Sequence record: MF158045
Source: Shigella phage Sf22
Length of the DNA stretch: 64,000 nucleotides
Reading direction: 5' to 3' (one strand)
In this document: positions 1 to 64,000 of the stretch, in pieces
How positions within the stretch are numbered: position 1 is the first letter of the stretch
Layout: each line of letters opens with the position of its first letter
Made by a program: the position numbers and the translations under genes
Notes under the pieces: generated by a model
The model's input: the letters and a program-made list of their open reading frames with translations, nothing else
What the model was told of the DNA's origin: nothing
Database searches by the model: none

Positions 1-2
1 GT

Positions 3-833
3 ACTGTAATGCCAATAAACATTAATGCTTCCGGTTTGATGAATGTTAATGGCGTTGCAACATTTGGTCGTTCAGTCACAGCCAATGGTGAATTCATTAG
101 CAAGTCTGCAAATGCTTTCAGAGCAATTAGCGGTGATTACGGATTCTTTATTCGTAATGATGCTGCTAATACCTATTTTATGCTTACTGCATCCGGTGAT
201 CAGACCGGTGGATTTAATGGATTACGTCCTTTGGCTATTAATAATGCATCTGGCCAAGTAACGATTGGTGAAGGCTTAATCATTGCCAAAGGTGCTACTA
301 TAAATTCAGGTGGTTTAACTGTTAACTCGAGAATTCGTTCTCAGGGTACTAAAGCATCTGATTTATATACCCGTGCGCCAACATCTGATACTGTAGGATT
401 CTGGTCAATCGATATTAACGATTCAGCCACTTATAACCAGTTCCCAGGTTATTTTAAAATGGTTGAAAAAACTAATGAAGTGACTGGGCTTCCATACTTA
501 GAACGTGGCGAAGAAGTTAAATCTCCTGGTACACTGACTCAGTTTGGTAACACACTTGATTCGCTTTACCAAGATTGGATTACTTATCCAACGACGCCAG
601 AAGCGCGTACCACTCGCTGGACACGTACATGGCAGAAAACCAAAAACTCTTGGTCAAGTTTTGTTCAGGTATTTGATGGAGGTAACCCTCCTCAACCATC
701 TGATATCGGTGCTTTACCATCTGATAATGCTACAATGGGGAATCTTACTATTCGTGATTTCTTACGAATTGGTAATGTTCGCATTATTCCTGACCCAGTG
801 AATAAAACGGTTAAATTTGAATGGGTTGAATAA
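3..833 (+). CDS. 34: Long tail fiber proximal subunit gp34, C-terminal fragment (5-prime end lies outside window)
   Basis: ORF open to window start with no in-frame stop upstream of the first Met; sits directly upstream of 35-36-37-38 in T4 order. Confidence 0.55.
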   Translation, partial: TVMPININASGLMNVNGVATFGRSVTANGEFISKSANAFRAISGDYGFFIRNDAANTYFMLTASGDQTGGFNGLRPLAINNASGQVTIGEGLIIAKGATINSGGLTVNSRIRSQGTKASDLYTRAPTSDTVGFWSIDINDSATYNQFPGYFKMVEKTNEVTGLPYLERGEEVKSPGTLTQFGNTLDSLYQDWITYPTTPEARTTRWTRTWQKTKNSWSSFVQVFDGGNPPQPSDIGALPSDNATMGNLTIRDFLRIGNVRIIPDPVNKTVKFEWVE

Positions 834-841
834 GAGGTATT

Positions 842-1957
842 ATGGAAAAATTTATGGCAGAGTTTGGACAAGGATATGTCCAAACGCCATTTTTATCGGA
901 AAGTAATTCAGTAAGATACAAAATAAGTATAGCGGGTTCTTGCCCGCTTTCTACAGCAGGACCATACGTTAAATTTCAGGATAATCCTGTAGGAAGTCAA
1001 ACATTTAGCGCAGGTCTTCATTTAAGAGTTTTTGACCCTTCCACCGGAGCATTAGTTGATAGTAAGTCATATGCTTTTTCGACTTCAAATGATACTACAT
1101 CAGCTGCTTTTGTTAGCTTCATGAATTCTTTGACAAATAATAGAATTGTTGCTATATTAACTAGTGGAAAGGTTAATTTTCCTCCTGAAGTAGTATCTTG
1201 GTTAAGAACCGCCGGAACGTCTGCTTTTCCATCTGATTCTATATTGTCAAGATTCGACGTATCATATGCTGCTTTTTACACTTCTTCTAAACGAGCTATT
1301 GCATTAGAACATGTTAAACTAAGTAATAGAAAAAGCACAGATGATTATCAAACTATTTTAGATGTAGTATTTGACAGTTTAGAAGATGTCGGAGCTACCG
1401 GGTTTCCAAGAAGAACGTATGAAAGCGTTGAGCAATTCATGTCAGCGGTTGGTGGAACTAATAACGAAATTGCGCGTCTACCAACTTCAGCTGCTATAAG
1501 TAAATTATCTGATTATAATTTAATTCCTGGAGATGTTCTTTATCTTAAAGCACAACTATATGCTGATGCTGATTTACTTGCTCTTGGAACTACGAATATA
1601 TCCATTCGATTTTATAATGCATCAAATGGATATATTTCCTCAACACAGGCTGAATTTACCGGGCAAGCTGGGTCATGGGAATTAAAGGAAGATTATGTAG
1701 TTGTTCCAGAAAACGCAGTAGGATTTACGATATACGCGCAGAGAACTGCTAAAGCTGGTCAAGGCGGAATGAGAAATTTAAGCTTTTCTGAAGTATCAAG
1801 AAACGGCGGTATTTCAAAACCTGCTGAATTTGGCGTCAATGGTATTCGTGTTAATTATATCTGTGAATCTGCTTCACCTCCGGATATAATGGTACTTCCT
1901 ACGCAAGCATCGTCTAAAACTGGTAAAGTGTTTGGACAAGAATTTAGAGAAGTATAA
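842..1957 (+). CDS. 35: Long tail fiber hinge connector gp35
   Basis: 371 aa (T4 gp35 about 372 aa); synteny between 34 and 36. Confidence 0.75.
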   Translation: MEKFMAEFGQGYVQTPFLSESNSVRYKISIAGSCPLSTAGPYVKFQDNPVGSQTFSAGLHLRVFDPSTGALVDSKSYAFSTSNDTTSAAFVSFMNSLTNNRIVAILTSGKVNFPPEVVSWLRTAGTSAFPSDSILSRFDVSYAAFYTSSKRAIALEHVKLSNRKSTDDYQTILDVVFDSLEDVGATGFPRRTYESVEQFMSAVGGTNNEIARLPTSAAISKLSDYNLIPGDVLYLKAQLYADADLLALGTTNISIRFYNASNGYISSTQAEFTGQAGSWELKEDYVVVPENAVGFTIYAQRTAKAGQGGMRNLSFSEVSRNGGISKPAEFGVNGIRVNYICESASPPDIMVLPTQASSKTGKVFGQEFREV

Positions 1958-1962
1958 ATTGA

Positions 1963-1986
1963 GGGAGCCTTCGGGTTCCCTTTTTC
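1963..1986 (+). terminator. Hairpin with UUCG loop plus T-run between genes 35 and 36
   Basis: GGGAGCC-TTCG-GGTTCCC followed by TTTTTC. Confidence 0.55.
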
Positions 1987-1988
1987 TA

Positions 1989-1996
1989 TATAAATA
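1989..1996 (+). promoter_or_regulatory. T4-type late promoter (TATAAATA) for gene 36
   Basis: Exact TATAAATA about 24 nt upstream of the gene 36 ATG. Confidence 0.7.
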
Positions 1997-2019
1997 CTAT
2001 TAAAATAAAGGGGCATACA

Positions 2020-2679
2020 ATGGCTGATTTAAAAGTAGGTTCAACAACTGGAGGCTCTGTCATTTGGCATCAAGGAAATTTTCCATTGAATCCAGCCGGT
2101 GACGATGTACTCTATAAATCATTTAAAATATATTCAGAATATAATAAACCACAAGCTGCTGATAACGATTTCGTTTCTAAAGCTAATGGTGGTACTTATT
2201 TAAATAAAGTAATTTTTAATAAAGGAATGACTGTTCCTGGCGCAGGGTCAGGTGACAATGGTATTTTTGCTGGTCCTGGTGATAATGCCACGTATGATAC
2301 TACAAATATGGATATTGTTTCGTGGTATGGTATTGGTTTTAAATCATCACAAGGATCAGCAGCCAGAACTGTGGTAATTAATACACGTAATGGCGATATT
2401 AGTACAAAAGGCGTTGTGTCGGCAACTGGTCAAGTAAGAAGTGATGCGGCTGCTCCTATAGCAGCGAATGACCTTACTAGAAAGGACTATGTTGATGGAG
2501 CAATAAATACTGTTACGGCAAATGCAAACTCTAGAGTGTTGCGTTCTGGCGACACTATGACAGGTAATTTAACGGCGCCAAACTTTTTCTCACAGAATCC
2601 AGCATCTCAACCTTCACATGTTCCACGATTTGACCAAATCGTGATTAAGGATTCTGTTCAAGATTTCGGCTATTATTAA
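2020..2679 (+). CDS. 36: Long tail fiber distal connector gp36
   Basis: 219 aa (T4 gp36 about 221 aa); preceded by late promoter TATAAATA; synteny. Confidence 0.8.
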   Translation: MADLKVGSTTGGSVIWHQGNFPLNPAGDDVLYKSFKIYSEYNKPQAADNDFVSKANGGTYLNKVIFNKGMTVPGAGSGDNGIFAGPGDNATYDTTNMDIVSWYGIGFKSSQGSAARTVVINTRNGDISTKGVVSATGQVRSDAAAPIAANDLTRKDYVDGAINTVTANANSRVLRSGDTMTGNLTAPNFFSQNPASQPSHVPRFDQIVIKDSVQDFGYY

Positions 2680-2687
2680 GAGGACTT

Positions 2688-5600
2688 ATGGCTACTTTAA
2701 AACAAATACAATTTAAAAGAAGCAAAACCGCAGGAGCACGTCCTGCTGCTTCAGTATTAGCCGAAGGTGAATTGGCTATAAACTTAAAAGATAGAACAAT
2801 TTTTACTAAAGATGATTCAGGAAATATCATTGATCTAGGTATTGCTAAAGGCGGTCAAATTGATGGAAATGTAACTATTGATGGAACTTTACGCGTCAAT
2901 GGACCAATAAACAACTTTGGAAATTTTTCTACAAGTGGTACTATTACGGCAAGTAATATTGTTTCTGCTACAGTATTCAGATCAACATCCGGTTCATTTT
3001 ATACAAGAGCAATAAATGATACTGCAAATGCCCATCTTTGGTTTGAAAATACGAATGGATCGGAGAGAGGGGTTTTATATTCAAAACCACAGTCTGAAAA
3101 TGAAGGCGTAATTACAATGCGCGTTCGCCAAGGAACCGCAGCAGGGGCTCAAAATTCAGAATTTCATTTCATTTCTACTGATGGCGGTATCTTCCAGGCA
3201 CGCAAATTAACTGCTTTAACTTCTATTAGTACACCAACTATTAGTGTTAATTTAATTAATCATGATTCTAAAGCCTTTGGACAATACGATTCACAATCAT
3301 TAGTTCAGTATGTTTATCCTGGAACCGGTGAAACAAATGGTGTAAACTATCTTCGTAAAGTTCGAGCTAAATCAGGTGGAACTATTTACCATGAAATTTG
3401 TACAGCTCAGACTGGGCTAGCTGATGAAGTTTCTTGGTGGACTGGTAATATACCGTTATTTAAACTATACGGTATTCGTAACGACGGTAGAATGATTATT
3501 CGCAATAGCTTGGCCATTGGTACTGTGACGGAAGGGTTTCCGTCAAGCGATTATGGAAATACTGGGGTAATGGGAGATAGGTATTTAGCTCTTGGCGATA
3601 ATGCTTCTGGACTTAAATGGGTTCGTACTGGCGTTATTGACTTAATGGCTAACGGTATTTCTGCGGCGTCTATTATTAATAATGGTATTAACAGTACTAA
3701 AAAATTAATGGTTGGTTATAGTCGAGATTCTGGTTCTACTTGGGATTTCCCAAATAACAACCAAGCAATGTTTACTGCGCGTACCGATGTTGATGGTAAT
3801 AATAACGGTGATGGTCAAACTCATATCGGTTATAGCAGTAATTCTAAAATGTATCACTATTTCCGTGGTACAGGTCGTATGTCCGTTAGTATGGGCGATG
3901 GACTTCTTGTTGAGCCTGGCATTTTAGATATTAAAACTGGTTCAAATTCATTAAATTTGCGTGCTGATGGTACTGTTGCATCTACTCAAGAAGTTAAGCT
4001 TAATAATGGGTTATTCTTTAATAGTAGTTCTTCTAACGCCGGTCTTAAATTTGGCGCTTCTTCTTCTATAAATGGAACTAAGACAATACAATGGAACGCA
4101 GGCACCCGCCCGGGTCAGAACAAAAGCTATGTGACCATGAAAGCATGGGGCAATGCATTTGAGGATAATACTAATAAAAACAGAGAAACTGTATTTGAAT
4201 TAGGCGATGGACAGGGTTGGCATTTTTATTCACAGCGCGTTGCTCCTGCAGCAGGTTCTACTGCCGGTTCTGTTGAATTTGCGATGGCCGGTAGTTTATT
4301 AACTTCTGGTTCTATTACAACAAGATCTTCCCTGAATGCTGATAATGGATTGTCTGTAAATGGACAAGCTAAATTTGGTGGAACGGCTGATGTATTAAGA
4401 ATTTGGAATGCTGAATACGGTGCTATTTTCCGTCGCTCAGAAAGTAATCTTTATATTATACCGACTCCTAAAGATGCTGGAGAATCGGGCGGTATAAGTA
4501 ATCTTAGACCATTGATAATAGAACTGAACACTGGCACAGTTAAAATGTCGCATGATGTTCATTTAGGAGATTCTGGATCTGGTACAGGACTTTTACAAGT
4601 AAGTAATAGTCTTAAAACTATTAAAATGATATGTCCAGTAACTATTAATGAACGCAATGCAGCGCTTACCCTGGATTCTCCTTCATCTTCTTCTGCTAAT
4701 TATTTACAGGGTTCTAAAGCTGGAACTAGATCATGGTACGTTGGTCTTGGCGGCGCTGGAAATGATTTATCTCTTTATAGCCAATCTTATGGACATGGTC
4801 TTGTTATAAGTGATAATTTCACGTCAATCACTAAGCCTCTTAAAGTCGGCAATGCCCAATTAGGAACTGACGGTAATATTACCAATGGTTCAGGAAACTT
4901 TGTCAACTTAAATACCACGTTAAATCGTAAAGTTAATTCTGGATTTATTACTTATGGAGCAACCTCTGGATGGTATAAGTTTGCAACAGTAACAATGCCA
5001 CAATCCACTTCGACGGTCTTCTTTAAAATAGTTGGAGGTTCTGGATTTAATAGCGGATTATTCACACAATGTAATATTGCTGAAATTGTTTTACGTACTA
5101 GTAATGAAAGACCTTCTGACTTAAATGCTGTATTATACACAAGAACAACTGGAATGTATAGCGCAGCATTTAGAAATATTGCAGTTAACAATGTCTCTGG
5201 AAATACATATGACATTTATGTTTATGCTGGAACATATTGTAATCAACTAGTTTGTGAATGGTCATGTACCGAAAATGCTACTGTTAGCGTTATTGGTATT
5301 AACTCATCTACCCAATCACCTGTGGATGCTCTTCCAGATACAGCAGTTGATGGGCAAGTTGCTAATGTTCTTAATAACTTGGTTGATCGTGGTAAAGTTA
5401 AGCGTTATGAAGCCGATTCTGAAATAGCTATTAATAGCCAAACCGGTATTCGTATCAGAAGCAATGCCGATAAAACTGGTTCTGTGGCTACAATGTTACG
5501 AAATGACGGTGGCAGTTTTTATATTCTGTTTACAGATAAAAATGCCACTGATGGCGCAGCAACTGTTAATGGTGATTGGAATAGTAAACGTCCTTTCGCA

Positions 5601-6377
5601 ATTAACTTAACAACCGGCGAAGTGATGATGAATAACGGCATAGCTGTTCGCAGCGCTGCTTTATTCTATAATAGCATAAACGTCAAAGATAATGGTTCTA
5701 TTAACTTTGATAAGTCCGGCGCTAACCCGAGAAACATGCGTATATTCCATGCAGGTGATGGCACTCGTGGTAATCGCATTGAAATTGCTGATGAAACAAA
5801 CTATATTGCTTACTTCCAAAAATTACCTGGTGGTCAAAATCAGGTTTCATTCAATAGTGCTACACTTTCTGGATTAACACAGTGTAATCAATTTGGTGTT
5901 AACACAACAAACGCACTTGGTGGAAACAGTATAACATTTGGTGATACTGATACTGGTATTAAGCAAAATGGCGATGGATTATTAGACATATATGCGAACA
6001 ACGTGCAAGTGTTCCGTTTCCAAAATGGTGATTTGTACTCATATAAAAATATAAATGCTCCAAACGTTTATATTCGTTCTGATATTCGTTTAAAATCTAA
6101 CTTCAAACCTATCGAAAATGCACTTGATAAAGTTGAAAAACTCAATGGTGTCATTTATGATAAAGCTGAATACATCGGTGGAGAGGCAATTGAAACTGAA
6201 GCGGGTATTGTAGCTCAAACGTTACAAGACGTTTTACCAGAAGCCGTCCGTGAAACAGAAGACAGCAAGGGTAATAAAATACTCACTGTTTCTTCTCAAG
6301 CCCAGATTGCTCTTCTGGTTGAAGCTGTGAAAACGCTTTCTTCTCGTGTAAAAGAACTTGAATCTAAACTTATGTAA
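2688..6377 (+). CDS. 37: Long tail fiber distal subunit gp37 (T2-type, with C-terminal chaperone-like segment)
   Basis: 1229 aa, Gly/Ser/Asn/Thr-rich fibrous composition; follows gp36; longer than T4 gp37 (1026 aa) as in T2-type fibers. Confidence 0.9.
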   Translation: MATLKQIQFKRSKTAGARPAASVLAEGELAINLKDRTIFTKDDSGNIIDLGIAKGGQIDGNVTIDGTLRVNGPINNFGNFSTSGTITASNIVSATVFRSTSGSFYTRAINDTANAHLWFENTNGSERGVLYSKPQSENEGVITMRVRQGTAAGAQNSEFHFISTDGGIFQARKLTALTSISTPTISVNLINHDSKAFGQYDSQSLVQYVYPGTGETNGVNYLRKVRAKSGGTIYHEICTAQTGLADEVSWWTGNIPLFKLYGIRNDGRMIIRNSLAIGTVTEGFPSSDYGNTGVMGDRYLALGDNASGLKWVRTGVIDLMANGISAASIINNGINSTKKLMVGYSRDSGSTWDFPNNNQAMFTARTDVDGNNNGDGQTHIGYSSNSKMYHYFRGTGRMSVSMGDGLLVEPGILDIKTGSNSLNLRADGTVASTQEVKLNNGLFFNSSSSNAGLKFGASSSINGTKTIQWNAGTRPGQNKSYVTMKAWGNAFEDNTNKNRETVFELGDGQGWHFYSQRVAPAAGSTAGSVEFAMAGSLLTSGSITTRSSLNADNGLSVNGQAKFGGTADVLRIWNAEYGAIFRRSESNLYIIPTPKDAGESGGISNLRPLIIELNTGTVKMSHDVHLGDSGSGTGLLQVSNSLKTIKMICPVTINERNAALTLDSPSSSSANYLQGSKAGTRSWYVGLGGAGNDLSLYSQSYGHGLVISDNFTSITKPLKVGNAQLGTDGNITNGSGNFVNLNTTLNRKVNSGFITYGATSGWYKFATVTMPQSTSTVFFKIVGGSGFNSGLFTQCNIAEIVLRTSNERPSDLNAVLYTRTTGMYSAAFRNIAVNNVSGNTYDIYVYAGTYCNQLVCEWSCTENATVSVIGINSSTQSPVDALPDTAVDGQVANVLNNLVDRGKVKRYEADSEIAINSQTGIRIRSNADKTGSVATMLRNDGGSFYILFTDKNATDGAATVNGDWNSKRPFAINLTTGEVMMNNGIAVRSAALFYNSINVKDNGSINFDKSGANPRNMRIFHAGDGTRGNRIEIADETNYIAYFQKLPGGQNQVSFNSATLSGLTQCNQFGVNTTNALGGNSITFGDTDTGIKQNGDGLLDIYANNVQVFRFQNGDLYSYKNINAPNVYIRSDIRLKSNFKPIENALDKVEKLNGVIYDKAEYIGGEAIETEAGIVAQTLQDVLPEAVRETEDSKGNKILTVSSQAQIALLVEAVKTLSSRVKELESKLM

Positions 6378-6379
6378 AA

Positions 6380-6407
6380 GAGGGCTTCGGCCCTCTAAGG
6401 ATTTTTA
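6380..6407 (+). terminator. Hairpin with UUCG loop between genes 37 and 38
   Basis: AGAGGGC-TTCG-GCCCTCT then T-rich run; may act as attenuator or RNA stability element. Confidence 0.5.
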
Positions 6408-7202
6408 ATGGCAATTGTAGGTGTTCCTGGCTGGATTGGTGAATCTGCCGTGAATGAAACTGGACAGCGTTGGATGGATGCTGCGATGAGAGCAGTTCGT
6501 GTTTCAGTTCCTGGTTGGATGAGCTCAATGGCTGGGCAATCTAAAGAAGTATATTATAGCATTGGTGCTAGCAATTCTTACAATAAAGACACACTAATAA
6601 ATTATCTCAAATCTCAAGGTAGTACTCCTGTTGTTGTTACTATTACTGGTAACCTAGTTTCTTCATCTGCAAGGCAACCTTGCTTAGATTTTCCTAGCTC
6701 ATTAACTAATGCTTATGTAACGCTTATTATAAATGGCGGTGTAACAGTATATGGTCGCGGAGGACGCGGCGCGCAAGCGGGAAACCAGGCGGGTGAAGCT
6801 GGTGGTACTGCAATTAACAATGGTATAGGTACTCGTCTACGAATCACTAACAATGGAGCAATCGCTGGCGGTGGTGGTGGTGGCGGCGCCCAATCAACTG
6901 ATAATGGATGGGGAGGTAAATATGTTTCTGGCGGCGGCGGCGGACGTCCTTTCGGAGCTGGTGGTAATAATGGAGCAAAAGCTCCGGGTGCATCAGCATC
7001 TTTAACATCTCCAGGCGCAGGTGGAAAAATGTATTCCGGCGTTGGATACTACGGTGGTGACGGTGGTAATGTTGGTGAACGAGGTAAGGATGCGGTTAGA
7101 TTGAACGGCTATTCGAACTCACCTGGCGCAGCAGGTAAAGCTGTTACTGGTAACGCACCAACATGGACTAAGGTTGGTACAATATATGGTTCAAGAGTAT
7201 AA
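6408..7202 (+). CDS. 38: Receptor-recognising tail fiber adhesin gp38 (T2-type, glycine-rich motifs)
   Basis: 264 aa with several poly-Gly blocks (GGGGGGGAQ, GGGGG) separated by variable segments; immediately downstream of gp37. Confidence 0.85.
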   Translation: MAIVGVPGWIGESAVNETGQRWMDAAMRAVRVSVPGWMSSMAGQSKEVYYSIGASNSYNKDTLINYLKSQGSTPVVVTITGNLVSSSARQPCLDFPSSLTNAYVTLIINGGVTVYGRGGRGAQAGNQAGEAGGTAINNGIGTRLRITNNGAIAGGGGGGGAQSTDNGWGGKYVSGGGGGRPFGAGGNNGAKAPGASASLTSPGAGGKMYSGVGYYGGDGGNVGERGKDAVRLNGYSNSPGAAGKAVTGNAPTWTKVGTIYGSRV

Positions 7203-7208
7203 TTTTTG

Positions 7209-7216
7209 AATAAATA
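7209..7216 (+). promoter_or_regulatory. Possible late-promoter-like box (AATAAATA) upstream of t
   Basis: One mismatch to TATAAATA, about 19 nt before the t ATG. Confidence 0.3.
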
Positions 7217-7234
7217 TCCTTAAAAGGAGGGTCT

Positions 7235-7891
7235 ATGGCAGCACCTAGAATATCATTTTCGCCCTCTGATATTCTATTTGGTGTTCTAGATCGCTTGTTC
7301 AAAGATAACGCTACCGGGAAAGTTCTTGCTTCCCGGGTAGCTGTCGTAATTCTTTTATTTATGATGGCGATTGTTTGGTATAGGGGAGATAGTTTCTTTG
7401 AGTACTATAAGCAATCAAAGTATGAAACATACAGTGAAATTATTGAAAAGGAAAGAAATGCACGCTTTGAATCTGTCGCCCTGGAACAACTCCAGATAGT
7501 TCATATATCATCTGAGGCAGACTTTAGTGCGGTGTATTCTTTCCGCCCTAAAAACTTAAACTATTTTGTTGATATTATAGCATACGAAGGAAGATTACCT
7601 TCAACAATAACTGAAAAATCACTTGGAGGATATCCTGTTGATAAAACTATGGATGAATATACAGTTCATTTAAATGGACGTCATTATTATTCTGACTCAA
7701 AATTTGCTTTTTTACCAACTAAAAAGCCTACTCCCGAAATAAACTACATGTACAGTTGTCCATATTTTAATTTGGATAATATCTATGCTGGAACGATAAC
7801 AATGTACTGGTATAGAAATGATCATATAAGTAATGACCGCCTTGAATCAATATGTGCCCAGGCGGCCAGAATATTAGGAAGGGCTAAATAA
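7235..7891 (+). CDS. t: Holin T (lysis, lysis-inhibition sensor)
   Basis: 218 aa; N-terminus MAAPRISFSPSDILFGVLDRLFKDNATGKV and one N-proximal TMD match T4 holin as I recall it; strong SD AAGGAGG. Confidence 0.95.
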   Translation: MAAPRISFSPSDILFGVLDRLFKDNATGKVLASRVAVVILLFMMAIVWYRGDSFFEYYKQSKYETYSEIIEKERNARFESVALEQLQIVHISSEADFSAVYSFRPKNLNYFVDIIAYEGRLPSTITEKSLGGYPVDKTMDEYTVHLNGRHYYSDSKFAFLPTKKPTPEINYMYSCPYFNLDNIYAGTITMYWYRNDHISNDRLESICAQAARILGRAK

Positions 7892-8164
7892 TTATTTGTT
7901 CGTATACATCTCTAGATATCGATATACACCCTCAAAACCCTCGTTGAATTCGTCGATGAGGGTTTTCTTATCTTCTTGAGTTAATTCAGAAACAATTTTA
8001 CGGAATGAATTCTGATTTAATTTTCTACCTTCATGCGTTACTCCAATCTCATTCAGAAATGCAATAAAATTAGCACGATTCTCAACAATATCTTCTCTGG
8101 AAAATTTAATCAAAATAGACGCAACAGTAATAATTTCACGAACTGTATCAATGTTTTTATTCAT
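7892..8164 (-). CDS. asiA: Anti-sigma70 factor AsiA
   Basis: 90 aa, MNKNIDTVREIITVASILIKFSREDIVENRANFIAF matches T4 AsiA as recalled. Confidence 0.95.
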   Translation of the reverse strand: MNKNIDTVREIITVASILIKFSREDIVENRANFIAFLNEIGVTHEGRKLNQNSFRKIVSELTQEDKKTLIDEFNEGFEGVYRYLEMYTNK

Positions 8165-8170
8165 TAACTA

Positions 8171-8329
8171 TACCACTCAATTAGTTGACTTTGTTATAAT
8201 ATCATCAGACGCTTGATTTGTAAACTGGTCTGTGTTATTTTCTTCAAAAATTTTTTCTACGAATTCTTTGAACGACTCACGTTCCTGAGCTACATTATGC
8301 TCAATTACCATTTCAAGATTATGACTCAT
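8171..8329 (-). CDS. Small hypothetical protein (52 aa)
   Basis: Manual minus-strand translation MSHNLEMVIEHNVAQERESFKEF...; start ATG overlaps arn stop (ATGA). Not in ORF track (under 60 aa). Confidence 0.4.
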
Positions 8330-8604
8330 TCGAAATAATCTTCAATTTCGTAATCATGGACATAAATCATTATAGTTTTTAATACATCATCGATACTTTT
8401 TCCTGGAGCTGGAATTACGTAAAAATATCCTGCTTTTGAGAGGTCTTTATAAGTTCCAATCAAGAAATCATTATTCTCGAGATGTAGTTCTTCAACTAAT
8501 TCATTGACAATTGAGTGGTATAAATTTGGTAGAAACTTATATAGCTTTTCTAGAATATCAATTTTGATTGTATATTGAACCACGGATTGAGAATCAATAA
8601 TCAT
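8326..8604 (-). CDS. arn: Anti-restriction nuclease Arn (McrBC inhibitor)
   Basis: 92 aa, position between asiA and motA and sequence consistent with T4 Arn. Confidence 0.85.
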   Translation of the reverse strand: MIIDSQSVVQYTIKIDILEKLYKFLPNLYHSIVNELVEELHLENNDFLIGTYKDLSKAGYFYVIPAPGKSIDDVLKTIMIYVHDYEIEDYFE

Positions 8605-8687
8605 AGACCTTCCCCTTATGTTTCTGTTTGCGATTAGATTCTTTAAACGCTTTCTTCTTATCCTTATGAACAGAAGCTTTATTAAAA

Positions 8688-8906
8688 TTATGTTTTGCGA
8701 CTAAATTGTTCATAGTGCTGAATTACCTCTCTTAAACATTTGCGTGTGAATGAAAACTTTTTAGCTACACCACATTCAAATATATGTTCTCTTAAATCAC
8801 GTGTATCGGTATATCCCATCTCAACAATAAAATGCCGTATTAAATTTTTATCTTTATCATTGAGAGAATTAAAATAGTCAGATTTTGAATTAATTTCCCT
8901 GGCCAA
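8688..8906 (-). CDS. Hypothetical protein (72 aa)
   Basis: ORF track; in arn-motA accessory cluster. Confidence 0.5.
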   Translation of the reverse strand: MAREINSKSDYFNSLNDKDKNLIRHFIVEMGYTDTRDLREHIFECGVAKKFSFTRKCLREVIQHYEQFSRKT

Positions 8907-9186
8907 ATTGAATCACCTTCAGTTGACGTTTTAATTCTTTTATCATTTCTTCGTTCATCGCAATATAAAGATCGCGTAAAGCAGGTTTTAGCATTCCATT
9001 TATTGGAGAACTAAATGGACATACATAATCTTTTCCTACGAGCTTTTTGGTGAATTCCATATTACAGAACTTAAATCCCGGTTCATTGGCATAAATTCCC
9101 CAATTAGTTGACATCATTTTATTGGCATATTCCAATGCCTGGATTTGATTCATAATTCCATCAATTTGAAACTTTTTAATATTCAT
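8890..9186 (-). CDS. Hypothetical protein (98 aa)
   Basis: ORF track; tightly packed with neighbours on minus strand. Confidence 0.5.
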   Translation of the reverse strand: MNIKKFQIDGIMNQIQALEYANKMMSTNWGIYANEPGFKFCNMEFTKKLVGKDYVCPFSSPINGMLKPALRDLYIAMNEEMIKELKRQLKVIQFGQGN

Positions 9187-9647
9187 TAGTAAAGGTCCTC
9201 AGAGTAAAGTTCTTTTTCACTACCACCGCGTTCAATACGTACTTGTCCGGCGTAAGTTGCAATAATCATTGCTTCTTCACGTGTCCAATAATTACTATAT
9301 TGGTCAATAAACCCTTGGTCATCATCACAAACTTGCTGAGTAACTAATTGAGGTTTAACTACATCTAAAACTTCTGCCATATCTTTAGAATAATGACGAG
9401 CACCTGGAATAATAAGAGTTCGTCCATCTTTTAATTTAAAACGGTTGGCTGCGCAAACAATTCGTCGTTGATATTTTTGATTTTCGTCCCAATATGCAGA
9501 CTGCCAACAGATTTCAGGAACTTCTTTCAGAATATCTTCTTCTGTGCATTTATAACCATGCGCTTTAAATTTTTCAACAAGACTTTCTGGAGTCTCACGA
9601 GATAAAGGAACATTCAACATTTTTAAACGATTAATAAATGGGTTCAT
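9186..9647 (-). CDS. Hypothetical protein (153 aa)
   Basis: ORF track; stop/start overlap with neighbours. Confidence 0.55.
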
Positions 9648-9973
9648 TTAAACCATCCTTTAATACGCTGCCACAAAGTTTTCTGTTGAGCTTTGTTAAC
9701 ACCAATTGAGCGAATAACTGGTTGAGATTCCTGGAATTCTTTATAATCAGCAAGGTAAATTTCATAAGCCGCTTGAACAAAAGTACTGATCGCTGCCATA
9801 AAGTTCTTGCGAATTCCCATAGAGGCTTCAGAACCGCCACGGATGATTAAATATTTACCAGTCTTAATCTTTACGATACTTCCAAGATAAGCTCCATGGT
9901 ACCAGATATCCCAACCCTCTTGAGTAGGTTCTGCACAACGACGAAGTTCATTGATAATTTCTAACTTGTTCAT
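9644..9973 (-). CDS. Hypothetical protein (109 aa)
   Basis: ORF track; 4-nt overlap with downstream ORF. Confidence 0.55.
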
Positions 9974-9983
9974 TATTTATTCC

Positions 9984-10619
9984 TCACAGTTCAGATGCTA
10001 CAGTGATTACAGCTTCAATGTTTTCTGCTGAACGTTTAATGTCAAGATACACATTACCGTTTTTAGCGATTTTACATGACATTCCGATATCAGTAAATTT
10101 CTGAATATGATGTTCCATCATTTTGTATCCAAAAATTCGCATATTTCCATTATTGTTAATTTCAAAATTACGAATTCCGTGAGTGCGTTTTTCTAAAATA
10201 GCGAGATAGTTACTGCGATAAGTTTCAACCTTTTTAAGAACAAATCCATTTTCATCTAAAAGTTTTAACATGAAGTCTTTATCTTCTTCCATATCAGAAG
10301 TAATCTCACGAGATTTACGAGTTGCTCGTTTTTTCAGCAGTTCCGGAGCATTTTCCTGTGCGTATAAAGTTGCTGCGTTTGAAATAATATCCTGAGCTTC
10401 ACCAGTAATGATTAATCCATCACCAGATTTCTCTACCAGGCCCTTTTTAATCAATACACCAATATTACTATTAACTACTGCGTTACCTAAATCTGGATGC
10501 ACCTCACGAACTTCTGCAGCTGTAATGAAATCTTTCTTAGCAATAGTAATTAAAATCGCAGCAGTTTTTTCATTCAGAACATCGTTAGAAGCTTTGATGA
10601 TGTAAGTTACTTTAGACAT
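9984..10619 (-). CDS. motA: Middle transcription activator MotA
   Basis: 211 aa, N-terminus MSKVTYIIKASNDVLNEKTAAILITIAKKDFITAAEVREVHPDLGN matches T4 MotA as recalled. Confidence 0.95.
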   Translation of the reverse strand: MSKVTYIIKASNDVLNEKTAAILITIAKKDFITAAEVREVHPDLGNAVVNSNIGVLIKKGLVEKSGDGLIITGEAQDIISNAATLYAQENAPELLKKRATRKSREITSDMEEDKDFMLKLLDENGFVLKKVETYRSNYLAILEKRTHGIRNFEINNNGNMRIFGYKMMEHHIQKFTDIGMSCKIAKNGNVYLDIKRSAENIEAVITVASEL

Positions 10620-10660
10620 TTTCTAATCTCCGTAATTCTGTATCAGTAGTTGATAGTTGT

Positions 10661-10690
10661 ATAGTACCACAGTATGCTTTGGTTGTAAAC
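10661..10690 (-). promoter_or_regulatory. T4-type early promoter upstream of motA
   Basis: Minus strand GTTTAC, 18-nt spacer, TACTAT. Confidence 0.65.
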
Positions 10691-10699
10691 CGTTTTGTG

Positions 10700-10739
10700 A
10701 AAAAAATTTAAAATAAAAAGGGAGAGCCGAGGCTCTCCC
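10700..10739 (-). terminator. Intrinsic terminator-like hairpin downstream of gene 52 cluster
   Basis: Minus strand GGGAGAGCC-tc-GGCTCTCCC followed by U-rich tract; lies just upstream of the motA promoter. Confidence 0.6.
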
Positions 10740-10744
10740 TAAAA

Positions 10745-10894
10745 ATTACTGCATGACTGTGATAACTGTCATGATAACACGTTGAATTCCGAACGCAAGA
10801 AGACCTCCTGCTACGGCTGGAACAACGCCTAAACCCGCCAGTAAAATGCTACCAGATACTAATGCCGCGCTTGTAATACCTATGAATGGACTCA
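10745..10894 (-). CDS. Small hydrophobic membrane peptide (50 aa), translationally coupled to gene 52
   Basis: Manual translation MSPFIGITSAALVSGSILLAGLGVVPAVAGGLLAFGIQRVIMTVITVMQ; ATG overlaps gene 52 stop (ATGA). Confidence 0.5.
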
Positions 10895-12220
10895 TTTGAT
10901 TTCCTCTAAATCTTTGGTGTATTCTGTAACTACATCAGTAGTTTTCCAATATTCGTTTTCTTCTTTTTTAGCTTTAGCTTCTTCTGCAAGTTTCTTTGCT
11001 TCGTCGGAAGTCATATGAAAAATATTCATTCCGACTAGTTTATCAACATAAGAAGAATACATCTCAATTTTAGAAAGTTCTTCAGTCAGTTCTTTACGAG
11101 TTTTACCCTGTACAACAATTTCACCTGAAATTACTTTCTTAATGAAATGTGCCTTGGCAAAGGCTAAACGAAATGCTGATTCAGTTTCTTTAATTTTGTT
11201 ATCAATTCGTTTTTGGACATAAGTTTTACGAACTTCAACAAAGTCTTTAATTAAATCAACTACGTTATCGTAAACTTGTAGCTTTCCTTTCTCATTAATG
11301 ACTGTAATATTTTGGGAACGACGCTCAATCAACCCGAAGTCTTTCATAATTTTTGCATGGCGTTCTTCTTCGTTATCGCTCAAAGAATATTCTTTACGGA
11401 ATTTAACTTTGAATCCAAACCCGTGCTCACCGCAAGCATCATCCCATGTAATGAAGCCTTTATCTTCAAGCGGGTCTAAGATTTTACTCACATAAGTTTC
11501 ACGATCATACTTATACGGAATCTCGGTGATATGCATTTGAGTTCGTGAAGTAAACTTATATGTTCCACGAATTTCATATTGCCCATCAATTTCAACGACT
11601 TCACCACGAAATTCTGGGAATTCTACCTTCGGTTTAGTTACTTTCTTTCCTTGAAGAGCTTGCAGTACAGCTTTCTTAACAGAAGAAACACTATGAGGAA
11701 GAATGTAAGTTGCATAACCAGTTGCAATACCGGAAACACCATTAAGAAGAACAGTAGGAATAATAGGCAAATAGAAAGCAGGCGGAATGTGTTCTTTATC
11801 TTGATGTACCGGAGCATATTCAGTATCTTTATATACGTTATAGAAATTTTTACTTACACGAGCAAAAATATAACGACTTGCCGCTGCCTTTTGGACAGTA
11901 CGAGAACCAAAGTTTCCTTGACCATCTAACAGAGGAAAGTTATTATTCCAAGTATTAGCCATCAAAGCACCTGCATCTTGTGCAGAGTTTTCGCCATGGT
12001 GATATCCAAGGTCCGCTACACCGCCTGCAATAGAAGCGAGTTTGTGAAACTTATCTTTATTTCCTCGTGCCAAATCAAGAGCTCGAGCAATAACAAATCG
12101 TTGAACTGGCTTAAATCCGTCAATCATATTTGGGATAGCACGATTTTCAACCGTGTACATAGCATAAGCCAGTGCTTCATTATCAATGATACTTTTTAAA
12201 TCGCGATTATTCAGTTGCAT
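10892..12220 (-). CDS. 52: DNA topoisomerase II medium subunit gp52
   Basis: 442 aa (T4 gp52 442 aa); GyrA/ParC-like N-terminus (GFKPVQRFVI). Confidence 0.95.
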   Translation of the reverse strand: MQLNNRDLKSIIDNEALAYAMYTVENRAIPNMIDGFKPVQRFVIARALDLARGNKDKFHKLASIAGGVADLGYHHGENSAQDAGALMANTWNNNFPLLDGQGNFGSRTVQKAAASRYIFARVSKNFYNVYKDTEYAPVHQDKEHIPPAFYLPIIPTVLLNGVSGIATGYATYILPHSVSSVKKAVLQALQGKKVTKPKVEFPEFRGEVVEIDGQYEIRGTYKFTSRTQMHITEIPYKYDRETYVSKILDPLEDKGFITWDDACGEHGFGFKVKFRKEYSLSDNEEERHAKIMKDFGLIERRSQNITVINEKGKLQVYDNVVDLIKDFVEVRKTYVQKRIDNKIKETESAFRLAFAKAHFIKKVISGEIVVQGKTRKELTEELSKIEMYSSYVDKLVGMNIFHMTSDEAKKLAEEAKAKKEENEYWKTTDVVTEYTKDLEEIK

Positions 12221-12357
12221 AAATTTACCATACTAGTGAATGTAGTGCCATAATAACATCAGAAATGAAAAGCACGACTTGAATTAATCCGAACATTACT
12301 CCATAATATAGTGCTACCAATAAAGTAGCAAGGGCTAATGAATAGCCCAAGATTTTC
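12221..12357 (-). CDS. Small hydrophobic peptide (about 45 aa)
   Basis: Manual translation MIKKILGYSLALATLLVALYYGVMFGLIQVVLF...; abuts the next small ORF. Confidence 0.35.
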
Positions 12358-12516
12358 TTAATCATTAGTAGATAACAACACAAATGTTAAATATGCACAC
12401 ATACCCTGGGCTAAAGCTTGTGAAAACACACTGCTAGCATCGATACAGATAGTTAAAACACATGCTACTATCCAACAAATAAATGAAATAACTCCTAATA
12501 ATTTTGCGATATTCAT
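12358..12516 (-). CDS. Small membrane protein (52 aa), paralog of adjacent ac-like ORF
   Basis: Internal Met start MNIAKLLGVISFICWIVACVLTICIDASSVFSQALAQGM preceded by SD GAGGAG; the ORF-track 62-aa start is probably artefactual. Confidence 0.5.
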   Translation of the reverse strand: MNIAKLLGVISFICWIVACVLTICIDASSVFSQALAQGMCAYLTFVLLSTND

Positions 12517-12526
12517 AATATTCTCC

Positions 12527-12682
12527 TCAACTATTTTTAGAACCAATGTACGCGAATAATGATAAAATCGCTAATACACCCTGAGCTGATGCTTGCAAAA
12601 ATACTGAAGTTTCTCCAGTTATTACTGTTCCGATGCATAAAAAGAACCAACAGAAAAAGGCTATACCGTGAACAAATTTCAT
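12527..12682 (-). CDS. ac: Small membrane protein (51 aa), ac-like by position
   Basis: Manual translation MKFVHGIAFFCWFFLCIGTVITGETSVFLQASAQGVLAILSLFAYIGSKNS; located between stp and 52 where T4 ac lies; size as I recall for T4 ac. Confidence 0.45.
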   Translation of the reverse strand: MKFVHGIAFFCWFFLCIGTVITGETSVFLQASAQGVLAILSLFAYIGSKNS

Positions 12683-12689
12683 ATTTTCC

Positions 12690-12770
12690 TCACTGGCGTC
12701 CGAAGACGCCTTTGGTTTTAAGATTGTTACGATAAAACTGCATCACATGTTCGTTATGGAAATTACTCAT
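12690..12770 (-). CDS. stp: Stp peptide (activator of host PrrC anticodon nuclease / restriction-alleviation peptide)
   Basis: Manual translation [26 protein letters not shown], 26 aa, matching T4 Stp as recalled; ATG overlaps ndd stop (TAATG). Confidence 0.9.
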
Positions 12771-13213
12771 TAATATGCCTGCAAAACAAATTTAAAGTTA
12801 TCAGCCAACATACGGTTCATTTCTTCAAGTGTTTGATACTCAGAATGATGATTACGAGTAAACGCTAAAGCTAACTGACCTTTTCCAAATCCCGTCGTCA
12901 GAGGTTTCATCTTAGAAGCAGGCAGATAAAACACCGTGTATACCATATTATTATTTGCAATAGTACGCGCAAGTTGAGACCGTCGTTGACGAATATGACT
13001 TAAAACCGCGCTGAATCCTTGCTTAGAACGCTGATTACCTACATAAAATCGTGCAGATACACATGAACCATCGAATTCACTTACTAAAAAGTAAAATCCA
13101 GGTTTAGACAAAATGTCTTTGTGTGGAGTTCCCAAAAACCACTCACCGCCCTTGATTGTACCAATAACAGTAGCGCCTGCGTTGTTCAGATCAGTAACAG
13201 CCATATATTTCAT
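12770..13213 (-). CDS. ndd: Nucleoid disruption protein Ndd
   Basis: ORF-track 163-aa frame; internal start [33 protein letters not shown] resembles T4 Ndd N-terminus, so the start was moved to 13213. Confidence 0.85.
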
Positions 13214-13273
13214 TTTAATTTCCTCTAAATTATTTTCTACTCCAAGGCCGCATGAATACATACGGCCGATAAA

Positions 13274-13489
13274 TTAATCGTCGCAGTCGACGCTCAATTC
13301 CCAAAACTCTTCTACAGTATAAGTTTCAGTATCATTTTCAATACAGAAACGTTCATTACTGTTATTTGCTAAAGTAGCGTTAACTGTCGGTTTCTCGCTA
13401 GTGCTCTTAAGAGGTGAAATACGAATTAACTGATCACCGTTATCTAAACAAAAAATTTCACCAACTTTTACATCTTTAAAACTTTTCAT
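13274..13489 (-). CDS. Hypothetical protein (71 aa)
   Basis: ORF track; in ndd-denB accessory cluster. Confidence 0.5.
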   Translation of the reverse strand: MKSFKDVKVGEIFCLDNGDQLIRISPLKSTSEKPTVNATLANNSNERFCIENDTETYTVEEFWELSVDCDD

Positions 13490-13604
13490 AATTCACCTCA
13501 AGGAGTATAAAATCCAAATGCAGTTGTTGACCATCCCATCCAATATGGGAAATTTGCACCAATGTAAAACATAAGAATATAAAACCAACCGCTCAACAAA
13601 TTCA

Positions 13605-13823
13605 TCATTTTACACCATTCCAAATTGTTTCAACTACGGATTTTAAACCATTTTGATGAATATCCATTCCGACTACCGCCATCAAATAGATTCCAACTAC
13701 AACTGAACCTAAGGCAAAAATCAGCATGAAAATGAATAAAGCCGGAAAAATATTATCGAAAAACCATTCAATAAATGTAAAAGCACTACGTTTACGCTTC
13801 ATATTTTCCTCACATAAATCCAA
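13605..13823 (-). CDS. Small membrane protein (up to 72 aa)
   Basis: ORF track; hydrophobic segment FPALFIFMLIFALGSVVVGIYLMAVVG. Confidence 0.45.
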   Translation of the reverse strand: MDLCEENMKRKRSAFTFIEWFFDNIFPALFIFMLIFALGSVVVGIYLMAVVGMDIHQNGLKSVVETIWNGVK

Positions 13824-13923
13824 AGTAAACGTTTAATACATCAATCATTAAAACGATTGGGAATATACTCAAAACTATTAGTATTATAACTACATTCCAT
13901 ATAGCTTTAATAATCTTTTTCAT
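13810..13923 (-). CDS. Small membrane peptide (37 aa)
   Basis: Internal start MKKIIKAIWNVVIILIVLSIFPIVLMIDVL with SD GGAGG; the upstream part of the ORF-track frame overlaps an early promoter. Confidence 0.45.
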   Translation of the reverse strand: MKKIIKAIWNVVIILIVLSIFPIVLMIDVLNVYFGFM

Positions 13924-13951
13924 TTTCTGTTCCTCCGTAGTTGATAGGGTA

Positions 13952-13981
13952 ATAGTACCACGGAAGAACAGTCTTGTAAAC
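13952..13981 (-). promoter_or_regulatory. T4-type early promoter upstream of small membrane peptide ORF
   Basis: Minus strand GTTTAC, 18 nt, TACTAT. Confidence 0.55.
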
Positions 13982-14166
13982 AACTTTTTTAAAAATATTC
14001 GTAATAAATGTGAATACCAACTACTACCGCTGAAACCTGTGCAACCCACCACGCGCAAGCAATAAGTACAGAATTCAAAATTTTCATAATAACCTCATTA
14101 CAAAAGTAAATGTTAAACAAATTACTGGAATACTAATTAACCAAACAAAACACCACCATAATGAAC

Positions 14167-14442
14167 TCATAGCTCAATCTCAGCGATTTTCATTTCATTA
14201 CTATTAATAGCCTCTTTAAGACTATCTGAAAGAATTACATTCCAGTGGTCATTCATATGACCATTAACTAAGCGTGTAATTTCTTCAGGAGTTGAAAAAT
14301 AAGGCTGATCAGACTCCCAATGCGATAATCCTAAGCGAGTATAAATCATGCCTTCATCATCGCTCGAATATTCAACTGACACAAACTCATCAGTTATTTT
14401 ATGTTTAGCGTAATAAAATTTAAATTTCATTTTATTCTCCAA
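14167..14442 (-). CDS. Hypothetical protein (91 aa)
   Basis: ORF track; early promoter immediately upstream. Confidence 0.55.
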   Translation of the reverse strand: MENKMKFKFYYAKHKITDEFVSVEYSSDDEGMIYTRLGLSHWESDQPYFSTPEEITRLVNGHMNDHWNVILSDSLKEAINSNEMKIAEIEL

Positions 14443-14467
14443 ATCCGTATCAGTAGTTGATAGTTGT

Positions 14468-14497
14468 ATAGTACCACGGTCCTTGTGGTATGTAAAC
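14468..14497 (-). promoter_or_regulatory. T4-type early promoter upstream of ORF 14167-14442
   Basis: Minus strand GTTTAC, 18 nt, TACTAT; same leader motif as the motA promoter. Confidence 0.6.
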
Positions 14498-14512
14498 TGT
14501 TTTGTGAAATTT

Positions 14513-15070
14513 TTAAATGGAAAGATACCATCCGCTGTAGTTGCTTTTTCTTACAACTTTACGAAGGTCTTCTCTGTCACCGATGAACTTCGGAGTGTAC
14601 TGGATGACACCTGGATGAATTTCTTTAGTGTTGAATATAATTATACAGTCAGCGACTTGATGATTTAGAATGGGCCCTAGATTTATTCCAGAACCATATG
14701 GATACTCTCCGCTGCATCCTGTTGTTACCGAAATCCAACGCGAGTCAGTTTGATGTGTCTTAACTTCTACGCGAAGCCCGCAGTATTTTGGATGCGCCAA
14801 TACATCCCATGCATATGTGTACGGATCATCGACATCTTCTTGGCCTTTATTGACATATCCGCTTAGCCAATCTGCCACAAAAAACTCTGCGTACACAGCG
14901 ATACGGCATCTTTCGATAACTTCTGCCTTATCCTGATTTGGATTTTGTTTTAAAGAGTATCTTGCTGTATCAGCAATTTTGACCTTCATTTCACTAGTCA
15001 AGTCACTGTTCGATAGGGTAAATGTCGGAATCTGAAATAGTCTCCGTAAACCCGGATTCGTTTTCTGCAT
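14513..15070 (-). CDS. denB: Endonuclease IV DenB
   Basis: 185 aa (T4 DenB 185 aa); position between ndd cluster and rIIB. Confidence 0.8.
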   Translation of the reverse strand: MQKTNPGLRRLFQIPTFTLSNSDLTSEMKVKIADTARYSLKQNPNQDKAEVIERCRIAVYAEFFVADWLSGYVNKGQEDVDDPYTYAWDVLAHPKYCGLRVEVKTHQTDSRWISVTTGCSGEYPYGSGINLGPILNHQVADCIIIFNTKEIHPGVIQYTPKFIGDREDLRKVVRKSNYSGWYLSI

Positions 15071-15099
15071 TAAACTTTCCTTTATGTCGGAATCATAAT

Positions 15100-15130
15100 T
15101 TCTCTTAAAACAAAAGGGCCGAAGCCCTTA
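15100..15130 (-). terminator. UUCG-loop hairpin downstream of the 64-aa ORF
   Basis: Minus strand AAGGGC-UUCG-GCCCUU plus U-rich tail. Confidence 0.5.
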
Positions 15131-15132
15131 TT

Positions 15133-15327
15133 TTATTTGAATTGTGCGATTCTTTTCTCTAGACACTCAGCATAAGATTTCATTGAGATGAACTGTGAAA
15201 GCAGCAGTTCTTGCTCAACTGCACTAACCGTTAGAAACTTTGTGCTTTCTAAAAATTTGCTCAGTGCATTAATTTTGAGCATTAATTGATCGTATTCTTC
15301 TTTTACTCGTGCTTGATAACCTAACAT
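15133..15327 (-). CDS. Hypothetical protein (64 aa)
   Basis: ORF track; flanked on both sides by near-identical GGGCCGAAGCCC hairpins. Confidence 0.5.
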   Translation of the reverse strand: MLGYQARVKEEYDQLMLKINALSKFLESTKFLTVSAVEQELLLSQFISMKSYAECLEKRIAQFK

Positions 15328-15346
15328 AATTTTCCTTAATATGATA

Positions 15347-15362
15347 AGGGCCGAAGCCCTTA
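15347..15362 (-). terminator. UUCG-loop hairpin downstream of rIIB
   Basis: Same AAGGGCTTCGGCCCTT element as at 15114-15129. Confidence 0.5.
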
Positions 15363-16298
15363 TTTAAATTGTTCAGTAACGTCTTCAACTACTTCGTATT
15401 GGCAGGTACGCATTTTAGCATCGTTGTAATCAATCGGAATTGATACTACATCACGCGGATGTACTTTAACTTTTACAACTCGGCTGGTTGAACTGCCAAA
15501 GTGACGAATATAAGATTTAGAACACACATGCAGACCACGAGAACAAGTTTGTGTATCATCGTCATTTACACGAGTACGTGGCATTTTAACTACTTTACCA
15601 GGACTGTTATCAAAGGTATTTGAGTGACAGTCAAAGTAATTGCTACGAACTACTTTCCAAGCATAGAAGTAACCATCTTCTGTAATTTCAATATCGTTTG
15701 CTACCAAGAAATCAAAGAGTCGAGATACCGCTTTCTGGCTTGGGTTTTCCAGCAGATTTTCCAAGAACGGAAAATAAAATTCAAAGTTTTCGCCTTTTTC
15801 CATCGAGTCAAGAATACGATCAACCAAACCAGACCGCAATTCGATATTTTGATAGAACAAGCTTCCACCTTCAATTCGAACATCGCCGGAAATATATTTT
15901 TCAACAGCGCGACGAACATTAATTTTTTGTGCCGCTTCTTCCAACTTATCTGCTACGAGCAGATTAAGAATTTCCTGGAAGTTTGAATGAGTATTAGGAG
16001 TTGCGTTATAAGTTACGCCATCAACAGTAATTGAAATGAATTTTTTAGATGCATTCCAAATAATGTCAGATTTAGCAACTGGAGCAATAACTGCATCGCT
16101 ATTAACTTTAACTGTAATATCACCGCTAATAGTAACTTTAGGGTGTTTAGCTTCTTCAGCATTTTTCAAAACACGACGGATTGTGTCAACCGATACATCC
16201 TTCCAATAAGCTAATTCCTGCTGAGTGTAATTACCACTTGAATACAGTTTAACAATTTCAGCTTGTTCGTTTTTGGTCAGGCATTTAATATTGTACAT
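15360..16298 (-). CDS. rIIB: rIIB protein
   Basis: 312 aa (T4 rIIB 312 aa); directly downstream of rIIA. Confidence 0.9.
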   Translation of the reverse strand: MYNIKCLTKNEQAEIVKLYSSGNYTQQELAYWKDVSVDTIRRVLKNAEEAKHPKVTISGDITVKVNSDAVIAPVAKSDIIWNASKKFISITVDGVTYNATPNTHSNFQEILNLLVADKLEEAAQKINVRRAVEKYISGDVRIEGGSLFYQNIELRSGLVDRILDSMEKGENFEFYFPFLENLLENPSQKAVSRLFDFLVANDIEITEDGYFYAWKVVRSNYFDCHSNTFDNSPGKVVKMPRTRVNDDDTQTCSRGLHVCSKSYIRHFGSSTSRVVKVKVHPRDVVSIPIDYNDAKMRTCQYEVVEDVTEQFK

Positions 16299-16309
16299 AA
16301 TTTTCCTTA

Positions 16310-18487
16310 TTAGGCCGCAAGGGCCTTCATAGTTTTGGCGATTTGGGAAACTTCATCATCACTTAAAGAGTTGCGATATCCGATGAAGTCGGAAACAATA
16401 CGGAATTTCTTGGTAAACTCAGCAACCATTTTATCACTATTTTTTGAAGCATTACGTGATAATTCATCAAAAAGATTAGTTACCGTCCAGATGTCATGAC
16501 CGATGGTATCTTTTCCACCATTAAAATATACACCACGCAATGAACTAACTATATTAGCGAGTCGTGTATATTCTTCAGAAACTTCATCTGTACTGAAGTA
16601 CTTCATCATAAAATCTAGTTCAGGATACTTGATAATTTTATCAATATATCGTTGAGCTGAACTTGAATAACCTACGTACTTATCATAATCTACATCATCA
16701 AAAGCATCTACATATAAATCACGCAAAGCTTCAAAAATACATTGGCACTGACCGAGTTCTTTTACCTTTTTCTGTAAAAGCGGACGAATAACATAAAATT
16801 CATTAATGCCAATAAGATTAGCCATACGAATCAAAATATTCATAGATGGATGACAAAGAGATGTAGTACCATCCATAGAGAAAATATCAGAACGATGCAT
16901 ATACGCTACATACCCAGTAATTTCATCTGCTTCTGATGTGAGCGTAAATAATTCCTCTTTTTCCCAGCGCCCGTCTTTAATTTCAAACTTAAATGCTGTA
17001 GCAGCTTTAGGACGAGGAGCTTTACTTTTAACTATCTTTGGAATATAGCTTTTAACTAAAGCTTCAATTTCTGACAAATAATGAATGTTAACTTCATCAC
17101 TTTCAAACATCGCCATAATATCAGGAAGCAAATCAATCTGCGATTCTACTTCTGGATTAATAAACAGAAGGCGTTCGTTGTGATGAATATTCAAAGTGTT
17201 ATTAAATTCACTATCATCTAGCGCATGTGCTAATCCACGGACAATATTAACACGATTTTTAATATTATCAATAACGATATTAATTTTTGTTGTATTAATA
17301 CCAAACAGACGATAACTTGACGCAACGGCTGATGTTTCATGACTTTGCTTAATGCGTTTCAGTCGAGGGTCAAGATTTACTTCATACACAACTCCTGCAT
17401 TGCATAACTTACTGTCAGGTTCAAACATGCTCTGCATCTTTTTATATGACAGATTTTTAGTCGTGAATTTGACTGAATTACTAATCATATAATCTCGAGC
17501 AGAATACCCCATCTTCATTAATTCGCGATATGCGTGACGAGGAGATGTAGATTCTTTAAATCGTTTTACATCTTCATTAAATGCTTTCTCACTGAGTTCT
17601 TTAACTCGTTCAATGATATTTTTACGAGTGCGATCATCTAGTGAAAGAGCCTCGCGAGATGGAGCAATATCAAGTGAACCCATTGGAAACTTAATGTAAT
17701 TCACTTCATTGCGAATGCTTAGCCAGTTACGGTCTCTAATAACACCATCGATAGGATAAACAATACCGCCATAGATAGCATATAATCCACCACGATCAGG
17801 CCAGTATCTTTCTGGATTTACACCATAATAATCATCAAAATCAGGAAAATAATCAATTTCGCGGTCAAGACCATTAATGATAGCCAAATCTTTGAACGGT
17901 CGCATGATATAAGAAACTTCATAAGCAAAGTTTCTAAAGTCTTTTTCTTCAACTGGAACTACGATTTCAATACCAGTTTTATCATCTGGACCCATTTCTT
18001 TTACGAATGTAGGTTTAATCTGTGGGCCATCACCATCCATGTAAGCTACATAACCACGAATTTCACCTTTATGATACGAAGTAATACTAAACGTATCAGT
18101 ATAACTAAACGGAGATTTAGAACCTAAACCAAATCCGCCAATAAAGTCATTAGATTCAGCCTTAGATGAACTGAAGTATGAATTATACAGCCCAGGAGAA
18201 TTATCATCACCCTGAATATCAAAATCACTCATACCCGGACCAAAATCTCGACAAACAAATCGTGGATCTAATCGTCCTGGAACTTGAATGATAAATTTTT
18301 CAGGATTTCCATTAAGTGCATGAGCATCAATCATGTTAGTAATCAATTCACGGACTACTGCGCGAATCTTGTTTGTATACAAATCAGATGACAGAATTTT
18401 AAATACTTTAGGATTTGCTGCGATGCTAAATGCTTTTGATTTAGAACCATTGCCAAGAATTGTTTCTTTTTCAGTGGTGATAATCAT
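16310..18487 (-). CDS. rIIA: rIIA protein
   Basis: 725 aa (T4 rIIA 725 aa); ATPase-like N-terminal region; synteny. Confidence 0.9.
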
Positions 18488-18497
18488 AATTTCCTCA

Positions 18498-18701
18498 TTA
18501 ATTCATATTACGTTTAATAACTTCAGCAACTTCTAGTAGTTCATCTTTAGTTGCGGTGTCGGATTGAATTTTATCTCTAATATCTTTAAAGCGGTTTTTA
18601 AATTCTTCGGCTTCTCCCATATCGAAAAAGCGTTGAATGATTCTATATTCTCGATGAACTGCTTTATCAAAAAGTTCTAAATTTACTCTATATGATTTCA
18701 T
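18498..18701 (-). CDS. rIIA.1-like small protein (67 aa)
   Basis: ORF track; strong consensus early promoter upstream. Confidence 0.6.
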
Positions 18702-18727
18702 TTCAATATCCTCATTTGCCCAATTAA

Positions 18728-18756
18728 TTATACCACATCCTTGTGGTAAAGTAAAC
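18728..18756 (-). promoter_or_regulatory. T4-type early promoter upstream of rIIA.1
   Basis: Minus strand GTTTAC, 17 nt, TGgTATAAT (perfect extended -10). Confidence 0.75.
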
Positions 18757-20576
18757 TACTGGCTCATCCATTCTTTACGAAGGTCAGCATTATCTCCCAT
18801 GAGCATTTCAAAAAGCTCTTTCCAATTCTCAGGAAGTTTAACAACATCATATACTGGATTTTGAATCATCTCACGATATTCAGATTTTTCCAAAGAGCCA
18901 AGTCCCTTAATATAACGGATGCTATGTTTAGGTAGAGCATCTTTGGCACTCTCATATTCAGCGACTGTATAAAACCATTCTTGTTTTTTACCGACCTGAG
19001 CGATGATTACAGGAGTTTTGACAAAGCGAATTCGTCCTTGCTCAAACAATTCTGGCCAATTACTAAAAAATCCGAGCAGAGAAGGATAAATGCTTCCTAA
19101 ACCATCATGGTCAGCATCAGTCATAATAGCAATATTATGATAATTCAAGTTTTCAGCTTTTTCACCGAGAACTAGACCAGTGATTGCGCAAATATCAAAT
19201 AATTCTTTGTTTTTAAGCATATCTGCATAAGACATACCCCAACTGTTGAGAACTTTACCACGCAATGGATAACCACCGTGAAGTTCTTTATCACGAACAT
19301 CAATAAGATATCCGATAGCCGAATCACCCTCAGTCAAGAAAAGAGTAGTATCAGCATCTTTACCGCAAAGATTCGCTTTGATATGTTTATGAACTTTAGC
19401 TTTAGAAGCCTTTTTAGCTGCTTTAGTTTCAGCTGCTTTTTCTGCTGCCAATTTACGGGCCAAGGCAGCTTCAATAATCGGCATTAAAATTGCTTCATTA
19501 TTTAGAATAGCGCGTGAAATCTTTTTAGCATCAAGCTGAATATGACTACGAATTTCGCCAAATGGAGAAGTCAAACGCTCTTTAGTTTGAGAATCAAATC
19601 GCATGTTTTTCATATCACGGACAAACATAACGATAGTCAAACATTCTTTGACACGTGCTTTAGTTACATCAATTTTGAACTTACGTTTGATTTGTGGAAT
19701 AAGGTCTTCACAAATATCATCCATAACACAGTCAATGTGATGGCCACCATTCTTAGTGTGAATGTTATTCACATAAGTTAATTGGCGAAATCCATCCGGT
19801 GAACGACCAACCGCAATAGAACAATTTTCTTGTTCTTGAACAATAGCATGTTCATCATACTGTCGTGCATATTTCTTAAAATTGCCCTGAACCTTTTTAC
19901 CATTAAAGGTAAATTGAATATCAGGATAAACTACTGCAAGTGTCTGGAGACGATCCAGTGTAATGTCAAGATAAACTTGGGACAGCTCATTAGTTTCAAA
20001 TGACATAAAATCTGGAATGAAAGTAACACGAGTTCCTTTCCATTTTCCAGGAATAGTTTCCCAGGATTTATTTTCCATGCCATTTGAACAACGAACTACA
20101 ATATTATTTTGACCATCGCCAGTTTCACCGACAAACATCACAGAAAAAATGTTAGTTAAACTAGAACCAACACCATTCATACCACCGGTGACACGTTCTT
20201 TATCATCACCAAAGTTACCACCCGCTTTTGGAATAGTCCAAGCAGCAACTGGACCAGGAATTTCTTCACCGGTAGGTGTTTTAACCATCGCTTGTGGAAT
20301 ACCACGACCGTTATCTTCAACTGTTACTTGATTGTTTTTGATAGTAACATTAATTTTATTTGCGAATTTAAACTTAGTACGAATACCTTCATCTACTGAG
20401 TTATCGATAATTTCATCAATAAGCTTAACAAGACCAGGTACATACTGAACACTTTCCCATTTACCAAACAGAAAGCGCTCATGCATTTCATTAGCAGAAG
20501 AGCCAATATACATGCCGCTACGCTTTTTGATATGTTCAATATCGCTCAGAATTTTAATTTCATTCTTAATCATCAC
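18756..20576 (-). CDS. 39: DNA topoisomerase II large (ATPase) subunit, uninterrupted gp39/gp60 equivalent
   Basis: 606 aa, GHKL ATPase plus Toprim-like regions in one frame; T4 splits this into gp39 and gp60. Confidence 0.9.
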   Translation of the reverse strand: MMIKNEIKILSDIEHIKKRSGMYIGSSANEMHERFLFGKWESVQYVPGLVKLIDEIIDNSVDEGIRTKFKFANKINVTIKNNQVTVEDNGRGIPQAMVKTPTGEEIPGPVAAWTIPKAGGNFGDDKERVTGGMNGVGSSLTNIFSVMFVGETGDGQNNIVVRCSNGMENKSWETIPGKWKGTRVTFIPDFMSFETNELSQVYLDITLDRLQTLAVVYPDIQFTFNGKKVQGNFKKYARQYDEHAIVQEQENCSIAVGRSPDGFRQLTYVNNIHTKNGGHHIDCVMDDICEDLIPQIKRKFKIDVTKARVKECLTIVMFVRDMKNMRFDSQTKERLTSPFGEIRSHIQLDAKKISRAILNNEAILMPIIEAALARKLAAEKAAETKAAKKASKAKVHKHIKANLCGKDADTTLFLTEGDSAIGYLIDVRDKELHGGYPLRGKVLNSWGMSYADMLKNKELFDICAITGLVLGEKAENLNYHNIAIMTDADHDGLGSIYPSLLGFFSNWPELFEQGRIRFVKTPVIIAQVGKKQEWFYTVAEYESAKDALPKHSIRYIKGLGSLEKSEYREMIQNPVYDVVKLPENWKELFEMLMGDNADLRKEWMSQ

Positions 20577-20600
20577 TTATCCTCGTTTGGTTTCGGGAAT

Positions 20601-20625
20601 ATTATACTCCGGTAATCATAAAGCT
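20601..20625 (-). promoter_or_regulatory. Possible middle/early promoter upstream of gene 39
   Basis: Minus strand imperfect MotA box AGCTTTA, 12 nt, TATAAT. Confidence 0.35.
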
Positions 20626-20641
20626 AAAGGCCCGAAGGCCT
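20622..20641 (-). terminator. UUCG-loop hairpin downstream of lipoprotein ORF, upstream of gene 39
   Basis: AAAGGCC-TTCG-GGCCTTT (minus-strand reading). Confidence 0.45.
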
Positions 20642-20642
20642 T

Positions 20643-20912
20643 TTATTTAAAACGAATAGTTGAATCCTTAAAGAACAGCCCAGAACATACTGTTCCTTCT
20701 ACTTTCTGCCCAGTAGGTCCAACAGCACGAAATCCAGTATGTTGGAAATCATTTTCAGAGCAACCAAACCAATTATATCCAGTGATTTCAATATTAGTAA
20801 AACCGCTTGATGACAAAATTTTGGTTGCATTATCAGCATCAGTACATCCTGCTAAAGACACTGCTAATACTAATGCTGCGATAGAACGATTAATATATTT
20901 CATAATTTTCAC
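20643..20912 (-). CDS. Putative lipoprotein (89 aa)
   Basis: Signal peptide with lipobox LAGC (AALVLAVSLAGCTD). Confidence 0.55.
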   Translation of the reverse strand: MKIMKYINRSIAALVLAVSLAGCTDADNATKILSSSGFTNIEITGYNWFGCSENDFQHTGFRAVGPTGQKVEGTVCSGLFFKDSTIRFK

Positions 20913-21280
20913 TTAAATTTAATGGCTTGAAGAAGACTAATAATTCTCAAGCGACTTCTTTCATCTTTAACTGTAAAAGAAAGAGGGTCACCAGATTTCA
21001 TAGTAATAGTACATTCAAAATCAAAATCTTCGGAAACTTCTTTGAAGAAGTCAAATTCTTCATCATAAATTAGAACATTACTCTGACAACTATGAAGAAT
21101 TTTTCCATCATTTCCGGATGCTGTACTAATCATTGTAACATTATGACCTTTCATATCTTCAACGATAAATTCGCTTGTAGATATTACAGCATTAATAGAA
21201 CCATTCCTATAAATAGCAGACATTAGATATTTCTTTTCTTCGCCTTTGCGAATACGATACTTCTTACCGATTTTAAACAT
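20909..21280 (-). CDS. Hypothetical protein (123 aa)
   Basis: ORF track. Confidence 0.5.
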   Translation of the reverse strand: MFKIGKKYRIRKGEEKKYLMSAIYRNGSINAVISTSEFIVEDMKGHNVTMISTASGNDGKILHSCQSNVLIYDEEFDFFKEVSEDFDFECTITMKSGDPLSFTVKDERSRLRIISLLQAIKFK

Positions 21281-21282
21281 AA

Positions 21283-21459
21283 TTATCCTTTAAGTAAGTC
21301 GTAAAATCCACCATTCACATGCTTAGGAGCAGAAGGCCGACGAATAGACAGACGATGACATTTAGGGCAAACATCATTTTCTCGTTCAGAAATCTTTTTA
21401 ATTTTTTCATATTCATGCCCGCAATCTTCGGATTGGCATTTATAATCATACATTGGCAT
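21283..21459 (-). CDS. Small zinc-ribbon protein (58 aa)
   Basis: Manual translation MPMYDYKCQSEDCGHEYEKIKKISERENDVCPKCHRL... with CxxxxC...CxxC spacing. Confidence 0.45.
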   Translation of the reverse strand: MPMYDYKCQSEDCGHEYEKIKKISERENDVCPKCHRLSIRRPSAPKHVNGGFYDLLKG

Positions 21460-21461
21460 AA

Positions 21462-21887
21462 TTATTCCTTAAAGTGAGCTTTCAACATCTGATACAAGGA
21501 CCATGCCTGTTCATTATTTTCAATAGTAACTTTCATGACTGGGAATTCTGTGAAATCTTCTATTTGTTCTTGCTCTTTCTCTTCCTGCTCTTGCTCTTCA
21601 ACTGCCTGATATGGATTTTCCACTTCATCAAAGAACTCGGCTTCGTTAGTAGAGAGCCAGATAAAGTTTTCGTCAAGGATATCACCATGTGTTGCATATC
21701 CAATTGTGCCAGTAAATGACATAATTTTAGTAGGACGACCAAGATGGTCAACATCTAAAATTTTAAAAGGATGCATACCTAAACGTCGTGCATAAATTCC
21801 ATTATCAGTATGGTCTTTAATAAAAGCTTCTTGAGCTTGTTTATTTTTAAATTGATACCATTTATTAACTTCAAATTTAATAGCCAT
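21462..21887 (-). CDS. Hypothetical protein (141 aa) with acidic [11 protein letters not shown] tract
   Basis: ORF track. Confidence 0.5.
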
Positions 21888-22102
21888 TAATAAATTTCCT
21901 TCCAGTAAGTTGTGCCATCTTCAGTAATTTCACGAAATACACCGTAAATTGGTTGTTTATCACCAACCTTTTCATACACATAAACCGAAGTCAAGTGAGT
22001 AAACTTAACGGTATGTTCCTTTTGAACCACTACCAAATCTGGATCAAATAATACATCTTCAAATTCGTCATTAGTGCAATTCTGAACAATTTTACGTTTC
22101 AT
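21887..22102 (-). CDS. Hypothetical protein (71 aa)
   Basis: ORF track; stop/start overlap with upstream ORF. Confidence 0.5.
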
Positions 22103-22208
22103 TACAATTTCCTCATTAATTAAACATTGGAGCGATACGTTTCAGAAGAGTAGCAGCACCTTTAGCGAATTTTACATCATGAAAAACAGTTTCTTCTTCT
22201 GTAACAAC

Positions 22209-22397
22209 TCAAACTTTAATATTTTCACAATCCCAATTTTTACGAACAATCTTCAAAAGCTGCAGTAAATCTTTACATTCAGCAATATCGATAACACATC
22301 CACGAGAATCTTCCATTATCGCACGATAACCGTAAGCCATACCATAATCATTAAAAGATTGCTCGATGATAATTAAGTTTTCCATTTTATTCTCCAA
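22209..22397 (-). CDS. Hypothetical protein (62 aa)
   Basis: ORF track; leader contains a 13-bp inverted repeat. Confidence 0.45.
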   Translation of the reverse strand: MENKMENLIIIEQSFNDYGMAYGYRAIMEDSRGCVIDIAECKDLLQLLKIVRKNWDCENIKV

Positions 22398-22408
22398 GTT
22401 GTTTTCTG

Positions 22409-22451
22409 TATCAGTAGTTGATATTGATATAGTACCATAATCAACTACTGA
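22409..22451. repeat. 13-bp perfect inverted repeat with 17-nt loop
   Basis: ATCAGTAGTTGAT at 22409-22421 and ATCAACTACTGAT at 22439-22451. Confidence 0.85.
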
Positions 22452-22482
22452 TGTATATAGTTTTATGAAAAAATTTTAAACT

Positions 22483-22974
22483 TTATGCATAGCGAGCTTT
22501 GCTGTAGTGTTTAATCCAACTTTCAGGAATGACTTTGTATGTTCCTAAAAATACCGCGTTGTATAACTTAACGCCATCTTCTACCCATTGATCAGTAATG
22601 TATGCACACATAGCGCGAGTACGGTTAACAACACCTTCCTCACCTTCAGTAAATTCAAACTCATAAGGAGCAACGAACTTGATAGCTTGACCGAGTTTCC
22701 ACTTAAAGTCTACACCTACATGCGAAGTATCAATCGTTTCAATTCCTTTAGCGGGAACAGCTTTCAAAAACGCAGGCTCAAGAAATTTCCATCGAACATA
22801 ACCAAACTGAGGTTTAGACATTCCATCTTTAGGAATGATACGCACTTTTACTTCAGAATCTTCATCTTTAACACCATGTTTAAGCTGAATGCTTACGACT
22901 TCAACCAATTTTCCTGCTGCCTTAGAACGGGATTTATCAGATACACGAGCAATTTCACCGATATTAATATTCAT
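22483..22974 (-). CDS. Hypothetical protein (163 aa), possibly MotB-like by position and size
   Basis: ORF track; consensus early promoter upstream; C-terminal domain shared with the neighbouring 145-aa ORF. Confidence 0.5.
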   Translation of the reverse strand: MNINIGEIARVSDKSRSKAAGKLVEVVSIQLKHGVKDEDSEVKVRIIPKDGMSKPQFGYVRWKFLEPAFLKAVPAKGIETIDTSHVGVDFKWKLGQAIKFVAPYEFEFTEGEEGVVNRTRAMCAYITDQWVEDGVKLYNAVFLGTYKVIPESWIKHYSKARYA

Positions 22975-23018
22975 AATTATCTCTCACTTGTTAAAAAGAT
23001 TTTATACTCCACGGGACC

Positions 23019-23048
23019 ATTATACTCTGGTCCCAAGAGTTTGTAAAC
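23019..23048 (-). promoter_or_regulatory. T4-type early promoter upstream of ORF 22483-22974, -10 inside an inverted repeat
   Basis: Minus strand GTTTAC, 18 nt, TATAAT; TATAAT lies in the loop of GGGACCA/TGGTCCC (23013-23034). Confidence 0.65.
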
Positions 23049-23485
23049 TAGCTTACACGAACATTAATCACTGCGCTGCGAGGAACTACAGAGTACTCTC
23101 CAGCATGAACTACGTTCAGAAGTTCAACACCATCTTCAATCCACTGATCAGTCACCCATCCACCCACAGGATTCGCGAATGGACGACGAATATAAACTGC
23201 CTTACACAGCAGATCAGTTGGATCTTCAGGTTTTTCAATTTCTGTCAATAGACTAAAATCTTTTTCATAAATAATAAGCGGTGATACCATTCCATAATAG
23301 TTTCTAATTTCAATATACATCATACCGATAAGAATTCCGCTATTAACACTAATAACAGTAAAAGGATATCCGCCAGTTAAACCAAGAAGTTCACAAAACT
23401 TATTATGAGCTGTATTAGACAGTACCGAAAAATTCTTAATTTCATCAAATTTTTTCAATTGATAAACAGCATTATTTTTAATCAT
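23048..23485 (-). CDS. Hypothetical protein (145 aa), paralog of 22483-22974
   Basis: Shared C-terminal motif VTDQWIEDGVELLNVVHAGEYSVVP vs ITDQWVEDGVKLYNAVFLGTYKVIP. Confidence 0.5.
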   Translation of the reverse strand: MIKNNAVYQLKKFDEIKNFSVLSNTAHNKFCELLGLTGGYPFTVISVNSGILIGMMYIEIRNYYGMVSPLIIYEKDFSLLTEIEKPEDPTDLLCKAVYIRRPFANPVGGWVTDQWIEDGVELLNVVHAGEYSVVPRSAVINVRVS

Positions 23486-23495
23486 AATTTTCTCT

Positions 23496-24038
23496 TTAAT
23501 CTAAGGTAATAAAGCCTTTTAATTCGGCATGGGATTTACGGAACATTACTTGGTGCCCGCCAATGATAACTTGATCATCTGGAACTTCGTATACAGCGAG
23601 ATAAAATCCTTTAGAAGATAATTCTTCACGCTCTTCTCGTGTGAACCATCTCATCATATCATATTCGCTAGCGAAAGCAAAATGATAAAGAGCTATAAAC
23701 CATCCTGGAATATAGTGATCTACGCCTACATATTCTTCTTTCTCAAAATTAGTATTAATTGCTATATTAGCATTTTTAACTAATAATTTGTCTTCGTGTG
23801 GAAGAGGAATTCTTTTATTATCATTACTATGATGCATAAAATTAGGTCTGTCATAACCTACGTGTAATAACCACTCTTCGCTCCATGAATCTATTATACT
23901 CCTGTATGGCGTTATTTGAACACAAAGATCTCGACGTATTGTTATAGCATCTTCATAATTAAGAATACTAAACGATGATTCAACACGATAAATTTTCATT
24001 TTATTATCCTCAGTAGCTATGGTGTTATAATACCACAA
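23496..24038 (-). CDS. Hypothetical protein (180 aa)
   Basis: ORF track; early promoter upstream. Confidence 0.5.
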   Translation of the reverse strand: MWYYNTIATEDNKMKIYRVESSFSILNYEDAITIRRDLCVQITPYRSIIDSWSEEWLLHVGYDRPNFMHHSNDNKRIPLPHEDKLLVKNANIAINTNFEKEEYVGVDHYIPGWFIALYHFAFASEYDMMRWFTREEREELSSKGFYLAVYEVPDDQVIIGGHQVMFRKSHAELKGFITLD

Positions 24039-24056
24039 CTAACCGAGGAAGTAAAC
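24027..24056 (-). promoter_or_regulatory. T4-type early promoter upstream of ORF 23496-24038
   Basis: Minus strand GTTTAC, 18 nt, TATTAT. Confidence 0.6.
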
Positions 24057-24062
24057 AACTTT

Positions 24063-24746
24063 TTATCGTTTAGTTGGAAGAGATAGAGGATCGCATTCTT
24101 CCTCTGACGGAGCATCTTCAAGACCCATAGCATATCGCAAAGCATACTTCATCATCAGGATGTCTTTCGCACAGTCATGAATAGAATCATGTGCAACGAA
24201 TCCATCTAAAGTTCCTTTTGGAAGAGGACACGTGGTCATATCACGAACAAGCAGAAGTGCTTCAATTCTGGTACGAATATCACGCTGATTCCAGAATTTA
24301 CATGGTTCTAACTTAAATGTATCAAGCTCATTCTCGGAAACGCCATTAAGACGTTGAATATCGCGAATGAGATCGACTAAAATTGGAAAATCAAACGACA
24401 TTCCACGGCACCAGCCTTGAGATTTCCAAGGATCGATATTATGTGCATTGATGTAATCGTTGAATTTTGCAATACCATCAATGGTGCTTACATCTTCATC
24501 GGATGGTGCAATATTTTTTCGAGCTTCAGGAGACTGATTTTTCCACCATTCGATAGTGCTTTTAGTAAAAAGACGATGTCCTTTTTGGCTTTTTAAATCA
24601 AATTTGATTTTAATGCCACGTGAAACTAGTTCATCGAATGATTCAACTACTTCTGGGTTAGGGTCAAAAGCAATTACAGCCAAATCAATAACAGCTGCTT
24701 TTTCACCGCTTCCCATTGTTTCAAAATCTATAATAAAATCAAACAT
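24063..24746 (-). CDS. dexA: Exonuclease A DexA (DnaQ-like 3-prime to 5-prime exonuclease)
   Basis: 227 aa (T4 DexA 227 aa); N-terminal DFETMG-type exonuclease motif; adjacent to dda. Confidence 0.85.
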   Translation of the reverse strand: MFDFIIDFETMGSGEKAAVIDLAVIAFDPNPEVVESFDELVSRGIKIKFDLKSQKGHRLFTKSTIEWWKNQSPEARKNIAPSDEDVSTIDGIAKFNDYINAHNIDPWKSQGWCRGMSFDFPILVDLIRDIQRLNGVSENELDTFKLEPCKFWNQRDIRTRIEALLLVRDMTTCPLPKGTLDGFVAHDSIHDCAKDILMMKYALRYAMGLEDAPSEEECDPLSLPTKR

Positions 24747-25003
24747 TAAATTTTCCTCGCTAAATCACGAATTTGGCCTACAGTATAGTCTTGAATATAA
24801 ACTTTATTAATAGGCTCATCAATAAATTTTGCCATAGATTCAATATCTTTTTGTATCTCTTCAAGACTGTATACTATCTTTAAAGCTTTTTCGCGAATAG
24901 TAACATTATCAGGTCCTGAATTTTCTTGAATGACAGCTTTAACATTTGCCATAAGAGATTTAAACTGGTACCAACTTAATTCAATCATTAATAATCGCCT
25001 CAT
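24746..25003 (-). CDS. Hypothetical protein (85 aa), member of tandem paralog trio
   Basis: ORF track; shares a LEEIxxDI ... VxIxDYxxGxI pattern with the next ORF. Confidence 0.5.
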   Translation of the reverse strand: MRRLLMIELSWYQFKSLMANVKAVIQENSGPDNVTIREKALKIVYSLEEIQKDIESMAKFIDEPINKVYIQDYTVGQIRDLARKI

Positions 25004-25241
25004 AAAGATAGCTAATTTCGCCTAAAACGTAATCATTGATTGTAACAGTTTTCACTTCACCACAAAAGAATTCTAACGCAATTAAATCTCGTTCAATTTC
25101 TTCTAATTGAAGCATCAACTTACTAGATTCAATTTTTACAGTTTCACGATTTTTACCATGAGCAATTTCATAAATTTCGCTAACTTTATCCTGAAGAAGA
25201 TAAAACTGATCTTTAGTTATTTCCACGAATAGCTTCCTCAA
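24981..25241 (-). CDS. Hypothetical protein (86 aa), member of tandem paralog trio
   Basis: ORF track; similarity to neighbours. Confidence 0.5.
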   Translation of the reverse strand: MRKLFVEITKDQFYLLQDKVSEIYEIAHGKNRETVKIESSKLMLQLEEIERDLIALEFFCGEVKTVTINDYVLGEISYLYEAIIND

Positions 25242-25473
25242 ATTTAATTAGTAATTTACAGACACTTTCATCTAGTGTAATTACCGTATCTGTATTACTG
25301 TGATATGATTGTTTTTCAATTCGTTTAATTGCTAATATAGTATCACTTATAAGATAAAGCTTATGAAGGAGCTCAGCTCCTGTTACCATAACATTAAGAT
25401 TATCTTGCTTATTAGTATGCTTCCTTATACCATCTATTAGACGATTTAAATATTTTGAATTGATGTTAATCAT
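25213..25473 (-). CDS. Hypothetical protein (86 aa), probable third paralog
   Basis: ORF track; same size class and weaker similarity. Confidence 0.45.
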   Translation of the reverse strand: MININSKYLNRLIDGIRKHTNKQDNLNVMVTGAELLHKLYLISDTILAIKRIEKQSYHSNTDTVITLDESVCKLLIKFEEAIRGNN

Positions 25474-25479
25474 ATATCC

Positions 25480-26799
25480 TCACACATAAAACACATCATA
25501 ACGACCACGAGTGACACCTACATAAAGAAGTTGCTGAGCTAATTCAGCATCTGCATAATGAATACAAGGCGTATAAATGAAAGCACGGTCTACAGACATA
25601 CCCTGAGCTTTATGGAATGTTGATGCAGGAAGTGCTTTCACTTTACTGAACTGTGATTTAGCATCCCAAAAATCACTCCATGGAGCTTTTCCGCCTTTGT
25701 TCCAATTTTTATAAGTTTCTGCCGTTTTACCTAAAAATAGGTTAAACTTATATAGCTCTTCATCAGATGAAATTATTTTAATCTTTTCACGATAATATTC
25801 ATCATCGCCGTAAGTTTCTACTGTTAAATCCCAATGACGAATTAAGTATTCTCCAGGAACACCACGAGCTTTAACAAACGTTGATGTATACTCTGCTTCT
25901 ATAATACGAACTAATTGTCCATTATTAAAAATAATTTCTGATACAGGCTTTCCATCAATTTTATATGTTTTAATTAATGGTTCCTGCATTACAATAATTT
26001 CACCGACAATAAAATCTTTATCAGTTTCAAAAATCTTTTTACGAATAATGCTATTTAACTTGTCAACAGATTTATTCGTAAATGCCATTACGCGATTTTC
26101 AAACAAATCATCTAGAGATTTGACGATTGAAAAATAATTTACCATAAAATCGCGTAAAGCGGTATCACCAGTAAATCCACGTACTCCATGCCCGTCAACA
26201 ACTTTATCATAAATCCACTTACCGTTGCGAACATCAGTAGCTACATCAATAATAGGAGCATTACTGCGTTTAACTTCAGTGAGTTCACACTGATAAAAAT
26301 CTTTATGTGTAAAGAATGGACTGATATAAGCAGTGTTTTCTCCTGGGTCAACAGGTCTAATTTGCTTATTATCGCCTATTCCAATTATAGTACACCACGG
26401 TGGGATAGTTGAAAGCAAAATTTTGAAGAGCTTTCTATCATACATTGACACTTCGTCGCAGATTAATACCCTGCATTTAGCTAAATCTGGTACTTCTTTT
26501 TGTTCAAAAAGAACGTTTTCTTCATACGTAACTGGGTTAATTTTAAGAATACTGTGAATAGTACTCGCTTCTTTCCCCGACAGTTTTGAAAGAATCTTTT
26601 TAGCTGCATGAGTAGGAGCTGCTAAAATAATACCAGTTTCACCCGTAGATATTAAAGCTTCAATGATGAATTTTGTAAGAGTAGTCTTACCAGTACCAGC
26701 AGGTCCATTAATAGTTACATGATGTTTCTTTTCTTTAATAGCCCTCATAACGATGTTAAAGGCATTTTTTTGGCCTTCTGTCAAATCATCAAATGTCAT
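25480..26799 (-). CDS. dda: DNA helicase Dda (SF1B)
   Basis: 439 aa (T4 Dda 439 aa); Walker A GPAGTGKTT. Confidence 0.95.
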   Translation of the reverse strand: MTFDDLTEGQKNAFNIVMRAIKEKKHHVTINGPAGTGKTTLTKFIIEALISTGETGIILAAPTHAAKKILSKLSGKEASTIHSILKINPVTYEENVLFEQKEVPDLAKCRVLICDEVSMYDRKLFKILLSTIPPWCTIIGIGDNKQIRPVDPGENTAYISPFFTHKDFYQCELTEVKRSNAPIIDVATDVRNGKWIYDKVVDGHGVRGFTGDTALRDFMVNYFSIVKSLDDLFENRVMAFTNKSVDKLNSIIRKKIFETDKDFIVGEIIVMQEPLIKTYKIDGKPVSEIIFNNGQLVRIIEAEYTSTFVKARGVPGEYLIRHWDLTVETYGDDEYYREKIKIISSDEELYKFNLFLGKTAETYKNWNKGGKAPWSDFWDAKSQFSKVKALPASTFHKAQGMSVDRAFIYTPCIHYADAELAQQLLYVGVTRGRYDVFYV

Positions 26800-27107
26800 C
26801 GGAAAGTCCCTGCAATTGGAATACTAACAATACGCCCAGTATCTAGAATTCGTTGATATAATCTTTGTGTATCTACATCAGGCTTAACATGTTTAACTTC
26901 TATTTTATTAAACCAAAACTTGCGTGGAGTCTCAACTAATCTTGGAATTCCTTTACCTAAAGCTAATCGATACTGCTCTTTAAGAGTAGTAAATACTTTA
27001 TCAGCAATATTCCATTCAAAAAATACAGCAGGACGATGTTCATCAAGCGGAACTGGCGCCGTAAATCCGTCTTTGTCTCGGTAAACTATCGCATATACAT
27101 AAACCAT
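26796..27107 (-). CDS. Hypothetical protein (103 aa), dda.1-like by position
   Basis: ORF track; overlaps dda start. Confidence 0.5.
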   Translation of the reverse strand: MVYVYAIVYRDKDGFTAPVPLDEHRPAVFFEWNIADKVFTTLKEQYRLALGKGIPRLVETPRKFWFNKIEVKHVKPDVDTQRLYQRILDTGRIVSIPIAGTFR

Positions 27108-27108
27108 A

Positions 27109-27855
27109 TTATCCTCGGATAAGTTTAAAAATTGAACAATTCAGCGGATATCCTCTTTTCAGTTTAAGTTTATCAATAAAAGACAAGTTTTGATACCGCT
27201 CTACACCTTGAATAATTTTATCACACATATCATATTGCATTTCTGCTTCTGACAACTTTTTCACAGTTTTCCAATCCGAGCCTTTAAGAAGAACGTTCAG
27301 TTTAACAACTTCAGCGCCTTCTGCTATGCGAGAACCATCAATACGAGCTTTAAGTGCTATAATTCTTAGCTTAATGTCAGAGGTCTGTTTTGATTTAGAA
27401 AGCTGAGAAATGTGTTCAATTCGGTTTTCACGTTTTTTCTGTATAGCTTTAATTTGATTATAAGTCTTTTTGATTTTAGCCCATTTCTTTTCATCTAAAT
27501 TTAGTTTATGAACTTTTTTCGCAGATGAACGACCAATTCGCAAAGCAAATAAATCACGCTTTTCAATCAACTCTTCTAAAGTATAATCAGAACGAAATGT
27601 ATTATACTTTTTCTTTACTGCAATAACATTCCCTTTAATGTATCCAACGTTATTATCAAAACGTTCTAATGATAATTTCTCTCCTTCAATACGATTATCA
27701 AAAGGTTCTCCCGAGTAAGCGCAAACTTTCTGATCTAAAATGTTCTTAATGTAATTGAAGTCTAAGTTAAAATCTTTAGAACGTCTTTTTGCAGATGCCT
27801 GAGTATGCTCTAAACGACGTTTAATTTTACGAATTTGATTATTAGACAGTTTCAT
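27109..27855 (-). CDS. srd: Srd-position protein (248 aa), lysine-rich, with degenerate HNH/EndoVII-like motif
   Basis: Position between dda and modA as for T4 srd; segment CAYSGEPF...LSLERFDNNVGYIKGNVIAVKKKYNTFRSD resembles an HNH core lacking the Cys ligands. Confidence 0.45.
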   Translation of the reverse strand: MKLSNNQIRKIKRRLEHTQASAKRRSKDFNLDFNYIKNILDQKVCAYSGEPFDNRIEGEKLSLERFDNNVGYIKGNVIAVKKKYNTFRSDYTLEELIEKRDLFALRIGRSSAKKVHKLNLDEKKWAKIKKTYNQIKAIQKKRENRIEHISQLSKSKQTSDIKLRIIALKARIDGSRIAEGAEVVKLNVLLKGSDWKTVKKLSEAEMQYDMCDKIIQGVERYQNLSFIDKLKLKRGYPLNCSIFKLIRG

Positions 27856-27890
27856 ATTTTTCTCACATCTTACGGACGATTGACTACTAT

Positions 27891-27920
27891 ACTATAACAT
27901 TTTTACTTTAACTTGTAAAC
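27891..27920 (-). promoter_or_regulatory. T4-type early promoter upstream of srd-position ORF
   Basis: Minus strand GTTTAC, 18 nt, TATAGT. Confidence 0.55.
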
Positions 27921-27933
27921 AACTTTATGTAAA

Positions 27934-27960
27934 AATGCTTTAAAAATTTCATGGTATAAT
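27934..27960 (+). promoter_or_regulatory. Plus-strand MotA-box plus extended -10 promoter-like element, antisense to modA
   Basis: Plus strand AATGCTTTA (MotA box), 12 nt, TGgTATAAT. Confidence 0.4.
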
Positions 27961-27977
27961 GAATCTAAGTCCTTCCA

Positions 27978-28580
27978 TTATAGATTAAATCCTTCAAAAT
28001 CAAGAGTATAGATAGTGTATGTTGAATACTTTTTGTACTCATATCTATCTGCAATTTTAAATACACTTCCAGCTGGTATCATTACTTCTTGTTCATCTGA
28101 AACTAATTCCATATTACGATAACGATGGCTATCCGGAAACTTAAAGTTTGGATTGTATTCTTTACAGCGTAGAGCTTTTATAGCATACTCCTGGAAATTG
28201 AATACCATAGGAGCTTTGAATTCAAAAATAACTTGTGTGTTATACTCTAAACCGGAAGCAAAATGTAGAGCTATATTTTTATCATATGAAGCTGATACTA
28301 CTTTATCAAATGTAATAATATCAATTCCTTGATTTAATATTTGTTTAGTCTCAACTGGAACACCTCTCCAAAGAGGTTTATCGTTTGGAACCAAACGAGA
28401 TTTGATTATTTCATTTAACCAAGTATGGTCATCTGGCTTATTAGTAATACAATGAATTAAAAGTTCAATTTCAGATAAATTAAACCCTTCAGAAAGTAAT
28501 TCTTCACGAATAGAAGCACGCACCGATGCATCCATTGATTTTATTTTAAAATCTTTTAGTTGCATTACTGAGTATTTCAT
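27978..28580 (-). CDS. modA: ADP-ribosyltransferase ModA
   Basis: 200 aa (T4 ModA 200 aa); ART-like R...S...E-x-E pattern (LWRG, QEVMIPAG). Confidence 0.8.
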   Translation of the reverse strand: MKYSVMQLKDFKIKSMDASVRASIREELLSEGFNLSEIELLIHCITNKPDDHTWLNEIIKSRLVPNDKPLWRGVPVETKQILNQGIDIITFDKVVSASYDKNIALHFASGLEYNTQVIFEFKAPMVFNFQEYAIKALRCKEYNPNFKFPDSHRYRNMELVSDEQEVMIPAGSVFKIADRYEYKKYSTYTIYTLDFEGFNL

Positions 28581-29200
28581 TCAACTACCTCAATATCATA
28601 AACTTTAAATGTTCCAAATGAATCGTGTAATTTTTCTTTTGAAATAGAAGTTATTTTATACTTTCCAATTGGAATCATCCATTCTTGTTCATGTACAATC
28701 ATCATTAAGTTATCAGTACGCTCTGAATCTAATCCATCAGTATCTTCATACGTGTACTTAAACTCAGTATTAGGAGAAGAAAGTATAATATCGCTGATAT
28801 GGTCAGAGTAATTAAAAGCTTTATCAGTTTTTAAACGAAGTATTGTTTCAGTGAAATATTCAGCATAAGAAAAAGAACACGCTGTATGCAAACTAGTAGT
28901 AAATGAATCTACCCTGTTCGTTGAAAACACTTCTCCAACTTGTAAATCTTTAATAAGTTCTTTTGTCGATTTTGATATACCACGATATAACTGATAAGGC
29001 GATTTAGTTAAATGCTTTTTAATGATTTTATTCAATTGCCGATGAAGAGCTTCATTCTTTTTAGCTTCCATACATTGCCAAAGAACAGACTGCTCAAAAT
29101 CAGTAAATTTTTCACAGACCTTTTTATACATATCATATTGAAAATCAACGCTTTCAGCTTTTATAGATAACTGTTCAACATCTGCAAGATTAATAATCAT
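28577..29200 (-). CDS. modB: ADP-ribosyltransferase ModB
   Basis: 207 aa (T4 ModB 207 aa); paralog of modA (LYRGIS, QEWMIPIG); early promoter upstream. Confidence 0.8.
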   Translation of the reverse strand: MIINLADVEQLSIKAESVDFQYDMYKKVCEKFTDFEQSVLWQCMEAKKNEALHRQLNKIIKKHLTKSPYQLYRGISKSTKELIKDLQVGEVFSTNRVDSFTTSLHTACSFSYAEYFTETILRLKTDKAFNYSDHISDIILSSPNTEFKYTYEDTDGLDSERTDNLMMIVHEQEWMIPIGKYKITSISKEKLHDSFGTFKVYDIEVVE

Positions 29201-29226
29201 GATAGCCTCCGTATACTTCAGAAGCT

Positions 29227-29256
29227 ATCATATCATCGTTAGAAAGGAAAGTAAAC
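29227..29256 (-). promoter_or_regulatory. T4-type early promoter upstream of modB
   Basis: Minus strand GTTTAC, 18 nt, TATGAT. Confidence 0.6.
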
Positions 29257-29267
29257 AACTTTTTGAA

Positions 29268-29450
29268 TTATTTTGCCCAGGGAGCCCAGGGCGGAGGGTC
29301 AAGATGGTATGAAGCTAGTTCTTCTAGAAGAGCATCTGGGGCTTCAATTCCATAATTCTGTAATACTATACGGTACTCTTTCTTATAATCACTAGAATCA
29401 TTCTGGATATTCGTAGAATGATTATCTTCTAACATCTCAAATAAATCCAT
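29268..29450 (-). CDS. Hypothetical protein (60 aa)
   Basis: ORF track. Confidence 0.45.
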   Translation of the reverse strand: MDLFEMLEDNHSTNIQNDSSDYKKEYRIVLQNYGIEAPDALLEELASYHLDPPPWAPWAK

Positions 29451-29458
29451 ATTAATTC

Positions 29459-29929
29459 CTAGCGATAAAAACCAAAGTGACGATTAGCTTCAACAATCTT
29501 TCTTTCTTCTTCAGACATTCTCCAGCGTAGTCCAACATCAAAATGAGCCCAGACCATCTTAACAAATGCGTTTATATCTTTAATATCTTCAATAATGAAT
29601 GTTTTACTTTTAGAAGGTTGACTCGCTAATTTAACTTTATCGTCTTCAAACATGTCAAAAAGACCATATTCATGAGCTCTTTTATAGCCTTTAATAGTTA
29701 AAGCTTCAGAAGAAGAAAATGGTGAATCTGTATTCTGCAAAATATCTTCAGTATGCTTTATAATTAGAATAACATTTTCTGGATATTTTCTTTCTTTTAT
29801 ATCTTTAATTAAAATATCCGGATTTTCTGCTAAAGGAATAATTAACGAGCATTTTTTATCAAGTGTATTTACTGATTTACCTTCTTTAGACATAAATTCT
29901 ATTGAATATAATTTTGCTACTTCAATCAT
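29459..29929 (-). CDS. Hypothetical protein (156 aa)
   Basis: ORF track. Confidence 0.5.
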
Positions 29930-30082
29930 GTGATTTCCTTTTGCCTACTAATGGACCGTCAGGAATTTTGTTTTCCTGAATGTATTTCTCATTTTCTTCC
30001 ATCATTTTACTACCGATTTTAAGAAGCAAATCTAAGGCTTCATTTGCTTTAGCTTTAGCCTCTTCTAACGTCATGTTCTTGT

Positions 30083-30286
30083 TCATGATTTATCCCCATA
30101 GATATCTCTCATCAATTTAAGTGCTGAGCGTTCTAATTTCTTTTCTTTCTCAGCACTAATCATTGATTTCATCCATTCTTCCGATTCGTTCTGCATTTCT
30201 TTATTTGCCTGTTCAACCCAACCATCGTCAATATACATTGAGTTTGGTCTACTGAACCATTCAAGCATCTTCTTCAGAACTTTCAT
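30083..30286 (-). CDS. Hypothetical protein (67 aa)
   Basis: ORF track. Confidence 0.45.
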
Positions 30287-30746
30287 TTGTTTTACCTAAA
30301 ACAATAGTAGGAGCATCGTCAAATTCATGAATTTTTAGCAATTTTGGATTTAAATTATTCCATACATAATAAATAAAGTATGATAAAGCATCTTCACTCG
30401 CAATTATAAATTTATTTCCTTCATTTATTTTCCAGTCATATACTGAATCGTACGAATAAAAAGATAAAGGATTACCATTATATTGTTCTGCGCTAACATT
30501 AATGTATTCGGATTTAGTAAATGCTTCAATTGCTCTAAACGGACTATTTGGCACAGTTTCAATAATTCCGATCTTTTTAAGTTTTATTTCAACATCTTCT
30601 GGAACTGGCATTGAAACGAAATTTTCTACGAGATACATAGGGTTACAATAACCCTTATCAATCACTACGGCTACAGTAATTGGAACATCTTTAGCAAACG
30701 ACATGCTATTACTGCTAATATACATTTCAAACAAAATCGCTTCCAT
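30261..30746 (-). CDS. Hypothetical protein (161 aa)
   Basis: ORF track. Confidence 0.5.
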
Positions 30747-30754
30747 AATTTTCC

Positions 30755-31249
30755 TCAGTCACAAGATGTAGATGAACAACCAGAATCACAAGAACTTCCA
30801 CATGAATCACCAGTCCAAGAACTAACAGCCGTGACTGTTATAATAGGAGCGGTATCGATATAGCTTTCTGAACGTCTTGAATCTAAATGTTCTTTTAACT
30901 TTTTAGAATTCAATGGAAGCGCACCTGCACCAACATTACCAGCTTTTTCTGGTTGACGAATAATTTCTTCCATCGTATCGTCGCTCGCATAAACATTAGT
31001 ATCATATGAATCAGAACTAGACTGTGTATTAGATGATGTAGTAGGTACTGACCAGCGCCAAGGATTTTTATAATATTCTTGGGCTTCTTCATAAGTCATA
31101 GTAACTGCTTCTACTGTTCCATCTCCCATATAAACATATTCAACTACAGTTAAAGGAAGATAGTCATTTGAAATAGGAACTACACCTTCTCCCGGAGTTG
31201 TAGAGAAAAAATCTGTAAAGAAATTTTTAAACCAATTAAAGATAAACAT
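30755..31249 (-). CDS. Hypothetical protein (164 aa) with Cys/Ser-rich C-terminal tail
   Basis: ORF track; C-terminus [17 protein letters not shown]. Confidence 0.5.
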
Positions 31250-31455
31250 TACAAAAAGCCTCTTTTGAATTCGACCTGCTTCTCACCATAATCATATCGA
31301 ATCTCTGCGTTAAATTCAACAGAACCATCTGCGTACATCATAAATGAATGCACAACAACTTCTGTAGACCATGGTTGCAATTCATATTTCTTCATTACAT
31401 GCCGTGAAATGATAATATCTAAATCTTCATTTGGTTTAATCCAACGATTTAACAT
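31249..31455 (-). CDS. Hypothetical protein (68 aa)
   Basis: ORF track; consensus early promoter and UUCG hairpin upstream. Confidence 0.5.
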   Translation of the reverse strand: MLNRWIKPNEDLDIIISRHVMKKYELQPWSTEVVVHSFMMYADGSVEFNAEIRYDYGEKQVEFKRGFL

Positions 31456-31481
31456 AGTGCTCTCCTCTATAAGATAATTCT

Positions 31482-31511
31482 ATTATACCATACTCATTTT
31501 GATATGTAAAC
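31482..31511 (-). promoter_or_regulatory. T4-type early promoter upstream of ORF 31249-31455
   Basis: Minus strand GTTTAC, 18 nt, TGgTATAAT. Confidence 0.7.
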
Positions 31512-31520
31512 CATTTAAAT

Positions 31521-31545
31521 GAAAAAGGACTCCCGAAGGAGTCCT
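31521..31545 (-). terminator. UUCG-loop hairpin downstream of soc
   Basis: Minus strand GGACUCC-UUCG-GGAGUCC then U-rich tail; followed by an early promoter. Confidence 0.55.
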
Positions 31546-31553
31546 TAAATTAT

Positions 31554-31811
31554 TTAACCACCTACACCTGGTGTAGGTGTAACAGTCCAAAGACCTTCAT
31601 TAGCAGTGATCCATTCAGTACGCTGATTTTCTTCATATACTGTAGAATATGCTGCTTTTTCAGAAGGGAATGTCTGATAATGAGCACCAGAAATTTTGTG
31701 AACATCAGAATAAAGAGGGAAAGCTACAGAAATTTCTTTACCCTGAATTGTACCACCATCAACTGCTTGGTCAAATGTTTTGATATTAACATAACCGCGA
31801 GTACTAGCCAT
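31554..31811 (-). CDS. soc: Small outer capsid protein Soc
   Basis: 85 aa, MASTRGYVNIKTF...KEISVAFPLYSDVHKISGAHYQTFPSEKAAYSTVYEENQRTEW matches T4 Soc as recalled; late promoter TATAAATA upstream. Confidence 0.9.
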   Translation of the reverse strand: MASTRGYVNIKTFDQAVDGGTIQGKEISVAFPLYSDVHKISGAHYQTFPSEKAAYSTVYEENQRTEWITANEGLWTVTPTPGVGG

Positions 31812-31827
31812 GTAATTCTCCTTTTAT

Positions 31828-32037
31828 TTAAATTACATGATTATTTATAATAAATTCTCGCGGAACGTTAAAATACCCGATTTTAGTTAATATAACAACA
31901 TCACCGTTAATAATTACCGGAGAATAATCTTCTGGAGCATTAAATTTCCAATGGGCTCTAATATTATATCCATCAGAACCAAATGCTCGAGTAGCCGGTC
32001 TCCCGGCTTTTTGCCACGCGTAGAAATCAAATTTCAT
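31828..32037 (-). CDS. Hypothetical protein (69 aa)
   Basis: ORF track. Confidence 0.45.
   Translation of the reverse strand: MKFDFYAWQKAGRPATRAFGSDGYNIRAHWKFNAPEDYSPVIINGDVVILTKIGYFNVPREFIINNHVI
31842..31849 (-). promoter_or_regulatory. T4-type late promoter (TATAAATA) for soc
   Basis: Exact TATAAATA on minus strand about 30 nt upstream of the soc ATG. Confidence 0.7.
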
Positions 32038-32228
32038 TTTGAATGCTCTATAATTAATTTTAAAGCTTCTTCACTGACAAAAATTTCGTCAGGACCTTCT
32101 ATAACTTCAACCATACGAAGTTGATTAGTTAAGAGCTCACATACGAGCTCCTTGTTATAATCTTTAAATAGCTGGTCAATACGTTTCTTGTGGGCTTTCT
32201 TAAGCTGGCGTTTATTTAAACGAGCCAT
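32034..32228 (-). CDS. Hypothetical protein (64 aa)
   Basis: ORF track; stop/start overlaps on both sides. Confidence 0.45.
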   Translation of the reverse strand: MARLNKRQLKKAHKKRIDQLFKDYNKELVCELLTNQLRMVEVIEGPDEIFVSEEALKLIIEHSK

Positions 32229-32746
32229 TAATAACCTCGGTCTTGACGAGCGAAGTTTTCAGCATTTTTCAGATAATAAAGTTTAAAGATTTCTTCAGCC
32301 GTAAGACCGAGACCTTGGAACATGTTCAGAACGAAATGAAGAATATCAATCATTTCGAATTTAATTTCCAACTGGTCTTGTGGAGACAAATCAGTAATTA
32401 AAGTTTCACGACGTTCACCATGTTGAGCTTTCCAAGGCTTCCATACAGCAGATGCATCTTTTTCGCCATTGCTCATACCACCAAGAGAAGTCAATAGTTC
32501 GCGGAATTCATCATCAATATAATCTTTCTGATTACGCAGCCAATCAACAACTTCACCCGCAGTAGCCAAATCATCAGGATGACGGTTATATTCAGGTTTA
32601 TCTTTAGCTAAACGAACCTGAAGAGATTTCTGCATATCAAGCATAACTTGCAGCGGGTCTTTTTCATCACCGAGAATATCCCAGTATTCATTTTGAGCTT
32701 TATCAGCGCCTTCAATCAGTTGTGAACATTCATTAAAGTATGCCAT
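32228..32746 (-). CDS. 56: dCTP pyrophosphatase gp56 (MazG-like)
   Basis: Internal start MAYFNECSQLIEG gives 172 aa (T4 gp56 171 aa); the ORF-track 5-prime extension is unlikely. Confidence 0.8.
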   Translation of the reverse strand: MAYFNECSQLIEGADKAQNEYWDILGDEKDPLQVMLDMQKSLQVRLAKDKPEYNRHPDDLATAGEVVDWLRNQKDYIDDEFRELLTSLGGMSNGEKDASAVWKPWKAQHGERRETLITDLSPQDQLEIKFEMIDILHFVLNMFQGLGLTAEEIFKLYYLKNAENFARQDRGY

Positions 32747-32817
32747 TATTTTTCCTTTCAATTCATGGGTTAGTAGATTAATTATACAATAAATATATAA
32801 AGCAATAAGGAGGACAT

Positions 32818-33018
32818 ATGGTACAAAAATTAATGGCACTTGTTAATGCCATAAAAGGTAATAAAAAACGTATAGCTTTTACTATTTCTGCTATGGTAGG
32901 AATTTTACTCTGGAACTTTATTCTATCACCTGTTGCAATTGCGCATGGTATTAATATTCCAGTAGTTACTCTTGATACATTTGTAGATTTAGCATTTGCT
33001 TTAGTTGGGTTGATTTAA
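32818..33018 (+). CDS. Small membrane protein (66 aa) on plus strand
   Basis: Strong SD AAGGAGG 6 nt before ATG; two predicted hydrophobic helices; only plus-strand ORF with a good RBS in the early region. Confidence 0.5.
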   Translation: MVQKLMALVNAIKGNKKRIAFTISAMVGILLWNFILSPVAIAHGINIPVVTLDTFVDLAFALVGLI

Positions 33019-34043
33019 ATCTTAGCATATTTAGATAGCCGCATTTTAGCCATCAACCCTTGGGCAATATTATTTTTCATATATTCCATAATTTGTTTAG
33101 GGGTTGCACCTTCCTTTCTAATCATATCATTGACATCTTTTGATTTCCAGGGAGATTTATCCCAAAACATAACCCTTTCTCCTGCATCAACTAATTTAGT
33201 CATTCGCTTAATAGTGTCAGGATGACGAGGTTCATTATCTAAAACCCACACACGTCTATCTTTAAATGGAACAACTTCTAGGTCTAATTGACCACCCGTA
33301 ATAGCTATACCATTTTCAATAAAAAGTGAATCTATAGGTCCTTCTAGAACATATACATCACCATCTTTAACTCGTTCGACTCCATAGATTTTTGTTGCTT
33401 CAGGATAAGCTTTGATGGTGATATATTTTTGAGGAGCATCTTTCTTTAATGCACGTCCTTGAAAAGACTCAGCTTTTCCATTAGCATTATAAATTGGAAT
33501 AACAAGACGAGGCTCAGAAATTTCCTTTTTGTATGTTCCTGGTGCTATGCTATTAACTAATTTAGGCCATTCGGTTGTAAACCAAAGATATTTCCATTTA
33601 TCCTTTGGAATACAACGAGCTTTTACATATTTTATAATTGCATGGTCTTCCGCCAGTTTATCTAATCGAACACATGACGGAAGAGATTTAATTATTTTCT
33701 TCTCAGGTTGTTTAGGAAGTTCTTTAGGTTTTTCTACTGGACGACTTTTACCTTTTTCTTTTCTTATTTCAAAGATATACTCACGATATAAATCAGGTTC
33801 AAACTCCTTTAAATATATTCCGATTGGTGCATGATAGTTACAGTTATAACAATGAATATTTCCTTCATTATTATCACCATAATACCATCCACGAGCTTTA
33901 TTCTGGTCGGTTTTTGAATCTCCACAAACAGGACATCTAAACCGTAATTTAAAAGTTGAACTATTATTTACTTGTGTGAATTTAGGTAAATGAGCTAATG
34001 CACGGTATGCAAACTCATTATCAATCCAAGGTATTGATGACAT
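33015..34043 (-). CDS. 61: DNA primase gp61
   Basis: 342 aa (T4 gp61 342 aa); N-terminal zinc ribbon CPVCGDS...CYNCNYH. Confidence 0.9.
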   Translation of the reverse strand: MSSIPWIDNEFAYRALAHLPKFTQVNNSSTFKLRFRCPVCGDSKTDQNKARGWYYGDNNEGNIHCYNCNYHAPIGIYLKEFEPDLYREYIFEIRKEKGKSRPVEKPKELPKQPEKKIIKSLPSCVRLDKLAEDHAIIKYVKARCIPKDKWKYLWFTTEWPKLVNSIAPGTYKKEISEPRLVIPIYNANGKAESFQGRALKKDAPQKYITIKAYPEATKIYGVERVKDGDVYVLEGPIDSLFIENGIAITGGQLDLEVVPFKDRRVWVLDNEPRHPDTIKRMTKLVDAGERVMFWDKSPWKSKDVNDMIRKEGATPKQIMEYMKNNIAQGLMAKMRLSKYAKI

Positions 34044-34046
34044 TTT

Positions 34047-34211
34047 TACTCTTCTTTTTCTTTAGATTCCTCTTTTTTCTTTTTAGGAATCTGCTCAGGG
34101 CCTTTATTTACTACAGCGCCTGACGTTGTTCCAGTAGAGATATTTTCAGGATTACCACCTGAATCTCCAGCGACCATATCTTCTTTAATAAATTCTTTAT
34201 ATGTTTTCATA
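34047..34211 (-). CDS. Small hypothetical protein (54 aa), Lys/Glu-rich C-terminus
   Basis: Manual translation MKTYKEFIKEDMVAGDSGGNPENISTG... Confidence 0.35.
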
Positions 34212-34256
34212 TTAACCTCTATTCATAAAAGCATTAAAAATTTGGTCATCAATAGA
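34211..34256. repeat. 46-bp direct repeat, copy 1 (3-prime end of 61.1-like ORF)
   Basis: ATTAACCTCTATTCATAAAAGCATTAAAAATTTGGTCATCAATAGA, one mismatch to the copy at 34569-34614. Confidence 0.9.
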
Positions 34257-34568
34257 TGGAATAGCAACCTTTTCGGCATCATTTAGCAAATCATTAATTT
34301 CATCAGATAGCATAACACATGTGCCTTTATTTCCTGTAATTGTTACTGCACAATTACGAACGTTTTCTTTATCAAATTTTAGGTTAATATTTTCGTAGTG
34401 AAAATCCTTTAATGCCGAATATATCTTTAAAATGAAATTGTCTTTTACTACAATAAACCCAACTTCACTATTAAAACGTGGTTCATGGAAACTGTAATAA
34501 ACCTTTTCATCTATAAAATCGTATGAAATTTTTTCCATTTTTAAATATGAAAATTCAGAACTATACAT
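34212..34568 (-). CDS. Hypothetical protein (118 aa), 61.1-like
   Basis: ORF track; C-terminus SIDDQIFNAFMNRG shared with the next ORF. Confidence 0.5.
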   Translation of the reverse strand: MYSSEFSYLKMEKISYDFIDEKVYYSFHEPRFNSEVGFIVVKDNFILKIYSALKDFHYENINLKFDKENVRNCAVTITGNKGTCVMLSDEINDLLNDAEKVAIPSIDDQIFNAFMNRG

Positions 34569-34614
34569 ATTAACCTTTATTCATAAAAGCATTAAAAATT
34601 TGGTCATCAATAGA
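34569..34614. repeat. 46-bp direct repeat, copy 2 (3-prime end of 61.2-like ORF)
   Basis: Near-identical to 34211-34256. Confidence 0.9.
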
Positions 34615-35196
34615 AACATTTACTTTAGACTGTTTTTCAGATGGCAATTCATATCCACATATTACAATTTTATGATCAATATTAAAATACACAGAAGCAA
34701 TATGATTAATGATATTTTCAGTGAAGTCTAAATCGACATCAATATCTTTTTGACCAAAGCCCAAAGGATAAATAATGCGAGTAATTCGATTATCTTTAAC
34801 AAAGATTCCACCGACATACTCTGTACTGCGTTTAAAGTCTACACGCCGACGAAATGAAAAATATTCAGGCTCTCTATGAGCTCGGCTCATAGGACACAAC
34901 GAGTAACTAGAATAAGAGATGTCAAATCCTACACCTTCGATATGAGCCAAAGTGTTATGATTAAACCAATTATAATCGTACGCCAAATCCATTAGATTAT
35001 AATATGTAAAAGGCACCGGATTAACATCATTAGTCACAAGCATGTAATTAGCAACTGCTATAATTTCATTGTTTTTAACGAATACAAACCGTGATTGATG
35101 CGAATGACCTGGACCCGCGTTTTCACGATTAATGATATAACACTGGGCACCTTTATATTTGTATGTATCTTTGCACTTGTGCATTTGATAGAGCAT
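34570..35196 (-). CDS. Hypothetical protein (208 aa), 61.2-like
   Basis: ORF track; C-terminus SIDDQIFNAFMNKG shared with the previous ORF. Confidence 0.55.
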   Translation of the reverse strand: MLYQMHKCKDTYKYKGAQCYIINRENAGPGHSHQSRFVFVKNNEIIAVANYMLVTNDVNPVPFTYYNLMDLAYDYNWFNHNTLAHIEGVGFDISYSSYSLCPMSRAHREPEYFSFRRRVDFKRSTEYVGGIFVKDNRITRIIYPLGFGQKDIDVDLDFTENIINHIASVYFNIDHKIVICGYELPSEKQSKVNVSIDDQIFNAFMNKG

Positions 35197-35489
35197 TATT
35201 CACCTACCACTTCAGCGATGATATTTTTGTTATTAAAGTTTTTATCGCAATACAGAACATAATTATACTGCATTACACCACCAGACTTAAGTTGTTTTTG
35301 CACTTCAGCTTTCATTTCAGGACGATCACGCTCAACGATATTCATAATATCCGCTTCAATTTGAGTTTCAACTTCAGTCTGATCCGCAGTCATAGACCAT
35401 TCGCACAAATCTTTATCATAACCTGCCATAGCAGGCTGAGCAGCACAAGAAGCTAAAGCAAAAATTGTGGCAAAGATAAATTTTTTCAT
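35196..35489 (-). CDS. sp: Spackle periplasmic protein (superinfection exclusion, gp5 lysozyme inhibitor)
   Basis: 97 aa with signal peptide MKKFIFATIFALASCAAQPAMA; position between 61 and 41; T4 Sp is 97 aa. Confidence 0.75.
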   Translation of the reverse strand: MKKFIFATIFALASCAAQPAMAGYDKDLCEWSMTADQTEVETQIEADIMNIVERDRPEMKAEVQKQLKSGGVMQYNYVLYCDKNFNNKNIIAEVVGE

Positions 35490-35549
35490 GATAATCTCCT
35501 CAGTAGTTTATGTTTATATAGTATCTCAATTTCCAACAAAAATAAACAG

Positions 35550-35849
35550 TTATTTTAAAACTTCTGCGTAATCACATGTTACAAACTGTTTCTCTAGCTT
35601 AACGATCTTACGAAAATACCTTTTACACTGACGAATCTGTCGCTTCGTAGGACGTACAGCAAACTTAATAAATTCCACTAGACCAAATGGAGGACTTTCT
35701 TCTGCTGGAATATCTAACACCAATTCCCACGTATCTGCAATAAGTGCTTTGAATTGCGTATTTTTCCTGACGTTATACGGAGTAGGTTTAAATAAAACAA
35801 TATGCATATTATCCTCGGCAATCCACTTCGCACACTTTCTTGTCATCAA
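35550..35849 (-). CDS. Hypothetical protein (99 aa), 61.4-like
   Basis: ORF track; position. Confidence 0.5.
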   Translation of the reverse strand: MMTRKCAKWIAEDNMHIVLFKPTPYNVRKNTQFKALIADTWELVLDIPAEESPPFGLVEFIKFAVRPTKRQIRQCKRYFRKIVKLEKQFVTCDYAEVLK

Positions 35850-35991
35850 TGAAAGCTTTAACTAATGCTTTATTAACTTCAGCATACTGAGTAGTAGCCC
35901 ATTGAACGTCATCTTTCATCATTGTGGTTTCTTTAGTAAACATGCTTTCATTCTTAAACCACCCCATAAAAACTACCTTTACCAATTCCAT
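35809..35991 (-). CDS. dmd: Dmd antitoxin (inhibitor of host RnlA/LsoA toxins)
   Basis: 60 aa, MELVKVVFMGWFKNESMFTKE...; size and position adjacent to gene 41 match T4 Dmd. Confidence 0.8.
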   Translation of the reverse strand: MELVKVVFMGWFKNESMFTKETTMMKDDVQWATTQYAEVNKALVKAFIDDKKVCEVDCRG

Positions 35992-36049
35992 AACAATCTC
36001 CTCATTTAACCAACAAGACTACTATACCATAGTCTCGTCAGCTTGTAAA

Positions 36050-37477
36050 CTAAAATTTTAATTCATTCGCCAAAGCATCTAACTGAGCTCGAGTCGATTC
36101 GTTTCTTTGATAGCGATTCTGTTCAGCCTGAATCTGTTGTGAACCTGCTACCTCACTCACTTCAGTTGGAGTAGAATCTTGTTCAATTTCTACCCATTTC
36201 TGATTTCCCTTTTGAACACCCATCAAAAACTTATTCCACTTATTCTTATCGCCATATCGTGATTTGATTTGCTTAATGAGTTGTTGTTCAGCAGCTGCTA
36301 GCTCCTCGGTTTCAATGACCGCAAGCATAAAATCAGCTGTTGCTGGAAGACCAGCAGATTCTGCAATATCGCTCATGTTAACATCAGAAGAGTCCCAAGC
36401 TTGTTTACCGACCTGTGCTGCAGTCCAAAGAACAGTTTCGGTTTCAACAGCCAGAGCACGCAATTCCTCTGCGATAGCTTTAACAGTTGTGTAACTATTT
36501 TCTGAATAAACTCGGATGCGACAAGATTTACAAATACCCAGATAGTCGACAATAATGATTGTTGGAACAAAATTCTTTTTGAGCTTTAATTCATTTAAAA
36601 GTGATCGAAATGTATTAGCATCTGCTCCACCAGTAGGGTACTGTTTAACGATTAAACGACCAAGAGTAGATTTCTCACGCCATTTTTCCATTTTTCCTTT
36701 ATACTCGGCGTAAGAAATATGTCCATCATCAATATCGTCAAGAGAAACATCGAGCATATTAGCATCAATACGTTTAGCGCAGACTTCTTCTGCCATTTCC
36801 ATGGAGATATAAAGAACGTTATGACCAAGCTGCAAATAATCTGCTGCTAATGAACAAAGTCCTAATGATTTACCAACGTTAACGCCAGCCATTAAAACGT
36901 TCAGTGTTCCAGTCTCAGCTCCGCCTTTAGTAATTTTGTTTAGAATTCTGAGTTTAAATGGAACCTTACGAGCTTTATTCATATAAGATAGCCAACGCGC
37001 TTCGTAGTCATCCATCCAATCATGACCAACGTAACTATCAAATGAAATTGATAATGCTTGGCGCATGATGTCAGGAATAGCACCAACATCCGGCATTTTC
37101 TTATTTCGTTTTTCCGGAGGAAGTTCAGCATTAGTTTGAATTTCGATTATTTTAGACGTAGCATTAAACATCGCCCTTTGCTGAACATATTTTTCTGTTT
37201 CTTTTACTAACCAACTGTGGTCTTCCGGAGAATCAGCTAGTTTTGAAATAAGTGTTTTTACACCAGAATATTCTGTTTCAGTAAATGAACTATTTTCTAA
37301 TGCAACATTTAACGCATTAATAGATGGAACGCTATGGTACTCATTAACATGAGATTTAATTAATTTGAATGTATTTTTAGCTGGACCACTTTCAAAATAT
37401 TCTGAATCCATATATGGCCAAACTTTTGAAAAATAAGCTTGATCAAATATAAGATGAGAAAGAATAATTTCTACCAC
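36050..37477 (-). CDS. 41: Replicative DNA helicase gp41 (DnaB-like)
   Basis: 475 aa (T4 gp41 475 aa); Walker A GVNVGKS. Confidence 0.95.
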   Translation of the reverse strand: MVEIILSHLIFDQAYFSKVWPYMDSEYFESGPAKNTFKLIKSHVNEYHSVPSINALNVALENSSFTETEYSGVKTLISKLADSPEDHSWLVKETEKYVQQRAMFNATSKIIEIQTNAELPPEKRNKKMPDVGAIPDIMRQALSISFDSYVGHDWMDDYEARWLSYMNKARKVPFKLRILNKITKGGAETGTLNVLMAGVNVGKSLGLCSLAADYLQLGHNVLYISMEMAEEVCAKRIDANMLDVSLDDIDDGHISYAEYKGKMEKWREKSTLGRLIVKQYPTGGADANTFRSLLNELKLKKNFVPTIIIVDYLGICKSCRIRVYSENSYTTVKAIAEELRALAVETETVLWTAAQVGKQAWDSSDVNMSDIAESAGLPATADFMLAVIETEELAAAEQQLIKQIKSRYGDKNKWNKFLMGVQKGNQKWVEIEQDSTPTEVSEVAGSQQIQAEQNRYQRNESTRAQLDALANELKF

Positions 37478-37486
37478 ACTTACTCC

Positions 37487-37849
37487 TTAAAAGAATTTAA
37501 ACTTTTTCTTTGACCTTTTATTAAATGCATCTTGTAGTTGCATTGTAATACATTTTTCTACATGAGGAGCTAACTCAGCTTTTCTTTCTTGGTCAAGAAC
37601 AGCAAAGTCCATTACAACCTTTCCATCAACCCAATCCAGTTTAGTTACATACACTATATGTGTAGAACCATCTTCTAGTTTAATGACAATCTCCTGGATA
37701 ACATTTTCCATGGCAGATTTAATTATCTTAAGAGATTCATTAAAAAGACGTTCTTTTCTTTCTTCTTCCCCCTCCGAAGAGGGGGATTCATCGATAATTT
37801 CTAGATCTAAATCTAAATCATCTTTATTCATTAAATTCTTCCATATCAC
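37487..37849 (-). CDS. 40: gp40-like protein (head vertex assembly chaperone) by position
   Basis: 120 aa between 41 and uvsX. Confidence 0.6.
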   Translation of the reverse strand: MIWKNLMNKDDLDLDLEIIDESPSSEGEEERKERLFNESLKIIKSAMENVIQEIVIKLEDGSTHIVYVTKLDWVDGKVVMDFAVLDQERKAELAPHVEKCITMQLQDAFNKRSKKKFKFF

Positions 37850-39005
37850 TTAACTGCTCGAGGTCAGTTTCTAAATCAGCTGCTGATTTACTTTTACTTT
37901 CTGGAGATTTAAATTTTTCAACCTTTGAGTTAATCAATTCATCAACTTCCGCTTCAACAATTTCATTACTATCAATAGCACCTAACTGATAAGCACGCTT
38001 AATAGCATCTCGGAATGGTTGATGCTTAAATAAAGGACCCCAGAATGTAGTGCAGTTAGTATCTTTTGCACGCCAAGATTTTTCTTCGCGAATCATCTCG
38101 CCAGTTTCTTCGTCAAGAAATTCACGCGCATACCAACCATTTTTAGGTTTTACTACAAATCCTAATTCTAGAGCCATATCTAACAATCCAGAATAAGGAT
38201 CGATACCACCGTCAAATTTAACATCAATAAAGAATTTACTTTTTTCTTTAACGGTACGAGATTTTTCTACATTTAGAACAAATTGATACCCCTGAAGATC
38301 AGAACCATCTTTAATCTGACGCTTACCGATAATGAATACAGTATCAGCCGAATACATTACGCCTGTACCACCTGTCATCACGGTTTTACTAAACATTTCA
38401 ATTGTTTCAATTGTATGGTTAACCGCAACACATGGAATATTTTTAATGCTAAAATAAGGAGTAACAATACGGAATAATGACTTCAGTGATTTAGCACGAG
38501 TCATATCTGCCACAGATTTTTCATTCAAGGCATCTTCAGTTTCTTTCTTAGAAGCCATATTACCGATTGAGTCGATGAATACAATAACTTTTTCACCGCG
38601 CTCAATAGCTTCAAGCTGATTCACCATATCAATTTTCAGCTGTTCAACTGACTGGATTGGCGTATGAATTACTCGTTCCGGGTCAACTCCCATGGATCGC
38701 AAATAAGCTGGAGTAATACCAAATTCGCTATCATAGAATAGACAAACCGCGTCAGGATATTTGTTCAAATACGCCGCAACCATAGTCAAAGACATATTTG
38801 ATTTAAAGTGTTTAGAAGGACCTGCAAAAATAGTTAAACCAGACTGCATGCCGCCATCAATCGCACCAGAAATAGCAATATTAAGCATTGGGATTTTTGT
38901 ACGGATTACATCCTTTTCATTAAAGAATTTAGATGTAGTCAGTTCAGCAGTCATTTTAGAAGTGGAAGCTTTAATCAAACGGGATTTTAAATCTGCAATA
39001 GACAT
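37824..39005 (-). CDS. uvsX: Recombinase UvsX (RecA-like)
   Basis: 393 aa; RecA-fold nucleotide-binding loop (GPSKHFKS); synteny. Confidence 0.95.
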   Translation of the reverse strand: MSIADLKSRLIKASTSKMTAELTTSKFFNEKDVIRTKIPMLNIAISGAIDGGMQSGLTIFAGPSKHFKSNMSLTMVAAYLNKYPDAVCLFYDSEFGITPAYLRSMGVDPERVIHTPIQSVEQLKIDMVNQLEAIERGEKVIVFIDSIGNMASKKETEDALNEKSVADMTRAKSLKSLFRIVTPYFSIKNIPCVAVNHTIETIEMFSKTVMTGGTGVMYSADTVFIIGKRQIKDGSDLQGYQFVLNVEKSRTVKEKSKFFIDVKFDGGIDPYSGLLDMALELGFVVKPKNGWYAREFLDEETGEMIREEKSWRAKDTNCTTFWGPLFKHQPFRDAIKRAYQLGAIDSNEIVEAEVDELINSKVEKFKSPESKSKSAADLETDLEQLSDMEEFNE

Positions 39006-39082
39006 TCATTTTTTCCATAGGCATCATTATATTTTCCTCACTGGTTAAAGATAGAGTAATTATAACACAATAAATTTAGGCA

Positions 39083-39931
39083 TTAATCAACTGCTATTGG
39101 ATGAATAGCATTAAACTTATGAAATGCTTCTGATTTTTCTTTACGCGAAACACACATGCGAAGAACCTTTAATGGCTCGTCTTCTTCACCCAACGATTTT
39201 CGTTTTTCAATATTAGAAGTTTTCCAACGAGCTTGCTCTGGAAACTCTCTATTGATTTGCTCAAGCGCTCTATTATGTTTAGAATTACTACGAATTGAAC
39301 TGCACCCGCCAGGAGCTTGTGCTTTTCCAGATACAACCAGATATTTGAACAAGGCCAAATGCGGATAACCTTGATTAATTAAATTGAGAAATGCATACAT
39401 ATCTTCGCACAAATCAATTTTTCCATACCCAATTTGTTCTGTCGTAAGTTTTCCGAGGTCATACCATGTATTCGTGAATCCATATGAATTTTCACGATAA
39501 TTACCCCAAGATGAAGTAATTTTAAAAATAGGTAGACGAGCATGGCCATGATAATACCCACAATCCATGGCATCCTCAACATATTGAATCAATTCATAGA
39601 ACTGTTCACGGGTTAATTGATTGACTTTATCTACACAACGACGGTCATCTCTTTTTCGCATTGAACTCATACGAATAGTAGTATCATCGTCAATCATCCA
39701 GATTCGTTGACCTGTATACATATCAGTAATTGCTTTACGAGTACCGGCAATTCCGTTTACATCATCAGGAATAGTTATAATTTTAGCTCTAGACCCATAA
39801 GCGTCATGATAAGCTTTTTCTTCATGTTCACGCACTACAATATGGGGTTCATAATCAGTCGGAAACATATTAAGGGCAGAAACTGCCCCTACACGCTGAT
39901 AACTTGGAATTACGAATTGAATCATTTCCAC
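39083..39931 (-). CDS. Putative glycosyltransferase at the beta-gt locus (candidate beta-glucosyl-HMC alpha-glucosyltransferase of T2/T6 type)
   Basis: 282 aa; DxD-like motif IWMIDDDTTI; occupies the uvsX-42 interval but does not resemble T4 beta-gt (351 aa). Confidence 0.5.
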   Translation of the reverse strand: MEMIQFVIPSYQRVGAVSALNMFPTDYEPHIVVREHEEKAYHDAYGSRAKIITIPDDVNGIAGTRKAITDMYTGQRIWMIDDDTTIRMSSMRKRDDRRCVDKVNQLTREQFYELIQYVEDAMDCGYYHGHARLPIFKITSSWGNYRENSYGFTNTWYDLGKLTTEQIGYGKIDLCEDMYAFLNLINQGYPHLALFKYLVVSGKAQAPGGCSSIRSNSKHNRALEQINREFPEQARWKTSNIEKRKSLGEEDEPLKVLRMCVSRKEKSEAFHKFNAIHPIAVD

Positions 39932-40662
39932 TCACCGTTATAATCTTTTTTCACAATATGAGTTTCGCCAGTATTCCACCAATGATCAACCAAGTAAAAA
40001 TGACGAGAATATACATGAAGACTTCCAACATTCCATATAATAGAACCCGCTTTATACTGACGAGTTGAATCGCCTGCATTCAAATCAGATACTAATTTAT
40101 CTAATACGTATTTTTGCCATGCATAATCATTACGGAATCCGAAGACCACGTCATTTGAGCGCATGCTTACTACTGCATTGACTTTCTTATCACGAATCAG
40201 GTACTGTACTGTATTAGTACACATGAAATCTGACATACCATCTTTATTGTAGTCAAATTGCATGGATGGACGAGTATAAATCATGATACCACGTCGAGAA
40301 TCAGGATTTTGACCAAGTTCAGCTAAACACATATCATACTGGGCATAGTTATCTTCTGACCAAATAGCCCAACCATAGTTCGAGTTAATTTCGCCTTTAG
40401 AAGATGCTACTTGTTGCCAAATCTTCGGTGTTTCACCTGGAATATCTTTAACAAACAAGCTCTTAGATTTATACCATTCAAGTTCACGCTGAATGTATTC
40501 ATCATTAAGAGCGCCAAAAATAAAGGGTTCATCTGCTACAAATGATGCGCCAATAATTTCAATAGTTTTAACGCCAGTTTTATCAACTACGAAATCTTTT
40601 TCTTTTAATGCAAGCCCCAAATGAAGACGGATTTCTTCAACTGTCATAGAGTCACTAATCAT
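39922..40662 (-). CDS. 42: dCMP hydroxymethylase gp42
   Basis: 246 aa (T4 gp42 246 aa); synteny. Confidence 0.9.
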   Translation of the reverse strand: MISDSMTVEEIRLHLGLALKEKDFVVDKTGVKTIEIIGASFVADEPFIFGALNDEYIQRELEWYKSKSLFVKDIPGETPKIWQQVASSKGEINSNYGWAIWSEDNYAQYDMCLAELGQNPDSRRGIMIYTRPSMQFDYNKDGMSDFMCTNTVQYLIRDKKVNAVVSMRSNDVVFGFRNDYAWQKYVLDKLVSDLNAGDSTRQYKAGSIIWNVGSLHVYSRHFYLVDHWWNTGETHIVKKDYNGEWK

Positions 40663-40667
40663 TTAAA

Positions 40668-40817
40668 CCTCAATTGATACATTCATATTTAAATTGTAAC
40701 AGTAATAAACCCCACCCTATGATAAGAGTTGGAATCATAGCAGGAACTGTTACGCTATAGTATATACTTATTATAACCATCAAGATTAAAAGCAACACTG
40801 TTATAATTTTGCTTTTC
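40668..40817 (-). CDS. Small membrane peptide (about 49 aa)
   Basis: Manual translation MKSKIITVLLLILMVIISIYYSVTVPAMIPTLIIGWG... Confidence 0.35.
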
Positions 40818-41067
40818 ATTCTTTCTCTCTGATGATAATTACCTGATTTGGCTGTGCAGACTTTTTAGTTTCACCAGCAATTGACCAAATAAATGTAATA
40901 AACCAACCAATAATTGACCAGTTAAACAGTAAAGATGTGAAAAAGATTCCTACTGTCGATTTTGACCCACGCATCAAGGCGATAAACCATGGAAGCATGT
41001 ATATAATAATAGCCAACACACCTGAAACTAAAACCATAAAAATTGAACCTGCTACTAAAGTTTCCAT
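40816..41067 (-). CDS. imm: Immunity protein Imm (superinfection exclusion membrane protein)
   Basis: 83 aa, two TMDs; T4 Imm is 83 aa; position between 42 and 43. Confidence 0.8.
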   Translation of the reverse strand: METLVAGSIFMVLVSGVLAIIIYMLPWFIALMRGSKSTVGIFFTSLLFNWSIIGWFITFIWSIAGETKKSAQPNQVIIIREKE

Positions 41068-41074
41068 GTTTTCC

Positions 41075-41446
41075 TCACTTAGTCAAATTTTTTACACATG
41101 AATTATAAGAATTCACTACATACTCCATCGGAGCATTTTTACCAGTACGCCATTGGTAATTATTAGCCCAAATTTCGGCGCAGTAGTTTTCAATTTTTTC
41201 TTCGCGTGTAATTACATCAGAATTACGATATGCTTGAGCAGATTCATCTGGACGAATAGCTTCGTCAAAATTCGCCTGCATTTGTTCGACTGTTTGCTTT
41301 GGAGCTTCTTTATAACACTTGACATTAGGATTATAAAATTTGCTTGAACAGTTTACAATTTTTCCTACATCAGACTGATTTACTACCGGTCCTTGAGCTA
41401 CACAACCAGTAAGACCTAATGCAATAACCAAAATAGCGATTTTCAT
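41075..41446 (-). CDS. Putative lipoprotein (123 aa), imm.1-like
   Basis: Signal peptide with lipobox LTGC (MKIAILVIALGLTGCVAQ). Confidence 0.55.
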   Translation of the reverse strand: MKIAILVIALGLTGCVAQGPVVNQSDVGKIVNCSSKFYNPNVKCYKEAPKQTVEQMQANFDEAIRPDESAQAYRNSDVITREEKIENYCAEIWANNYQWRTGKNAPMEYVVNSYNSCVKNLTK

Positions 41447-41456
41447 AATAATTTCC

Positions 41457-41705
41457 TCAAATGCAAGTAGTAATTACTCCAGTAGTGCTTATGCAGGTAT
41501 TACCCATTTGCACACCTAAAGATCCATTTGTATTCACATGAAGATTATCATCAATTTTAACTGATATTTTACCATTAGTGTGAATAACGGTGCTAGATTC
41601 AATCACAGGTTGAGTATCATTTTCAACACTAACAAATGGAACTGCTGCTAATGCAACTAAACAAACTGCTAAGCATCCCATAACAATTTTCATTTTATTC
41701 TCCAA
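41457..41705 (-). CDS. Putative secreted/membrane protein (82 aa)
   Basis: N-terminal signal-like segment MKIVMGCLAVCLVALAAVPFV; early promoter upstream. Confidence 0.5.
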   Translation of the reverse strand: MENKMKIVMGCLAVCLVALAAVPFVSVENDTQPVIESSTVIHTNGKISVKIDDNLHVNTNGSLGVQMGNTCISTTGVITTCI

Positions 41706-41727
41706 ATCCGTATTAGTTGATAGTTGT

Positions 41728-41757
41728 ATAGTACCATGGAAGAACAGTCTTGTAAAC
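41728..41757 (-). promoter_or_regulatory. T4-type early promoter upstream of ORF 41457-41705
   Basis: Minus strand GTTTAC, 18 nt, TACTAT. Confidence 0.6.
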
Positions 41758-41844
41758 AGTTTTGTGAAAATTTTTTAGGGAATTCTAAAGGTCCAGAATC
41801 ATCTGTTTTTCATAAGTATAGATTTATATTACTTGTATGAAAAA

Positions 41845-41860
41845 GGGACCCGGAGGTCCC
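41845..41860 (-). terminator. Hairpin downstream of gene 43
   Basis: GGGACC-tccg-GGTCCC (minus-strand reading). Confidence 0.45.
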
Positions 41861-41873
41861 CAGATTTATTCTA

Positions 41874-44570
41874 TCAGCCAAACAGGAAGTCTAACGAAGC
41901 TTTTTCTTCATAGTCCATACCAGCCGATTCACACATACCCGCAAGCGGTTTAACAAACGATTTTTGGAACAAAGTTGAGTAGTCAATCCAAGACAGTACG
42001 TCAGAACGAATTTCTTTTGGAAGTTCTGTGCCCGACGGCCAAGCAATACACTTGTCACCAAATGGATTTCCTTCACGTAATGGAAGAACCATTACTTTAT
42101 TTCCATCCAAAATTGGAGCTACACCCAGACCATTAACAGCTCGACGATAAGTTAGCACACCACGAATATGGAACGGGCATTTAAATCCTGGCCAACCTTT
42201 ATCATCATATTTCGCTATATCGTTCGCAGTTTTTACTTCAGCAATAACTTTATAGTCAAGTTGACGATATTCTTTCTCGAAGTTCTTGTAATATTCTTGG
42301 ACAGACTCTTCACCTTCCTGAAGAATACGACGAATACTTTCTTCGAGAGCTTCTTGCACTGCTTTTGGTGTTGAACTCTGCTGAGTTTCCATACCCATGA
42401 TTTTTAGATGCGGTTCAGCAAATCGCTTATCTTCCATATCATAAACGTTCAGAGCATAACGCTTTTTCGCTTTCCAAAATCCGCCAACGCCTTTTGAACC
42501 AAGTGGAGGGCAAGAAATAGCTTCACGGTCCATATGCATCAGATGCTCGCGGTTATTCATATAATCACATAACTCACGATATGCAACATCAATCATAGGT
42601 TCCATCTTTTTCTTACCGAACTGATTCATGAATTCAACTAAATCGTTCTGCTCTTTGAATCGGTCAAGACCAACTTTTTCAATAACTTTATCTACACAAA
42701 CATATACCGAATCAGTATCACCTGCTGCGATGAAATCTTCGCCATTAGTTCCACATACTTTATTCAGATACTCATTAATTTTACGAGCAATCCACTGAAT
42801 ACCGACTTGACCAAAAATTGTAATAGCAGTAGCATTTCGCAAATCATAGTAGCGGAAATGAATATTACCAAGAGCACCGTAAAGGCTGTTAATAAGAATT
42901 TTACGGTTCAGCTGATTTGTATTAGCAAGTGTAGCCGCTTTTTCACATTCTTCAATCAAACTATTGAGAACAGATTCAGTATAATTCGATAGTTCATTTA
43001 AGAAATCATCACTGAACTTAACATATCGTTCAACTTCAGGTTTAGTTGAACAAGACCCTGCGCCTTTCATAATAATCTTTTTAATAGCTTCGGCATTCAT
43101 TTCTTCAGCGAACATTTTCTTTTTCCAATCTTTACGCTGGAAAAATACTTTAGCGATTTCCTTTGGAATGATACCTTCTTGATGCTTATCATACATCCAT
43201 CCATTCGGAGAACAAGAATATTCATCACTCGGTTTAGGAGCTGTTCCTGCGATATATTCATGAATTGGATGAACTTTAAACTGCCCACGAATAGTCTCAG
43301 GACTAATGTTAACCTGACGAATAATGCTCGGATACAGAGACGTCAAGTCAAAACTCATAATATATCGACGAGCAATTGGTTTAGGTTCAAACACAAATGC
43401 ACCCGGAAAACTCTGTTTAACATGCGAACCTTGTTGAGGAATAACCTTATGTTCACCTTTCAATGAGTTAAAAATAATAGCATCCCAGGTTTTAATAGGA
43501 CTCATTACACCGGAAAAAGGCATTTTAGCGTAATAAGACATACTTAAAACTAGATCGATAAACCCGCGAATTTTATCAATTGCTTGAACTGATTCTACGT
43601 CAATGATGTTATAACTAATGTATCGTTGATGATTAGTCTCACGAAGTTTATTAATAGGACCGTCGTATGGTAATTTACCTTTTTTGGTTTCATGTTGAGC
43701 AACTGATTCCAAAGAGAATGACGGCAAATTAGTAAAAGCGAATTTCTTGTACAAATCTAAATAATCAAGAATAGATACGCCATCAATAGAATAAATTTCT
43801 TTGCTACCGTACATATTTTGAATTAATTTAGATTTTACTCGACCGATTGGAGAGAAGCGTTTCATACTACGTTCACCGAGAACCATTTTAACGCGATTCA
43901 TGATATACGGAACGTCAAATCCCTCAATATTCCAACCGGTAAAAATAGCAGGTCGTTTCTGTTCCCAAAGATTAATATATTCCATGAGCATATCACGCTC
44001 ATTATCGAATGGCATATAAATTACTCGGTCAAGAATTTCTTGAGGAACTTCATCACCACCTTCACAGTCAAGCTTAGCAGCTAACTTTGCATCCCATTTT
44101 GATACTGAACCATACATTGAATTCAAAAGGTCGAAAACATAAAAACGATCATCAATTGAATCGTAATGAGTGATAGCATCAATTTCATATTCAGCTTTCA
44201 TTGGGTCAGGAAATTTATCACCAGTAACCTCAATGTCACAGTTAGCTACACGAACAAATTTTCGGTCATAAACAATTTCTGAACCGTATGTATCACTGAT
44301 ATAAGCGAGTTTAAAATCGTTCATACCGAGAGCTTCGAGACCGATGTCTTCCATTCGTTTCATCCAATCTCGAGCATCTTTCATTGATGAAAATTTTTGA
44401 GGAGCGCAATTTTTACCATAGATGTCTTTGTACTTTGACTCTTCCTTACAATGCCTAAACATAGTCGGAAGATATTCTACTTCACGAGTACGTTCCTTTC
44501 CGTTTTCATCAATATAACGTTCAACAATGTTATTTCCGACTGTTTCGATAGAGATATAAAATTCTTTCAT
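41874..44570 (-). CDS. 43: DNA polymerase gp43 (family B)
   Basis: 898 aa (T4 gp43 898 aa); polymerase motifs SLYGALG and AAGDTDSVYV. Confidence 0.97.
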   Translation of the reverse strand: MKEFYISIETVGNNIVERYIDENGKERTREVEYLPTMFRHCKEESKYKDIYGKNCAPQKFSSMKDARDWMKRMEDIGLEALGMNDFKLAYISDTYGSEIVYDRKFVRVANCDIEVTGDKFPDPMKAEYEIDAITHYDSIDDRFYVFDLLNSMYGSVSKWDAKLAAKLDCEGGDEVPQEILDRVIYMPFDNERDMLMEYINLWEQKRPAIFTGWNIEGFDVPYIMNRVKMVLGERSMKRFSPIGRVKSKLIQNMYGSKEIYSIDGVSILDYLDLYKKFAFTNLPSFSLESVAQHETKKGKLPYDGPINKLRETNHQRYISYNIIDVESVQAIDKIRGFIDLVLSMSYYAKMPFSGVMSPIKTWDAIIFNSLKGEHKVIPQQGSHVKQSFPGAFVFEPKPIARRYIMSFDLTSLYPSIIRQVNISPETIRGQFKVHPIHEYIAGTAPKPSDEYSCSPNGWMYDKHQEGIIPKEIAKVFFQRKDWKKKMFAEEMNAEAIKKIIMKGAGSCSTKPEVERYVKFSDDFLNELSNYTESVLNSLIEECEKAATLANTNQLNRKILINSLYGALGNIHFRYYDLRNATAITIFGQVGIQWIARKINEYLNKVCGTNGEDFIAAGDTDSVYVCVDKVIEKVGLDRFKEQNDLVEFMNQFGKKKMEPMIDVAYRELCDYMNNREHLMHMDREAISCPPLGSKGVGGFWKAKKRYALNVYDMEDKRFAEPHLKIMGMETQQSSTPKAVQEALEESIRRILQEGEESVQEYYKNFEKEYRQLDYKVIAEVKTANDIAKYDDKGWPGFKCPFHIRGVLTYRRAVNGLGVAPILDGNKVMVLPLREGNPFGDKCIAWPSGTELPKEIRSDVLSWIDYSTLFQKSFVKPLAGMCESAGMDYEEKASLDFLFG

Positions 44571-44630
44571 AGATATTCCTTAGTTTATAGCCCGAGTTAT
44601 TAGGCTCTTGATATATTATACTCCAAATAA

Positions 44631-44645
44631 GGGGCCGAAGCCCCT
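44631..44645 (-). promoter_or_regulatory. UUCG-loop hairpin in regA-43 intergenic leader
   Basis: GGGGC-TTCG-GCCCC (minus strand) just upstream of a TATAAT and the gene 43 RBS. Confidence 0.4.
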
Positions 44646-44648
44646 TGC

Positions 44649-45017
44649 TTAATTACCAATCGTATATTTAGGAACGAGTTTCCATTCATGTTTTTGTTTA
44701 AAAGAAATAACTCGGAAGTTATTAGTTAAATCTTTCATAAAAGTTCTTTGACCAGGAACGATTTCAATCAGTCCCCAATCTTCTAACAACCATGCAATCG
44801 AATCACGACGAACTTCATCTTCTTCTGTCATTTCAACTTGACGGCCATCCATACGAAGCATTTCTTTAAAATGAACGATATAGTATAGTCCTTTTTTCTG
44901 AAGAATATGACAGGACTGATACAGAACTTTATCTTTATTATTAGCAATTCCCATACGAGTCAAAGTTTCTTTTACTTTCAGAAAATCTTCAGGTTTTTTA
45001 AGAGTAATTTCAATCAT
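44649..45017 (-). CDS. regA: Translational repressor RegA
   Basis: 122 aa (T4 RegA 122 aa); synteny 43-regA-62. Confidence 0.9.
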   Translation of the reverse strand: MIEITLKKPEDFLKVKETLTRMGIANNKDKVLYQSCHILQKKGLYYIVHFKEMLRMDGRQVEMTEEDEVRRDSIAWLLEDWGLIEIVPGQRTFMKDLTNNFRVISFKQKHEWKLVPKYTIGN

Positions 45018-45018
45018 T

Positions 45019-45582
45019 TTACCATTCCAATGCTAGTTTTTTGAGTTGTTTCTGTTCTTTTACGTTCTTAGTCACTTCTTTCAAAAAATCATCCGTGACT
45101 AATCCTTTAAGTTCTTTTAATACTAAAGGTAGTTTTCCATTTTTAGTAAGAATTGATTTATAGTTAATTGCATCATTTGTATTAACTTGATACCGCTTAG
45201 CAAGTAACTTAATAATCAATACTTCGGTGGAATCTTCGACCAGTTTTGCCCATTTACCATATCTTTTACCACGAGGAACTGCAGCCATCAGATAATTAAA
45301 ATGGGCTTCATCACTTAAACCTGATCCAATTAAATTCATAGCATATACAGCTGGCATGCACTCTGGAAATTGTGATAATGCATTTTCGACCATGAATTTT
45401 GAATAATCTTTTTGAGCAATAGAGCATTTAGTTTTATTATTAATAGCTCCAATTATTTCAAAAAATTCATTTTCAGCTTTTTCTTTAAAAGAATCAGCAG
45501 CGGATTGGACAGCTGTCCAATCTTTTGAATACCAAGCAACTTGATGCTCGTTTAATTGAATATCATCTTCAAATAAGCTCAT
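45019..45582 (-). CDS. 62: Clamp loader small subunit gp62
   Basis: 187 aa; synteny. Confidence 0.9.
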
Positions 45583-45583
45583 A

Positions 45584-46558
45584 TCACTTCCACTGCATTT
45601 CGCATGCTAATTGAATGAAAAGATAAACTAAATGTAATTCAGTGTTAGCTGCAATTCCATGATACTGATTATTTTCACCAACAATTTCGTACATACGAAT
45701 AATACTTTGTGGAGTTACACGTGAATAGATTTCTTCGGCAAGTTTACCCACGAACCACGAATAATCAGCTGCATATTTTGGTGCTAAAGCTCTGAGTTGT
45801 TTAACATCTTTATTTTTGAGAGACTCAAGAACATCATCAATAGCACCACGATCGTTAGTAACCAGTGATAAAATACCAGCATCCAAAACACCTTTAGATG
45901 AATAACTATCGAGCTCGCCAATAGTTTTACGAAAATCAGGAAAATTCTTTTTAACCAAAGCTGCTACAACTTTCATATCAGCTATAGCAATACCTTCATG
46001 TTTACAGATTTCAGTCAATCGACGAATCATCTGCTTCATCATTTCAATTTTATCTTCATCGGTCGGTTGACCGAACGTAATAACTCGGCAGCGTGACTGA
46101 AGTGGTTTAATAATACCATCAATATTGTTAGCAGTAATAATAATACTACAGTTCGAACTATAAGCTTCCATAAAGGAACGAAGATGTCGCTGAGACTCTG
46201 CTAGCCCTGAACGGTCAAATTCATCAATAACGATTACTTTTTGACGACCATCAAATGAAGCTGCACTAGCAAAATTAGTCAAAGGACCACGAACGAAATC
46301 AATTTTACAGTCTGATCCATTCACAAACATCATATCAGCATTTACATCATGACACAATGCTTTTGCTACAGTTGTTTTACCTGTTCCTGGAGAAGGAGAA
46401 TGAAGAATAATATGTGGAATTTTACCTTTACTTGTAATAGATTTAAAGGTTTCTTTATCAAAGGCGGGAAGAATACATTCATCGATAGTAGATGGACGAT
46501 ATTTCTGTTCAAGAATGTGTTCTTTTTCATTTACGGTAATCATAATTTCCTCATTCAA
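45584..46558 (-). CDS. 44: Clamp loader ATPase subunit gp44 (AAA+)
   Basis: 324 aa; Walker [11 protein letters not shown]. Confidence 0.95.
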
Positions 46559-46577
46559 GTTTTAGTGTAAATTATAA

Positions 46578-46591
46578 AGGGCCGAAGCCCT
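46578..46591 (-). terminator. UUCG-loop hairpin between genes 45 and 44
   Basis: AGGGC-TTCG-GCCCT (minus-strand reading). Confidence 0.4.
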
Positions 46592-46594
46592 CTA

Positions 46595-47281
46595 TTAAAA
46601 ATCGTGGGTAGAATCAGCTTCAAGAGCTACTACATAATTCGCGTGTTCACCTTCAAATTTAGCAGCACCTTGTTTACCTTTTGCCCAGAGCAGAAGTTTA
46701 TAATTTCCTGGTTGCATTTTCATATTTGCCATATTGATAATGAAATTAAATGTATTTTCACCATCATAATCACCAAGAGTCAAAGAATATTTAACACGGG
46801 TAAGAGCAGAATCTTCTACTTTATTAAAACCGTTAATTACGATTTTACCTTCTTTTACCGTGATAGCAATTGTATCAATCTGCAGACCACGAGATACACG
46901 CAACAGCTGTTGAAGGTCTTCAGCTTTAATTTCAGTAACAACAGATGCTACCGGGAATGGAATTGGTTTATTAGGAGCAACTACTGTACTCGGATCGGCT
47001 GCTGGCCAAAAAATTGTTGAACGGGCATCAGCAATTTTAATATTACCATCTTCTGACTGGGAAATTTCTGCATCGTCATTAACTAGAGACAGAATACCGA
47101 GAAAACCGTTCAAATCGTAAATCGCTACATCAAAATCAATAGTGTCAGAAATATTTGCTTCCGCATAAGTTGTACCATTAACTGCGCGAGTCATAATAAA
47201 TTGACCGGATTTAAGCATAATACCAGAGTTAATAGTAGCGAAATTTTTAAGCAGAGCAGTAGTATCTTTAGACAGTTTCAT
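46595..47281 (-). CDS. 45: Sliding clamp gp45
   Basis: 228 aa (T4 gp45 228 aa); MotA-box middle promoter upstream. Confidence 0.9.
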   Translation of the reverse strand: MKLSKDTTALLKNFATINSGIMLKSGQFIMTRAVNGTTYAEANISDTIDFDVAIYDLNGFLGILSLVNDDAEISQSEDGNIKIADARSTIFWPAADPSTVVAPNKPIPFPVASVVTEIKAEDLQQLLRVSRGLQIDTIAITVKEGKIVINGFNKVEDSALTRVKYSLTLGDYDGENTFNFIINMANMKMQPGNYKLLLWAKGKQGAAKFEGEHANYVVALEADSTHDF

Positions 47282-47310
47282 GTAATTTCCTTCAATTCAA
47301 ATGAGATTTA

Positions 47311-47335
47311 ATTTTATAACTAATTTAATAAAGCA
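47311..47335 (-). promoter_or_regulatory. MotA-dependent middle promoter upstream of gene 45
   Basis: Minus strand MotA box TGCTTTA, 12-nt spacer, TAAAAT. Confidence 0.65.
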
Positions 47336-47336
47336 A

Positions 47337-47726
47337 TTAACGATTAAAATCAGCCGCAATTGTTTCCGCAACAATTTGTGCAGCAACAATTAGGCGTTCA
47401 TCTGCATTACCGCAATAATCATCTTCAAGGCGTTCACCACATGAAGTCATAATAAATTTAGCACCGGCGTTTAGAGATTCTGTAGTATGTTTGCGCATTA
47501 GTTCAATCCATTTATTACTTACTTCACGATCGATAGCTTCATAATACGCATGACGAGCAGGTGCAGATTTAATTTTGTTCTGAATAACTTCCATTGCGTT
47601 ATCAGAAAGAGACAAAACCCATGCTCGACGGATTTTATTTTGGTTTTGTGGATTTGATTCAGAACGCACGTGTTTTGGCTGAATATCTTTTACATCAACA
47701 GTATAATTCACAGTAATTTTAGTCAT
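47337..47726 (-). CDS. rpbA: RNA polymerase binding protein RpbA
   Basis: 129 aa; position between 45 and 46. Confidence 0.8.
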
Positions 47727-47735
47727 AATACACCT

Positions 47736-47924
47736 TTAGTCATAATAATCAGTAACAGTCCAAGCTTCATTTCTATTGGACATTATTTTTGTATATTCTG
47801 CTTTAAATGCATTCCTAAGCATATATTCAGTAACTATATGCTCTTCATTAGAAAAATTATTTCTCAGAATATATCGTTTTATTTCAGGAATAGTTAATAG
47901 ATGCTGTCCAGTTGAATATTCCAT
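47736..47924 (-). CDS. Hypothetical protein (62 aa), 45.2-like
   Basis: ORF track; position. Confidence 0.5.
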   Translation of the reverse strand: MEYSTGQHLLTIPEIKRYILRNNFSNEEHIVTEYMLRNAFKAEYTKIMSNRNEAWTVTDYYD

Positions 47925-47979
47925 GTTTTTCCTCCATAGAGATTATACTCTAATAAATTAAAGCATAATCTCTTATAAA

Positions 47980-49662
47980 TTAAACCATTACAGTAAATCG
48001 ACCAACTTTCTTCATTTGAAGATGCTGACCGTATGCTTGCGGGTCATGGTCTCTATGTGAAATAACAAAAACATTAGTATTTTTTAAACTATCTAAAATA
48101 GTTGAAATAGCTTTTACACCTTCAACGTCGGTCGCTGAATCAAAAACTTCATCAAGAATTAGTGTGTTTATTTTAACACCTGAAACTTTTTCAGCAATAT
48201 CACGCCAAGTAAATAAAAGAGCAATATCAATTCGTGCTTTTTCACCTTGACTAAATGAAGCATAACTAAAATCTTCACGACCACGGGATTTAATTGTCTC
48301 ATTAAATTCTTCATCTAATGTAAACACATAATCCGCTTCCATTATTTTAAGATAATGGTTAATCTGCTTATTAAATAATGGAATGTACTTTTTAATAATA
48401 GCACCTTTAATACCAGAATCTTTGAGCATGTCAGTCAAAATTCCTCTGTGGTATTTTTCCATTACTAAATTAGTTTTTGTCTTAACAATTTTATCAAGTT
48501 CTTCTTGAAGCAGTGCTATTTCATCAGCATGGTCAATAAACTCGGATGATGCTTTTTCTATAGCTGCTTTAACTTTTTTAGCTTTATCTACCGTCGTGAT
48601 TAGAGATTGCTTTTTATTGCAAATATCATTTGCCAACGTCTGCTGGGTTTTAATATTATCTCGGTATTCATCAACAAGAACTTTTAAATTATCACGATGT
48701 GTTGAAAGCTGTTCAAATGAATGCGTGCATTCAGAAACTTTATCTTTAATTTTAGAAACAACTTTATCACCGGAACTTAATTGTGACAAACAGGTTGGAC
48801 ATAATCCACCTTCGTGATACATATTAATGACTTTATTATACGAATCAATTTTTGATTTAATTAAAAATGCTTCTTGACCGATTTTATTAAATGCATCAGT
48901 CGGGTCTTCATCCAAAACAATATTAACTAATCTTTCGTTAGCTTCTTCTATTTCCGATTTTAGCGTTCTAGCTTCTTTTGCCAAATCATCATACATATTT
49001 TGAAGACGTGTAAGGTTGTCACCCGTTAATTTTTTCTGGCGTTCAACGTTATCATTATATATTTTAATTTGTTGGATAATACTATCTTTTTTAACATCAA
49101 GCACTTGGTTTTGTGAATTTAATTCACGTATTAGTGCTTTATTAAGCTTATCCATTTCAGCTAATGTTCCTACCTCAAGCAGGTCTTCCACAAGCTTTCT
49201 TCGCGCAGGGGTCGACAAACCCATGAAAGGGGTATACCCTGCTGTACCAAGGACAACAATCTGCTTGAAACTGGCATATGACATTCCGATAAGCTGTTCA
49301 AATTCTGCTTGGAAATCTTTACTGCTGGCAGATTCATTAAGACGTGTACCGTTAACGGTGATTTCGAAAACGTTTGGTTTTTGTCCTCTTTTGATATAGT
49401 ACTTTTTCTCATCATATTCCATCCACAGTTCAACTAAAAGTTCTTTCTTATTTGTGCTGTTTATTAATTGACCTTTCTTTACATCACGAAATGGCTTACC
49501 AAAAAGCCCAAATGTGATGGCTTCTAGCATAGTAGACTTACCACCGCCATTTCGTCCAGTAATAAGAGTTTTTTGAACCTTATCTAGTTGAATGTCAATA
49601 GGATTTCCACCTACTGACATTATATTTTGATACCTAACTCGGTTTAGTTTAAAATTCTTCAC
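47980..49662 (-). CDS. 46: Recombination nuclease subunit gp46 (SbcC/Rad50-like)
   Basis: 560 aa (T4 gp46 560 aa); Walker A GRNGGGKST; coiled-coil middle. Confidence 0.9.
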   Translation of the reverse strand: MKNFKLNRVRYQNIMSVGGNPIDIQLDKVQKTLITGRNGGGKSTMLEAITFGLFGKPFRDVKKGQLINSTNKKELLVELWMEYDEKKYYIKRGQKPNVFEITVNGTRLNESASSKDFQAEFEQLIGMSYASFKQIVVLGTAGYTPFMGLSTPARRKLVEDLLEVGTLAEMDKLNKALIRELNSQNQVLDVKKDSIIQQIKIYNDNVERQKKLTGDNLTRLQNMYDDLAKEARTLKSEIEEANERLVNIVLDEDPTDAFNKIGQEAFLIKSKIDSYNKVINMYHEGGLCPTCLSQLSSGDKVVSKIKDKVSECTHSFEQLSTHRDNLKVLVDEYRDNIKTQQTLANDICNKKQSLITTVDKAKKVKAAIEKASSEFIDHADEIALLQEELDKIVKTKTNLVMEKYHRGILTDMLKDSGIKGAIIKKYIPLFNKQINHYLKIMEADYVFTLDEEFNETIKSRGREDFSYASFSQGEKARIDIALLFTWRDIAEKVSGVKINTLILDEVFDSATDVEGVKAISTILDSLKNTNVFVISHRDHDPQAYGQHLQMKKVGRFTVMV

Positions 49663-49922
49663 AAAAGATTCCTTTTAATGTATCTTTTAGACCATTCTAT
49701 CATATCATCATAATCTAAAAAGTATTCATCAAATTCAGCCATGCAAACAACGCCTTGTGCTGTTTTTGATGTGATATAAATTATTCCAACATATCTAGAA
49801 TCTTCTTCGGTATAATCAATGTTTGCTATGAATTCATCATTAATGTCAAATGTCGAAAACTTCACAGTATGCATCCTTAATACAAGATACAGCCATATCT
49901 TGTAATGATTTAGGTGTGTCAT
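49659..49922 (-). CDS. Hypothetical protein (up to 87 aa), 46.1-like
   Basis: ORF track; overlaps the next ORF in another frame, so the true start is probably internal. Confidence 0.4.
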   Translation of the reverse strand: MTHLNHYKIWLYLVLRMHTVKFSTFDINDEFIANIDYTEEDSRYVGIIYITSKTAQGVVCMAEFDEYFLDYDDMIEWSKRYIKRNLL

Positions 49923-50109
49923 TATCTAAAATGTTGAAGTTAAAAGATACAGCCCAGTCAGTGCAGACTGTAACCTTTTTAATACAATTATCTTCAACCT
50001 CTAACGGTTCAAACCAATATTCAATAATTTCTTTATGACCAATATCATCTTTTACTTCGCATTCAAAATGCTGACTCATCATAACATTTTTAAATTCATC
50101 AAAAGTCAT
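49846..50109 (-). CDS. Hypothetical protein (87 aa), 46.2-like
   Basis: ORF track; 4-nt overlap with gene 47. Confidence 0.5.
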   Translation of the reverse strand: MTFDEFKNVMMSQHFECEVKDDIGHKEIIEYWFEPLEVEDNCIKKVTVCTDWAVSFNFNILDNDTPKSLQDMAVSCIKDAYCEVFDI

Positions 50110-51125
50110 TGCGTTGCCTCTACATATAACTGATTTGCATATTGAATAAGTGCTTCGCGGTCAGAATCAGTGATGTCTGGAATTGCATTAATGTATTCTT
50201 CCATCAACGTCTGAAGAGATTGAACTTCAACTTCTTCACTGTCATCTGACTCGACAGAGTTATCAATCTTTGACACAACTCGTAACGAATGCACAACTTT
50301 TTCTAGTTCAGATTCGAACTTCGTTAGATTTTTGTCTACTTCAGTTACTATAACACGTACTGATAGATTTGTAAAATCTTTATAGTCAATTTTTCCTTTA
50401 AATGGATAATGAATTCTACGATGCCAGGTAGTGTTGTTTGGAATAAATTCCATTCGTTCTGTTTCTGTATCAAACATCCAGAACCCACGAGGGTCATTCT
50501 CGTCACCTGCAGTTAGTGTCCATGGTGTCCCAATATATCTGACGTTTGCAGCCTCAGAAATAGTATGGAAGTGACCAGACCACACCTCTTTATAAGTCTT
50601 AAGGAAATCAGGTTCAAGACCGTGAGATTTCATTCCTTTATAAAAATAAAATCCATTCAGTTCCCAGTGACCAACACAAAAAGAAGCAGAAGAAGTTTTT
50701 ATGTGCTCGAGAATTTCACCAGTATTTTCTTCACACATCCAAGGAATTAAATCAATTAAACATCCGTCAAAATCTACTGTAGTAGGCTTATCATATACTT
50801 TAACATTAGGATATTTAGCCAAAAGCTCAGTAGAGGCATTTGGAGTTAAAGTATTTTTAAAGTGCATATCATGGTTTCCTACAACAGTATGCAGGGTAAT
50901 ACCAGCATCATCAAGCATTTGAACTATTTCACGAGCGAACTCCATAGTTTTATGTGTGATTGCTTTTCGCACATCAAAAATATCGCCGTATTGAATCCAT
51001 GTAGTAATTCCATTTTTCTTAGAATATTCTATTGCTTGTTTAATTCCATCTAACTGAATGGATTGAACCCACTCATCATCGGCTTTAACGCCTAAATGCC
51101 AATCACCTAAATTTAAAATTTTCAT
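50106..51125 (-). CDS. 47: Recombination nuclease subunit gp47 (Mre11/SbcD-like)
   Basis: 339 aa (T4 gp47 339 aa); N-terminal phosphoesterase motif LGDWHLG. Confidence 0.9.
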   Translation of the reverse strand: MKILNLGDWHLGVKADDEWVQSIQLDGIKQAIEYSKKNGITTWIQYGDIFDVRKAITHKTMEFAREIVQMLDDAGITLHTVVGNHDMHFKNTLTPNASTELLAKYPNVKVYDKPTTVDFDGCLIDLIPWMCEENTGEILEHIKTSSASFCVGHWELNGFYFYKGMKSHGLEPDFLKTYKEVWSGHFHTISEAANVRYIGTPWTLTAGDENDPRGFWMFDTETERMEFIPNNTTWHRRIHYPFKGKIDYKDFTNLSVRVIVTEVDKNLTKFESELEKVVHSLRVVSKIDNSVESDDSEEVEVQSLQTLMEEYINAIPDITDSDREALIQYANQLYVEATQ

Positions 51126-51287
51126 ATATCAAGAACCGTCATTGAAATGCAAAATAAAATTATTGAAATAAATCCATCTGGAGTGCTAAAGAACCCAATC
51201 CAGCATGCTCTAGTGAATAGATAAAATGCAAGAAAAAGTATCACATATCCAAGAAATATCATTATATCAAACTCCGTATAAAGCTAA

Positions 51288-51303
51288 AGGGCCGAAGCCC
51301 TTT
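51288..51303 (-). terminator. UUCG-loop hairpin at 3-prime end of a-gt
   Basis: AAGGGC-TTCG-GCCCTT overlapping the a-gt stop codon. Confidence 0.45.
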
Positions 51304-52504
51304 ATTTTGTAATAATGTCAAACTGTTCTTTAAAGCAGAAGCTTGAATCTTGATGCTGATACAAAAATTCATATGCTTTTTCTCGCTCACGGTCATAAAG
51401 AGCTCGGTCAGATGACAGTTCTTTAATACGCTCGAATGTTGATTCCATATCATTTTCATCAAACCAAACGATACCGCTATCATGCGAAATTAGCGGAGTA
51501 TTATCAACACGGAATTTTAAATTTTCGCCAGTAGATTTCCAAAATACCGGAATTGTTCCACATGCACCAAGCTCGAGATGAGTATATTCTAAAGAGCGCT
51601 GTAGATATTTTTTATCCAACTTACTCAGCTGATAACCAAAACCGGATTTACTCATACGTTCAAGCATTTCGCTATTTACATAACGGTCAAGAATTTGCGT
51701 TGGCAAATTAGGAGCAATTTTAATTTGGTCTACTTGATGAAGACGATAATACTCGTATGGAATTCCTTTTTCTTTAATAGGAATGAACGCTGGAGAACGT
51801 TCCAGACCTTCCATAATAGTACTTAGTCCTGCAGGTTTAAGATGTTTTTCATGAAAATCAAACATCTGATAAAAACCTTTCCATGTAGTCGTACGACCAA
51901 TCCAACGGTTGATATTCATGTTAATTTCAGAAACATCTTTCCAGTAAGTTGACCGAACCTTCGCAATATCCATAGGAGGCTGAAAGTTATATACTGTCGG
52001 TGCTTCTTCAATATCATCAAACAGAGAAACAGTTTCTGGATACCATTCTTTCATCAGAACTTTATTAAAATCACCATTATCAGAATGGCTAAAAATAACA
52101 TCAGCTCGACGAACAGTTTCTTCTAATCCCAAATTTCGACGCAAAGAAAGAGAAGAATGGTCATGCTGATAAACTACAACACGAACCGAAGGTTTAATGT
52201 TATCAATAATTTTTTTATAGTTATTAATAGTGTCTTCTTCAACCGAAGTAGCAGGAACTGAATTGATAATTAGAATATCACAATCATTTACCAGCTTAAG
52301 TGTTTTATCATATTCTTTTGCCAATAAAACCGGAATTGAAAATGATTTATAATCATGCGCGCAATTACGAGTAAATGATTTATCTTTAGCATAAACCAAA
52401 GTCACTTCATGACCATTTTTAATAAACCAATCACGTTGCTCGAGTGAGAATTTTGTTACACCACAACCTTCAAGACCTCGAGCCATAAAAATACATACTT
52501 TCAT
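51302..52504 (-). CDS. a-gt: Alpha-glucosyltransferase (HMC-DNA alpha-glucosylation)
   Basis: 400 aa; N-terminus CIFMARGLEGCGVTKFSLEQRDWFIKNGHEV matches T4 AGT as recalled. Confidence 0.9.
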   Translation of the reverse strand: MKVCIFMARGLEGCGVTKFSLEQRDWFIKNGHEVTLVYAKDKSFTRNCAHDYKSFSIPVLLAKEYDKTLKLVNDCDILIINSVPATSVEEDTINNYKKIIDNIKPSVRVVVYQHDHSSLSLRRNLGLEETVRRADVIFSHSDNGDFNKVLMKEWYPETVSLFDDIEEAPTVYNFQPPMDIAKVRSTYWKDVSEINMNINRWIGRTTTWKGFYQMFDFHEKHLKPAGLSTIMEGLERSPAFIPIKEKGIPYEYYRLHQVDQIKIAPNLPTQILDRYVNSEMLERMSKSGFGYQLSKLDKKYLQRSLEYTHLELGACGTIPVFWKSTGENLKFRVDNTPLISHDSGIVWFDENDMESTFERIKELSSDRALYDREREKAYEFLYQHQDSSFCFKEQFDIITK

Positions 52505-52528
52505 TTAATATCCTCTTTGTTTTGGTTT

Positions 52529-52552
52529 ATTTTACCAAAAATTTATAAAGCA
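52529..52552 (-). promoter_or_regulatory. MotA-dependent middle promoter upstream of a-gt
   Basis: Minus strand TTGCTTTA, 11 nt, TAAAAT. Confidence 0.55.
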
Positions 52553-52557
52553 ATATA

Positions 52558-52571
52558 GGAGCCGAAGCTCC
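52558..52571 (-). terminator. UUCG-loop hairpin upstream of a-gt middle promoter
   Basis: GGAGC-TTCG-GCTCC (minus-strand reading). Confidence 0.4.
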
Positions 52572-52747
52572 TATCCGCATAATACGCCATACAGAGGCTC
52601 GTTAGAACTTTTAAATTTTATGCGCTTATATTTTATAGTTCCTTCTGCTTTAGCTTTATCATGAGACTCTTTAAAGCGTCTCATCATTTCCTCTTTAGAG
52701 GAACGAATTTTATTATAATCTATTTCAGAAGTCTGGGTGTTCATCTT

Positions 52748-52954
52748 TCATAGTTGCCACCATTTTTTGACTTGATAGGAATCAACCCACACTTTCATAT
52801 TAGGGTCTGCTCTTACAATAGGAGGATTAACTTCTTTAATTGAACTATCATGGTATTCTTTTTCAGAAATTTTCACACAAAGATGACCATTCAAAGATTC
52901 AGTAAATCCTGCATTAATTTTAAGACGCTTGAATTTTACGTGTGTAAGCATCAA
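52748..52954 (-). CDS. Hypothetical protein (68 aa)
   Basis: ORF track. Confidence 0.45.
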   Translation of the reverse strand: MMLTHVKFKRLKINAGFTESLNGHLCVKISEKEYHDSSIKEVNPPIVRADPNMKVWVDSYQVKKWWQL

Positions 52955-53237
52955 TCATATCCTCAATTTGCGATCTAGTAGTCTTCCAAAGAATACTGAT
53001 GAGTTCATCGTTATATGGCTGTTTTAGAATATCCCGACTTTTCTTGATAGCATATTCGTATTGAGCAAAATTATTGTTTTCAGCTGCGATCTGAGCGTGC
53101 TTATAAAGACGATTCAGTTCGCGTTTGTTTTTAGACAATAACTTATTTGCTTTTCTTTCTGCTTCAAGACGGTTCTTTTCTTCAATAGAAGAAATAAGCT
53201 TTTCCACTTCATCATTAATTTCGGGTTTATCAGTCAT
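52920..53237 (-). CDS. Hypothetical protein (105 aa)
   Basis: ORF track. Confidence 0.5.
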   Translation of the reverse strand: MTDKPEINDEVEKLISSIEEKNRLEAERKANKLLSKNKRELNRLYKHAQIAAENNNFAQYEYAIKKSRDILKQPYNDELISILWKTTRSQIEDMIDAYTRKIQAS

Positions 53238-53238
53238 A

Positions 53239-53457
53239 TTATTTCTCTAATATAAAATAAAAATCATCATCTGTTAAATGATACCGATAGTTTAATTCTA
53301 CACCATTAGATTTAAAAGCGGTATCATACGGATTTTCTGGATCAATATCAATGTCAAGAGCTAAAACTTCCCTGAGATACATTTTAAGTAAATAGGGAAT
53401 AGCTTCAACTTCAGGTATTTCTTCCAAGAATCCGGAGAGGTTAATCGTTAGCCTCAT
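53239..53457 (-). CDS. Hypothetical protein (72 aa)
   Basis: ORF track. Confidence 0.5.
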
Positions 53458-53998
53458 ATAAAAAATCCAAACTAGGAGAATCGTCTACAACACTTTTCTT
53501 TTCAGCCCCCGGTGTTCTATAGGTTGATTCTTCGTAATGCGTCATTTTATCGTAGATGTCTTGAATAAAAGTTTCATCTACTAACGCAACCATATCGTCG
53601 TCACGACTGTCATAGACATTGTGAACGAAGTAACTGTATTTCTTTGCAACTTCCTTACGTTCTTTTTTAATACGTTGGACGAATGCATTAAAACAAGCTT
53701 GAGTTATATATGCATGTGGGTTTTTATATTTCGTTTCATCAAAATTATGAAGCCCCTTAATAGAAGCTTCTATACCATCTGCAATCATTTCTTGTTTCCA
53801 GGATTGGGTGTATCCTGAAAAGTTGAAACGTTTAGATAAGCCTTCTGCGATAAGCATAATGGCCAATCCGATAGTATCATTCTGACGAACTACTTTATTT
53901 GGGTCTTTATTATTTGCTAATTCTGTTTTCCAATCAATAATAGCTTGTAAAAGCTCTTTATTGTTTACGTAATTATATTTAGGCTTAGTTTCTGACAT
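53441..53998 (-). CDS. 55: Late-transcription sigma factor gp55
   Basis: [24 protein letters not shown] matches T4 gp55 N-terminus as recalled; start set at second Met (185 aa). Confidence 0.9.
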
Positions 53999-54076
53999 TT
54001 TCACCTCTTAGCTCAATTCATAGATCTATTATATCATAATATTTGAAGATCTATCTTAAAGCATAGAGGATATCAG

Positions 54077-54346
54077 TTATCTAAGTAAGCAGTATGCTTG
54101 GAATACTTTCTCCATCATCTTTTTAAATTCATGAATATCTATATAATGACTAGTTAAATCAGCATGATATAAAAAGTCTAAAAACTTTTCATGTGTGCTA
54201 GCATATTCACTTTCATTTAATTCAGAAACATGGCTTTCCCAATATCCAACACCAGTCTTATTTGGGAAAAATGAAATTTTCATGTATTGGTCAACATAGA
54301 AAATGCCATAATTTTCAATAGTAATAGAAATATTAATAAATTTCAT
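54077..54346 (-). CDS. Hypothetical protein (89 aa)
   Basis: ORF track. Confidence 0.5.
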   Translation of the reverse strand: MKFINISITIENYGIFYVDQYMKISFFPNKTGVGYWESHVSELNESEYASTHEKFLDFLYHADLTSHYIDIHEFKKMMEKVFQAYCLLR

Positions 54347-54558
54347 ACATTCATCAACTTAGCCGCTTCAAGAGCTGCATCTAATGAATCAAATTGATCA
54401 ACATATTCAATCAATTCGCCGTAATTGGCATATAACCACCATTGGCTAAATTCATACTCAAGGATGAATCCGTTTCCTTCAATTTGAGTTAAACCAATGC
54501 CATTTGTATTTACTTCATACCCAGCAAGACGTAAATCGTTAATAAGAGCTTCGTTCAT
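54343..54558 (-). CDS. Hypothetical protein (71 aa)
   Basis: ORF track. Confidence 0.5.
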   Translation of the reverse strand: MNEALINDLRLAGYEVNTNGIGLTQIEGNGFILEYEFSQWWLYANYGELIEYVDQFDSLDAALEAAKLMNV

Positions 54559-54560
54559 AA

Positions 54561-54887
54561 TTATACCTTAGTAATTTTCAGGTCTGCAAATTTTTTCTTG
54601 CGTTGATTTTTCATGCGACGAATAGTTTTATCGGAAATTTCATGCTTTTGATAAGCTTTAGATTCTACGCCAAAAGCTTTAACATCAAATTCCGACAAGA
54701 TATATTGAACCAGCAATTCACGGACAGTATTACGTCCAATCTTCTGATCATTCTGTTTCATCGTCTGATGAAGCTCTTTTTCCCATTTATCCAAAATTTG
54801 AGGAGTTACAATATCGCCTTTTTCTAGCAAAGAAACTACTTTATCATATGCGTAAGAATTAATGACGTTTTTAATTTGAATAGTCAT
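54561..54887 (-). CDS. Hypothetical protein (108 aa)
   Basis: ORF track. Confidence 0.5.
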   Translation of the reverse strand: MTIQIKNVINSYAYDKVVSLLEKGDIVTPQILDKWEKELHQTMKQNDQKIGRNTVRELLVQYILSEFDVKAFGVESKAYQKHEISDKTIRRMKNQRKKKFADLKITKV

Positions 54888-54926
54888 ACATTATCCTCAA
54901 TTACGTTAAAATTTTATTATCCAAAA

Positions 54927-54942
54927 AGGGCCGAAGCCCTTA
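54927..54942 (-). terminator. UUCG-loop hairpin between ORFs 54940-55140 and 54561-54887
   Basis: AAGGGC-TTCG-GCCCTT. Confidence 0.4.
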
Positions 54943-55140
54943 GCTAAACTTTTTGGCGCCCTTCCAGCCTTCATACATCATTGCGGCTGATATTAATATT
55001 GCTCCTGAGCAACTTGAATATTTGTGATTCCAAAACCAGTTTAGAAAAACTTCGTCATCAATACCTTGTGCTATCATATTTTCAAAGAACTGACGACGAG
55101 CTTCGGCAATTCGCTGCGATAATTTAGATTCAGGATTCAT
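54940..55140 (-). CDS. Hypothetical protein (66 aa)
   Basis: ORF track; UUCG hairpin upstream. Confidence 0.45.
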   Translation of the reverse strand: MNPESKLSQRIAEARRQFFENMIAQGIDDEVFLNWFWNHKYSSCSGAILISAAMMYEGWKGAKKFS

Positions 55141-55272
55141 TTAAATTTCCCAATTACCATTTTCATCAATGAATTTAATCCAGTCATTTACTGACCACTT
55201 AGTTGTATCGCCTTTTGGAGTAACATTTAAAGTATATAGCCCTTGCTTAAAAAGCATTCGTTTGATATTCAT
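55141..55272 (-). CDS. Small hypothetical protein (about 43 aa)
   Basis: Internal start MNIKRMLFKQGLY with SD GAGGAA; the ORF-track 71-aa frame overlaps its neighbour. Confidence 0.35.
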   Translation of the reverse strand: MNIKRMLFKQGLYTLNVTPKGDTTKWSVNDWIKFIDENGNWEI

Positions 55273-55279
55273 AATTTCC

Positions 55280-55573
55280 TCAGCTGTAACGATAACACTC
55301 GTTTGATTTACGTTTAGCAACTCGTTGAGAAGTATTATAATCAAAATCATCGTCAATGTAAACTGATTTTTTCAACTTTCTTACTTCACCACGTAATTGG
55401 CGATTTAGCTCATCTTTAACTTCTGAATCAATACCTTTCATTCTACGCCATTTATCTGAGCGAAAAATGTTTTCAACCATATCTTTATGACTTACCCCAT
55501 CAGGAGCTTTACGCTTTCCGAAATAGTCATAATCACGAACTTTCAAGTCTTTACGACGATACGTTTTACCCAT
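55280..55573 (-). CDS. Small basic protein (about 97 aa)
   Basis: Internal start MGKTYRRKDLKVRDYDYFGKRK; highly basic. Confidence 0.4.
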   Translation of the reverse strand: MGKTYRRKDLKVRDYDYFGKRKAPDGVSHKDMVENIFRSDKWRRMKGIDSEVKDELNRQLRGEVRKLKKSVYIDDDFDYNTSQRVAKRKSNECYRYS

Positions 55574-55748
55574 GGAGTTTAATTTCCTTAGCAACTGAAC
55601 TAAATGCAGCACGATCGCAAATCATGCGTTTATGTAACTTGAGTATAATATAGCAAACTTCAAAACTATTTACATGAGTAACACGAACAGCATTACCATT
55701 AATGAGATAATACTGTCCCTTTTTAATTTCTTTATCAACCACAACCAT
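55566..55748 (-). CDS. Hypothetical protein (60 aa)
   Basis: ORF track; consensus early promoter upstream. Confidence 0.5.
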   Translation of the reverse strand: MVVVDKEIKKGQYYLINGNAVRVTHVNSFEVCYIILKLHKRMICDRAAFSSVAKEIKLHG

Positions 55749-55777
55749 ATCAATTCCTCAAAAGTAATTCATATGTT

Positions 55778-55807
55778 AATAATACCATGGTTTGAACTTG
55801 TTGTAAA
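55778..55807 (-). promoter_or_regulatory. T4-type early promoter upstream of ORF 55566-55748
   Basis: Minus strand GTTTACA, 18 nt, TGgTATTAT. Confidence 0.6.
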
Positions 55808-55905
55808 CAACTTTGTGAAAATATTTTAGGGAATGACAAGAAGGGAACGATAGCTTAGAATGGTAATATACAGAATGCGAGAAAGAAAGGCCCAGAGGGC
55901 CCGTC

Positions 55906-56214
55906 TTAATCTTCTATGATATCTCTATCATATCCAAGTGAAATGAGAGTTTCTTTGAAGTGTTTAATGTTCTTTTGCCTAGAATCATTAATGAAAATGA
56001 CCGGATACCGAATATTAAGAGATGTGAATCCGGCGCGTTTGGCAAGAGATACAATCAGTGGACGATCATACTCAATCTTACCATTATTAGTAAGAACTTT
56101 ATAGAAAGTAAAAGGAGCATTGAGCTCCTTTAGAAGTTTTGTAACTGATTGACATCCAGGACAACGACCTACTTCATCTGGAATTCCATAGACTTCAATC
56201 TTATTTTGTTTCAC
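55906..56214 (-). CDS. nrdH: Glutaredoxin-like protein NrdH
   Basis: 102 aa with redox motif CPGC near the N-terminus; adjacent to nrdG/nrdD. Confidence 0.7.
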   Translation of the reverse strand: MKQNKIEVYGIPDEVGRCPGCQSVTKLLKELNAPFTFYKVLTNNGKIEYDRPLIVSLAKRAGFTSLNIRYPVIFINDSRQKNIKHFKETLISLGYDRDIIED

Positions 56215-56216
56215 AA

Positions 56217-56429
56217 CTATTCCTTACTAAGAGCAGCATTCAGCTTGTTAGTAATTTTATCCAGACGCTCATTGAACTCACTAGAAGATAAGCCCTTTTC
56301 TGGAGAAATTAAACTAATCACGAAAAATATAGCAATAAAAGGAATAAGGAAAATAGCTCCAACTGCCATAAACAGAAAGAATGTTACAGTTGTAAGAAAA
56401 TCAGCTAAACCTTTACGAAATTTATACAT
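56217..56429 (-). CDS. Small membrane protein (70 aa)
   Basis: ORF track; two hydrophobic helices. Confidence 0.45.
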   Translation of the reverse strand: MYKFRKGLADFLTTVTFFLFMAVGAIFLIPFIAIFFVISLISPEKGLSSSEFNERLDKITNKLNAALSKE

Positions 56430-56544
56430 ATTTTACCCTTAATTGATTAACCAAGCATTGATAAGCACTAAACTATATTGCGAATAAAATTCTGGACCAA
56501 AATGAAAAATCATATCATTTATAGTATCCATAATGTAATTCAAT

Positions 56545-57015
56545 TTAATCATGTGTCCACACCCCATCGGTATTTGACCAAAGTCGCTGATTATCTGATC
56601 CTCGCCACAGCTTTTTGGTCGGAAGATTTTTCTCATACTTCCCATCAATAATAACATCAACATATTTAAGCATTTCTAGTTGTTTAATATCTTCAAACTT
56701 ATATCCTGTCCACAACCAAATGCTTTTACTGGGATAAAGATTTTTTACTGTTTGAACGATGCAATGAATAACATCTCGGTTATCAGGATAGAGAGGGTCT
56801 CCTCCAGTTATAGTTAATCCTTCTATATAATCATTATTCAAACATTCAATTAATTGCTCTAGTGTTTCACCAGTGAATGGAATACCATTTCTAGCATTCC
56901 ATGTTGATTTATTATAACACCCTTCACATTTATGCAAACAACCTGTAACGAAAAGAACGACCCTGCAACCAGGGCCATTCACAAAATCACAGGGATAAAA
57001 TCTATCGTAATTCAT
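56545..57015 (-). CDS. nrdG: Anaerobic ribonucleotide reductase activating protein NrdG (radical SAM)
   Basis: 156 aa; radical SAM cluster motif CLHKCEGC; overlaps nrdD stop. Confidence 0.9.
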   Translation of the reverse strand: MNYDRFYPCDFVNGPGCRVVLFVTGCLHKCEGCYNKSTWNARNGIPFTGETLEQLIECLNNDYIEGLTITGGDPLYPDNRDVIHCIVQTVKNLYPSKSIWLWTGYKFEDIKQLEMLKYVDVIIDGKYEKNLPTKKLWRGSDNQRLWSNTDGVWTHD

Positions 57016-58829
57016 TGGTGTTTAACCCTATGCATGATTTCTTTATTTTTACCGAGATTAAATCCGCGCTCGTTCGGATTTCCCAAATAACCACATGTTC
57101 TTCTTATGGTATTCATCTTTTTAGGATCAGTTTCTCCACAAATAGAACAAACAAATCCGTTTTCAGTAGGAGTCATTTCATGGGTACTTCCACATGTAAA
57201 ACATTTATCTACTGGCATATTAACACCAAAATAATCTAAATGTTGTGCAGCATAATCCCATACGGCCTCAAGACCTTTTAAGTTATTTTTCATATCAGGA
57301 AGTTCAACATAAGAAATGTGACCACCTGTCGCAATGAAATGATATGGCGCTTCACGAGAAATCTTTTCAAACGGAGTAATATTTTCTTCTACTGAAACAT
57401 GGAAACTGTTAGTGTACCAGCCTTTATCGGTAACATCTTTTACACTTCCATATTTTTCTGTATCAAGTTTACAGAAGCGATAACAAAGGTTTTCAGCAGG
57501 AGTCGAATATAAACTAAAAGCAAATCCAGTTCTTTCAGTCCACTGTTTAAGATGAGCATTCATTTTAGTTAAAATTTCTCGTCCAATATCACGACCGACA
57601 AGAATATTCAATTCGTGAATACCAATGTATCCTAAAGACACTGAACTTCTACCGTTTTTAAATAACTCAATTATGTCGTCATCAGGTTTAAGACGAACCC
57701 CGAATGCACCTTCTTGGTAAAGAATAGGAGCAACAGTAGCTTTAACTCCTTTTAAGGAACTAATTCTACACATCAAAGCTTCAAAACATAAATCCATTCG
57801 TTCATTGAATAATTCAGCAAATTTCTGTTCATTGAACTGTGTTCCAATATAAGAATCTAACGCGATGCGAGGAAGATTCAGTGTTACAACACCAAGATTA
57901 TTACGTCCATCAAGAATTTCATTACCAGTCGAATCTTTCCATACGCTCAAGAAACTACGGCATCCCATCGGAGAAACAGGAACAGATGAACCAGTGATAG
58001 CTTTATTGTTCTTAGCTGAAATAATATCAGGATACATCCTTTTGCTTGCACACTCTAGAGCAAGTTGCTTAATGTCGTAATTCGGATCGTCTTTATAAAG
58101 ATTAACGCCTTCTTCAACGAACATAACAAGCTTAGGGAAAATAGGAGTTATTCCATCACGACCAAGACCTTTAATACGATTTTTCAGAATTGCTTTCTGA
58201 ATCATTCGTTCAGTCCAGTCAGTTCCCGTACCAAATGTAATTGTTACAAAAGGCGTTTGTCCGTTTGAACTAAAGAGAGTATTTACTTCATATTCATAAG
58301 CTTGGAATGCATCGTATACGTCTTTTTCTGTTTTAGATTGAGCATAATTCAACGCATCAGCGATTTGCCATTTTTCTGCATCCTCAATATGTTTTGCATA
58401 GGTGCGTTTAACATAAGGAGAAAGTACTTTATCTACATTCGCAAAAGTCGTTCCGCCATATTGATGGGAAGCAACTTGCGCAGTAATTTGTGCCATAATT
58501 GCAGTAGCAACGCCAATTGATTTAGGAGTTTCAATCTGTGCATTACCAAGCTTAAATCCGTTCTCAAGCATTCCTTTTAAATCTACTAAACAGCAATTAG
58601 TAAATGGAAGAGCAGGGGAATAATCAATATCATGGAAATGAATAATTCCGCTTTCATGCGCTTTCATAATAAAAGACGGGACCATATTTTTGGCAATGTG
58701 TTTAGACACAATACCAGCCATAAGGTCCCGTTGAGTTGGAAAAACACGAGAATCTTTATTAGCATTCTCGTTTAAAAGGTCTTTATTAGTTTTATGAATC
58801 AATCCTTCAATTTCTTTTTCAATTGTCAT
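57012..58829 (-). CDS. nrdD: Anaerobic ribonucleoside-triphosphate reductase NrdD (uninterrupted)
   Basis: 605 aa; C-terminal glycyl-radical motif RTCGYLG and zinc ribbon CFTCG...CSICG; single continuous frame. Confidence 0.95.
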   Translation of the reverse strand: MTIEKEIEGLIHKTNKDLLNENANKDSRVFPTQRDLMAGIVSKHIAKNMVPSFIMKAHESGIIHFHDIDYSPALPFTNCCLVDLKGMLENGFKLGNAQIETPKSIGVATAIMAQITAQVASHQYGGTTFANVDKVLSPYVKRTYAKHIEDAEKWQIADALNYAQSKTEKDVYDAFQAYEYEVNTLFSSNGQTPFVTITFGTGTDWTERMIQKAILKNRIKGLGRDGITPIFPKLVMFVEEGVNLYKDDPNYDIKQLALECASKRMYPDIISAKNNKAITGSSVPVSPMGCRSFLSVWKDSTGNEILDGRNNLGVVTLNLPRIALDSYIGTQFNEQKFAELFNERMDLCFEALMCRISSLKGVKATVAPILYQEGAFGVRLKPDDDIIELFKNGRSSVSLGYIGIHELNILVGRDIGREILTKMNAHLKQWTERTGFAFSLYSTPAENLCYRFCKLDTEKYGSVKDVTDKGWYTNSFHVSVEENITPFEKISREAPYHFIATGGHISYVELPDMKNNLKGLEAVWDYAAQHLDYFGVNMPVDKCFTCGSTHEMTPTENGFVCSICGETDPKKMNTIRRTCGYLGNPNERGFNLGKNKEIMHRVKHQ

Positions 58830-59299
58830 TTTAAACTCTTTCTAAGCTGCTTCTTAAATGAAGCTATTAATTGTGTTTTAGTGTCAGATTCATTATATTC
58901 AAATCCTCTTTGAAGCATCTCAGCCATCATTTCCTCTTTTCCTAAACGAGAAAATTCCTTTGATTTATCTCCAACGAAGTTAGGGTGAATATTATTTTGG
59001 GTGTAATCGGATTTTAAATAAGTAAGTAAATTTTCTAGCCATTCAAGATAATCAACGCCTTGTCCCTTTAAGCCAGAACGATTAAATTTATGCTTCATTT
59101 GACCTTCCGCAGCATTGCAGAGATTACAGAGCAATCCACGTACCTTTCCTGCTTTTGGTCCATTTAATTCATGGTCATGGTCAAGGTGATTAGCTTGAAC
59201 ATCAGGATTTAGTTCTCGTTGGCAAATTAAGCATTTACCGTTTTGTGCATTATAAAATTTTTGTTTTTCTTCTTTATATAATTTGCCAGTCAATAACAT
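58826..59299 (-). CDS. 49: Recombination endonuclease VII gp49
   Basis: 157 aa; MLLTGKLYKEEKQKF...CLICQ...HLDHDH...LCNLCN matches T4 EndoVII as recalled. Confidence 0.9.
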   Translation of the reverse strand: MLLTGKLYKEEKQKFYNAQNGKCLICQRELNPDVQANHLDHDHELNGPKAGKVRGLLCNLCNAAEGQMKHKFNRSGLKGQGVDYLEWLENLLTYLKSDYTQNNIHPNFVGDKSKEFSRLGKEEMMAEMLQRGFEYNESDTKTQLIASFKKQLRKSLK

Positions 59300-59348
59300 A
59301 ATAAAACCCTTACCTTAAATAGATAAGGGTATTTATTATTTTCAAGTA

Positions 59349-59813
59349 TTAAAACGCTCGGTCAGAAAAAGAAATTTGAGTTTCAAGCCATTCAATATAT
59401 TCTGCCGCGGCTTGCATTAAATTTCCTTCATAATCATCAATATCTTTTTTCAACGCCGATTTAGATAATGCATATGAAATTCGTTCACCCTGAAATCCAG
59501 CTTTAGGTTTATGAAGAACTTGATCAATTCGTTCTACAACTTCTTCAATTTCGCCATTTTCTGCGGATTCAGTATTCCACAAGCACCAATACGTAATTGG
59601 CTTATCATAGATGTTAATAATCTTTCCATCAGAAAGTTCAATTTCAATAATTCCAGTATCAGGTTCTATATCATCTTCGCATTCTTTTGCAAGTTCACGA
59701 ACTTTAAAGACAGTACCTGCACTAAGTTCCGGCCAGTAATTACACAGCCCTTTATCAGCACGATTAATTCTAAACCACTTATCTACTGCAATCATGTCCC
59801 ATCTCCATATCAA
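59349..59813 (-). CDS. Hypothetical protein (154 aa), possibly Pin-like by position
   Basis: ORF track; downstream of gene 49 where T4 has pin. Confidence 0.4.
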   Translation of the reverse strand: MIWRWDMIAVDKWFRINRADKGLCNYWPELSAGTVFKVRELAKECEDDIEPDTGIIEIELSDGKIINIYDKPITYWCLWNTESAENGEIEEVVERIDQVLHKPKAGFQGERISYALSKSALKKDIDDYEGNLMQAAAEYIEWLETQISFSDRAF

Positions 59814-59918
59814 TTAAGTCATTTATTGTTGGTTCATTATATACTGTTTCTTCATCAGTGTAAACCGGTTCTTCCGGCTCTGGCTCTACAGTTTCCCATC
59901 TAGCCGCCCACCAGGGTT

Positions 59919-60239
59919 TTATAGCGTAATCCATTCTCGTACTGTCTGAGTTACTACACGTTCATGGGGCTCGACTAGTTCAACAGTCGGAACTGCATAA
60001 TACCAGTCAGAATGATAAGAACCTGACCGAGATTCATTTACAGCCACATGTACATTATGTTTTGGACTAAAGTAAACACACTGACGATATTGACATTTAC
60101 CATCTTGCACCCAGTCTTCTATTTCGACAGGTTTAAGATAATCGGAAAAATCGAAATCATAGTTTTCCGAAAATGCATCATGGTCTTCAATGATTTCGCT
60201 CAGAACTGCATCAACATCTAATTTATTTTCAATAGTCAT
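59919..60239 (-). CDS. Hypothetical protein (106 aa)
   Basis: ORF track. Confidence 0.5.
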   Translation of the reverse strand: MTIENKLDVDAVLSEIIEDHDAFSENYDFDFSDYLKPVEIEDWVQDGKCQYRQCVYFSPKHNVHVAVNESRSGSYHSDWYYAVPTVELVEPHERVVTQTVREWITL

Positions 60240-60422
60240 TTTTCACCAATTAATTTCGCAATTTATTAAGTTCTTCATCATCAATCCAGGATTCTAGTCC
60301 TGATGGCAGGGCACATTCAATTTCCCAAAGAAGTTCTTCAATTTTCTGAAGACGTTCTAGTTCTTCGGCTGGAATAGCAACCATTGACGGAGCTCGTGAT
60401 ACATTAATATCGTAAATCATAT

Positions 60423-60638
60423 TTACCCCAATTTAACCATACAATCGCCGTATTTCCACTTAGAAATAGACTTTTCACCATTAGAATAATAAACTTCGAG
60501 TTTAGCACGATTATTTTTAATTTGAATAACCTTTGCTGTCATCAAAGTTCCATACCCATAATAAACTGCAACTTCATCACCTACATATACCGCGCTTCCA
60601 CGATAATCATGGATATAATCAGTTCCTTCGAACATCAT
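60423..60638 (-). CDS. Hypothetical protein (71 aa)
   Basis: ORF track; 4-nt overlap with nrdC. Confidence 0.5.
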   Translation of the reverse strand: MMFEGTDYIHDYRGSAVYVGDEVAVYYGYGTLMTAKVIQIKNNRAKLEVYYSNGEKSISKWKYGDCMVKLG

Positions 60639-60898
60639 TTAAAGTATTCTCGCAGTTGGTCAAATCCACCAATATGACTTCCATCAGGAGCAAATACCTG
60701 AGGCATTGTCAAGCCGATTTGAGTATCACGACCTAGTTTAGTCAGAAGCTCAGCGATTTTCTCATCATCAAAAACACCTTTTTCCGGCATAATGTTGATA
60801 AATTCAAACGGCTGTTTCTTCACAGTCAAAAGACGTTTTGCATTATCGCAATACACGCATTTATGAATGTTGCTATCATAACCATATACTTTAAACAT
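60635..60898 (-). CDS. nrdC: Thioredoxin/glutaredoxin NrdC
   Basis: 87 aa; redox motif CVYC; matches T4 NrdC as recalled. Confidence 0.85.
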   Translation of the reverse strand: MFKVYGYDSNIHKCVYCDNAKRLLTVKKQPFEFINIMPEKGVFDDEKIAELLTKLGRDTQIGLTMPQVFAPDGSHIGGFDQLREYFK

Positions 60899-60899
60899 A

Positions 60900-61142
60900 T
60901 TATTCCTTAATTCCTAGTACTTGTTTAAAAGTCTCGTCGTAATCAAGACTTTGGCCCGTTTGTTCTTTATGTTTGTATATAATATCACTTACTTCTGATA
61001 GCATATTTTTATATGAACGAGTTAAAGCAGATTTAAGCACGCTGTATCTATCAGGAAATTTACCATGTTCATTATAATAAGCTATTGCTAATTCACGGAC
61101 TGCCTTTTCAGCAGTCTCCATATATTCTTTACGCTTGGTCAT
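60900..61142 (-). CDS. Hypothetical protein (about 80 aa)
   Basis: Internal start [18 protein letters not shown]; the ORF-track 133-aa frame overlaps the upstream ORF. Confidence 0.4.
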
Positions 61143-61446
61143 TTTCTTCTCGGTCAAATCGGTGTTTACAATGGCGACATTTATAACGAAGATTATTAGT
61201 CTGCCAATGGACCAATTGCACCTGTTCAGTTCCACATTCAGGGCAATTAGGAACGTTTTTAGAAGCCCTTTCGCGACGTTCAACCATAGCCATAATAGCA
61301 TCCCATGCTGGAGGTTTAAAGTCTAAATCATCACAACCATGAATCTTTCCACGCATTTCCAGATCGTCTTCTTCACCAGCCATAATAATTTTAATTAGAC
61401 TGGAATTACTTGAAGCTGCAATATCTTCTAATAGACGCTTTTTCAT
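61129..61446 (-). CDS. Zinc-ribbon protein (105 aa)
   Basis: ORF track; C-terminal CPECG...CRHCKH four-Cys pattern. Confidence 0.5.
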
Positions 61447-62372
61447 TTCAATACCTCAATAGCATTACGTAAACCATTTGCTTTTGCATTAAGAGCTTTT
61501 AACAATTTGGTGTGTTCGGCAATCTGGGCTTCAACTTCAATCAAACGGGCATTGAGATATTCACGTTCTTCACTCAGATTATCAACCTTTTCTACTTTAG
61601 GTTCTTTTACAACTGTCTTATATGTATTAGGGTTCTTCAGTTTAATTAGAATGCGTGAACTGTATAACATTGAACCATTATCTTCGGTTTCGTCATACAT
61701 TTCCACTACGTCCATAATTTTTAACATCATGCGGAGTTTATAAGACAACGAACGAATAGTTTTGTTGTGCTTATTAATTTCTTTAGCTGTCATGGTGCCA
61801 AGATTACGTGAGTAATAATAAGGAACCTGGATATTAATTAATACTGATGAACCACCTGGCTTGTGTGTTACTTCATCAGCAATAACCCAGTCCTTAACAT
61901 GAACTGTATTTGTACGGTCATCGCCCGCGGTAAATAGTTTGCGAGCATGCTTAAAAAGCATATTCACTTGGTCATTGAATTGACAAGCAAATTTATCAGC
62001 AAATTTAGTTTCAGGAATGGTAGAAAACCAATCAGCCAAATGAGTCTTTTTAACATCATTAACAATAGTAAATTCAACCAAATCGGTTATAGATGTCTCA
62101 GATTTAATAAAGCTCGGCTTCATAAAGTTTTTAATGTTCTCATGAGCTACAGTAGAAGATAACATACGAGAACGTTTAAACCATTCAAGCAAATTGCCTA
62201 ACGAATGAGAATAAGCGTTTTGAGTATCTTTACAGATATGATTTTCCTGACCAACATATTGAAGGAAATCACGAAGAATATTATTGATTACTGCTCTGTG
62301 CCCGATCTGATAATTACGGTGTTTAGTAATAAGACTGTCAAAATAATCAATATAATGTTTACGAGTTTTCAT
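61443..62372 (-). CDS. Hypothetical protein (309 aa) with C-terminal coiled-coil
   Basis: ORF track; heptad-like C-terminus; nrdC-distal region. Confidence 0.55.
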   Translation of the reverse strand: MKTRKHYIDYFDSLITKHRNYQIGHRAVINNILRDFLQYVGQENHICKDTQNAYSHSLGNLLEWFKRSRMLSSTVAHENIKNFMKPSFIKSETSITDLVEFTIVNDVKKTHLADWFSTIPETKFADKFACQFNDQVNMLFKHARKLFTAGDDRTNTVHVKDWVIADEVTHKPGGSSVLINIQVPYYYSRNLGTMTAKEINKHNKTIRSLSYKLRMMLKIMDVVEMYDETEDNGSMLYSSRILIKLKNPNTYKTVVKEPKVEKVDNLSEEREYLNARLIEVEAQIAEHTKLLKALNAKANGLRNAIEVLK

Positions 62373-62424
62373 ATTCTTCTCACTTGGTTAATGGTTTATA
62401 CTCCGAGCCATCCTTGGCTTTAAA

Positions 62425-63426
62425 TTACTTAATTAACTGTAAAGCTTGTTCAAGACGATCAAGACGATTAACGGATTCTTCCCAAATCTTTTTAGCCTGC
62501 TCATATTCTTTCTGCGCTTTATTAGAAATTTCTAGAACTTCTTTATAAGCTTTTTCTAATGCAATAACTTCTGGACGAATTTCTACCGGTTCAGGTGAAT
62601 CATCAAGACATTCCATTAGTTCCTCAAGGGTAGTTTCTTCTTTAGGAGTATTCACAATTTCATCACATTTTTGTTGGTAAATTTCTTTACTAGTAGGTGA
62701 ATAAGCACATTTCACTTCACGAAGACTAATTACAATTTTATATCCTTCCCATCCGCATATATTCTTAAAAGGATATGTATGAATATTTTCTACTGTTTCC
62801 ATACAAAGTAATGCAGTCTCTAACTGACGAGTTATAGTGCTAGCAATTGAGAAAAATTTATTAATATTCTTTTGGTTAGCGTTTGGTGTAAAAAATCCAT
62901 AATTCACAAAAATAGCTACTTTATTTTCATCAAGCTCATATTCTTTTACGATAATCATATCAGAAGCCAAAGGATGAATTTGACGATAATCGCCATAACA
63001 TAATTTAGAAGCTGATTTTAGAATTTGTCCTTTGAAAAGTCTGAAATTACTAATCCAACGACGAGTAAAAATATTCTCAGGGTCTTCTTTATTATTAAGA
63101 TGATAAGAATTAACATCACCGAACCAATTATATCCTACTACATCTTTGGTTCGTTTAATTTCTTTCCCAAAATTACCAAGAATATCCCGATTAACCAAAT
63201 ATGAAAGAAGACGAGACTCTTTAAAAGTTTTCTTGATAACATCTTTATCTACACGGCTAGAAATTTTACGAATTTCATGAATAAATTTAGTAGAAGAAAC
63301 AATACTTGCATCAACACTATTGAGCCATTGATTGATAATAGAAAGAACGATATTTTGACCAAACATCGGTATAGCTTTATCATCAATAACGCTATTGAAT
63401 GATTTGATATATTCGTTACGAGTCAT
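62425..63426 (-). CDS. Hypothetical protein (333 aa)
   Basis: Start at MTRNEYIKSF preceded by SD GAGGAG and a consensus early promoter; the ORF-track 5-prime extension runs through the promoter. Confidence 0.55.
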   Translation of the reverse strand: MTRNEYIKSFNSVIDDKAIPMFGQNIVLSIINQWLNSVDASIVSSTKFIHEIRKISSRVDKDVIKKTFKESRLLSYLVNRDILGNFGKEIKRTKDVVGYNWFGDVNSYHLNNKEDPENIFTRRWISNFRLFKGQILKSASKLCYGDYRQIHPLASDMIIVKEYELDENKVAIFVNYGFFTPNANQKNINKFFSIASTITRQLETALLCMETVENIHTYPFKNICGWEGYKIVISLREVKCAYSPTSKEIYQQKCDEIVNTPKEETTLEELMECLDDSPEPVEIRPEVIALEKAYKEVLEISNKAQKEYEQAKKIWEESVNRLDRLEQALQLIK

Positions 63427-63454
63427 ATTAATCTCCTCAGTAGAAAGTAAGAAC

Positions 63455-63484
63455 ATTATACCACATCCTTGTGGCAAAGTAAAC
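63455..63484 (-). promoter_or_regulatory. T4-type early promoter upstream of ORF 62425-63426
   Basis: Minus strand GTTTAC, 18 nt, TGgTATAAT; nearly identical to the promoter at 18728-18756. Confidence 0.75.
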
Positions 63485-63948
63485 TAGTTCAGTGCATTTA
63501 GTGCATTGTTCAGTTTAGAACGTTGCTTCGTGAGATTTTTGACTTTTTCTTGTGCTTTTTCTAGCATCTTTTCAGCTTCTAACACTTCATTGGTCGCTTT
63601 AACGAGTTCATCATCTACTGCCTTAAGGGACTTCTCAATCGCATCCGCGTGCCATTTTTCAACAGGTTTAAGACTCGGATTTTCAATAGGAAGAAAATTC
63701 ACTTTATTGAATTTCCATGCATCTTTATTACCTGAACTATACATCCAAAATTTAGGATCATTTGACGAGTAATTAGATAAATTTAAGTTATCTTGCACTT
63801 CCTGCTTTTTCTCTTGCGGGACTTCGTCCTTTCTCAAAAAATCGTATTTAAATGAAACGATCATATCAAGTTCATATGTTGTCGTATCTAATTTAAATCG
63901 TTCGAAATGCGGCGAAATCTTAGATTGAACAGCAGCAACAACATCCAT
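63484..63948 (-). CDS. Hypothetical protein (154 aa) with coiled-coil C-terminus
   Basis: ORF track; in-frame stop upstream of the Met, so it is complete within the window. Confidence 0.5.
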   Translation of the reverse strand: MDVVAAVQSKISPHFERFKLDTTTYELDMIVSFKYDFLRKDEVPQEKKQEVQDNLNLSNYSSNDPKFWMYSSGNKDAWKFNKVNFLPIENPSLKPVEKWHADAIEKSLKAVDDELVKATNEVLEAEKMLEKAQEKVKNLTKQRSKLNNALNALN

Positions 63949-64000
63949 ATACTTAAATGCTTCTGTCAGCTGTGATTTAAGACATTCACAAATTGAAAGA

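Follow-up and report, generated by a model that had tools for sequence, protein, structure and literature searches.

A 49-nt repeat of coding and promoter sequence flanks a variably present 358-bp cassette next to adfA in Tequatrovirus phages

Two near-identical 49-nt direct repeats in the window, by which we mean the whole 64-kb stretch of DNA analysed here, flank a 358-bp unit that some Tequatrovirus genomes carry and others lack. Taking the explanation as a whole, we consider it fairly probable that the repeat is a composite gene end, combining a C-terminal helix, the translational-coupling junction TAATATG and the middle promoter P61, and that it brackets a cassette that is lost and regained by recombination. 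The body of the cassette would be ORF118, which is related as a paralog to the C-terminal half of AdfA, is old and has been maintained by selection; its probable origin is a partial tandem duplication in which the 61.1 start codon within the repeat was taken over. The near-identity of the two copies is likely to reflect non-allelic recombination or gene conversion together with dual selection on peptide and promoter. Recombination between the copies would remove the cassette precisely and leave the T4 arrangement, recombination with co-infecting phages or with excised circles would restore it, and loss and regain together would generate the natural presence/absence polymorphism. AdfA, P61 and the annotated RB32 ORF are each known separately; their combination and the four-state polymorphism are undescribed in the literature searched.

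Locus layout and the content of the repeat

The window belongs to Tequatrovirus and shares 99.9% identity with phage Kha5h across the adfA-61.1 stretch. According to its ORF list, the minus strand carries every gene of the 61-to-sp region: gene 61, the DNA primase gene that P61 serves (33015-34043; ORF list and T4 comparison); gene 61.1, of 54 aa (34046-34210; 96% nucleotide identity to T4), whose ATG is the final 3 nt of one repeat copy; ORF118, of 118 aa (34212-34568; RB32ORF033c-like, PHROG 4122); adfA, which is T4 gene 61.2, of 208 aa (34570-35196; Pfam PF23813, E 2e-135, and T4 annotation); and sp (spackle; 35196-35489; Pfam T4_Spackle), the upstream border of the variable slot. Beyond sp follow 61.4 (tifA in T4, PMC9391042; here Pfam DUF7279) and dmd, also assigned with Pfam (together 35550-35991, minus strand), and then gp41. 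Because the T4 order is 61, 61.1 (54 aa), 61.2 (208 aa) and sp, the 54-aa ORF is 61.1 and the 208-aa ORF is 61.2. The initial annotation had labelled the two genes that share the repeat 61.1-like and 61.2-like, and the first of these labels has to be withdrawn: the comparison with T4 places the real 61.1 at 34046-34210, and T4 has nothing equivalent to the 118-aa ORF, whose counterpart is RB32ORF033c, annotated "similar to gp61.2" and mentioned in no paper of the literature searched.

The same annotation overlooked that the 208-aa ORF, gp61.2, is AdfA, the anti-DarT factor A (LeRoux et al., 2022, as cited in PMC11257639 and PMC9391042). AdfA binds DarT1, and neutralisation is decided by residue 164, His versus Arg, with His at this position in the active alleles (PMC11257639); the AdfA of the window has His where RB69 has residue 164. 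T4 without adfA shows no phenotype (PMC11257639), and the name anti-toxin island has been given to the group of dmd, tifA and adfA (PMC9391042). On the other side of gene 61, the stretch from soc through 56 to 61 (31554-33018) lacks segF and dam relative to T4 and is not collinear with Kha5h, soc being shifted by about 425 bp; it holds two small ORFs of 69 and 64 aa (31828-32228) and a plus-strand dam.1-like ORF (32818-33018).

The two repeat copies, A at 34208-34256 and B at 34566-34614, both read on the minus strand, agree at 48/49 positions and start 358 nt apart (repeat search of the window). The sole mismatch is at repeat index 38 (window 34219 versus 34577), which is G in copy A and A in copy B, and the repeat in gene direction reads TCTATTGATGACCAAATTTTTAATGCTTTTATGAATA(G/A)AGGTTAATATG. 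Fourteen codons (SIDDQIFNAFMN-R/K-G) are followed by the stop TAA, a single T and the start codon ATG of the downstream gene, with stop and start overlapping as TAATATG in each copy; copy A holds the last 14 codons of ORF118, its stop and the start of 61.1, and copy B the last 14 codons of adfA, its stop and the start of ORF118. The repeat had been reported as 46 bp with one mismatch; it is real and the single mismatch stands, and its length is corrected to 49 nt, the additional 3 nt being the ATG of the downstream gene. As had also been reported, the ORFs at 34212-34568 and 34570-35196 both finish in SIDDQIFNAFMN(R/K)G and the repeat reaches beyond their stop codons, running 7 nt past the last sense codon (TAA-T-ATG). 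Identity drops to background directly outside the 49 nt. Only these two copies are found in the window when 3 mismatches are allowed, none of 100 dinucleotide-preserving shuffles gave any match, and the repeat is the highest-identity long direct repeat of the 64 kb. The remaining repeat families of the window are T4 early promoters and terminator hairpins, with 62-97% identity. A six-member family of 77 nt with 62-78% identity (10636-10712, 13927-14003, 14443-14519, 22404-22480, 41703-41779 and 55754-55830) appears to represent the early promoters, and five further repeats, a family of their own, are GGGCCGAAGCCC hairpin terminators.

The initial annotation also overlooked that a mapped MotA-dependent middle promoter of T4 sits in the repeat. 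In T4, the start site of P61 is listed at 19122 (PMC2988021, Table 1, citing Marshall, Sharma and Hinton 1999), and the middle-promoter consensus is a MotA box, wwwTGCTTtA, 12 ± 1 bp upstream of TAtaaT (PMC2988021). We applied as criteria a MotA box (a/t)(a/t)(a/t)TGCTTtA centred near -30 and a sigma-70 -10 element TAnnnT 12 ± 1 bp downstream, and checked the T4 coordinate convention on four promoters, P56/69, Pdam and PuvsX behaving like P61. The single repeat copy of T4 (19176-19128) is identical to copy A of the window, its TAATAT occupies -12 to -7 relative to 19122 with the start exactly 7 nt past this -10 element, and copy A matches the T4 sequence at every position from -54 to -6. In both window copies the MotA box TAATGCTTTT agrees with 9/10 consensus positions and is followed by TAATAT exactly 12 nt downstream. 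By its identity to T4 P61, copy A has its MotA box at 34227-34236, its -10 TAATAT at 34209-34214 and a predicted +1 at 34202 on the minus strand; by sequence match, copy B has its MotA box at 34585-34594, its -10 element at 34567-34572 and a predicted +1 near 34560 on the same strand. Compared with T4, the window thus has a second copy 358 bp upstream, whose promoter elements differ from P61 solely at -17 (34577, A for G) and whose predicted start would fall inside codon 3 of ORF118. The trans-acting proteins of middle promoters are both encoded in the window on the minus strand (Pfam E values 1e-42 to 1e-67), namely the required activator motA (9984-10619; Pfam MotA_activ and MotCF) and the co-activator asiA (7892-8164; Pfam AsiA).

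On this evidence, copy A is predicted to act as the MotA-dependent middle promoter P61 in this phage, and its predicted start at 34202, downstream of the 61.1 ATG, is consistent with P61 serving gene 61. Copy B may fire as a second P61 promoter, and the primase gene of tandem-type phages, those with adfA and ORF118 in series, is predicted to be driven from two P61 copies. Among the sampled Tequatrovirus genomes the MotA box and -10 element of copy A never vary, while in copy B a T to C change affects the MotA box of Ac3 and the -10 element is altered in Shfl2. In phage Lutter (NC_054924) the depositors annotated "promoter" on both repeat copies (1810-1836 and 2168-2194), an independent flag of the sequence that we assign to P61. 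Phages with neither adfA nor ORF118 lack the MotA box of P61, and for this reason the promoter seems dispensable.

Old gene bodies and a young repeat

The initial annotation had called the two genes paralogs, an idea that depends on similarity in the rest of the proteins, and the comparison of the bodies bears it out, though weakly. With the last 14 residues (the tail) removed, ORF118 finds AdfA by BLASTP with E 0.002, a Smith-Waterman shuffle test gives z 4.6 (the score being reached by 2/2000 shuffles), and hhalign of the tail-less family alignments pairs ORF118 1-103 collinearly with AdfA 93-194 at 27% identity and E 0.0046. The register is constant across Tequatrovirus AdfA alleles, with z about 2.4 to 6.2, and the Mosigvirus allele reaches z 2.0 only. 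The complete ORF118 passes the Pfam AdfA model PF23813 with 34.1 bits against a gathering cutoff of 27 (E 2.3e-8), a score to which the shared tail contributes part, and the match covers ORF118 22-118 and profile positions 113-211, in the C-terminal half of the profile. Unlike AdfA itself, which has both halves in about 208-216 aa, ORF118 is 118 aa long, is missing the N-terminal half and forms its own PHROG family (4122); in a large protein database it makes up five clusters at 90% identity and AdfA sixteen. ORF118 retains the segment with the specificity residue (RB69 position 164) as well as the identical 14-aa tail. Its Cys73 aligns with the specificity position and is invariant in 6/6 cluster representatives, whereas AdfA proteins carry His, Arg or Asn there.

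Purifying selection on ORF118 is indicated by dN/dS of 0.19-0.39 between alleles, which differ by dS 0.43. AlphaFold2 models, of low confidence for ORF118 (pLDDT 60) and moderate confidence for AdfA (pLDDT 72), are strand-rich and show the shared tail as a terminal helix, again at low to moderate confidence; the AdfA model has a low-confidence linker at 75-94, just ahead of where the ORF118 alignment begins. Foldseek of ORF118 against BFVD gave TM values of 0.35-0.42 only, with an AdfA-length protein and a 145-aa VR25 protein among the top matches. Nothing significant came from Foldseek of the AdfA structure against the PDB, and a PDB sequence search gave no match. The sequence-based support for homology is modest but consistent, and we conclude that ORF118 is an old, short and presumably functional paralog of the C-terminal half of AdfA (residues ~93-208); by the same relationship ORF118 may be an anti-toxin factor.

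The age of the repeat can be set against that of the bodies through codon usage at conserved residues. In the bodies of ORF118 and AdfA, where amino-acid identity is about 27%, conserved residues share the codon at 11/27 positions (41%), the level seen between anciently diverged alleles, so that synonymous sites are saturated, whereas in the tail 12/12 comparable codons are identical (body versus tail, Fisher p = 3.5e-4). Saturated bodies beside identical tail codons exclude a recent whole-gene duplication. The related proposal that the 3' part of adfA was recently duplicated in tandem, with the 49 nt as the portion yet undiverged, would account for the collinearity of ORF118 with AdfA 93-208 and for the same junction at both ends; it is contradicted by the codon test, by the low body identity, by the dS among ORF118 alleles and by the abrupt step in identity at the repeat boundary, and we regard it as highly improbable. 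Of the two origins offered by the initial annotation, recent duplication or gene conversion, the first is thus set aside; the data are compatible with gene conversion, or with recombination, that is limited to the repeat. The 49 nt have been specifically homogenised or conserved, and the repeat is much younger than the gene bodies.

Selection could in principle do this by itself, if the tail peptide, P61 and the ribosome-binding site constrained every base with no recombination between the copies. The promoter motifs within the repeat, with their unchanging elements in copy A, speak for such constraint, and so does the tail, which is invariant across AdfA, ORF118 and a third protein. In Dhakavirus and Gaprivervirus (86 records) the gene after sp encodes a 146-aa protein (PHROG 8539) that finishes in the same 14 residues as AdfA and ORF118, while its body has no similarity to either in hhalign (E 0.6-0.8). 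Mosigvirus AdfA likewise retains the tail. Because the peptide is conserved where promoter motifs are degraded, as they are in Mosigvirus and most Dhakavirus, the tail is selected in its own right, and peptide selection alone explains part of the nucleotide conservation. Between genera the identity of the repeat (10/13 codons, P about 0.1) is not significantly above the codon background, defined by a gapped codon comparison of gp61.

Two Dhakavirus phages with the 146-aa protein in the adfA position, vB_EcoM_005 (locus 2011-2451) and IME341 (locus 369-809), have repeat-like 49 nt with 2-3 differences from Tequatrovirus, compared with 5-7 in their congeners JS98, VR5 and IME281, which may reflect lateral exchange. 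At the 61.1 locus, the homolog of Mosigvirus PhAPEC2 (locus 2070-2537) has 155 aa, of which the C-terminal ~46 are matched by the 54-aa T4-type 61.1 (PHROG 2086); this suggests an old truncation there.

Several observations count against constraint on every base. The divergent adfA allele of Ac3 keeps the same tail peptide with six synonymous changes in its repeat copy, Lutter-type alleles have three changes and Mosigvirus five, and overall natural copies (Ac3, Lutter, Sf21, Mosigvirus) tolerate 2-6 synonymous changes; since these alleles keep the peptide, nucleotide identity of the repeat is not obligatory. The window copies still agree throughout the first 20 nt, which lie upstream of the MotA box. 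Two rare variants, C9 and T12, are found in copy B in Lutter, NiC89 and R5505 and in copy A in Sf21, which indicates exchange between the copies, at two sites and in a small sample. With Manna as the sole exception, repeats followed by 61.1 have G at index 38 and those between adfA and ORF118 have A, a pattern that fits crossovers upstream of this position. Identity in Ac3 rises in steps from the C-terminal part of adfA (73%) through copy B (90%) and ORF118 (99%) to copy A (100%), and in Sf21 it is 82% in ORF118 and 96-98% in the repeat copies; the region is a mosaic whose identity breakpoints coincide with the repeat copies. We accordingly judge selection without recombination to be quite unlikely, and favour recombination between copies acting together with selection.

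Natural arrangements and the routes between them

In T4 and T6 exactly the 358-bp unit is missing and a single repeat copy is present, and over the 91 nt compared, the junction of T6 has the very sequence that in-silico recombination of the window yields. The suggestion of the initial annotation that recombination between the copies would delete the intervening gene precisely is in this way matched by a natural arrangement that is 358 bp shorter, with the 118-aa gene removed exactly. Junction-specific searches of 50,697 phage records indicate four arrangements in Tequatrovirus, to which ORF118 is restricted. The ORF118 body is present in 297 records in the phage-record search, and the junction searches divide these into 156 with adfA and ORF118 in tandem and 141 with ORF118 only (the T2 type), an exact sum. 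By subtraction, and thus approximately, about 168 records have adfA only (the T4 type) and about 30 have neither gene; the raw counts of the "adfA-repeat-61.1" and "sp-spacer-61.1" junctions are inflated by pieces joined across the 358-bp gap. A value of 78 ORF118-only records was discarded as too low, its matches lying at the E-value limit, in favour of the 141 from the junction search. Genomes were sampled from INPHARED records, and pattern scans of IMG/VR gave just 9 and 13 loci.

T2 (AP018813) has ORF118 at locus 1443-1799, comparable to window 34212-34568, and no adfA. It has been described as a phage that "naturally lacks an adfA homolog" (PMC11257639), and nonetheless bears this member of the Pfam AdfA family. 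RB3, RB9 and SA20RB have neither gene, and in RB9 and SA20RB (locus about 1570-1585) sp is followed by a 12-nt spacer, TTAGAGGCTAAT, and then by 61.1. This spacer equals the 3' end of the repeat and is common to the ORF118-only and empty arrangements. Where ORF118 follows adfA it is flanked by the 49-nt repeats, and where it follows sp (JoYop, Manna) that same unit of 358 bp lies between 14-nt repeats of TAGAGGTTAATATG. Two genomes have altered copies: in T-01 (locus 1443-1769) a 1-nt difference near the start lets the ORF118 frame begin only at Met11 (108 aa), and in CT01 (locus 1501-2063) adfA is split into two ORFs, with five codons missing just ahead of the tail; both cases reflect either decay of the copies or errors in sequencing. 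The sp-dmd stretch also varies (locus coordinates JoYop 2221-3028, Shfl2 2791-3045, RB9 965-1219), with extra small ORFs that include a goF-like gene in JoYop, and with it the whole 41-61 interval behaves as a plastic island.

Recombination is very active in T-even phages, so two copies of the repeat should mediate precise loss of the cassette. In T4, deletions and amplifications arise in the same region even at homologies of 6-10 bp (PMC9391042). Repeat-by-repeat recombination is presumably the actual route to the T4 arrangement. Counting against the favoured explanation are the apparent dispensability of P61 in the empty form and the 12-nt spacer of the ORF118-only and empty forms, which is reproduced neither by simple repeat-by-repeat deletion nor by microhomology deletion; for the latter, the predicted junctions differ from the observed TTAGAGGTTA(A/G)T and the candidate was rejected.

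The direction of change could also be the reverse, with the T4 arrangement ancestral and the tandem form arisen by insertion. Under this alternative ORF118 was gained from a T2-type phage through a 358-bp circle or an unequal crossover, the repeat served as the anchor, and most events were gains. The occurrence of the same 358-bp unit in two contexts, after adfA and after sp, its confinement to Tequatrovirus and the mini-circles documented for PeSL cassettes (PMC2839356) all lend it some weight. It leaves the first origin of ORF118 unexplained, however, and the tandem copy B has A at index 38, where G would be expected from a crossover with the T2-type spacers that were sampled. We hold a history dominated by insertion to be possible but the less likely course; it is compatible with the favoured explanation, because gain as well as loss proceeds through the one repeat.

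The repeat might also be a duplication introduced in assembly, or a target-site duplication left by a transposon or homing endonuclease; nothing speaks for this beyond the presence of a direct repeat on either side of an insertion. Against it, 156 independent phage records share the tandem junction. A mobile element would be expected to bring its own enzyme and a short target-site duplication, whereas the 358-bp unit encodes ORF118 alone, with no transposase or endonuclease domain, and known target-site duplications are far shorter than 49 nt. The probability that we allow such an artefact or element is negligible.

Relation to other phage systems and biological meaning

A close parallel is offered by the PeSLs, repeated promoter cassettes for which modular shuffling and mini-circle formation have been described in T4-type phages (Arbiol et al., 2010, PMC2839356; Comeau et al., 2014, PMC4122927). 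Like these, the window has a short repeated promoter-bearing sequence that flanks accessory ORFs in a plastic region and coincides with indel boundaries between close relatives, here the 358-bp indel between T4/T6 and the window, and homologous recombination has been proposed for both. PeSLs are intergenic, however, with a sigma-70-like early promoter and a terminator stem-loop, whereas the repeat of the window is of the MotA type and has no stem-loop; in a consensus scan neither copy showed a sigma-70-type site, and the interval 33900-36100 contained nothing resembling a terminator. Because the repeat is mostly coding sequence, swapped genes inherit a common C-terminal tail. The repeat lacks the defining features of a PeSL, yet by analogy appears to work similarly. 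The dmd-tifA amplifications of T4 (PMC9391042) concern the same anti-toxin island and the same proposed recombination between direct repeats, but involve microhomologies of 6-10 bp and were laboratory-born, whereas the homology here is 49 nt long and underlies a standing natural polymorphism of four states.

A broader proposal can be made, which we regard as doubtful: the slot downstream of sp in T-even phages would be a recombinase-independent cassette site, and the 49-nt module a portable anchor by which anti-defence bodies, namely those of AdfA, of ORF118 and of the unrelated 146-aa protein, are captured, stacked and exchanged, each fused in frame to the 14-aa helix as a common functional handle, with ORF118 as a minimal toxin-binding domain whose target differs from that of AdfA.

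If ORF118 acts as its relationship suggests, it would be a widespread and so far unremarked addition to the phage anti-DarT toolkit in about 300 Tequatrovirus genomes. T2 is among them, and has been used experimentally for its natural lack of an adfA homolog, while carrying ORF118. More generally, the locus suggests that sequence that is both coding and regulatory can anchor the homology for gain and loss of anti-defence genes, and the four-state polymorphism would offer clean natural material for studying how phages tune their counter-defence repertoire.

Follow-up and report, generated by a model that had tools for sequence, protein, structure and literature searches.

Gene content and order between genes 41 and 61

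The analyzed window is a 64,000-nucleotide stretch from Shigella phage Sf22 (MF158045), a T4-like phage (Tequatrovirus). Positions 34000-37500 of the window are 99.4% identical to phage Kha5h, and many T4-like phages are about 97% identical to the region and share its gene order. The following features were identified:

33015-34043: gene 61 (primase), flanking the island
34046-34210, minus strand: gene 61.1, 54 aa, the last island gene before gene 61
34212-34568, minus strand: gene for a 118-aa protein, which T4 lacks; a homolog of the AdfA C-terminal half
34570-35196, minus strand: adfA (gene 61.2), 208 aa, anti-DarT factor A (Pfam AdfA, identity to T4)
35196-35489, minus strand: sp (spackle, gene 61.3), 97-aa precursor with a 22-aa signal peptide (Pfam, identity to T4, PDB)
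35550-35807, minus strand: tifA (gene 61.4), 85 aa (identity to T4, Pfam DUF7279, PHROG 2375)
35809-35991, minus strand: dmd (gene 61.5), 60 aa (Pfam Dmd, identity to T4, PDB match)
35812-35816, minus strand: GAGGA ribosome-binding site of tifA, inside the last dmd codons (minus-strand read ...TGCCGAGGATAATATGCAT...)
36021-36049, minus strand: promoter-like site in the spacer between gene 41 and dmd, TTTACA-17-TATAGT with TG upstream
36050-37477: gene 41 (helicase), flanking the island

The minus-strand trio dmd, 61.4 and sp occupies exactly positions 35196-35991 between the helicase and primase genes, as had been proposed in a preliminary description of this DNA. The cluster was there placed upstream of the primase, but adfA, the 118-aa adfA-like gene and gene 61.1 intervene between sp and gene 61. 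The same genes are found in the same order between genes 41 and 61 in the published T4-like island, which was named the "anti-TA island" of T4-like phages in 2022 (dmd, tifA, adfA; PMC9391042); compared to the T4 island there is one extra gene here, that for the 118-aa protein, as in about 300 other tequatroviruses. The gene content of the island differs between genera, as is typical of accessory genes. Pfam and PHROG matches back all four assignments (TifA, Dmd, Sp and AdfA), and the matches of the trio dmd, tifA and sp far exceed what chance would give. No NCBIfam model was found for any of the five island proteins, and a terminator scan identified none within the island.

The Dmd protein is covered over its full length (1-60 of 60) by the Pfam family Dmd (PF17587; E = 1.8e-45, 153.5 bits, cutoff 27) and matches the PDB sequence 5hy3_B, "Antitoxin Dmd", at 9.6e-37. 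It is identical at 59 of 60 positions to T4 Dmd, the antitoxin mimic for RnlA/LsoA that has been crystallized with RnlA (PDB 5HY3, chain B). The sole change, I22T, is an allele common to about a third of the tequatrovirus records, T2 included. This 98% identity suggests that the protein mimics an antitoxin, binding the endoribonucleases RnlA/LsoA and blocking these toxins. Likewise, the Sp protein matches Pfam T4_Spackle (PF25676; E = 1.3e-44, 151 bits, cutoff 27) and the PDB entries 6x6o, 6xc0 and 6xc1 (8e-62), with the mature form 7cn6 aligning from residue 23. It is identical to its T4 counterpart at 96 of 97 positions, the change being K53E. The features of the T4 gp5-lysozyme inhibitor (gp61.3; PDB 6X6O, 6XC0/1, 7CN6/7) are conserved here, namely the signal peptide, the Cys29-Cys81 pair and the gp5-contact residues S32, M33, T34, A35, Q37 and N76, as named in PMC7677548, and K53E lies outside these contacts. 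At 99% identity to the crystallized T4 protein, it probably inhibits the gp5 tail lysozyme in the periplasm and so brings about superinfection exclusion. Both gene assignments in the preliminary description thus agree with Pfam, with identity to T4 and with the PDB matches.

The adfA gene, the start of which overlaps the sp stop codon (TAATG), is the next gene of the island. Its product matches Pfam AdfA (PF23813) over positions 1-208 of 211 (2.3e-135, 449 bits) and is identical to the T4 protein at 199 of 208 positions; the family has an anti-DarT function (PMC9391042, PMC11257639). The segment ...ENIINHIAS... can be aligned to ...ENNINHIAS... of the RB69 type, and its residue H165 probably corresponds to residue 164 of RB69 AdfA, the DarT1-neutralizing His allele, according to a numbering offset deduced from a primer for RB69 adfA beginning at MHKNAPFK.

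The 118-aa protein matches the AdfA profile in positions 113-211 only (2.3e-8, 34.1 bits) and shows 35% identity to the AdfA protein of the window over 103 aa (BLASTP, E = 9e-10). The two C-termini are near-identical, SIDDQIFNAFMN(R/K)G, and a Cys is present in the 118-aa protein at the critical His position of AdfA. Since it corresponds to the C-terminal half rather than to the full-length architecture, we consider it a partial paralog and not an AdfA protein. It matches PHROG 4122 (6.7e-73), and the gene is present in 331 phage records. The sampled records hold no function label for it ("hypothetical" or equivalent), with one divergent match labeled gp61.2. Gene 61.1 encodes a protein identical to T4 gp61.1 at 52 of 54 positions, with a match to PHROG 1823 (7e-34) and to no Pfam family.

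The promoter-like site has the top sigma-70-like score within 33900-36200 (10/12 with the TG extension). In the 76-nt stretch 35985-36060, two differences to T4 were observed, both outside the promoter hexamers, and the Shine-Dalgarno sequences are also conserved with T4. In T4, the two-gene dmd-tifA locus is transcribed from an early promoter that precedes dmd (PMC9391042), and the site in the window probably corresponds to this promoter.

The tifA gene and its product

The middle gene of the trio had been described as an "unknown" ORF of 99 aa. [quoted passage not shown] The presence and place of the ORF were correctly given, but not its length, which is 85 aa from an ATG at 35807. The dmd stop codon (TAA, 35811-35809) is followed by the tifA ATG (35807-35805) two bases past the stop, with one base between.

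The 99-aa ORF at 35550-35849 consists of tifA and a spurious 14-codon extension, which begins with a TTG (35849) located 41 nt within dmd. The frame is open from this TTG, which has been picked by automatic gene callers in several database entries (P0001, P0002, P0006), but we consider it very unlikely that the real product is an N-terminally extended TifA of 99 aa. The TTG lacks a preceding GGAG-like ribosome-binding site, whereas the ATG has GAGGA, and the 14 added codons overlap dmd in a different frame. M1 is invariant in divergent homologs, in which N-terminal extensions vary or are missing, the gene is annotated at 85 aa in T4 and Kha5h, and deletion of the ATG abolished the function of T4 tifA (PMC9391042). 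The TTG start was therefore rejected.

In T4, TifA inhibits ToxN, the type III endoribonuclease toxin of the toxIN defense system; tifA by itself allows T4 to form plaques again on +toxIN cells and relieves the toxicity of ToxN, and the protein co-precipitates ToxN, with the T2, T6 and RB69 homologs also being active (PMC9391042). In 2023 TifA was shown to bind RNA, via a basic helix, and to trap ToxN on the RNA of the cell; the variants P53A T54A and K55A R56A R59A no longer bind RNA or ToxN and no longer give rescue (PMC10853763). Every residue shown to be required in T4 TifA is kept here (...VRPTKRQIRQCKRYFRK...), including the Pro-Thr helix cap P53 T54 and the basic cluster K55, R56 and R59, as is F41. 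In one homolog alignment (A1), P53, T54, K55, R56, Q57, I58 and R59 are invariant, and in another (A2) T54-R59 are invariant and P53 nearly so. The gene has the same length as in T4 and the same spacing after the dmd stop codon; it is located directly downstream of dmd, its Shine-Dalgarno sequence lies inside dmd and the promoter-like site upstream is kept with T4. An AlphaFold2 model (pLDDT 76.6, pTM 0.60) contains strands at residues 2-6, 27-33 and 43-49 and a helix at 55-84, and the fold matches the published description, in a comparison of prediction with prediction rather than with a solved structure.

The TifA family is small and restricted to phages. When 1.84 billion representatives were searched exhaustively with HMMER, only 10 matches at E <= 1e-3 were retrieved, and word-indexed searches gave 7 and 16. 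The matched proteins include one of 2435 aa (P0017), for which no matching stretch is reported. A scan of IMG/VR recovered 5 related loci only, which are too few for population statistics. No significant structural relative was found with Foldseek against the PDB (best E = 1.6), there was no PDB sequence match, and the matches in BFVD were solely to uncharacterized TifA-family phage proteins.

Neutralization of, or rescue from, ToxN has been demonstrated for the TifA proteins of T4, T2, T6 and RB69 only, and divergent homologs from other phages neutralized none of the tested ToxNs, so that family membership alone is no guarantee of activity against a given ToxN. The copy described here, with R43L and I83V, probably still inhibits ToxN. 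RB69 TifA, a more potent ToxN inhibitor, belongs to the same family, has the basic-helix core PTKRQIRQ and is located beside dmd, and the TifA protein of the RB69-like Mosigvirus PTK is 57% identical to the copy in the window. The RB69-type proteins carry H41 and K43 and are shorter at the C-terminus, without the extension of about 15 residues, whereas the copy in the window is of the T4 type, with F41 and a long C-terminus, and would thus be expected to be the weaker, T4-like inhibitor. T4-type TifA with F41 inhibits plasmid-borne toxIN only weakly (PMC9391042).

Protein differences and ToxN motifs in the dmd-tifA mRNA

A homolog of tifA occurs in about 640 phage records. A TifA protein identical to that in the window was found in no phage record, the maximum being 98.8%. 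Allele frequencies were counted indirectly, via haplotype matches. A 61-nt haplotype with the L43 codon had an exact match in Kha5h only, among 312 records, while I83V is the common allele outside T4 itself. Position 43 is R in T4, K in the RB69-like phage PTK and L in Pectobacterium phage PM2. A functional retuning, in which R43L, bordering the loop that faces ToxN, changes the potency of TifA or redirects it to another ToxN variant encountered in the natural hosts of the phage, would fit with the rarity of L43 and with effects at residue 41, two positions away, which sets potency both ways: F41S and F41H strengthen T4 TifA, and H41F and H41S weaken RB69 TifA. Also, the loop is conserved among close relatives only, and a role in determining which ToxN is recognized has been proposed for it. 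In our model, however, residue 43 opens strand 3 and is not at the loop tip, and a single substitution may represent neutral drift in one lineage; we consider such a retuning unlikely.

The T4 dmd-tifA mRNA contains the ToxN motif GAAAU at nt 61 and nt 428, the latter at the 3' end of tifA, whereas the dmd-tifA mRNA of the window contains none. Dmd and TifA differ from their T4 counterparts at three residues in total, and two of these changes, Dmd I22T and TifA I83V, erase both T4 motifs; the probability that 19 random differences strike both motifs is 0.037. In a third relative (L005), the dmd motif has been removed by another, synonymous change. With the loss of GAAAU, the counter-defense mRNA might escape cleavage by the toxin that its product targets. 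Zero motifs in 442 nt has a probability of P = 0.21, and GAAAU is not depleted on the sense strand of the window (228 observed versus 225 expected). An allele-specific 41-nt megablast was used to count the motif states among records: at the dmd site, 128 records have GAAAC and 245 have GAAAU, and at the tifA site, at least 95 records have GAAGU and 31 have GAAAU. Both motif states are thus common standing polymorphisms, and ablation of the T4 tifA site had no effect (PMC9391042). Selection against ToxN motifs is accordingly a post hoc and unproven explanation, which we do not adopt.

A probable T4-type counter-defense island

The region very probably represents a T4-type counter-defense island between genes 41 and 61, with a dmd-tifA bicistron, sp and adfA, in which TifA inhibits ToxN as an RNA-binding protein. 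The dmd-tifA bicistron would be transcribed from the early promoter upstream of dmd, and Dmd (60 aa) would bind and block the RnlA/LsoA RNase toxins. TifA is predicted to form a small sheet of three strands that packs against a long, basic helix at the C-terminus. This helix, with its P53-T54 cap and K55, R56 and R59, would bind RNA, while the side of the sheet and loop near residue 41 may contact ToxN; the published interface between ToxN and TifA comes from AlphaFold and is of limited confidence. Once phage infection has depleted the toxI RNA antitoxin and ToxN is freed, TifA would keep the toxin inactive by locking it into a ribonucleoprotein complex with plentiful RNAs of the cell, such as 16S rRNA, leaving the phage transcripts uncut. 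Spackle would be exported to the periplasm and inhibit the gp5 tail lysozyme of superinfecting phages, and AdfA would target DarT toxins.

Two other explanations for the middle gene have to be weighed against the proposed protein-based inhibition of ToxN. The native antitoxin of ToxN is an RNA and phage PhiTE evades toxIN via a toxI-like RNA (PMC10853763), and the two GAAAU motifs in the T4 mRNA could likewise suggest that the dmd-tifA locus works as a toxI-like decoy or a competing ToxN substrate. For T4, this is refuted by experiments which show that tifA acts as a translated product: a recoded tifA with 55 of 258 nt changed was active and the ΔATG variant was inactive, and ablation of the 3' ToxN site was without effect (PMC9391042). 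In addition, the mRNA of the window is free of GAAAU and no Rfam family was found in 33000-37500, and an RNA-acting locus is highly improbable here. A housekeeping role in replication might be suspected from the position between the helicase and primase genes and from the label "DNA polymerase" on the homolog in a few GenBank records (H78, H80, H93). These labels are however attached to an 85-aa protein with a sole Pfam match to DUF7279 and no polymerase domain. Moreover, the variable gene content across genera is that of accessory genes, and T4 tifA mutants are viable and defective on toxIN hosts only (PMC9391042), which makes a replication function extremely improbable. Neither a housekeeping role nor an erroneous sp or dmd assignment has thus emerged, and the earlier guess that the middle ORF counters attack, like its two neighbors, is borne out by the ToxN neutralization described for its T4 ortholog (PMC9391042, PMC10853763).

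For T4, the literature already covers these genes, what the middle ORF does and by which mechanism, and the idea of an anti-toxin island, and the observation is therefore correct but ordinary, carrying little weight as a discovery. Its practical value is in annotation. The tifA homolog is labeled "hypothetical protein" or, wrongly, "DNA polymerase" in the sampled phage records, and neither the Pfam entry (DUF7279) nor the PHROGs contain the TifA function, which shows that the "unknown" flag on this ORF reflects a database lag rather than a biological gap. The copy in the window also has a few minor details of its own, namely R43L, the lack of GAAAU motifs and the AdfA half-paralog of 118 aa next door. 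It is quite unlikely, but conceivable, that the lineage shared with Kha5h has adjusted its ToxN counter-defense through TifA R43L and a GAAAU-free mRNA, with the half-paralog perhaps serving as a further anti-toxin. For researchers working on toxIN and DarTG counter-defense, these three features are cheap candidates.

Gene layout between genes 41 and 61

The window derives from a T4-like myovirus, and the sequence from 34000 to 37500 is 99.4% identical to Enterobacteria phage Kha5h (Tequatrovirus) and 95-99% identical to several hundred T-even phages. Every gene of the region is carried on the minus strand. The gene order is the same in the Kha5h annotation, and also in the T4 annotation with the exception of the 118-aa gene.

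Genes of the region, in transcription order
uvsX, minus strand, upstream of gene 40
gene 40, minus strand, between uvsX and gene 41
36050-37477, minus strand, gene 41, helicase
35809-35991, minus strand, dmd, 60 aa
35550-35807, minus strand, 61.4 (tifA), 85 aa
35196-35489, minus strand, sp, 97 aa
34570-35196, minus strand, 61.2 (adfA), 208 aa
34212-34568, minus strand, 118-aa gene, absent from T4
34046-34210, minus strand, 61.1, 54 aa
33015-34043, minus strand, gene 61, primase

An early-promoter-like site (TTTACA-17-TATAGT with an upstream TG) is located at 36049-36021, and both the site and the operon layout are conserved with T4. Neither Rfam families nor terminator-like sites were identified in the island, and no NCBIfam models were found for these island proteins. 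In the spacer between tifA and sp (35535-35541, minus strand), the window has GTTTAT versus GTTTAC downstream of tifA in T4 and Kha5h (C>T). The T4 element could give a promoter-like TTTACT-17-TACTAT ahead of sp, and a promoter downstream of tifA is mentioned in PMC9391042.

Identity of the genes dmd, 61.4 and sp

The preliminary description had recognized a cluster of sp, a 99-aa ORF and dmd at 35196-35991, the ends of which coincide with the stop of sp and the start of dmd. Pfam matches, concordant PHROGs searches and near-identity to the T4 proteins demonstrate that all three are real genes and not chance ORFs. Sp (Pfam T4_Spackle, 1.3e-44) is identical to the T4 protein at 96 of 97 residues (K53E) and Dmd (Pfam Dmd, 1.8e-45) at 59 of 60 (I22T), and each sequence matches its own crystal structure (6x6o, 8e-62, and 5hy3_B, 9.6e-37, respectively). 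The 22-residue signal peptide of Sp is retained, with the mature chain 7cn6 aligning from residue 23, as are Cys29/Cys81 and the gp5-contact residues S32-A35, Q37 and N76 that have been described previously (PMC7677548).

The length of the middle gene was corrected from 99 to 85 aa. The longer version results from mechanical ORF calling at a TTG (35849) that is located 41 nt inside dmd and lacks a ribosome-binding site, and it was rejected. The ATG at 35807 follows the dmd TAA by two bases and has GAGGA in front of it, and the gene is annotated as 85 aa in both T4 and Kha5h. Met1 is invariant among homologs down to 33% identity, while the N-terminal extensions predicted by some gene finders vary between homologs or are missing. 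In T4, deletion of this ATG abolishes function (PMC9391042).

We identify the middle gene with high confidence as an ortholog of tifA. The predicted protein (Pfam DUF7279, 4.2e-20) is 97.6% identical to the experimentally tested T4 protein (83/85; R43L, I83V) and carries F41, P53, T54, K55, R56 and R59; the PTKRQIR core shows little or no variation among the homologs collected. An AlphaFold2 model based on a 13-sequence alignment (pLDDT 76.6) contains strands at residues 2-6, 27-33 and 43-49 and a helix at 55-84. Sequence searches recovered no solved relative, a Foldseek search of the PDB yielded no related fold (best E=1.6), and a search of BFVD recovered nothing other than uncharacterised members of the TifA family from T4-like phages. 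The family is small: a search of 1.84 billion proteins retrieved 10 representatives at E<=1e-3. One protein of 2435 aa (P0017) scored E=7.6e-14 against the 85-aa TifA with no matched stretch reported; it may be a fused ORF, a mis-called ORF or a low-complexity artefact.

The suggestion that the middle ORF has a function related to those of its neighbors was borne out by published experiments on T4, in which 61.4 is the ToxN inhibitor TifA. Srikant et al. (eLife 2022, PMC9391042) evolved T4 on E. coli with the type III toxin-antitoxin system toxIN and repeatedly obtained tandem amplifications of the dmd-61.4 locus. By itself, 61.4 restored plaquing and rescued cells from ToxN; translation was required, with the ΔATG variant inactive and activity retained after recoding of 55/258 nt. 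[quoted passage not shown] Guegler et al. (NAR 2023, PMC10853763) worked out the mechanism: rescue and the binding of both RNA and ToxN depend on the basic helix at the C-terminus, which has P53-T54 as its cap and contains K55, R56 and R59, and ToxN assembles with TifA and RNA (16S rRNA in particular) into a large complex that is inactive. The potency is set by residue 41 on the ToxN-facing loop, with F41S and F41H giving a stronger T4 TifA (PMC10853763). The near-identity of the two proteins suggests that the TifA of the window would likewise inhibit ToxN.

Variants in tifA and in the dmd-tifA mRNA

Codon 43 of tifA (35679-35681, minus strand) is CTA (Leu) in the window versus CGA (Arg) in T4. 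A 61-nt query centred on this codon matched 312 phage records, of which only Kha5h was identical; most records among the matches listed differed by one base. Among the phage records, the closest TifA reaches 98.8% identity to that of the window, and none is identical. The residue is R in T4 and the IMG/VR relatives, K in the RB69-like phage PTK and L in PM2. In the AlphaFold2 model it starts strand 3, just past the loop with the potency-tuning residue F41, from which it is two positions away; it is not mentioned in PMC10853763. It is possible that R43L alters the potency or specificity of TifA. A 72-aa relative (P0007) also has L43 and is frameshifted after residue 45 (…PPFGLVEWNLLSLLF…), which removes the PT/basic helix. 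Its contig is 28.9 kb long, and the frameshift reflects either natural pseudogenization of tifA or an assembly error.

The cleavage motif of ToxN(Ec) is GAAAU (PMC10853763). The T4 dmd-tifA mRNA contains two such motifs, at dmd E21-I22 and tifA E82-I83, and both are missing from the window (35927-35931, dmd codons 21-22, and 35560-35564, tifA codons 82-83; minus strand) because of the changes Dmd I22T and TifA I83V. The probability that 19 random differences would strike both motifs is 0.037, and in one relative (locus L005) the dmd motif has been removed by a different, synonymous change (GAA>GAG). Both states are common polymorphisms at the two sites: in the phage collection, the motif-less allele was found in 128 records versus 245 with GAAAU at the dmd site, and in at least 95 versus 31 at the tifA site. 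The sense strand of the window shows no depletion of GAAAU (228 observed, 225 expected), and function was unaffected when the tifA motif was ablated in T4 (PMC9391042). Since both alleles are common and there is no overall depletion, selection against ToxN motifs was not demonstrated.

The AdfA paralog and the accessory island

Gene 61.2 encodes AdfA (Pfam AdfA, 2.3e-135; 199/208 residues identical to T4). This anti-DarT factor was described by LeRoux et al., with further discussion in PMC9391042 and PMC11257639. By an offset deduced from a published primer, H165 of the window AdfA appears to align with residue 164 of RB69 AdfA. The allele with histidine at position 164 reportedly confers the ability to neutralise DarT1, and the RB69 wild type has Arg (PMC11257639).

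The product of the adjacent 118-aa gene is paralogous to AdfA over the C-terminal half of the latter (35% identity, E=9e-10). Its C-terminus is almost identical to that of AdfA (SIDDQIFNAFMN(R/K)G; near-identical C-terminal sequence SIDDQIFNAFMNRG), and both genes are joined to their downstream neighbor by TAATATG. The protein has a Cys in place of the AdfA His that governs DarT1 binding. A tblastn search located the gene in 331 phage records; 25 of these were sampled, with no function assigned in any. It is a reasonable candidate for an anti-toxin gene in the published "anti-TA island", outside the sp-dmd span.

In other genera, dmd, tifA and sp remain between genes 41 and 61, with genes shuffled and added. 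In the Mosigvirus PTK (L008, 2063-5648), imm adjoins sp, and there are three extra small ORFs; the Dhakavirus UP19 (L009, 2334-4672) has an extra 46-aa ORF between dmd and tifA; and in the Pectobacterium phage PM2 (L010, 1784-3370) sp is located upstream of tifA and dmd is not annotated. This is typical of a variable accessory island across the Tevenvirinae genera.

The middle ORF had been described as unknown, which is not upheld since its function was published in 2022-2023; it seemed so because public annotation, Pfam and PHROGs lag behind this literature on TifA. The family is listed as DUF7279 in Pfam and as of "unknown function" in PHROGs, and the homolog is labelled "(putative) DNA polymerase" in NC_041919.1 (HP3), OK272473.1 (JLBYU31) and MW250787.1 (UPEC07) and is "hypothetical protein", unnamed or unannotated in all other sampled records. 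The argument from its location between sp and dmd has likewise been published, and for 61.4 it has been confirmed. The genes dmd, tifA and sp are parts of the published T4 anti-toxin and exclusion island and already known, and the remaining novelty is confined to the rare R43L allele, the weak mRNA-motif pattern and the uncharacterised neighboring paralog.

Follow-up and report, generated by a model that had tools for sequence, protein, structure and literature searches.

Organization of the locus

The ORF listing of the 64-kb window (the whole stretch of Shigella phage Sf22 DNA analysed here) contains an uninterrupted minus-strand ORF at 39083..39931 that encodes 282 aa from a GTG codon. Two codons inside GTG 39931, an ATG at 39925 (minus) shares bases with the TGA that ends gene 42 (ATGA). 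A Shine-Dalgarno-like GGTGAG, read off the sequence at 39931..39936 (minus), lies 5' of this ATG at five-base spacing, within the end of gene 42. The product from ATG 39925 has 280 aa, the annotated length in T2, Solly, BGP, and RB14. Because of the ATGA overlap, the GGTGAG spacing, and these shared lengths, we took the gene as 39083..39925 (minus) with ATG 39925 as the likely start, and on the basis of ORF, start context, and homology we annotate it as a beta-glucosyl-HMC-alpha-glucosyltransferase gene, ba-gt (also ggt or TAGT). An earlier note had described a 282-aa ORF with the motif IWMIDDDTTI in the uvsX-42 interval. The ORF, its place, and the motif (residues 75-84 in 280-aa numbering) were as described, but translation probably begins at ATG 39925. 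The ATGA overlap also suggests that translation of ba-gt is coupled to that of gene 42.

A chance ORF was ruled out by the occurrence of DNA copies with ≥90% identity in 473 phage records. The reading frame has no stop or frameshift and keeps the family-invariant residues described below. The G+C content of ~35–37% is ordinary for the region, and the 24 kb around ba-gt is ~97% identical to many Tequatrovirus genomes. A sigma-70 promoter scan around ba-gt returned 15 sites vs 12.7 expected, which is chance level; T4-type early and middle promoters are outside the model used by the tool.

The gene lies between gene 42 and uvsX in T2, T6, Solly, BGP, and RB14, as it does in the window. Gene 42 (39922..40662, minus) is predicted to encode the dCMP hydroxymethylase that makes hm-dCMP, based on an ORF with distant matches to the thymidylate synthase family that is annotated as such in matching records. 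The downstream neighbor is uvsX (ORF at 37824..39005, minus), and segA is missing between uvsX and ba-gt (39006-39082), unlike in T4. The alpha-glucosyltransferase gene, a-gt, whose product would make the alpha-glucosyl-hydroxymethylcytosine (alpha-glucosyl-hmC) acceptor, was found at 51302..52504 (minus; 91% identity to T4 a-gt over 400 aa by tblastn, hit at 51305-52504). This a-gt is 100% identical to that of Solly, 99% to that of T2, and 91% to that of T6. No ORF of at least 90 aa is present beside a-gt (52505-52919), where T4 has mobB. Gene 56, predicted to encode the dCTPase/dUTPase that keeps dCTP out of the pool, is at 32228..32746 (minus; 74% identity to T4 gp56 by tblastn, E 2e-84, hit at 32231-32746). 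The co-occurrence of a-gt, gene 42, and gene 56 in the window, which the earlier note had pointed out, is borne out by these three positions. The interval separating genes 56 and 61 (32747-33014) lacks dam and has only a 66-aa plus-strand dam.1-like ORF (32818-33018). T4-type b-gt is also absent from the 64-kb window, as a tblastn search with T4 b-gt gave a best E of 1.3.

Two hairpins were seen in this region. On the minus strand, GGGGACCTCCGGGTCCC at 41844-41865, with a TTTTT run behind it, forms a strong terminator-like hairpin a short way past the stop codon of gene 43 (41874); it is mirror-matched on the plus strand. A 9-bp G+C-rich hairpin, TAGGGGCAGTTTCTGCCCTTA, is at 39871-39891 (minus) within ba-gt codons 12-18, ~35 nt past the start codon. 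The terminator scan flagged the latter, which has a core conserved in both T2 and T6 and may act on the structure or processing of the mRNA.

Similarity and predicted fold of the ba-gt product

The ba-gt product matched PHROG 842 ("beta-glucosyl-HMC-alpha-glucosyltransferase") over the whole length of the protein with an E of 1e-88. It also matched Pfam PF20691 (TAGT, TET-associated glycosyltransferase) with 42.2 bits vs a gathering score of 27.5, and the match spans residues 5-209, corresponding to profile positions 2-205 of 205. In NCBIfam, a model was found for neither ba-gt, a-gt, nor gp56. Pairwise comparisons gave 98% identity to both T2 ba-gt (275/280) and the annotated T6 ggt protein (257/261), 99% to ba-gt of phage Solly, and 96% to ba-gt of BGP, EL, and Geo. 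By BLASTP, the protein resembles neither T4 b-gt (E 2.2) nor T4 a-gt (E 0.64). The product is most probably the T2/T6-type ba-gt (ggt, TAGT), a GT-A enzyme with a DxD motif that would add a second glucose to yield gentiobiosyl-hmC, and we put the probability of this reading at about 0.93. The earlier note had proposed, from the letters alone, that the protein is unlike T4 beta-gt and that it may be a T2/T6-type transferase for gentiobiosyl-HMC, and both proposals agree with the BLASTP, PHROG 842, and Pfam TAGT results.

Transfer of another sugar (arabinose or another hexose), or an acceptor other than DNA, is scarcely credible for this protein. DNA arabinosylation does occur in some T4-like phages (PMC6024577, PMC13390438), and distant TAGT homologues without a-gt or b-gt have unknown products (PMC13216743). 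However, the arabinosylating phages are Mosigvirus with unrelated transferases (PMC13390438), and 98–99% identity to gentiobiosyl-hmC enzymes makes a change of donor or acceptor very unlikely.

We examined residue conservation in a shallow alignment of 10 homologues obtained from a word-indexed protein search. The GT-A DxD-type motif is D79-D80-D81 (codons GAC GAT GAT at 39683..39691, minus), which is invariant in homologues down to 28–32% identity. Other columns that are invariant out to the most distant homologues (28–32%) are the N-terminal IPSY-R (R11), G58/I59/T62/R63, D175, and G206-G207-x-S209-x-x-R212. E174 is conserved except in the most distant homologue. The private substitutions of the window ba-gt (N19, H40, and T71) are in variable columns.

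The AlphaFold2 model of the window ba-gt had a mean pLDDT of 70 and a pTM of 0.70. Its N-terminal 120 residues were well defined, with the DDD at the end of strand 74-79. Confidence in the model is only moderate because the alignment was shallow. A sequence search of the PDB did not find a solved relative of ba-gt, so the fold evidence is the predicted model. From it we assign, with moderate confidence, a GT-A rather than a GT-B fold to the window ba-gt. Independently, a 2026 paper modelled the T6 TAGT as GT-A, sister to GT2, and described T4 a-gt and b-gt as GT-B (PMC13216743). The homology and fold search that the earlier note had suggested gave 98% identity to the T2/T6 enzymes, no similarity to T4 b-gt, and a predicted GT-A instead of GT-B fold.

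Predicted DNA modification and its extent

In the proposed pathway, gp42 and gp56 would force hydroxymethylcytosine into DNA, the alpha-glucosyltransferase would place an alpha-linked glucose on hmC, and ba-gt with UDP-glucose would add a second glucose, beta-1,6 on the first, to give gentiobiosyl-hmC, with the chemistry taken from the literature. Published work established that ba-gt adds the second, beta-1,6-linked glucose to alpha-glucosyl-hmC (PMC6024577, PMC11078745, PMC13216743), and a T6 ba-gt deletion mutant has alpha-glucosyl-hmC only, the second sugar being lost (PMC11078745). The window ba-gt is predicted to transfer glucose onto alpha-glucosyl-hmC DNA, with the product known for T6 and Solly-type phages. 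Because the product is beta and the donor is UDP-alpha-glucose, we infer an inverting mechanism, which suits a GT2-like GT-A enzyme. No beta-monoglucosyl-hmC would be made because T4-type b-gt is absent.

We also weighed whether ba-gt could functionally replace b-gt by adding a single beta-glucose straight onto the bare hmC left by a-gt. The gene occupies the b-gt slot between gene 42 and uvsX, and several database records call ba-gt "b-gt" or "glucosyl transferase". Such a replacement is nevertheless very improbable. There is no sequence similarity to T4 b-gt, and the fold is GT-A, not GT-B (PMC13216743). Phages with ba-gt lack beta-glucosyl-hmC and leave 25–33% of hmC bare (PMC13390438, PMC11078745), and in the T6 deletion mutant only the second sugar disappears while alpha-glucosyl-hmC stays (PMC11078745). 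We rejected the ORF as a b-gt analogue on fold, sequence, and published LC-MS. ba-gt is a positional, not functional, stand-in for T4 b-gt, as its glucose is the second one, added beta-1,6 onto alpha-glucosyl-hmC.

Gene content does not fix the extent of diglucosylation, as T2 and T6 both have ba-gt. T6 has ~72% gentiobiosyl-hmC, and its difference from T2 (~5%) has long been reported. In LC-MS of the Durham Collection, Solly, TB37, QOTSP, NR1, and others had ~1/3 5hmdC, ~2/3 gentiobiosyl, and no beta-glucosyl, and Solly and its relatives encode a-gt and TAGT (PMC13390438). BGP, EL, and Geo had a 1:2:2 ratio of 5hmdC/alpha-glucosyl/gentiobiosyl with a dam gene present (PMC13390438). The window, T6, and Solly lack dam, while T2 and BGP have it; that dam absence goes with the T6-like pattern is correlative, seen in a few phages, and is not itself a mechanism.

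We predict a T6/Solly-like pattern for the window phage, with ~2/3 gentiobiosyl-hmC, ~1/3 bare hmC, and little monoglucosyl, because its a-gt and ba-gt are 100% and 99% identical to those of Solly, R11 is intact, and dam is absent. The same enzyme with a T2-like outcome (~70% alpha-monoglucosyl-hmC and a few percent gentiobiosyl) is unlikely, even though T2 has ~5% gentiobiosyl with a 98% identical ba-gt and a 99% identical a-gt (PMC6024577, PMC11078745), and BGP, EL, and Geo are intermediate at 1:2:2 with a 96% identical ba-gt (PMC13390438). The window lacks both of the T2-private substitutions, R11H and P251S, the former at a family-invariant residue, as well as the dam that T2 and BGP have. 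Moreover, Solly, with an identical a-gt and a 99% identical ba-gt, measures ~2/3 gentiobiosyl (PMC13390438).

The a-gt allele was considered as the divider between T2-like and T6-like patterns and rejected because Solly combines the T6-like pattern with an a-gt allele of the T2 type. A tentative possibility is that the ba-gt allele largely sets how much gentiobiosyl-hmC T-even phages contain. R11H and P251S are private to, and common to, all T2 records, and R11 is otherwise invariant in the family. R11H (with P251S) could be a hypomorphic allele behind the ~5% in T2 vs ~72% in T6. The window keeps R11 and P251 in ba-gt and has an a-gt identical to that of Solly. If the allele effect is true, the window would belong to a high-gentiobiose phage; this would be an allele effect in a known enzyme and no new system.

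Distribution, defenses, and known systems

DNA at least 90% identical to ba-gt was found in ~473 phage records, many of them annotated as beta-glucosyl-HMC-alpha-glucosyltransferase. T4-type b-gt was found in 29 phage records, mostly T4 itself plus RB55 and RB59. Previous surveys reported a-gt with ba-gt in 12 of 14 T4-like "RB" phages (Thomas et al., PMC6024577), and both a-gt and b-gt in only 6 of 753 transferase-encoding phages (PMC13216743). These published counts and our 29 vs 473 records show that most Tequatrovirus phages pair a-gt with ba-gt and that T4 is atypical.

Database names at this locus were inconsistent. The b-gt genes of RB55 and RB59 are 100% identical to that of T4, yet they are labelled "beta-glucosyl-HMC-alpha-glucosyl-transferase". 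Several ba-gt genes are conversely labelled "b-gt", "putative beta-glucosyltransferase", and even "thymidylate synthase". Annotation transfer at the b-gt/ba-gt locus is unreliable.

For the window, the importance of ba-gt is in its annotation. The expected bases are hmC, alpha-glucosyl-hmC, and probably mostly gentiobiosyl-hmC, with no beta-glucosyl-hmC. An altered sensitivity to glucose-specific defenses, as the earlier note anticipated, is already established in print: T6 becomes more sensitive to the glycosylase Brig1 when ba-gt is deleted (PMC11078745), and BapA is unable to take glucose off gentiobiosyl-hmC (10.64898/2026.02.25.707755). The window phage is predicted to be partially protected from alpha-glucosyl-specific glycosylases such as Brig1 and to resist deglucosylation by BapA. 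GmrSD-type enzymes would still be effective, and ~1/4–1/3 of hmC would be bare and open to hmC-directed defenses. This defense behavior is established for T6 and close relatives, and the window adds no new biology to it.

Outside of phages, the cellular GT2-family GT-A glycosyltransferases share the fold class of ba-gt, with the DxD after the central strand, and phage TAGTs are sister to the GT2 family (PMC13216743). Members of the cellular family differ from the window ba-gt in having only 9–15% identity to it and in using lipid, polysaccharide, or protein acceptors, not a sugar on DNA. T4 b-gt shares with ba-gt the gene 42-uvsX interval, UDP-glucose, and a beta linkage on phage DNA (PMC13216743), but its sequence is unrelated, its fold is GT-B vs GT-A, and its acceptor is bare hmC vs alpha-glucosyl-hmC.

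T2 ba-gt (UniProt Q06717 as cited in PMC6024577; AP018813 22282-23124) is likewise 280 aa long, sits at this position, and overlaps gene 42 in the same way. It differs from the window ba-gt by R11H and P251S in T2 and by N19, H40, and T71 in the window. In the extracted loci, T2 ba-gt is at 7283-8125 (AP018813 locus) and 3286-4128 (MH751506 locus), and in these two genomes R11H and P251S are its only differences from RB14 and Solly. The exact first 60 nt of T2 ba-gt occur only in 7 T2 records and SV76, with >100 other phages one base off.

T6 ba-gt (MH550421 and AP018814; loci 7138-7980 and 3135-3974, respectively) is the genetically tested enzyme and has the same neighbors as the window ba-gt. 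It differs in having N40, G55, and H107, and the T6 a-gt is a different allele. The deposited T6 genomes carry two different ba-gt lesions, both missing from the window. In MH550421, codon 10 reads TAG (amber) instead of CAG, and the annotated 261-aa protein starts at Met20. In AP018814, the (GAT)3 run for DDD is one GAT short, which leaves 279 aa. The DDD codons of the window and T2 are GAC GAT GAT. These lesions may be laboratory stock drift or repeat slippage.

The TAGT and a-gt of Solly (OY720021) have the gene order of the window, and Solly also lacks dam; its ba-gt has three differences from that of the window, conservative or at variable sites, and the genomes are not identical overall. 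The sequence, genetics, fold, and product of the enzyme have all been described before, and both the T6 deletion mutant and LC-MS of near-identical phages have been published.

What the first reader, a model, noticed from the sequence alone, without database searches (positions are those of the whole stretch)
40668..41705. Cluster of membrane, lipoprotein and secreted proteins around imm
imm is accompanied by a 49-aa membrane peptide, a 123-aa lipoprotein (lipobox LTGC) and an 82-aa signal-peptide protein. All are predicted envelope proteins between genes 42 and 43, consistent with an expanded superinfection-exclusion or envelope-remodelling module.
Basis: partly seen in the sequence, partly recalled or inferred. 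Interest (0 to 1): 0.4.

Follow-up and report, generated by a model that had tools for sequence, protein, structure and literature searches.

The report
T4-type imm locus envelope genes
This is the ordinary, already sequenced superinfection-immunity (imm) locus of a T4-like phage. The one useful lead is that the neighbouring lipoprotein gene, imm.1, sits next to imm in almost all T4-like phages I examined and may be an untested partner in blocking a second phage.

Summary
Between DNA polymerase (gene 43) and dCMP hydroxymethylase (gene 42), the minus strand carries four tightly packed small genes:
- the 123-aa lipoprotein Imm.1 (lipobox LTGC);
- the 83-aa Imm;
- a 49-aa membrane peptide whose ATG overlaps the imm stop codon.

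The window is a Tequatrovirus, 99% identical here to phage Aplg8, and about 500 sequenced phages carry the locus. T4 itself has three of the four genes, so the locus is barely "expanded". Only the 78-aa gene is extra, and 324 phage records have it.

The most useful result is about Imm.1. It belongs to a lipoprotein family (phrog_1754) found in T4-like phages of nine genera examined. That family lay beside imm in all 23 T4-like contigs retrieved through imm. The pairing survives a swap in gene order and, in Mosigvirus, a move to a site next to spackle. Two lineages (CHI14, EcS1-like) have the lipoprotein without a nearby imm.

Imm.1 is under strong purifying selection and is an early protein in T4. 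No function has been tested for it. The 49-aa peptide family is conserved but not tied to imm.

Verdict: a known locus of moderate-to-low interest, with one testable hypothesis, that Imm.1 partners Imm.

The parts
41844..41861 (-). Terminator-like hairpin (GGGGACC-tccg-GGTCCC plus a T run), 13 nt after the gene 43 stop codon
   Evidence: Scan. The element is conserved in T4 and Aplg8. It is annotated as a putative terminator in T4 record M37159 and in phage Lutter.
41728..41757 (-). Early-promoter-like site: GTTTAC, 18 nt, TACTAT, with TG before the -10 element. It lies upstream of the four-gene unit.
   Evidence: It is identical in T4, and a promoter is annotated at the equivalent place in phage Lutter. 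That GTTTAC is the T4 early -35 consensus is my own knowledge. Promoter activity is inferred.
41457..41693 (-). orf78: a 78-aa protein with an N-terminal signal peptide and a strand-rich mature part of about 62 aa that has two conserved Cys (67 and 77). It is an accessory gene.
   Evidence: - GGAG lies 6 nt before the ATG.
- It matches phrog_4189 at E 5e-30.
- It is present in 324 phage records, all T4-like by name, and is absent from T4 by a 247-bp indel.
- pN/pS is 0.43.
- The AF2 model is poor (pLDDT 52.6, six short strands).
41075..41446 (-). imm.1: a 123-aa lipoprotein precursor. The lipobox is LTGC with Cys15, and +2 is Val, so the predicted destination is the outer membrane. The mature domain faces the periplasm and has four further Cys.
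   Evidence: - Family hits: Pfam DUF5481 at E 1e-66 and phrog_1754 at E 3e-40.
- pN/pS is 0.05.
- Cys89 and Cys117 are invariant across nine genera. The Cys33/Cys44 pair is present or absent together in the closer homologues.
- T4 imm.1 is classed as early RNA and early protein (PMC9697503 supplement).
40816..41067 (-). imm: the 83-aa inner-membrane superinfection immunity protein
   Evidence: Pfam PF14373 at E 8e-16 and phrog_1039 at E 4e-32. It is 98.8% identical to T4 Imm. Its GAGGA ribosome-binding site overlaps the imm.1 stop codon.
40670..40819 (-). orf49: a 49-aa small membrane protein with the conserved motif IY[WY]-x5-P-x-MIPT-x4-W-x5-Q-x-K[YF]-x-C-x-N. Its ATG overlaps the imm stop codon (ATGA).
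   Evidence: - It matches phrog_3610 at E 2e-26. Homologues carry a precomputed PF26865 assignment.
- The ORF is intact but unannotated in T4.
- Family members of 45-49 aa occur in Tequatro-, Mosig-, Dhaka-, Gapriver- and Winklervirus. The four read at DNA level (PhAPEC2, VR5, JS98, CHI14), like the window, have an ATGA overlap with whatever gene lies upstream.
- Across genera pS is 0.64 and pN is 0.27.
40770..40794 (-). Middle-promoter-like element inside orf49 (MotA-box-like TGCTTTT, 12 nt, TATAAT), about 100 nt upstream of gene 42
   Evidence: Pattern match. A promoter is annotated at the equivalent place in phage Lutter. The comparison with the T4 middle-promoter consensus is my own knowledge. 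Activity is not shown.

Best explanation
This is the imm locus of a T-even phage: one early transcription unit lying between the gene 43 terminator and gene 42. It encodes four small envelope proteins in the order orf78, imm.1, imm, orf49.

**Shown**
- The genes are real, tightly packed and linked at the translation level.
- Imm is the known inner-membrane immunity protein.
- Imm.1 has a canonical lipoprotein signal, no Asp at +2, and conserved Cys pairs.
- Its family sits beside imm in nearly all T4-like phages examined.

**Inferred**
- Imm.1 is lipidated, sorted to the inner face of the outer membrane, and disulfide-bonded in the periplasm.
- It acts together with Imm early in infection. I picture it as the periplasmic or outer-membrane half of the barrier that stops the tail tip or DNA of a later T-even phage from crossing the envelope, while Imm acts at the inner membrane and Spackle blocks the gp5 lysozyme.
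- orf49 is a conserved small inner-membrane protein made by translation coupled to whatever gene lies upstream. Its role is probably separate from imm.
- orf78 is a strain-variable secreted peptide, lipid-anchored in some phages, of unknown role.
For: **Anatomy**

**Selection and expression**
- imm.1 is as constrained as imm and gene 42 (pN/pS 0.052, 0.058 and 0.074).
- T4 imm.1 is detected as early RNA and early protein, the same class as spackle (PMC9697503 supplement).

**Periplasmic location**
- The lipobox is kept in 11 of the 12 divergent homologues aligned. The one exception carries an ordinary signal peptide instead.
- One Cys pair is invariant, and a second pair is gained or lost as a pair.

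**Linkage to imm**
- Lipoproteins next to imm in Gelderland-, Dhaka-, Gapriver-, Mosig- and Muldoonvirus and in a Klebsiella phage all match a phrog_1754-type profile. The E-values are 1e-15 to 1e-52 against phrog_1754, and 3e-10 for Muldoonvirus PS2 against my own HMM of the family.
- 23 of 23 T4-like IMG/VR contigs retrieved through imm have this lipoprotein adjacent, or separated only by orf49.
- Four arrangements exist: lipoprotein-imm, imm-orf49-lipoprotein, imm-lipoprotein, and lipoprotein-imm moved to between dmd and spackle.
- Imm-domain genes in other phages have a same-strand lipoprotein within 1 kb in only 4 of 52 loci. About 3 are expected from the background rate of 0.028 per kb.
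Against: - No experiment links Imm.1 to exclusion, and my literature searches found none.
- From memory (Lu and Henning 1989), imm expressed alone from a plasmid already excludes T4. Imm.1 is therefore not strictly required.
- CHI14 (Winklervirus) and an EcS1-like contig have the lipoprotein and orf49 but no imm within 3.5 kb. CHI14 has no imm in its first 50 kb.
- Much of the synteny could simply be inherited, because most lineages keep both genes in the same 43-42 interval.
- The structure model is weak (pLDDT 61.8) and has no informative fold match, so nothing points to a binding partner.
Confidence: 0.45

Rival explanations
1. The linkage is inherited gene order and does not reflect shared function. 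Imm.1 is an early periplasmic lipoprotein with a job of its own, for example stabilising the envelope of the infected cell or neutralising a host periplasmic or outer-membrane factor. It merely shares a promoter with imm.
For: - The lipoprotein occurs without a nearby imm in CHI14 and in an EcS1-like contig.
- In most genera both genes stay in the ancestral 43-42 interval.
- From memory, imm alone suffices for exclusion from a plasmid.
Against: - Adjacency survives an order swap and a joint translocation to the spackle locus, while the third gene (orf49) stays behind.
- In PS2 the lipoprotein and imm reading frames overlap by 4 nt.
- In the window the imm ribosome-binding site overlaps the imm.1 stop codon.
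Confidence: 0.35
2. Imm.1 is a receptor-masking exclusion lipoprotein of the Llp (T5) or Cor (phi80/N15) kind. It would bind the outer-membrane receptor of the phage from the periplasmic side and so block adsorption.
For: It is a small early lipoprotein predicted to go to the outer membrane, in a lytic phage and next to an exclusion gene. Blocking a receptor with a lipoprotein is an established mechanism; this last point is my own knowledge.
Against: - All roughly 500 Tequatrovirus copies are at least 90% identical. They include T2, T4 and T6, which use different receptors (own knowledge).
- No Pfam or PHROG match to any family other than DUF5481 and phrog_1754.
- From my own knowledge, T-even exclusion does not block adsorption.
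Confidence: 0.07
3. One or both of the short flanking ORFs (orf49, orf78) are not genes. Their conservation would then reflect regulatory DNA, for example the middle-promoter-like site inside orf49.
For: pN/pS is only about 0.4 for both. A promoter-like element lies inside orf49. T4 reference records do not annotate orf49. orf78 is dispensable in T4.
Against: - orf49 keeps its frame, its length (45-49 codons), 12 invariant residues and, in every genus read at DNA level, the ATGA coupling. This holds across five genera in which synonymous sites are near saturation (pS 0.64, pN 0.27).
- orf78 has a good ribosome-binding site.
- In orf78, in-frame 21-bp duplications are confined to the signal peptide, and the Cys pair is conserved.
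Confidence: 0.05

Closest known systems
Phage T4 imm / imm.1 locus (T4 26230-27013; originally ORF 42.1 and ORF 42.2 of GenBank M37159)
   Same: Same position between genes 43 and 42. Same terminator and promoter-like sequence. imm is 98.8% identical, imm.1 about 96%, and orf49 84%.
   Different: The window has an extra 78-aa gene upstream of imm.1, present in 324 phage records but not in T4. Its Imm.1 lacks one WAN repeat. T4 records do not annotate orf49.
Spackle (T4 sp), the periplasmic exclusion protein that inhibits the gp5 tail lysozyme (PMC7677548)
   Same: Both are small, early, Cys-containing periplasmic proteins of T-even phages. In Mosigvirus, imm.1-imm sits directly beside sp. T4 sp and imm.1 fall in the same early RNA / early protein class.
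   Different: No sequence similarity was detected. Imm.1 is lipid-anchored and mainly helical in its C-terminal half. No target is known for it.
Exclusion lipoproteins Llp (T5) and Cor (phi80, N15)
   Same: All are small phage-encoded outer-membrane lipoproteins made to keep out later phages. This part of the comparison rests on my own knowledge.
   Different: No homology was detected. Imm.1 is nearly invariant among T-even phages that use different receptors, which argues against receptor masking.

Membership tests
Imm superinfection immunity protein (Pfam PF14373, phrog_1039) | Match to the family profile above the curated threshold | tested here: met
   PF14373 scores 58.2 bits against a cut-off of 27.9 (E 8e-16). 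phrog_1039 gives E 4e-32.
Imm superinfection immunity protein (Pfam PF14373, phrog_1039) | Two hydrophobic membrane segments separated by a short basic loop | tested here: met
   Kyte-Doolittle windows of at least 1.6 cover residues about 1-32 and 41-64, with R33 and K36 between them.
Imm superinfection immunity protein (Pfam PF14373, phrog_1039) | Expression blocks DNA entry of superinfecting T-even phage | not testable with these tools
   Inferred from 98.8% identity to T4 Imm. The T4 phenotype is from the literature (own knowledge; PMC6832632).
Imm.1 / DUF5481 (PF17578) / phrog_1754 lipoproteins of T4-like phages | Full-length match to the family profiles | tested here: met
   PF17578 scores 222 bits against a cut-off of 27 (E 1e-66). 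phrog_1754 gives E 3e-40 over residues 1-123.
Imm.1 / DUF5481 (PF17578) / phrog_1754 lipoproteins of T4-like phages | Conserved Cys pair in the C-terminal helices, and a position beside imm | tested here: met
   C89 and C117 are invariant in 12 sequences from nine genera. imm.1 is adjacent to imm in the window and in 23 of 23 T4-like contigs.
Bacterial lipoprotein precursors (Lgt / LspA substrates) | Basic n-region, hydrophobic core, and a lipobox [LVI][ASTVI][GAS]C with the Cys at about positions 15-35 | tested here: met
   The precursor begins MK-IAILVIALG-LTGC with Cys15. There is also a weak Pfam LPAM_1 hit. The lipobox is kept in 11 of 12 homologues.
Bacterial lipoprotein precursors (Lgt / LspA substrates) | Actual lipidation, and sorting to the outer membrane when +2 is not Asp | not testable with these tools
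   The +2 residue is V, I, A, G, S or Q in the homologues and never Asp. The sorting rule itself is established knowledge.
Sec signal-peptide proteins (for orf78) | n/h/c regions with a small-x-small cleavage site | tested here: inconclusive
   By eye the sequence is MK, then a 14-residue hydrophobic core, then A-L-A|A. No predictor was available. Some variants have a longer core, and one type gains an LAAC lipobox.
Llp / Cor receptor-blocking exclusion lipoproteins | Sequence or fold relationship to Llp or Cor | tested here: not met
   Pfam and PHROG scans return only DUF5481 and phrog_1754. Fold searches give no match other than the family's own members.
phrog_3610 / PF26865 small membrane peptides (for orf49) | Profile match and the conserved P-x-MIPT ... 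Q-x-K[YF]-x-C-x-N motif | tested here: met
   phrog_3610 gives E 2e-26. PF26865 is precomputed on all 7 homologues. The motif is invariant in 8 sequences.

The most novel reading that the evidence does not exclude
The phrog_1754 lipoprotein (Imm.1) and Imm form a two-part, envelope-spanning injection block that is conserved across T4-like phages. The lipoprotein would capture or misdirect the incoming tail tip or DNA in the periplasm, and Imm would close the inner-membrane route. That would supply the missing component in the still unresolved mechanism of T4 immunity.
Probability: 0.3. Interest if true: 0.6.

Novelty: already known. Interest (0 to 1): 0.3.

Why it matters
How Imm stops DNA entry has been unclear since the gene was cloned in 1989. 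Imm has so far been treated as acting alone. The comparison here shows that a strongly constrained, early-expressed lipoprotein travels with imm through several genome rearrangements in T4-like phages. This gives a concrete, inexpensive experiment: compare imm.1 deletion and co-expression with imm alone. Beyond that, the locus is a standard, well-sampled part of T-even genomes. The remaining results are useful mainly for annotation: orf49 is missing from the T4 reference records, some homologues are annotated with the wrong start, and RefSeq carries misleading product names.

Tried and rejected
**Searches for distant relatives**
- Word-index search: Imm.1 returned only 3 near-identical clusters, orf78 14 and orf49 7, all from T-even-like sources.
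- Exhaustive HMMER search with Imm.1 against 1.84 billion representatives: 6 hits, none with a name or a bacterial context.

**Structure**
- AF2 on Imm.1 (pLDDT 61.8) and on orf78 (pLDDT 52.6) were both too weak to interpret.
- Foldseek against BFVD and PDB gave only the family's own members or matches with E above 0.8.
- PDB sequence-profile searches were empty, or found a single chance hit at E 0.78.

**Other libraries**
- NCBIfam and PADLOC gave nothing meaningful.

**Literature**
- Nine searches, plus the reading of two papers, found no functional study of imm.1, DUF5481, orf49 or orf78. Several searches were swamped by journal DOIs containing "imm.1".

**Ideas rejected**
- A lipoprotein reading of orf78 in this window: VMGC at Cys7 lies too close to the N-terminus, and LAVC has Val at -1.

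**Not completed**
- A profile of all phrog_1754 lipoproteins was too divergent for the locus finder.
- I did not search the remaining 121 kb of CHI14 for imm.

Full report
**What is in the sequence.**
The window is a Tequatrovirus. The 1.3-kb region is 99.2% identical to phage Aplg8, and 514 phage records match it. On the minus strand, gene 43 (41874-44570, T4-type DNA polymerase) is followed by:
- a terminator-like hairpin (41861-41844);
- a promoter-like site, GTTTAC-18-TACTAT (41757-41728);
- four closely packed ORFs;
- gene 42 (40662-39922).

The four ORFs are as follows.
- **orf78 (41693-41457).** The ATG four codons later has GGAG 6 nt upstream, and homologues are annotated from it.
- **imm.1 (41446-41075).** The precursor begins MKIAILVIALGLTGC, which is a canonical lipobox. 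Val at +2 predicts outer-membrane sorting by the Asp+2 rule (established knowledge). It matches Pfam DUF5481 at E 1e-66.
- **imm (41067-40816).** It matches PF14373 and is 98.8% identical to T4 Imm. Its ribosome-binding site overlaps the imm.1 stop codon.
- **orf49 (40819-40670).** Its ATG overlaps the imm stop codon as ATGA.

**Comparison with T4.**
An alignment with T4 and Aplg8 shows that T4 has imm.1, imm and an intact 49-codon ORF. Neither T4 reference record annotates that ORF.

T4 lacks orf78 through a clean 247-bp indel. The edges of the indel share the sequence ATGAAAAT, which is the start of both orf78 and imm.1. The terminator and the promoter-like sequence are conserved in T4.

The locus is thus the standard T-even imm locus and is hardly "expanded". 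The original T4 entry M37159 already listed imm.1 and imm as ORF 42.2 and ORF 42.1.

**Are the small ORFs genes?**
tblastn against 50,697 phage records finds orf78 in 324, orf49 in 580, imm.1 in 655 and imm in at least 1000.

Among eight Tequatrovirus copies, pN/pS is 0.052 for imm.1, 0.058 for imm and 0.074 for gene 42. It is 0.40 for orf49 and 0.43 for orf78.

The orf49 family is clearly coding.
- In Mosig-, Dhaka-, Gapriver- and Winklervirus it keeps a length of 45-49 codons and 12 invariant residues (IY..P.MIPT..W..Q.K..C.N).
- In the window and in the four phages read at DNA level (PhAPEC2, VR5, JS98, CHI14), it has an ATGA overlap with whatever gene lies upstream.
- Synonymous sites across these genera are near saturation (pS 0.64, pN 0.27).
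- The 36-aa annotations in JS98 and PhAPEC2 use the wrong start.

A MotA-box-like element plus TATAAT lies inside orf49 (40794-40770). It may be a middle promoter for gene 42 (the consensus is from my own knowledge).

**orf78.**
The mature part of about 62 aa has three TNG/TTG-turn repeats and two conserved Cys. AF2 gives six short strands at low confidence (pLDDT 52.6).

Variants carry in-frame 7-aa duplications that are confined to the signal peptide. One common type (a cluster of 51 member sequences) thereby gains an LAAC lipobox, and UniRef names it "Lipoprotein".

No Pfam, NCBIfam or PADLOC family matches it. I regard it as a dispensable, strain-variable exported peptide of unknown role.

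**Imm.1 belongs to a wide lipoprotein family that travels with imm.**
Direct searches found few relatives. They include Mosigvirus homologues at about 35% identity and one metagenomic form that has an ordinary signal peptide in place of the lipobox.

I then looked at what lies beside imm in other genera. In every case I found a lipoprotein of 137-167 aa:
- Gelderlandvirus S16 and a Klebsiella phage: 43 | lipoprotein | imm | 42;
- Dhakavirus JS98 and VR5, and Gaprivervirus SP18: 43 | imm | orf49-like | lipoprotein;
- Muldoonvirus PS2: lipoprotein overlapping imm by 4 nt;
- Mosigvirus PhAPEC2: dmd | imm.1-like | imm | spackle, with the orf49-like gene left behind near gene 43.

All of these lipoproteins except the PS2 one were scanned against PHROGs, and each matches phrog_1754 over its full length (E 1e-15 to 1e-52). 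The PS2 lipoprotein matches my own HMM of the family at E 3e-10. All share the lipobox and an invariant Cys pair in the C-terminal helices.

A second Cys pair (C33/C44 in the window) is present or absent as a pair in the closer homologues. This fits disulfide bonding in the periplasm.

**A more systematic test of the linkage.**
- Eighty IMG/VR loci were retrieved through Imm. All 23 T4-like contigs in which my HMM placed imm have the phrog_1754 lipoprotein adjacent, or separated only by orf49.
- Among 52 other phage contigs with Imm-domain genes, only 4 have any same-strand lipobox ORF within 1 kb. About 3 are expected from the background rate of 0.028 per kb.
- In the reverse direction, 16 of 18 loci retrieved through the lipoprotein have imm adjacent.
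- The two exceptions are CHI14 (Winklervirus) and an EcS1-like contig. Both have the lipoprotein and orf49-like but no imm within 3.5 kb, and CHI14 has none in its first 50 kb.

**Expression.**
In the T4 multi-omics study PMC9697503, the supplementary tables class imm.1 as early at both RNA and protein level, the same class as spackle.

**Mechanism.**
Established: imm is the known immunity gene. Per the T4 record's annotation it leaves the DNA of superinfecting phage in the periplasm, and Spackle inhibits the gp5 lysozyme (PMC6832632, PMC7677548).

Inferred: Imm.1 is an outer-membrane-anchored, disulfide-bonded periplasmic protein. It is made together with Imm and most likely acts with it against incoming T-even phages. 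I put this at about 0.45.

The main rival, at about 0.35, is that the lipoprotein has an independent early periplasmic role and the linkage is mostly inherited gene order. The CHI14 and EcS1 exceptions support that view, as does my recollection that imm alone excludes phage when expressed from a plasmid.

Receptor masking of the Llp/Cor kind is unlikely. Imm.1 is at least 90% identical in all Tequatrovirus records, including T2, T4 and T6, which use different receptors (the receptors are from my own knowledge).

The structure gave no further lead. The AF2 model (pLDDT 61.8) has a disordered N-terminal third followed by four helices. It has no informative match in BFVD or PDB, and sequence-profile searches of the PDB were empty.

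**Verdict.**
The finding is real, but it describes a known, heavily sampled locus. It is not supported for orf49, and it is untested for orf78. I found no published function for imm.1. The conserved pairing is a modest but testable lead on how T4 immunity works.

Noticed in passing
window 40670-40819; T4 AF158101 26230-26376 (L002 4231-4377): The 49-codon ORF between imm and gene 42 is intact in T4 but is not annotated in either T4 reference record. It belongs to a family conserved in at least five genera.
   Followed up: yes
L003 2456-2593 (JS98), L014 7520-7660 (PhAPEC2), L005 2453-2593 (VR5): Homologues of orf49 are annotated as 36 aa (JS98, PhAPEC2) or not annotated at all (VR5). An upstream in-frame ATG that overlaps the preceding stop codon (ATGA) gives 45-47 aa and restores the conserved N-terminal hydrophobic segment.
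   Followed up: yes
window 40770-40794 (minus strand): A MotA-box-like TGCTTTT, a 12-nt spacer and TATAAT lie inside orf49, about 100 nt upstream of gene 42. This may be a middle promoter embedded in a coding sequence.
   Followed up: partly
window about 41160-41175 (imm.1 codons about 91-95): The window's Imm.1 has one copy of a 9-bp unit (TTGGGCTAA; aa WAN) where T4 and Aplg8 have two, giving 123 aa instead of 125-126. No phage record reached 99% identity, but BFVD lists an identical 123-aa protein from Shigella phage Sf22.
   Followed up: partly
orf78 homologues P0008, P0014, P0015 (signal peptide; window 41640-41693): In-frame 21-bp tandem duplications occur at three different places in the signal-peptide core. 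One of them creates an LAAC lipobox, so the same mature peptide is predicted to be secreted in some phages and lipid-anchored in others.
   Followed up: partly
T4 NC_000866 26636-27013 and 25479-26219 (L002): RefSeq names imm.1 'iduronate sulfatase' and gene 42 (dCMP hydroxymethylase) 'thymidylate synthase'. Both look like propagated misnomers, and they recur in many related records.
   Followed up: no
window 39083-39931; T4 L002 1571-3456: Next to gene 42 the window carries the T2/T6-type beta-glucosyl-HMC-alpha-glucosyltransferase (282-aa ORF), where T4 has beta-glucosyltransferase. The homing endonuclease gene segA, present in T4 between uvsX and beta-gt, is absent.
   Followed up: no
L102 (CHI14, 1-50000), L104: Winklervirus CHI14 and an EcS1-like contig have the phrog_1754 lipoprotein and the orf49-like gene, separated by an arabinose-5-phosphate isomerase gene. 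No imm was found nearby. The rest of the CHI14 genome was not searched.
   Followed up: partly
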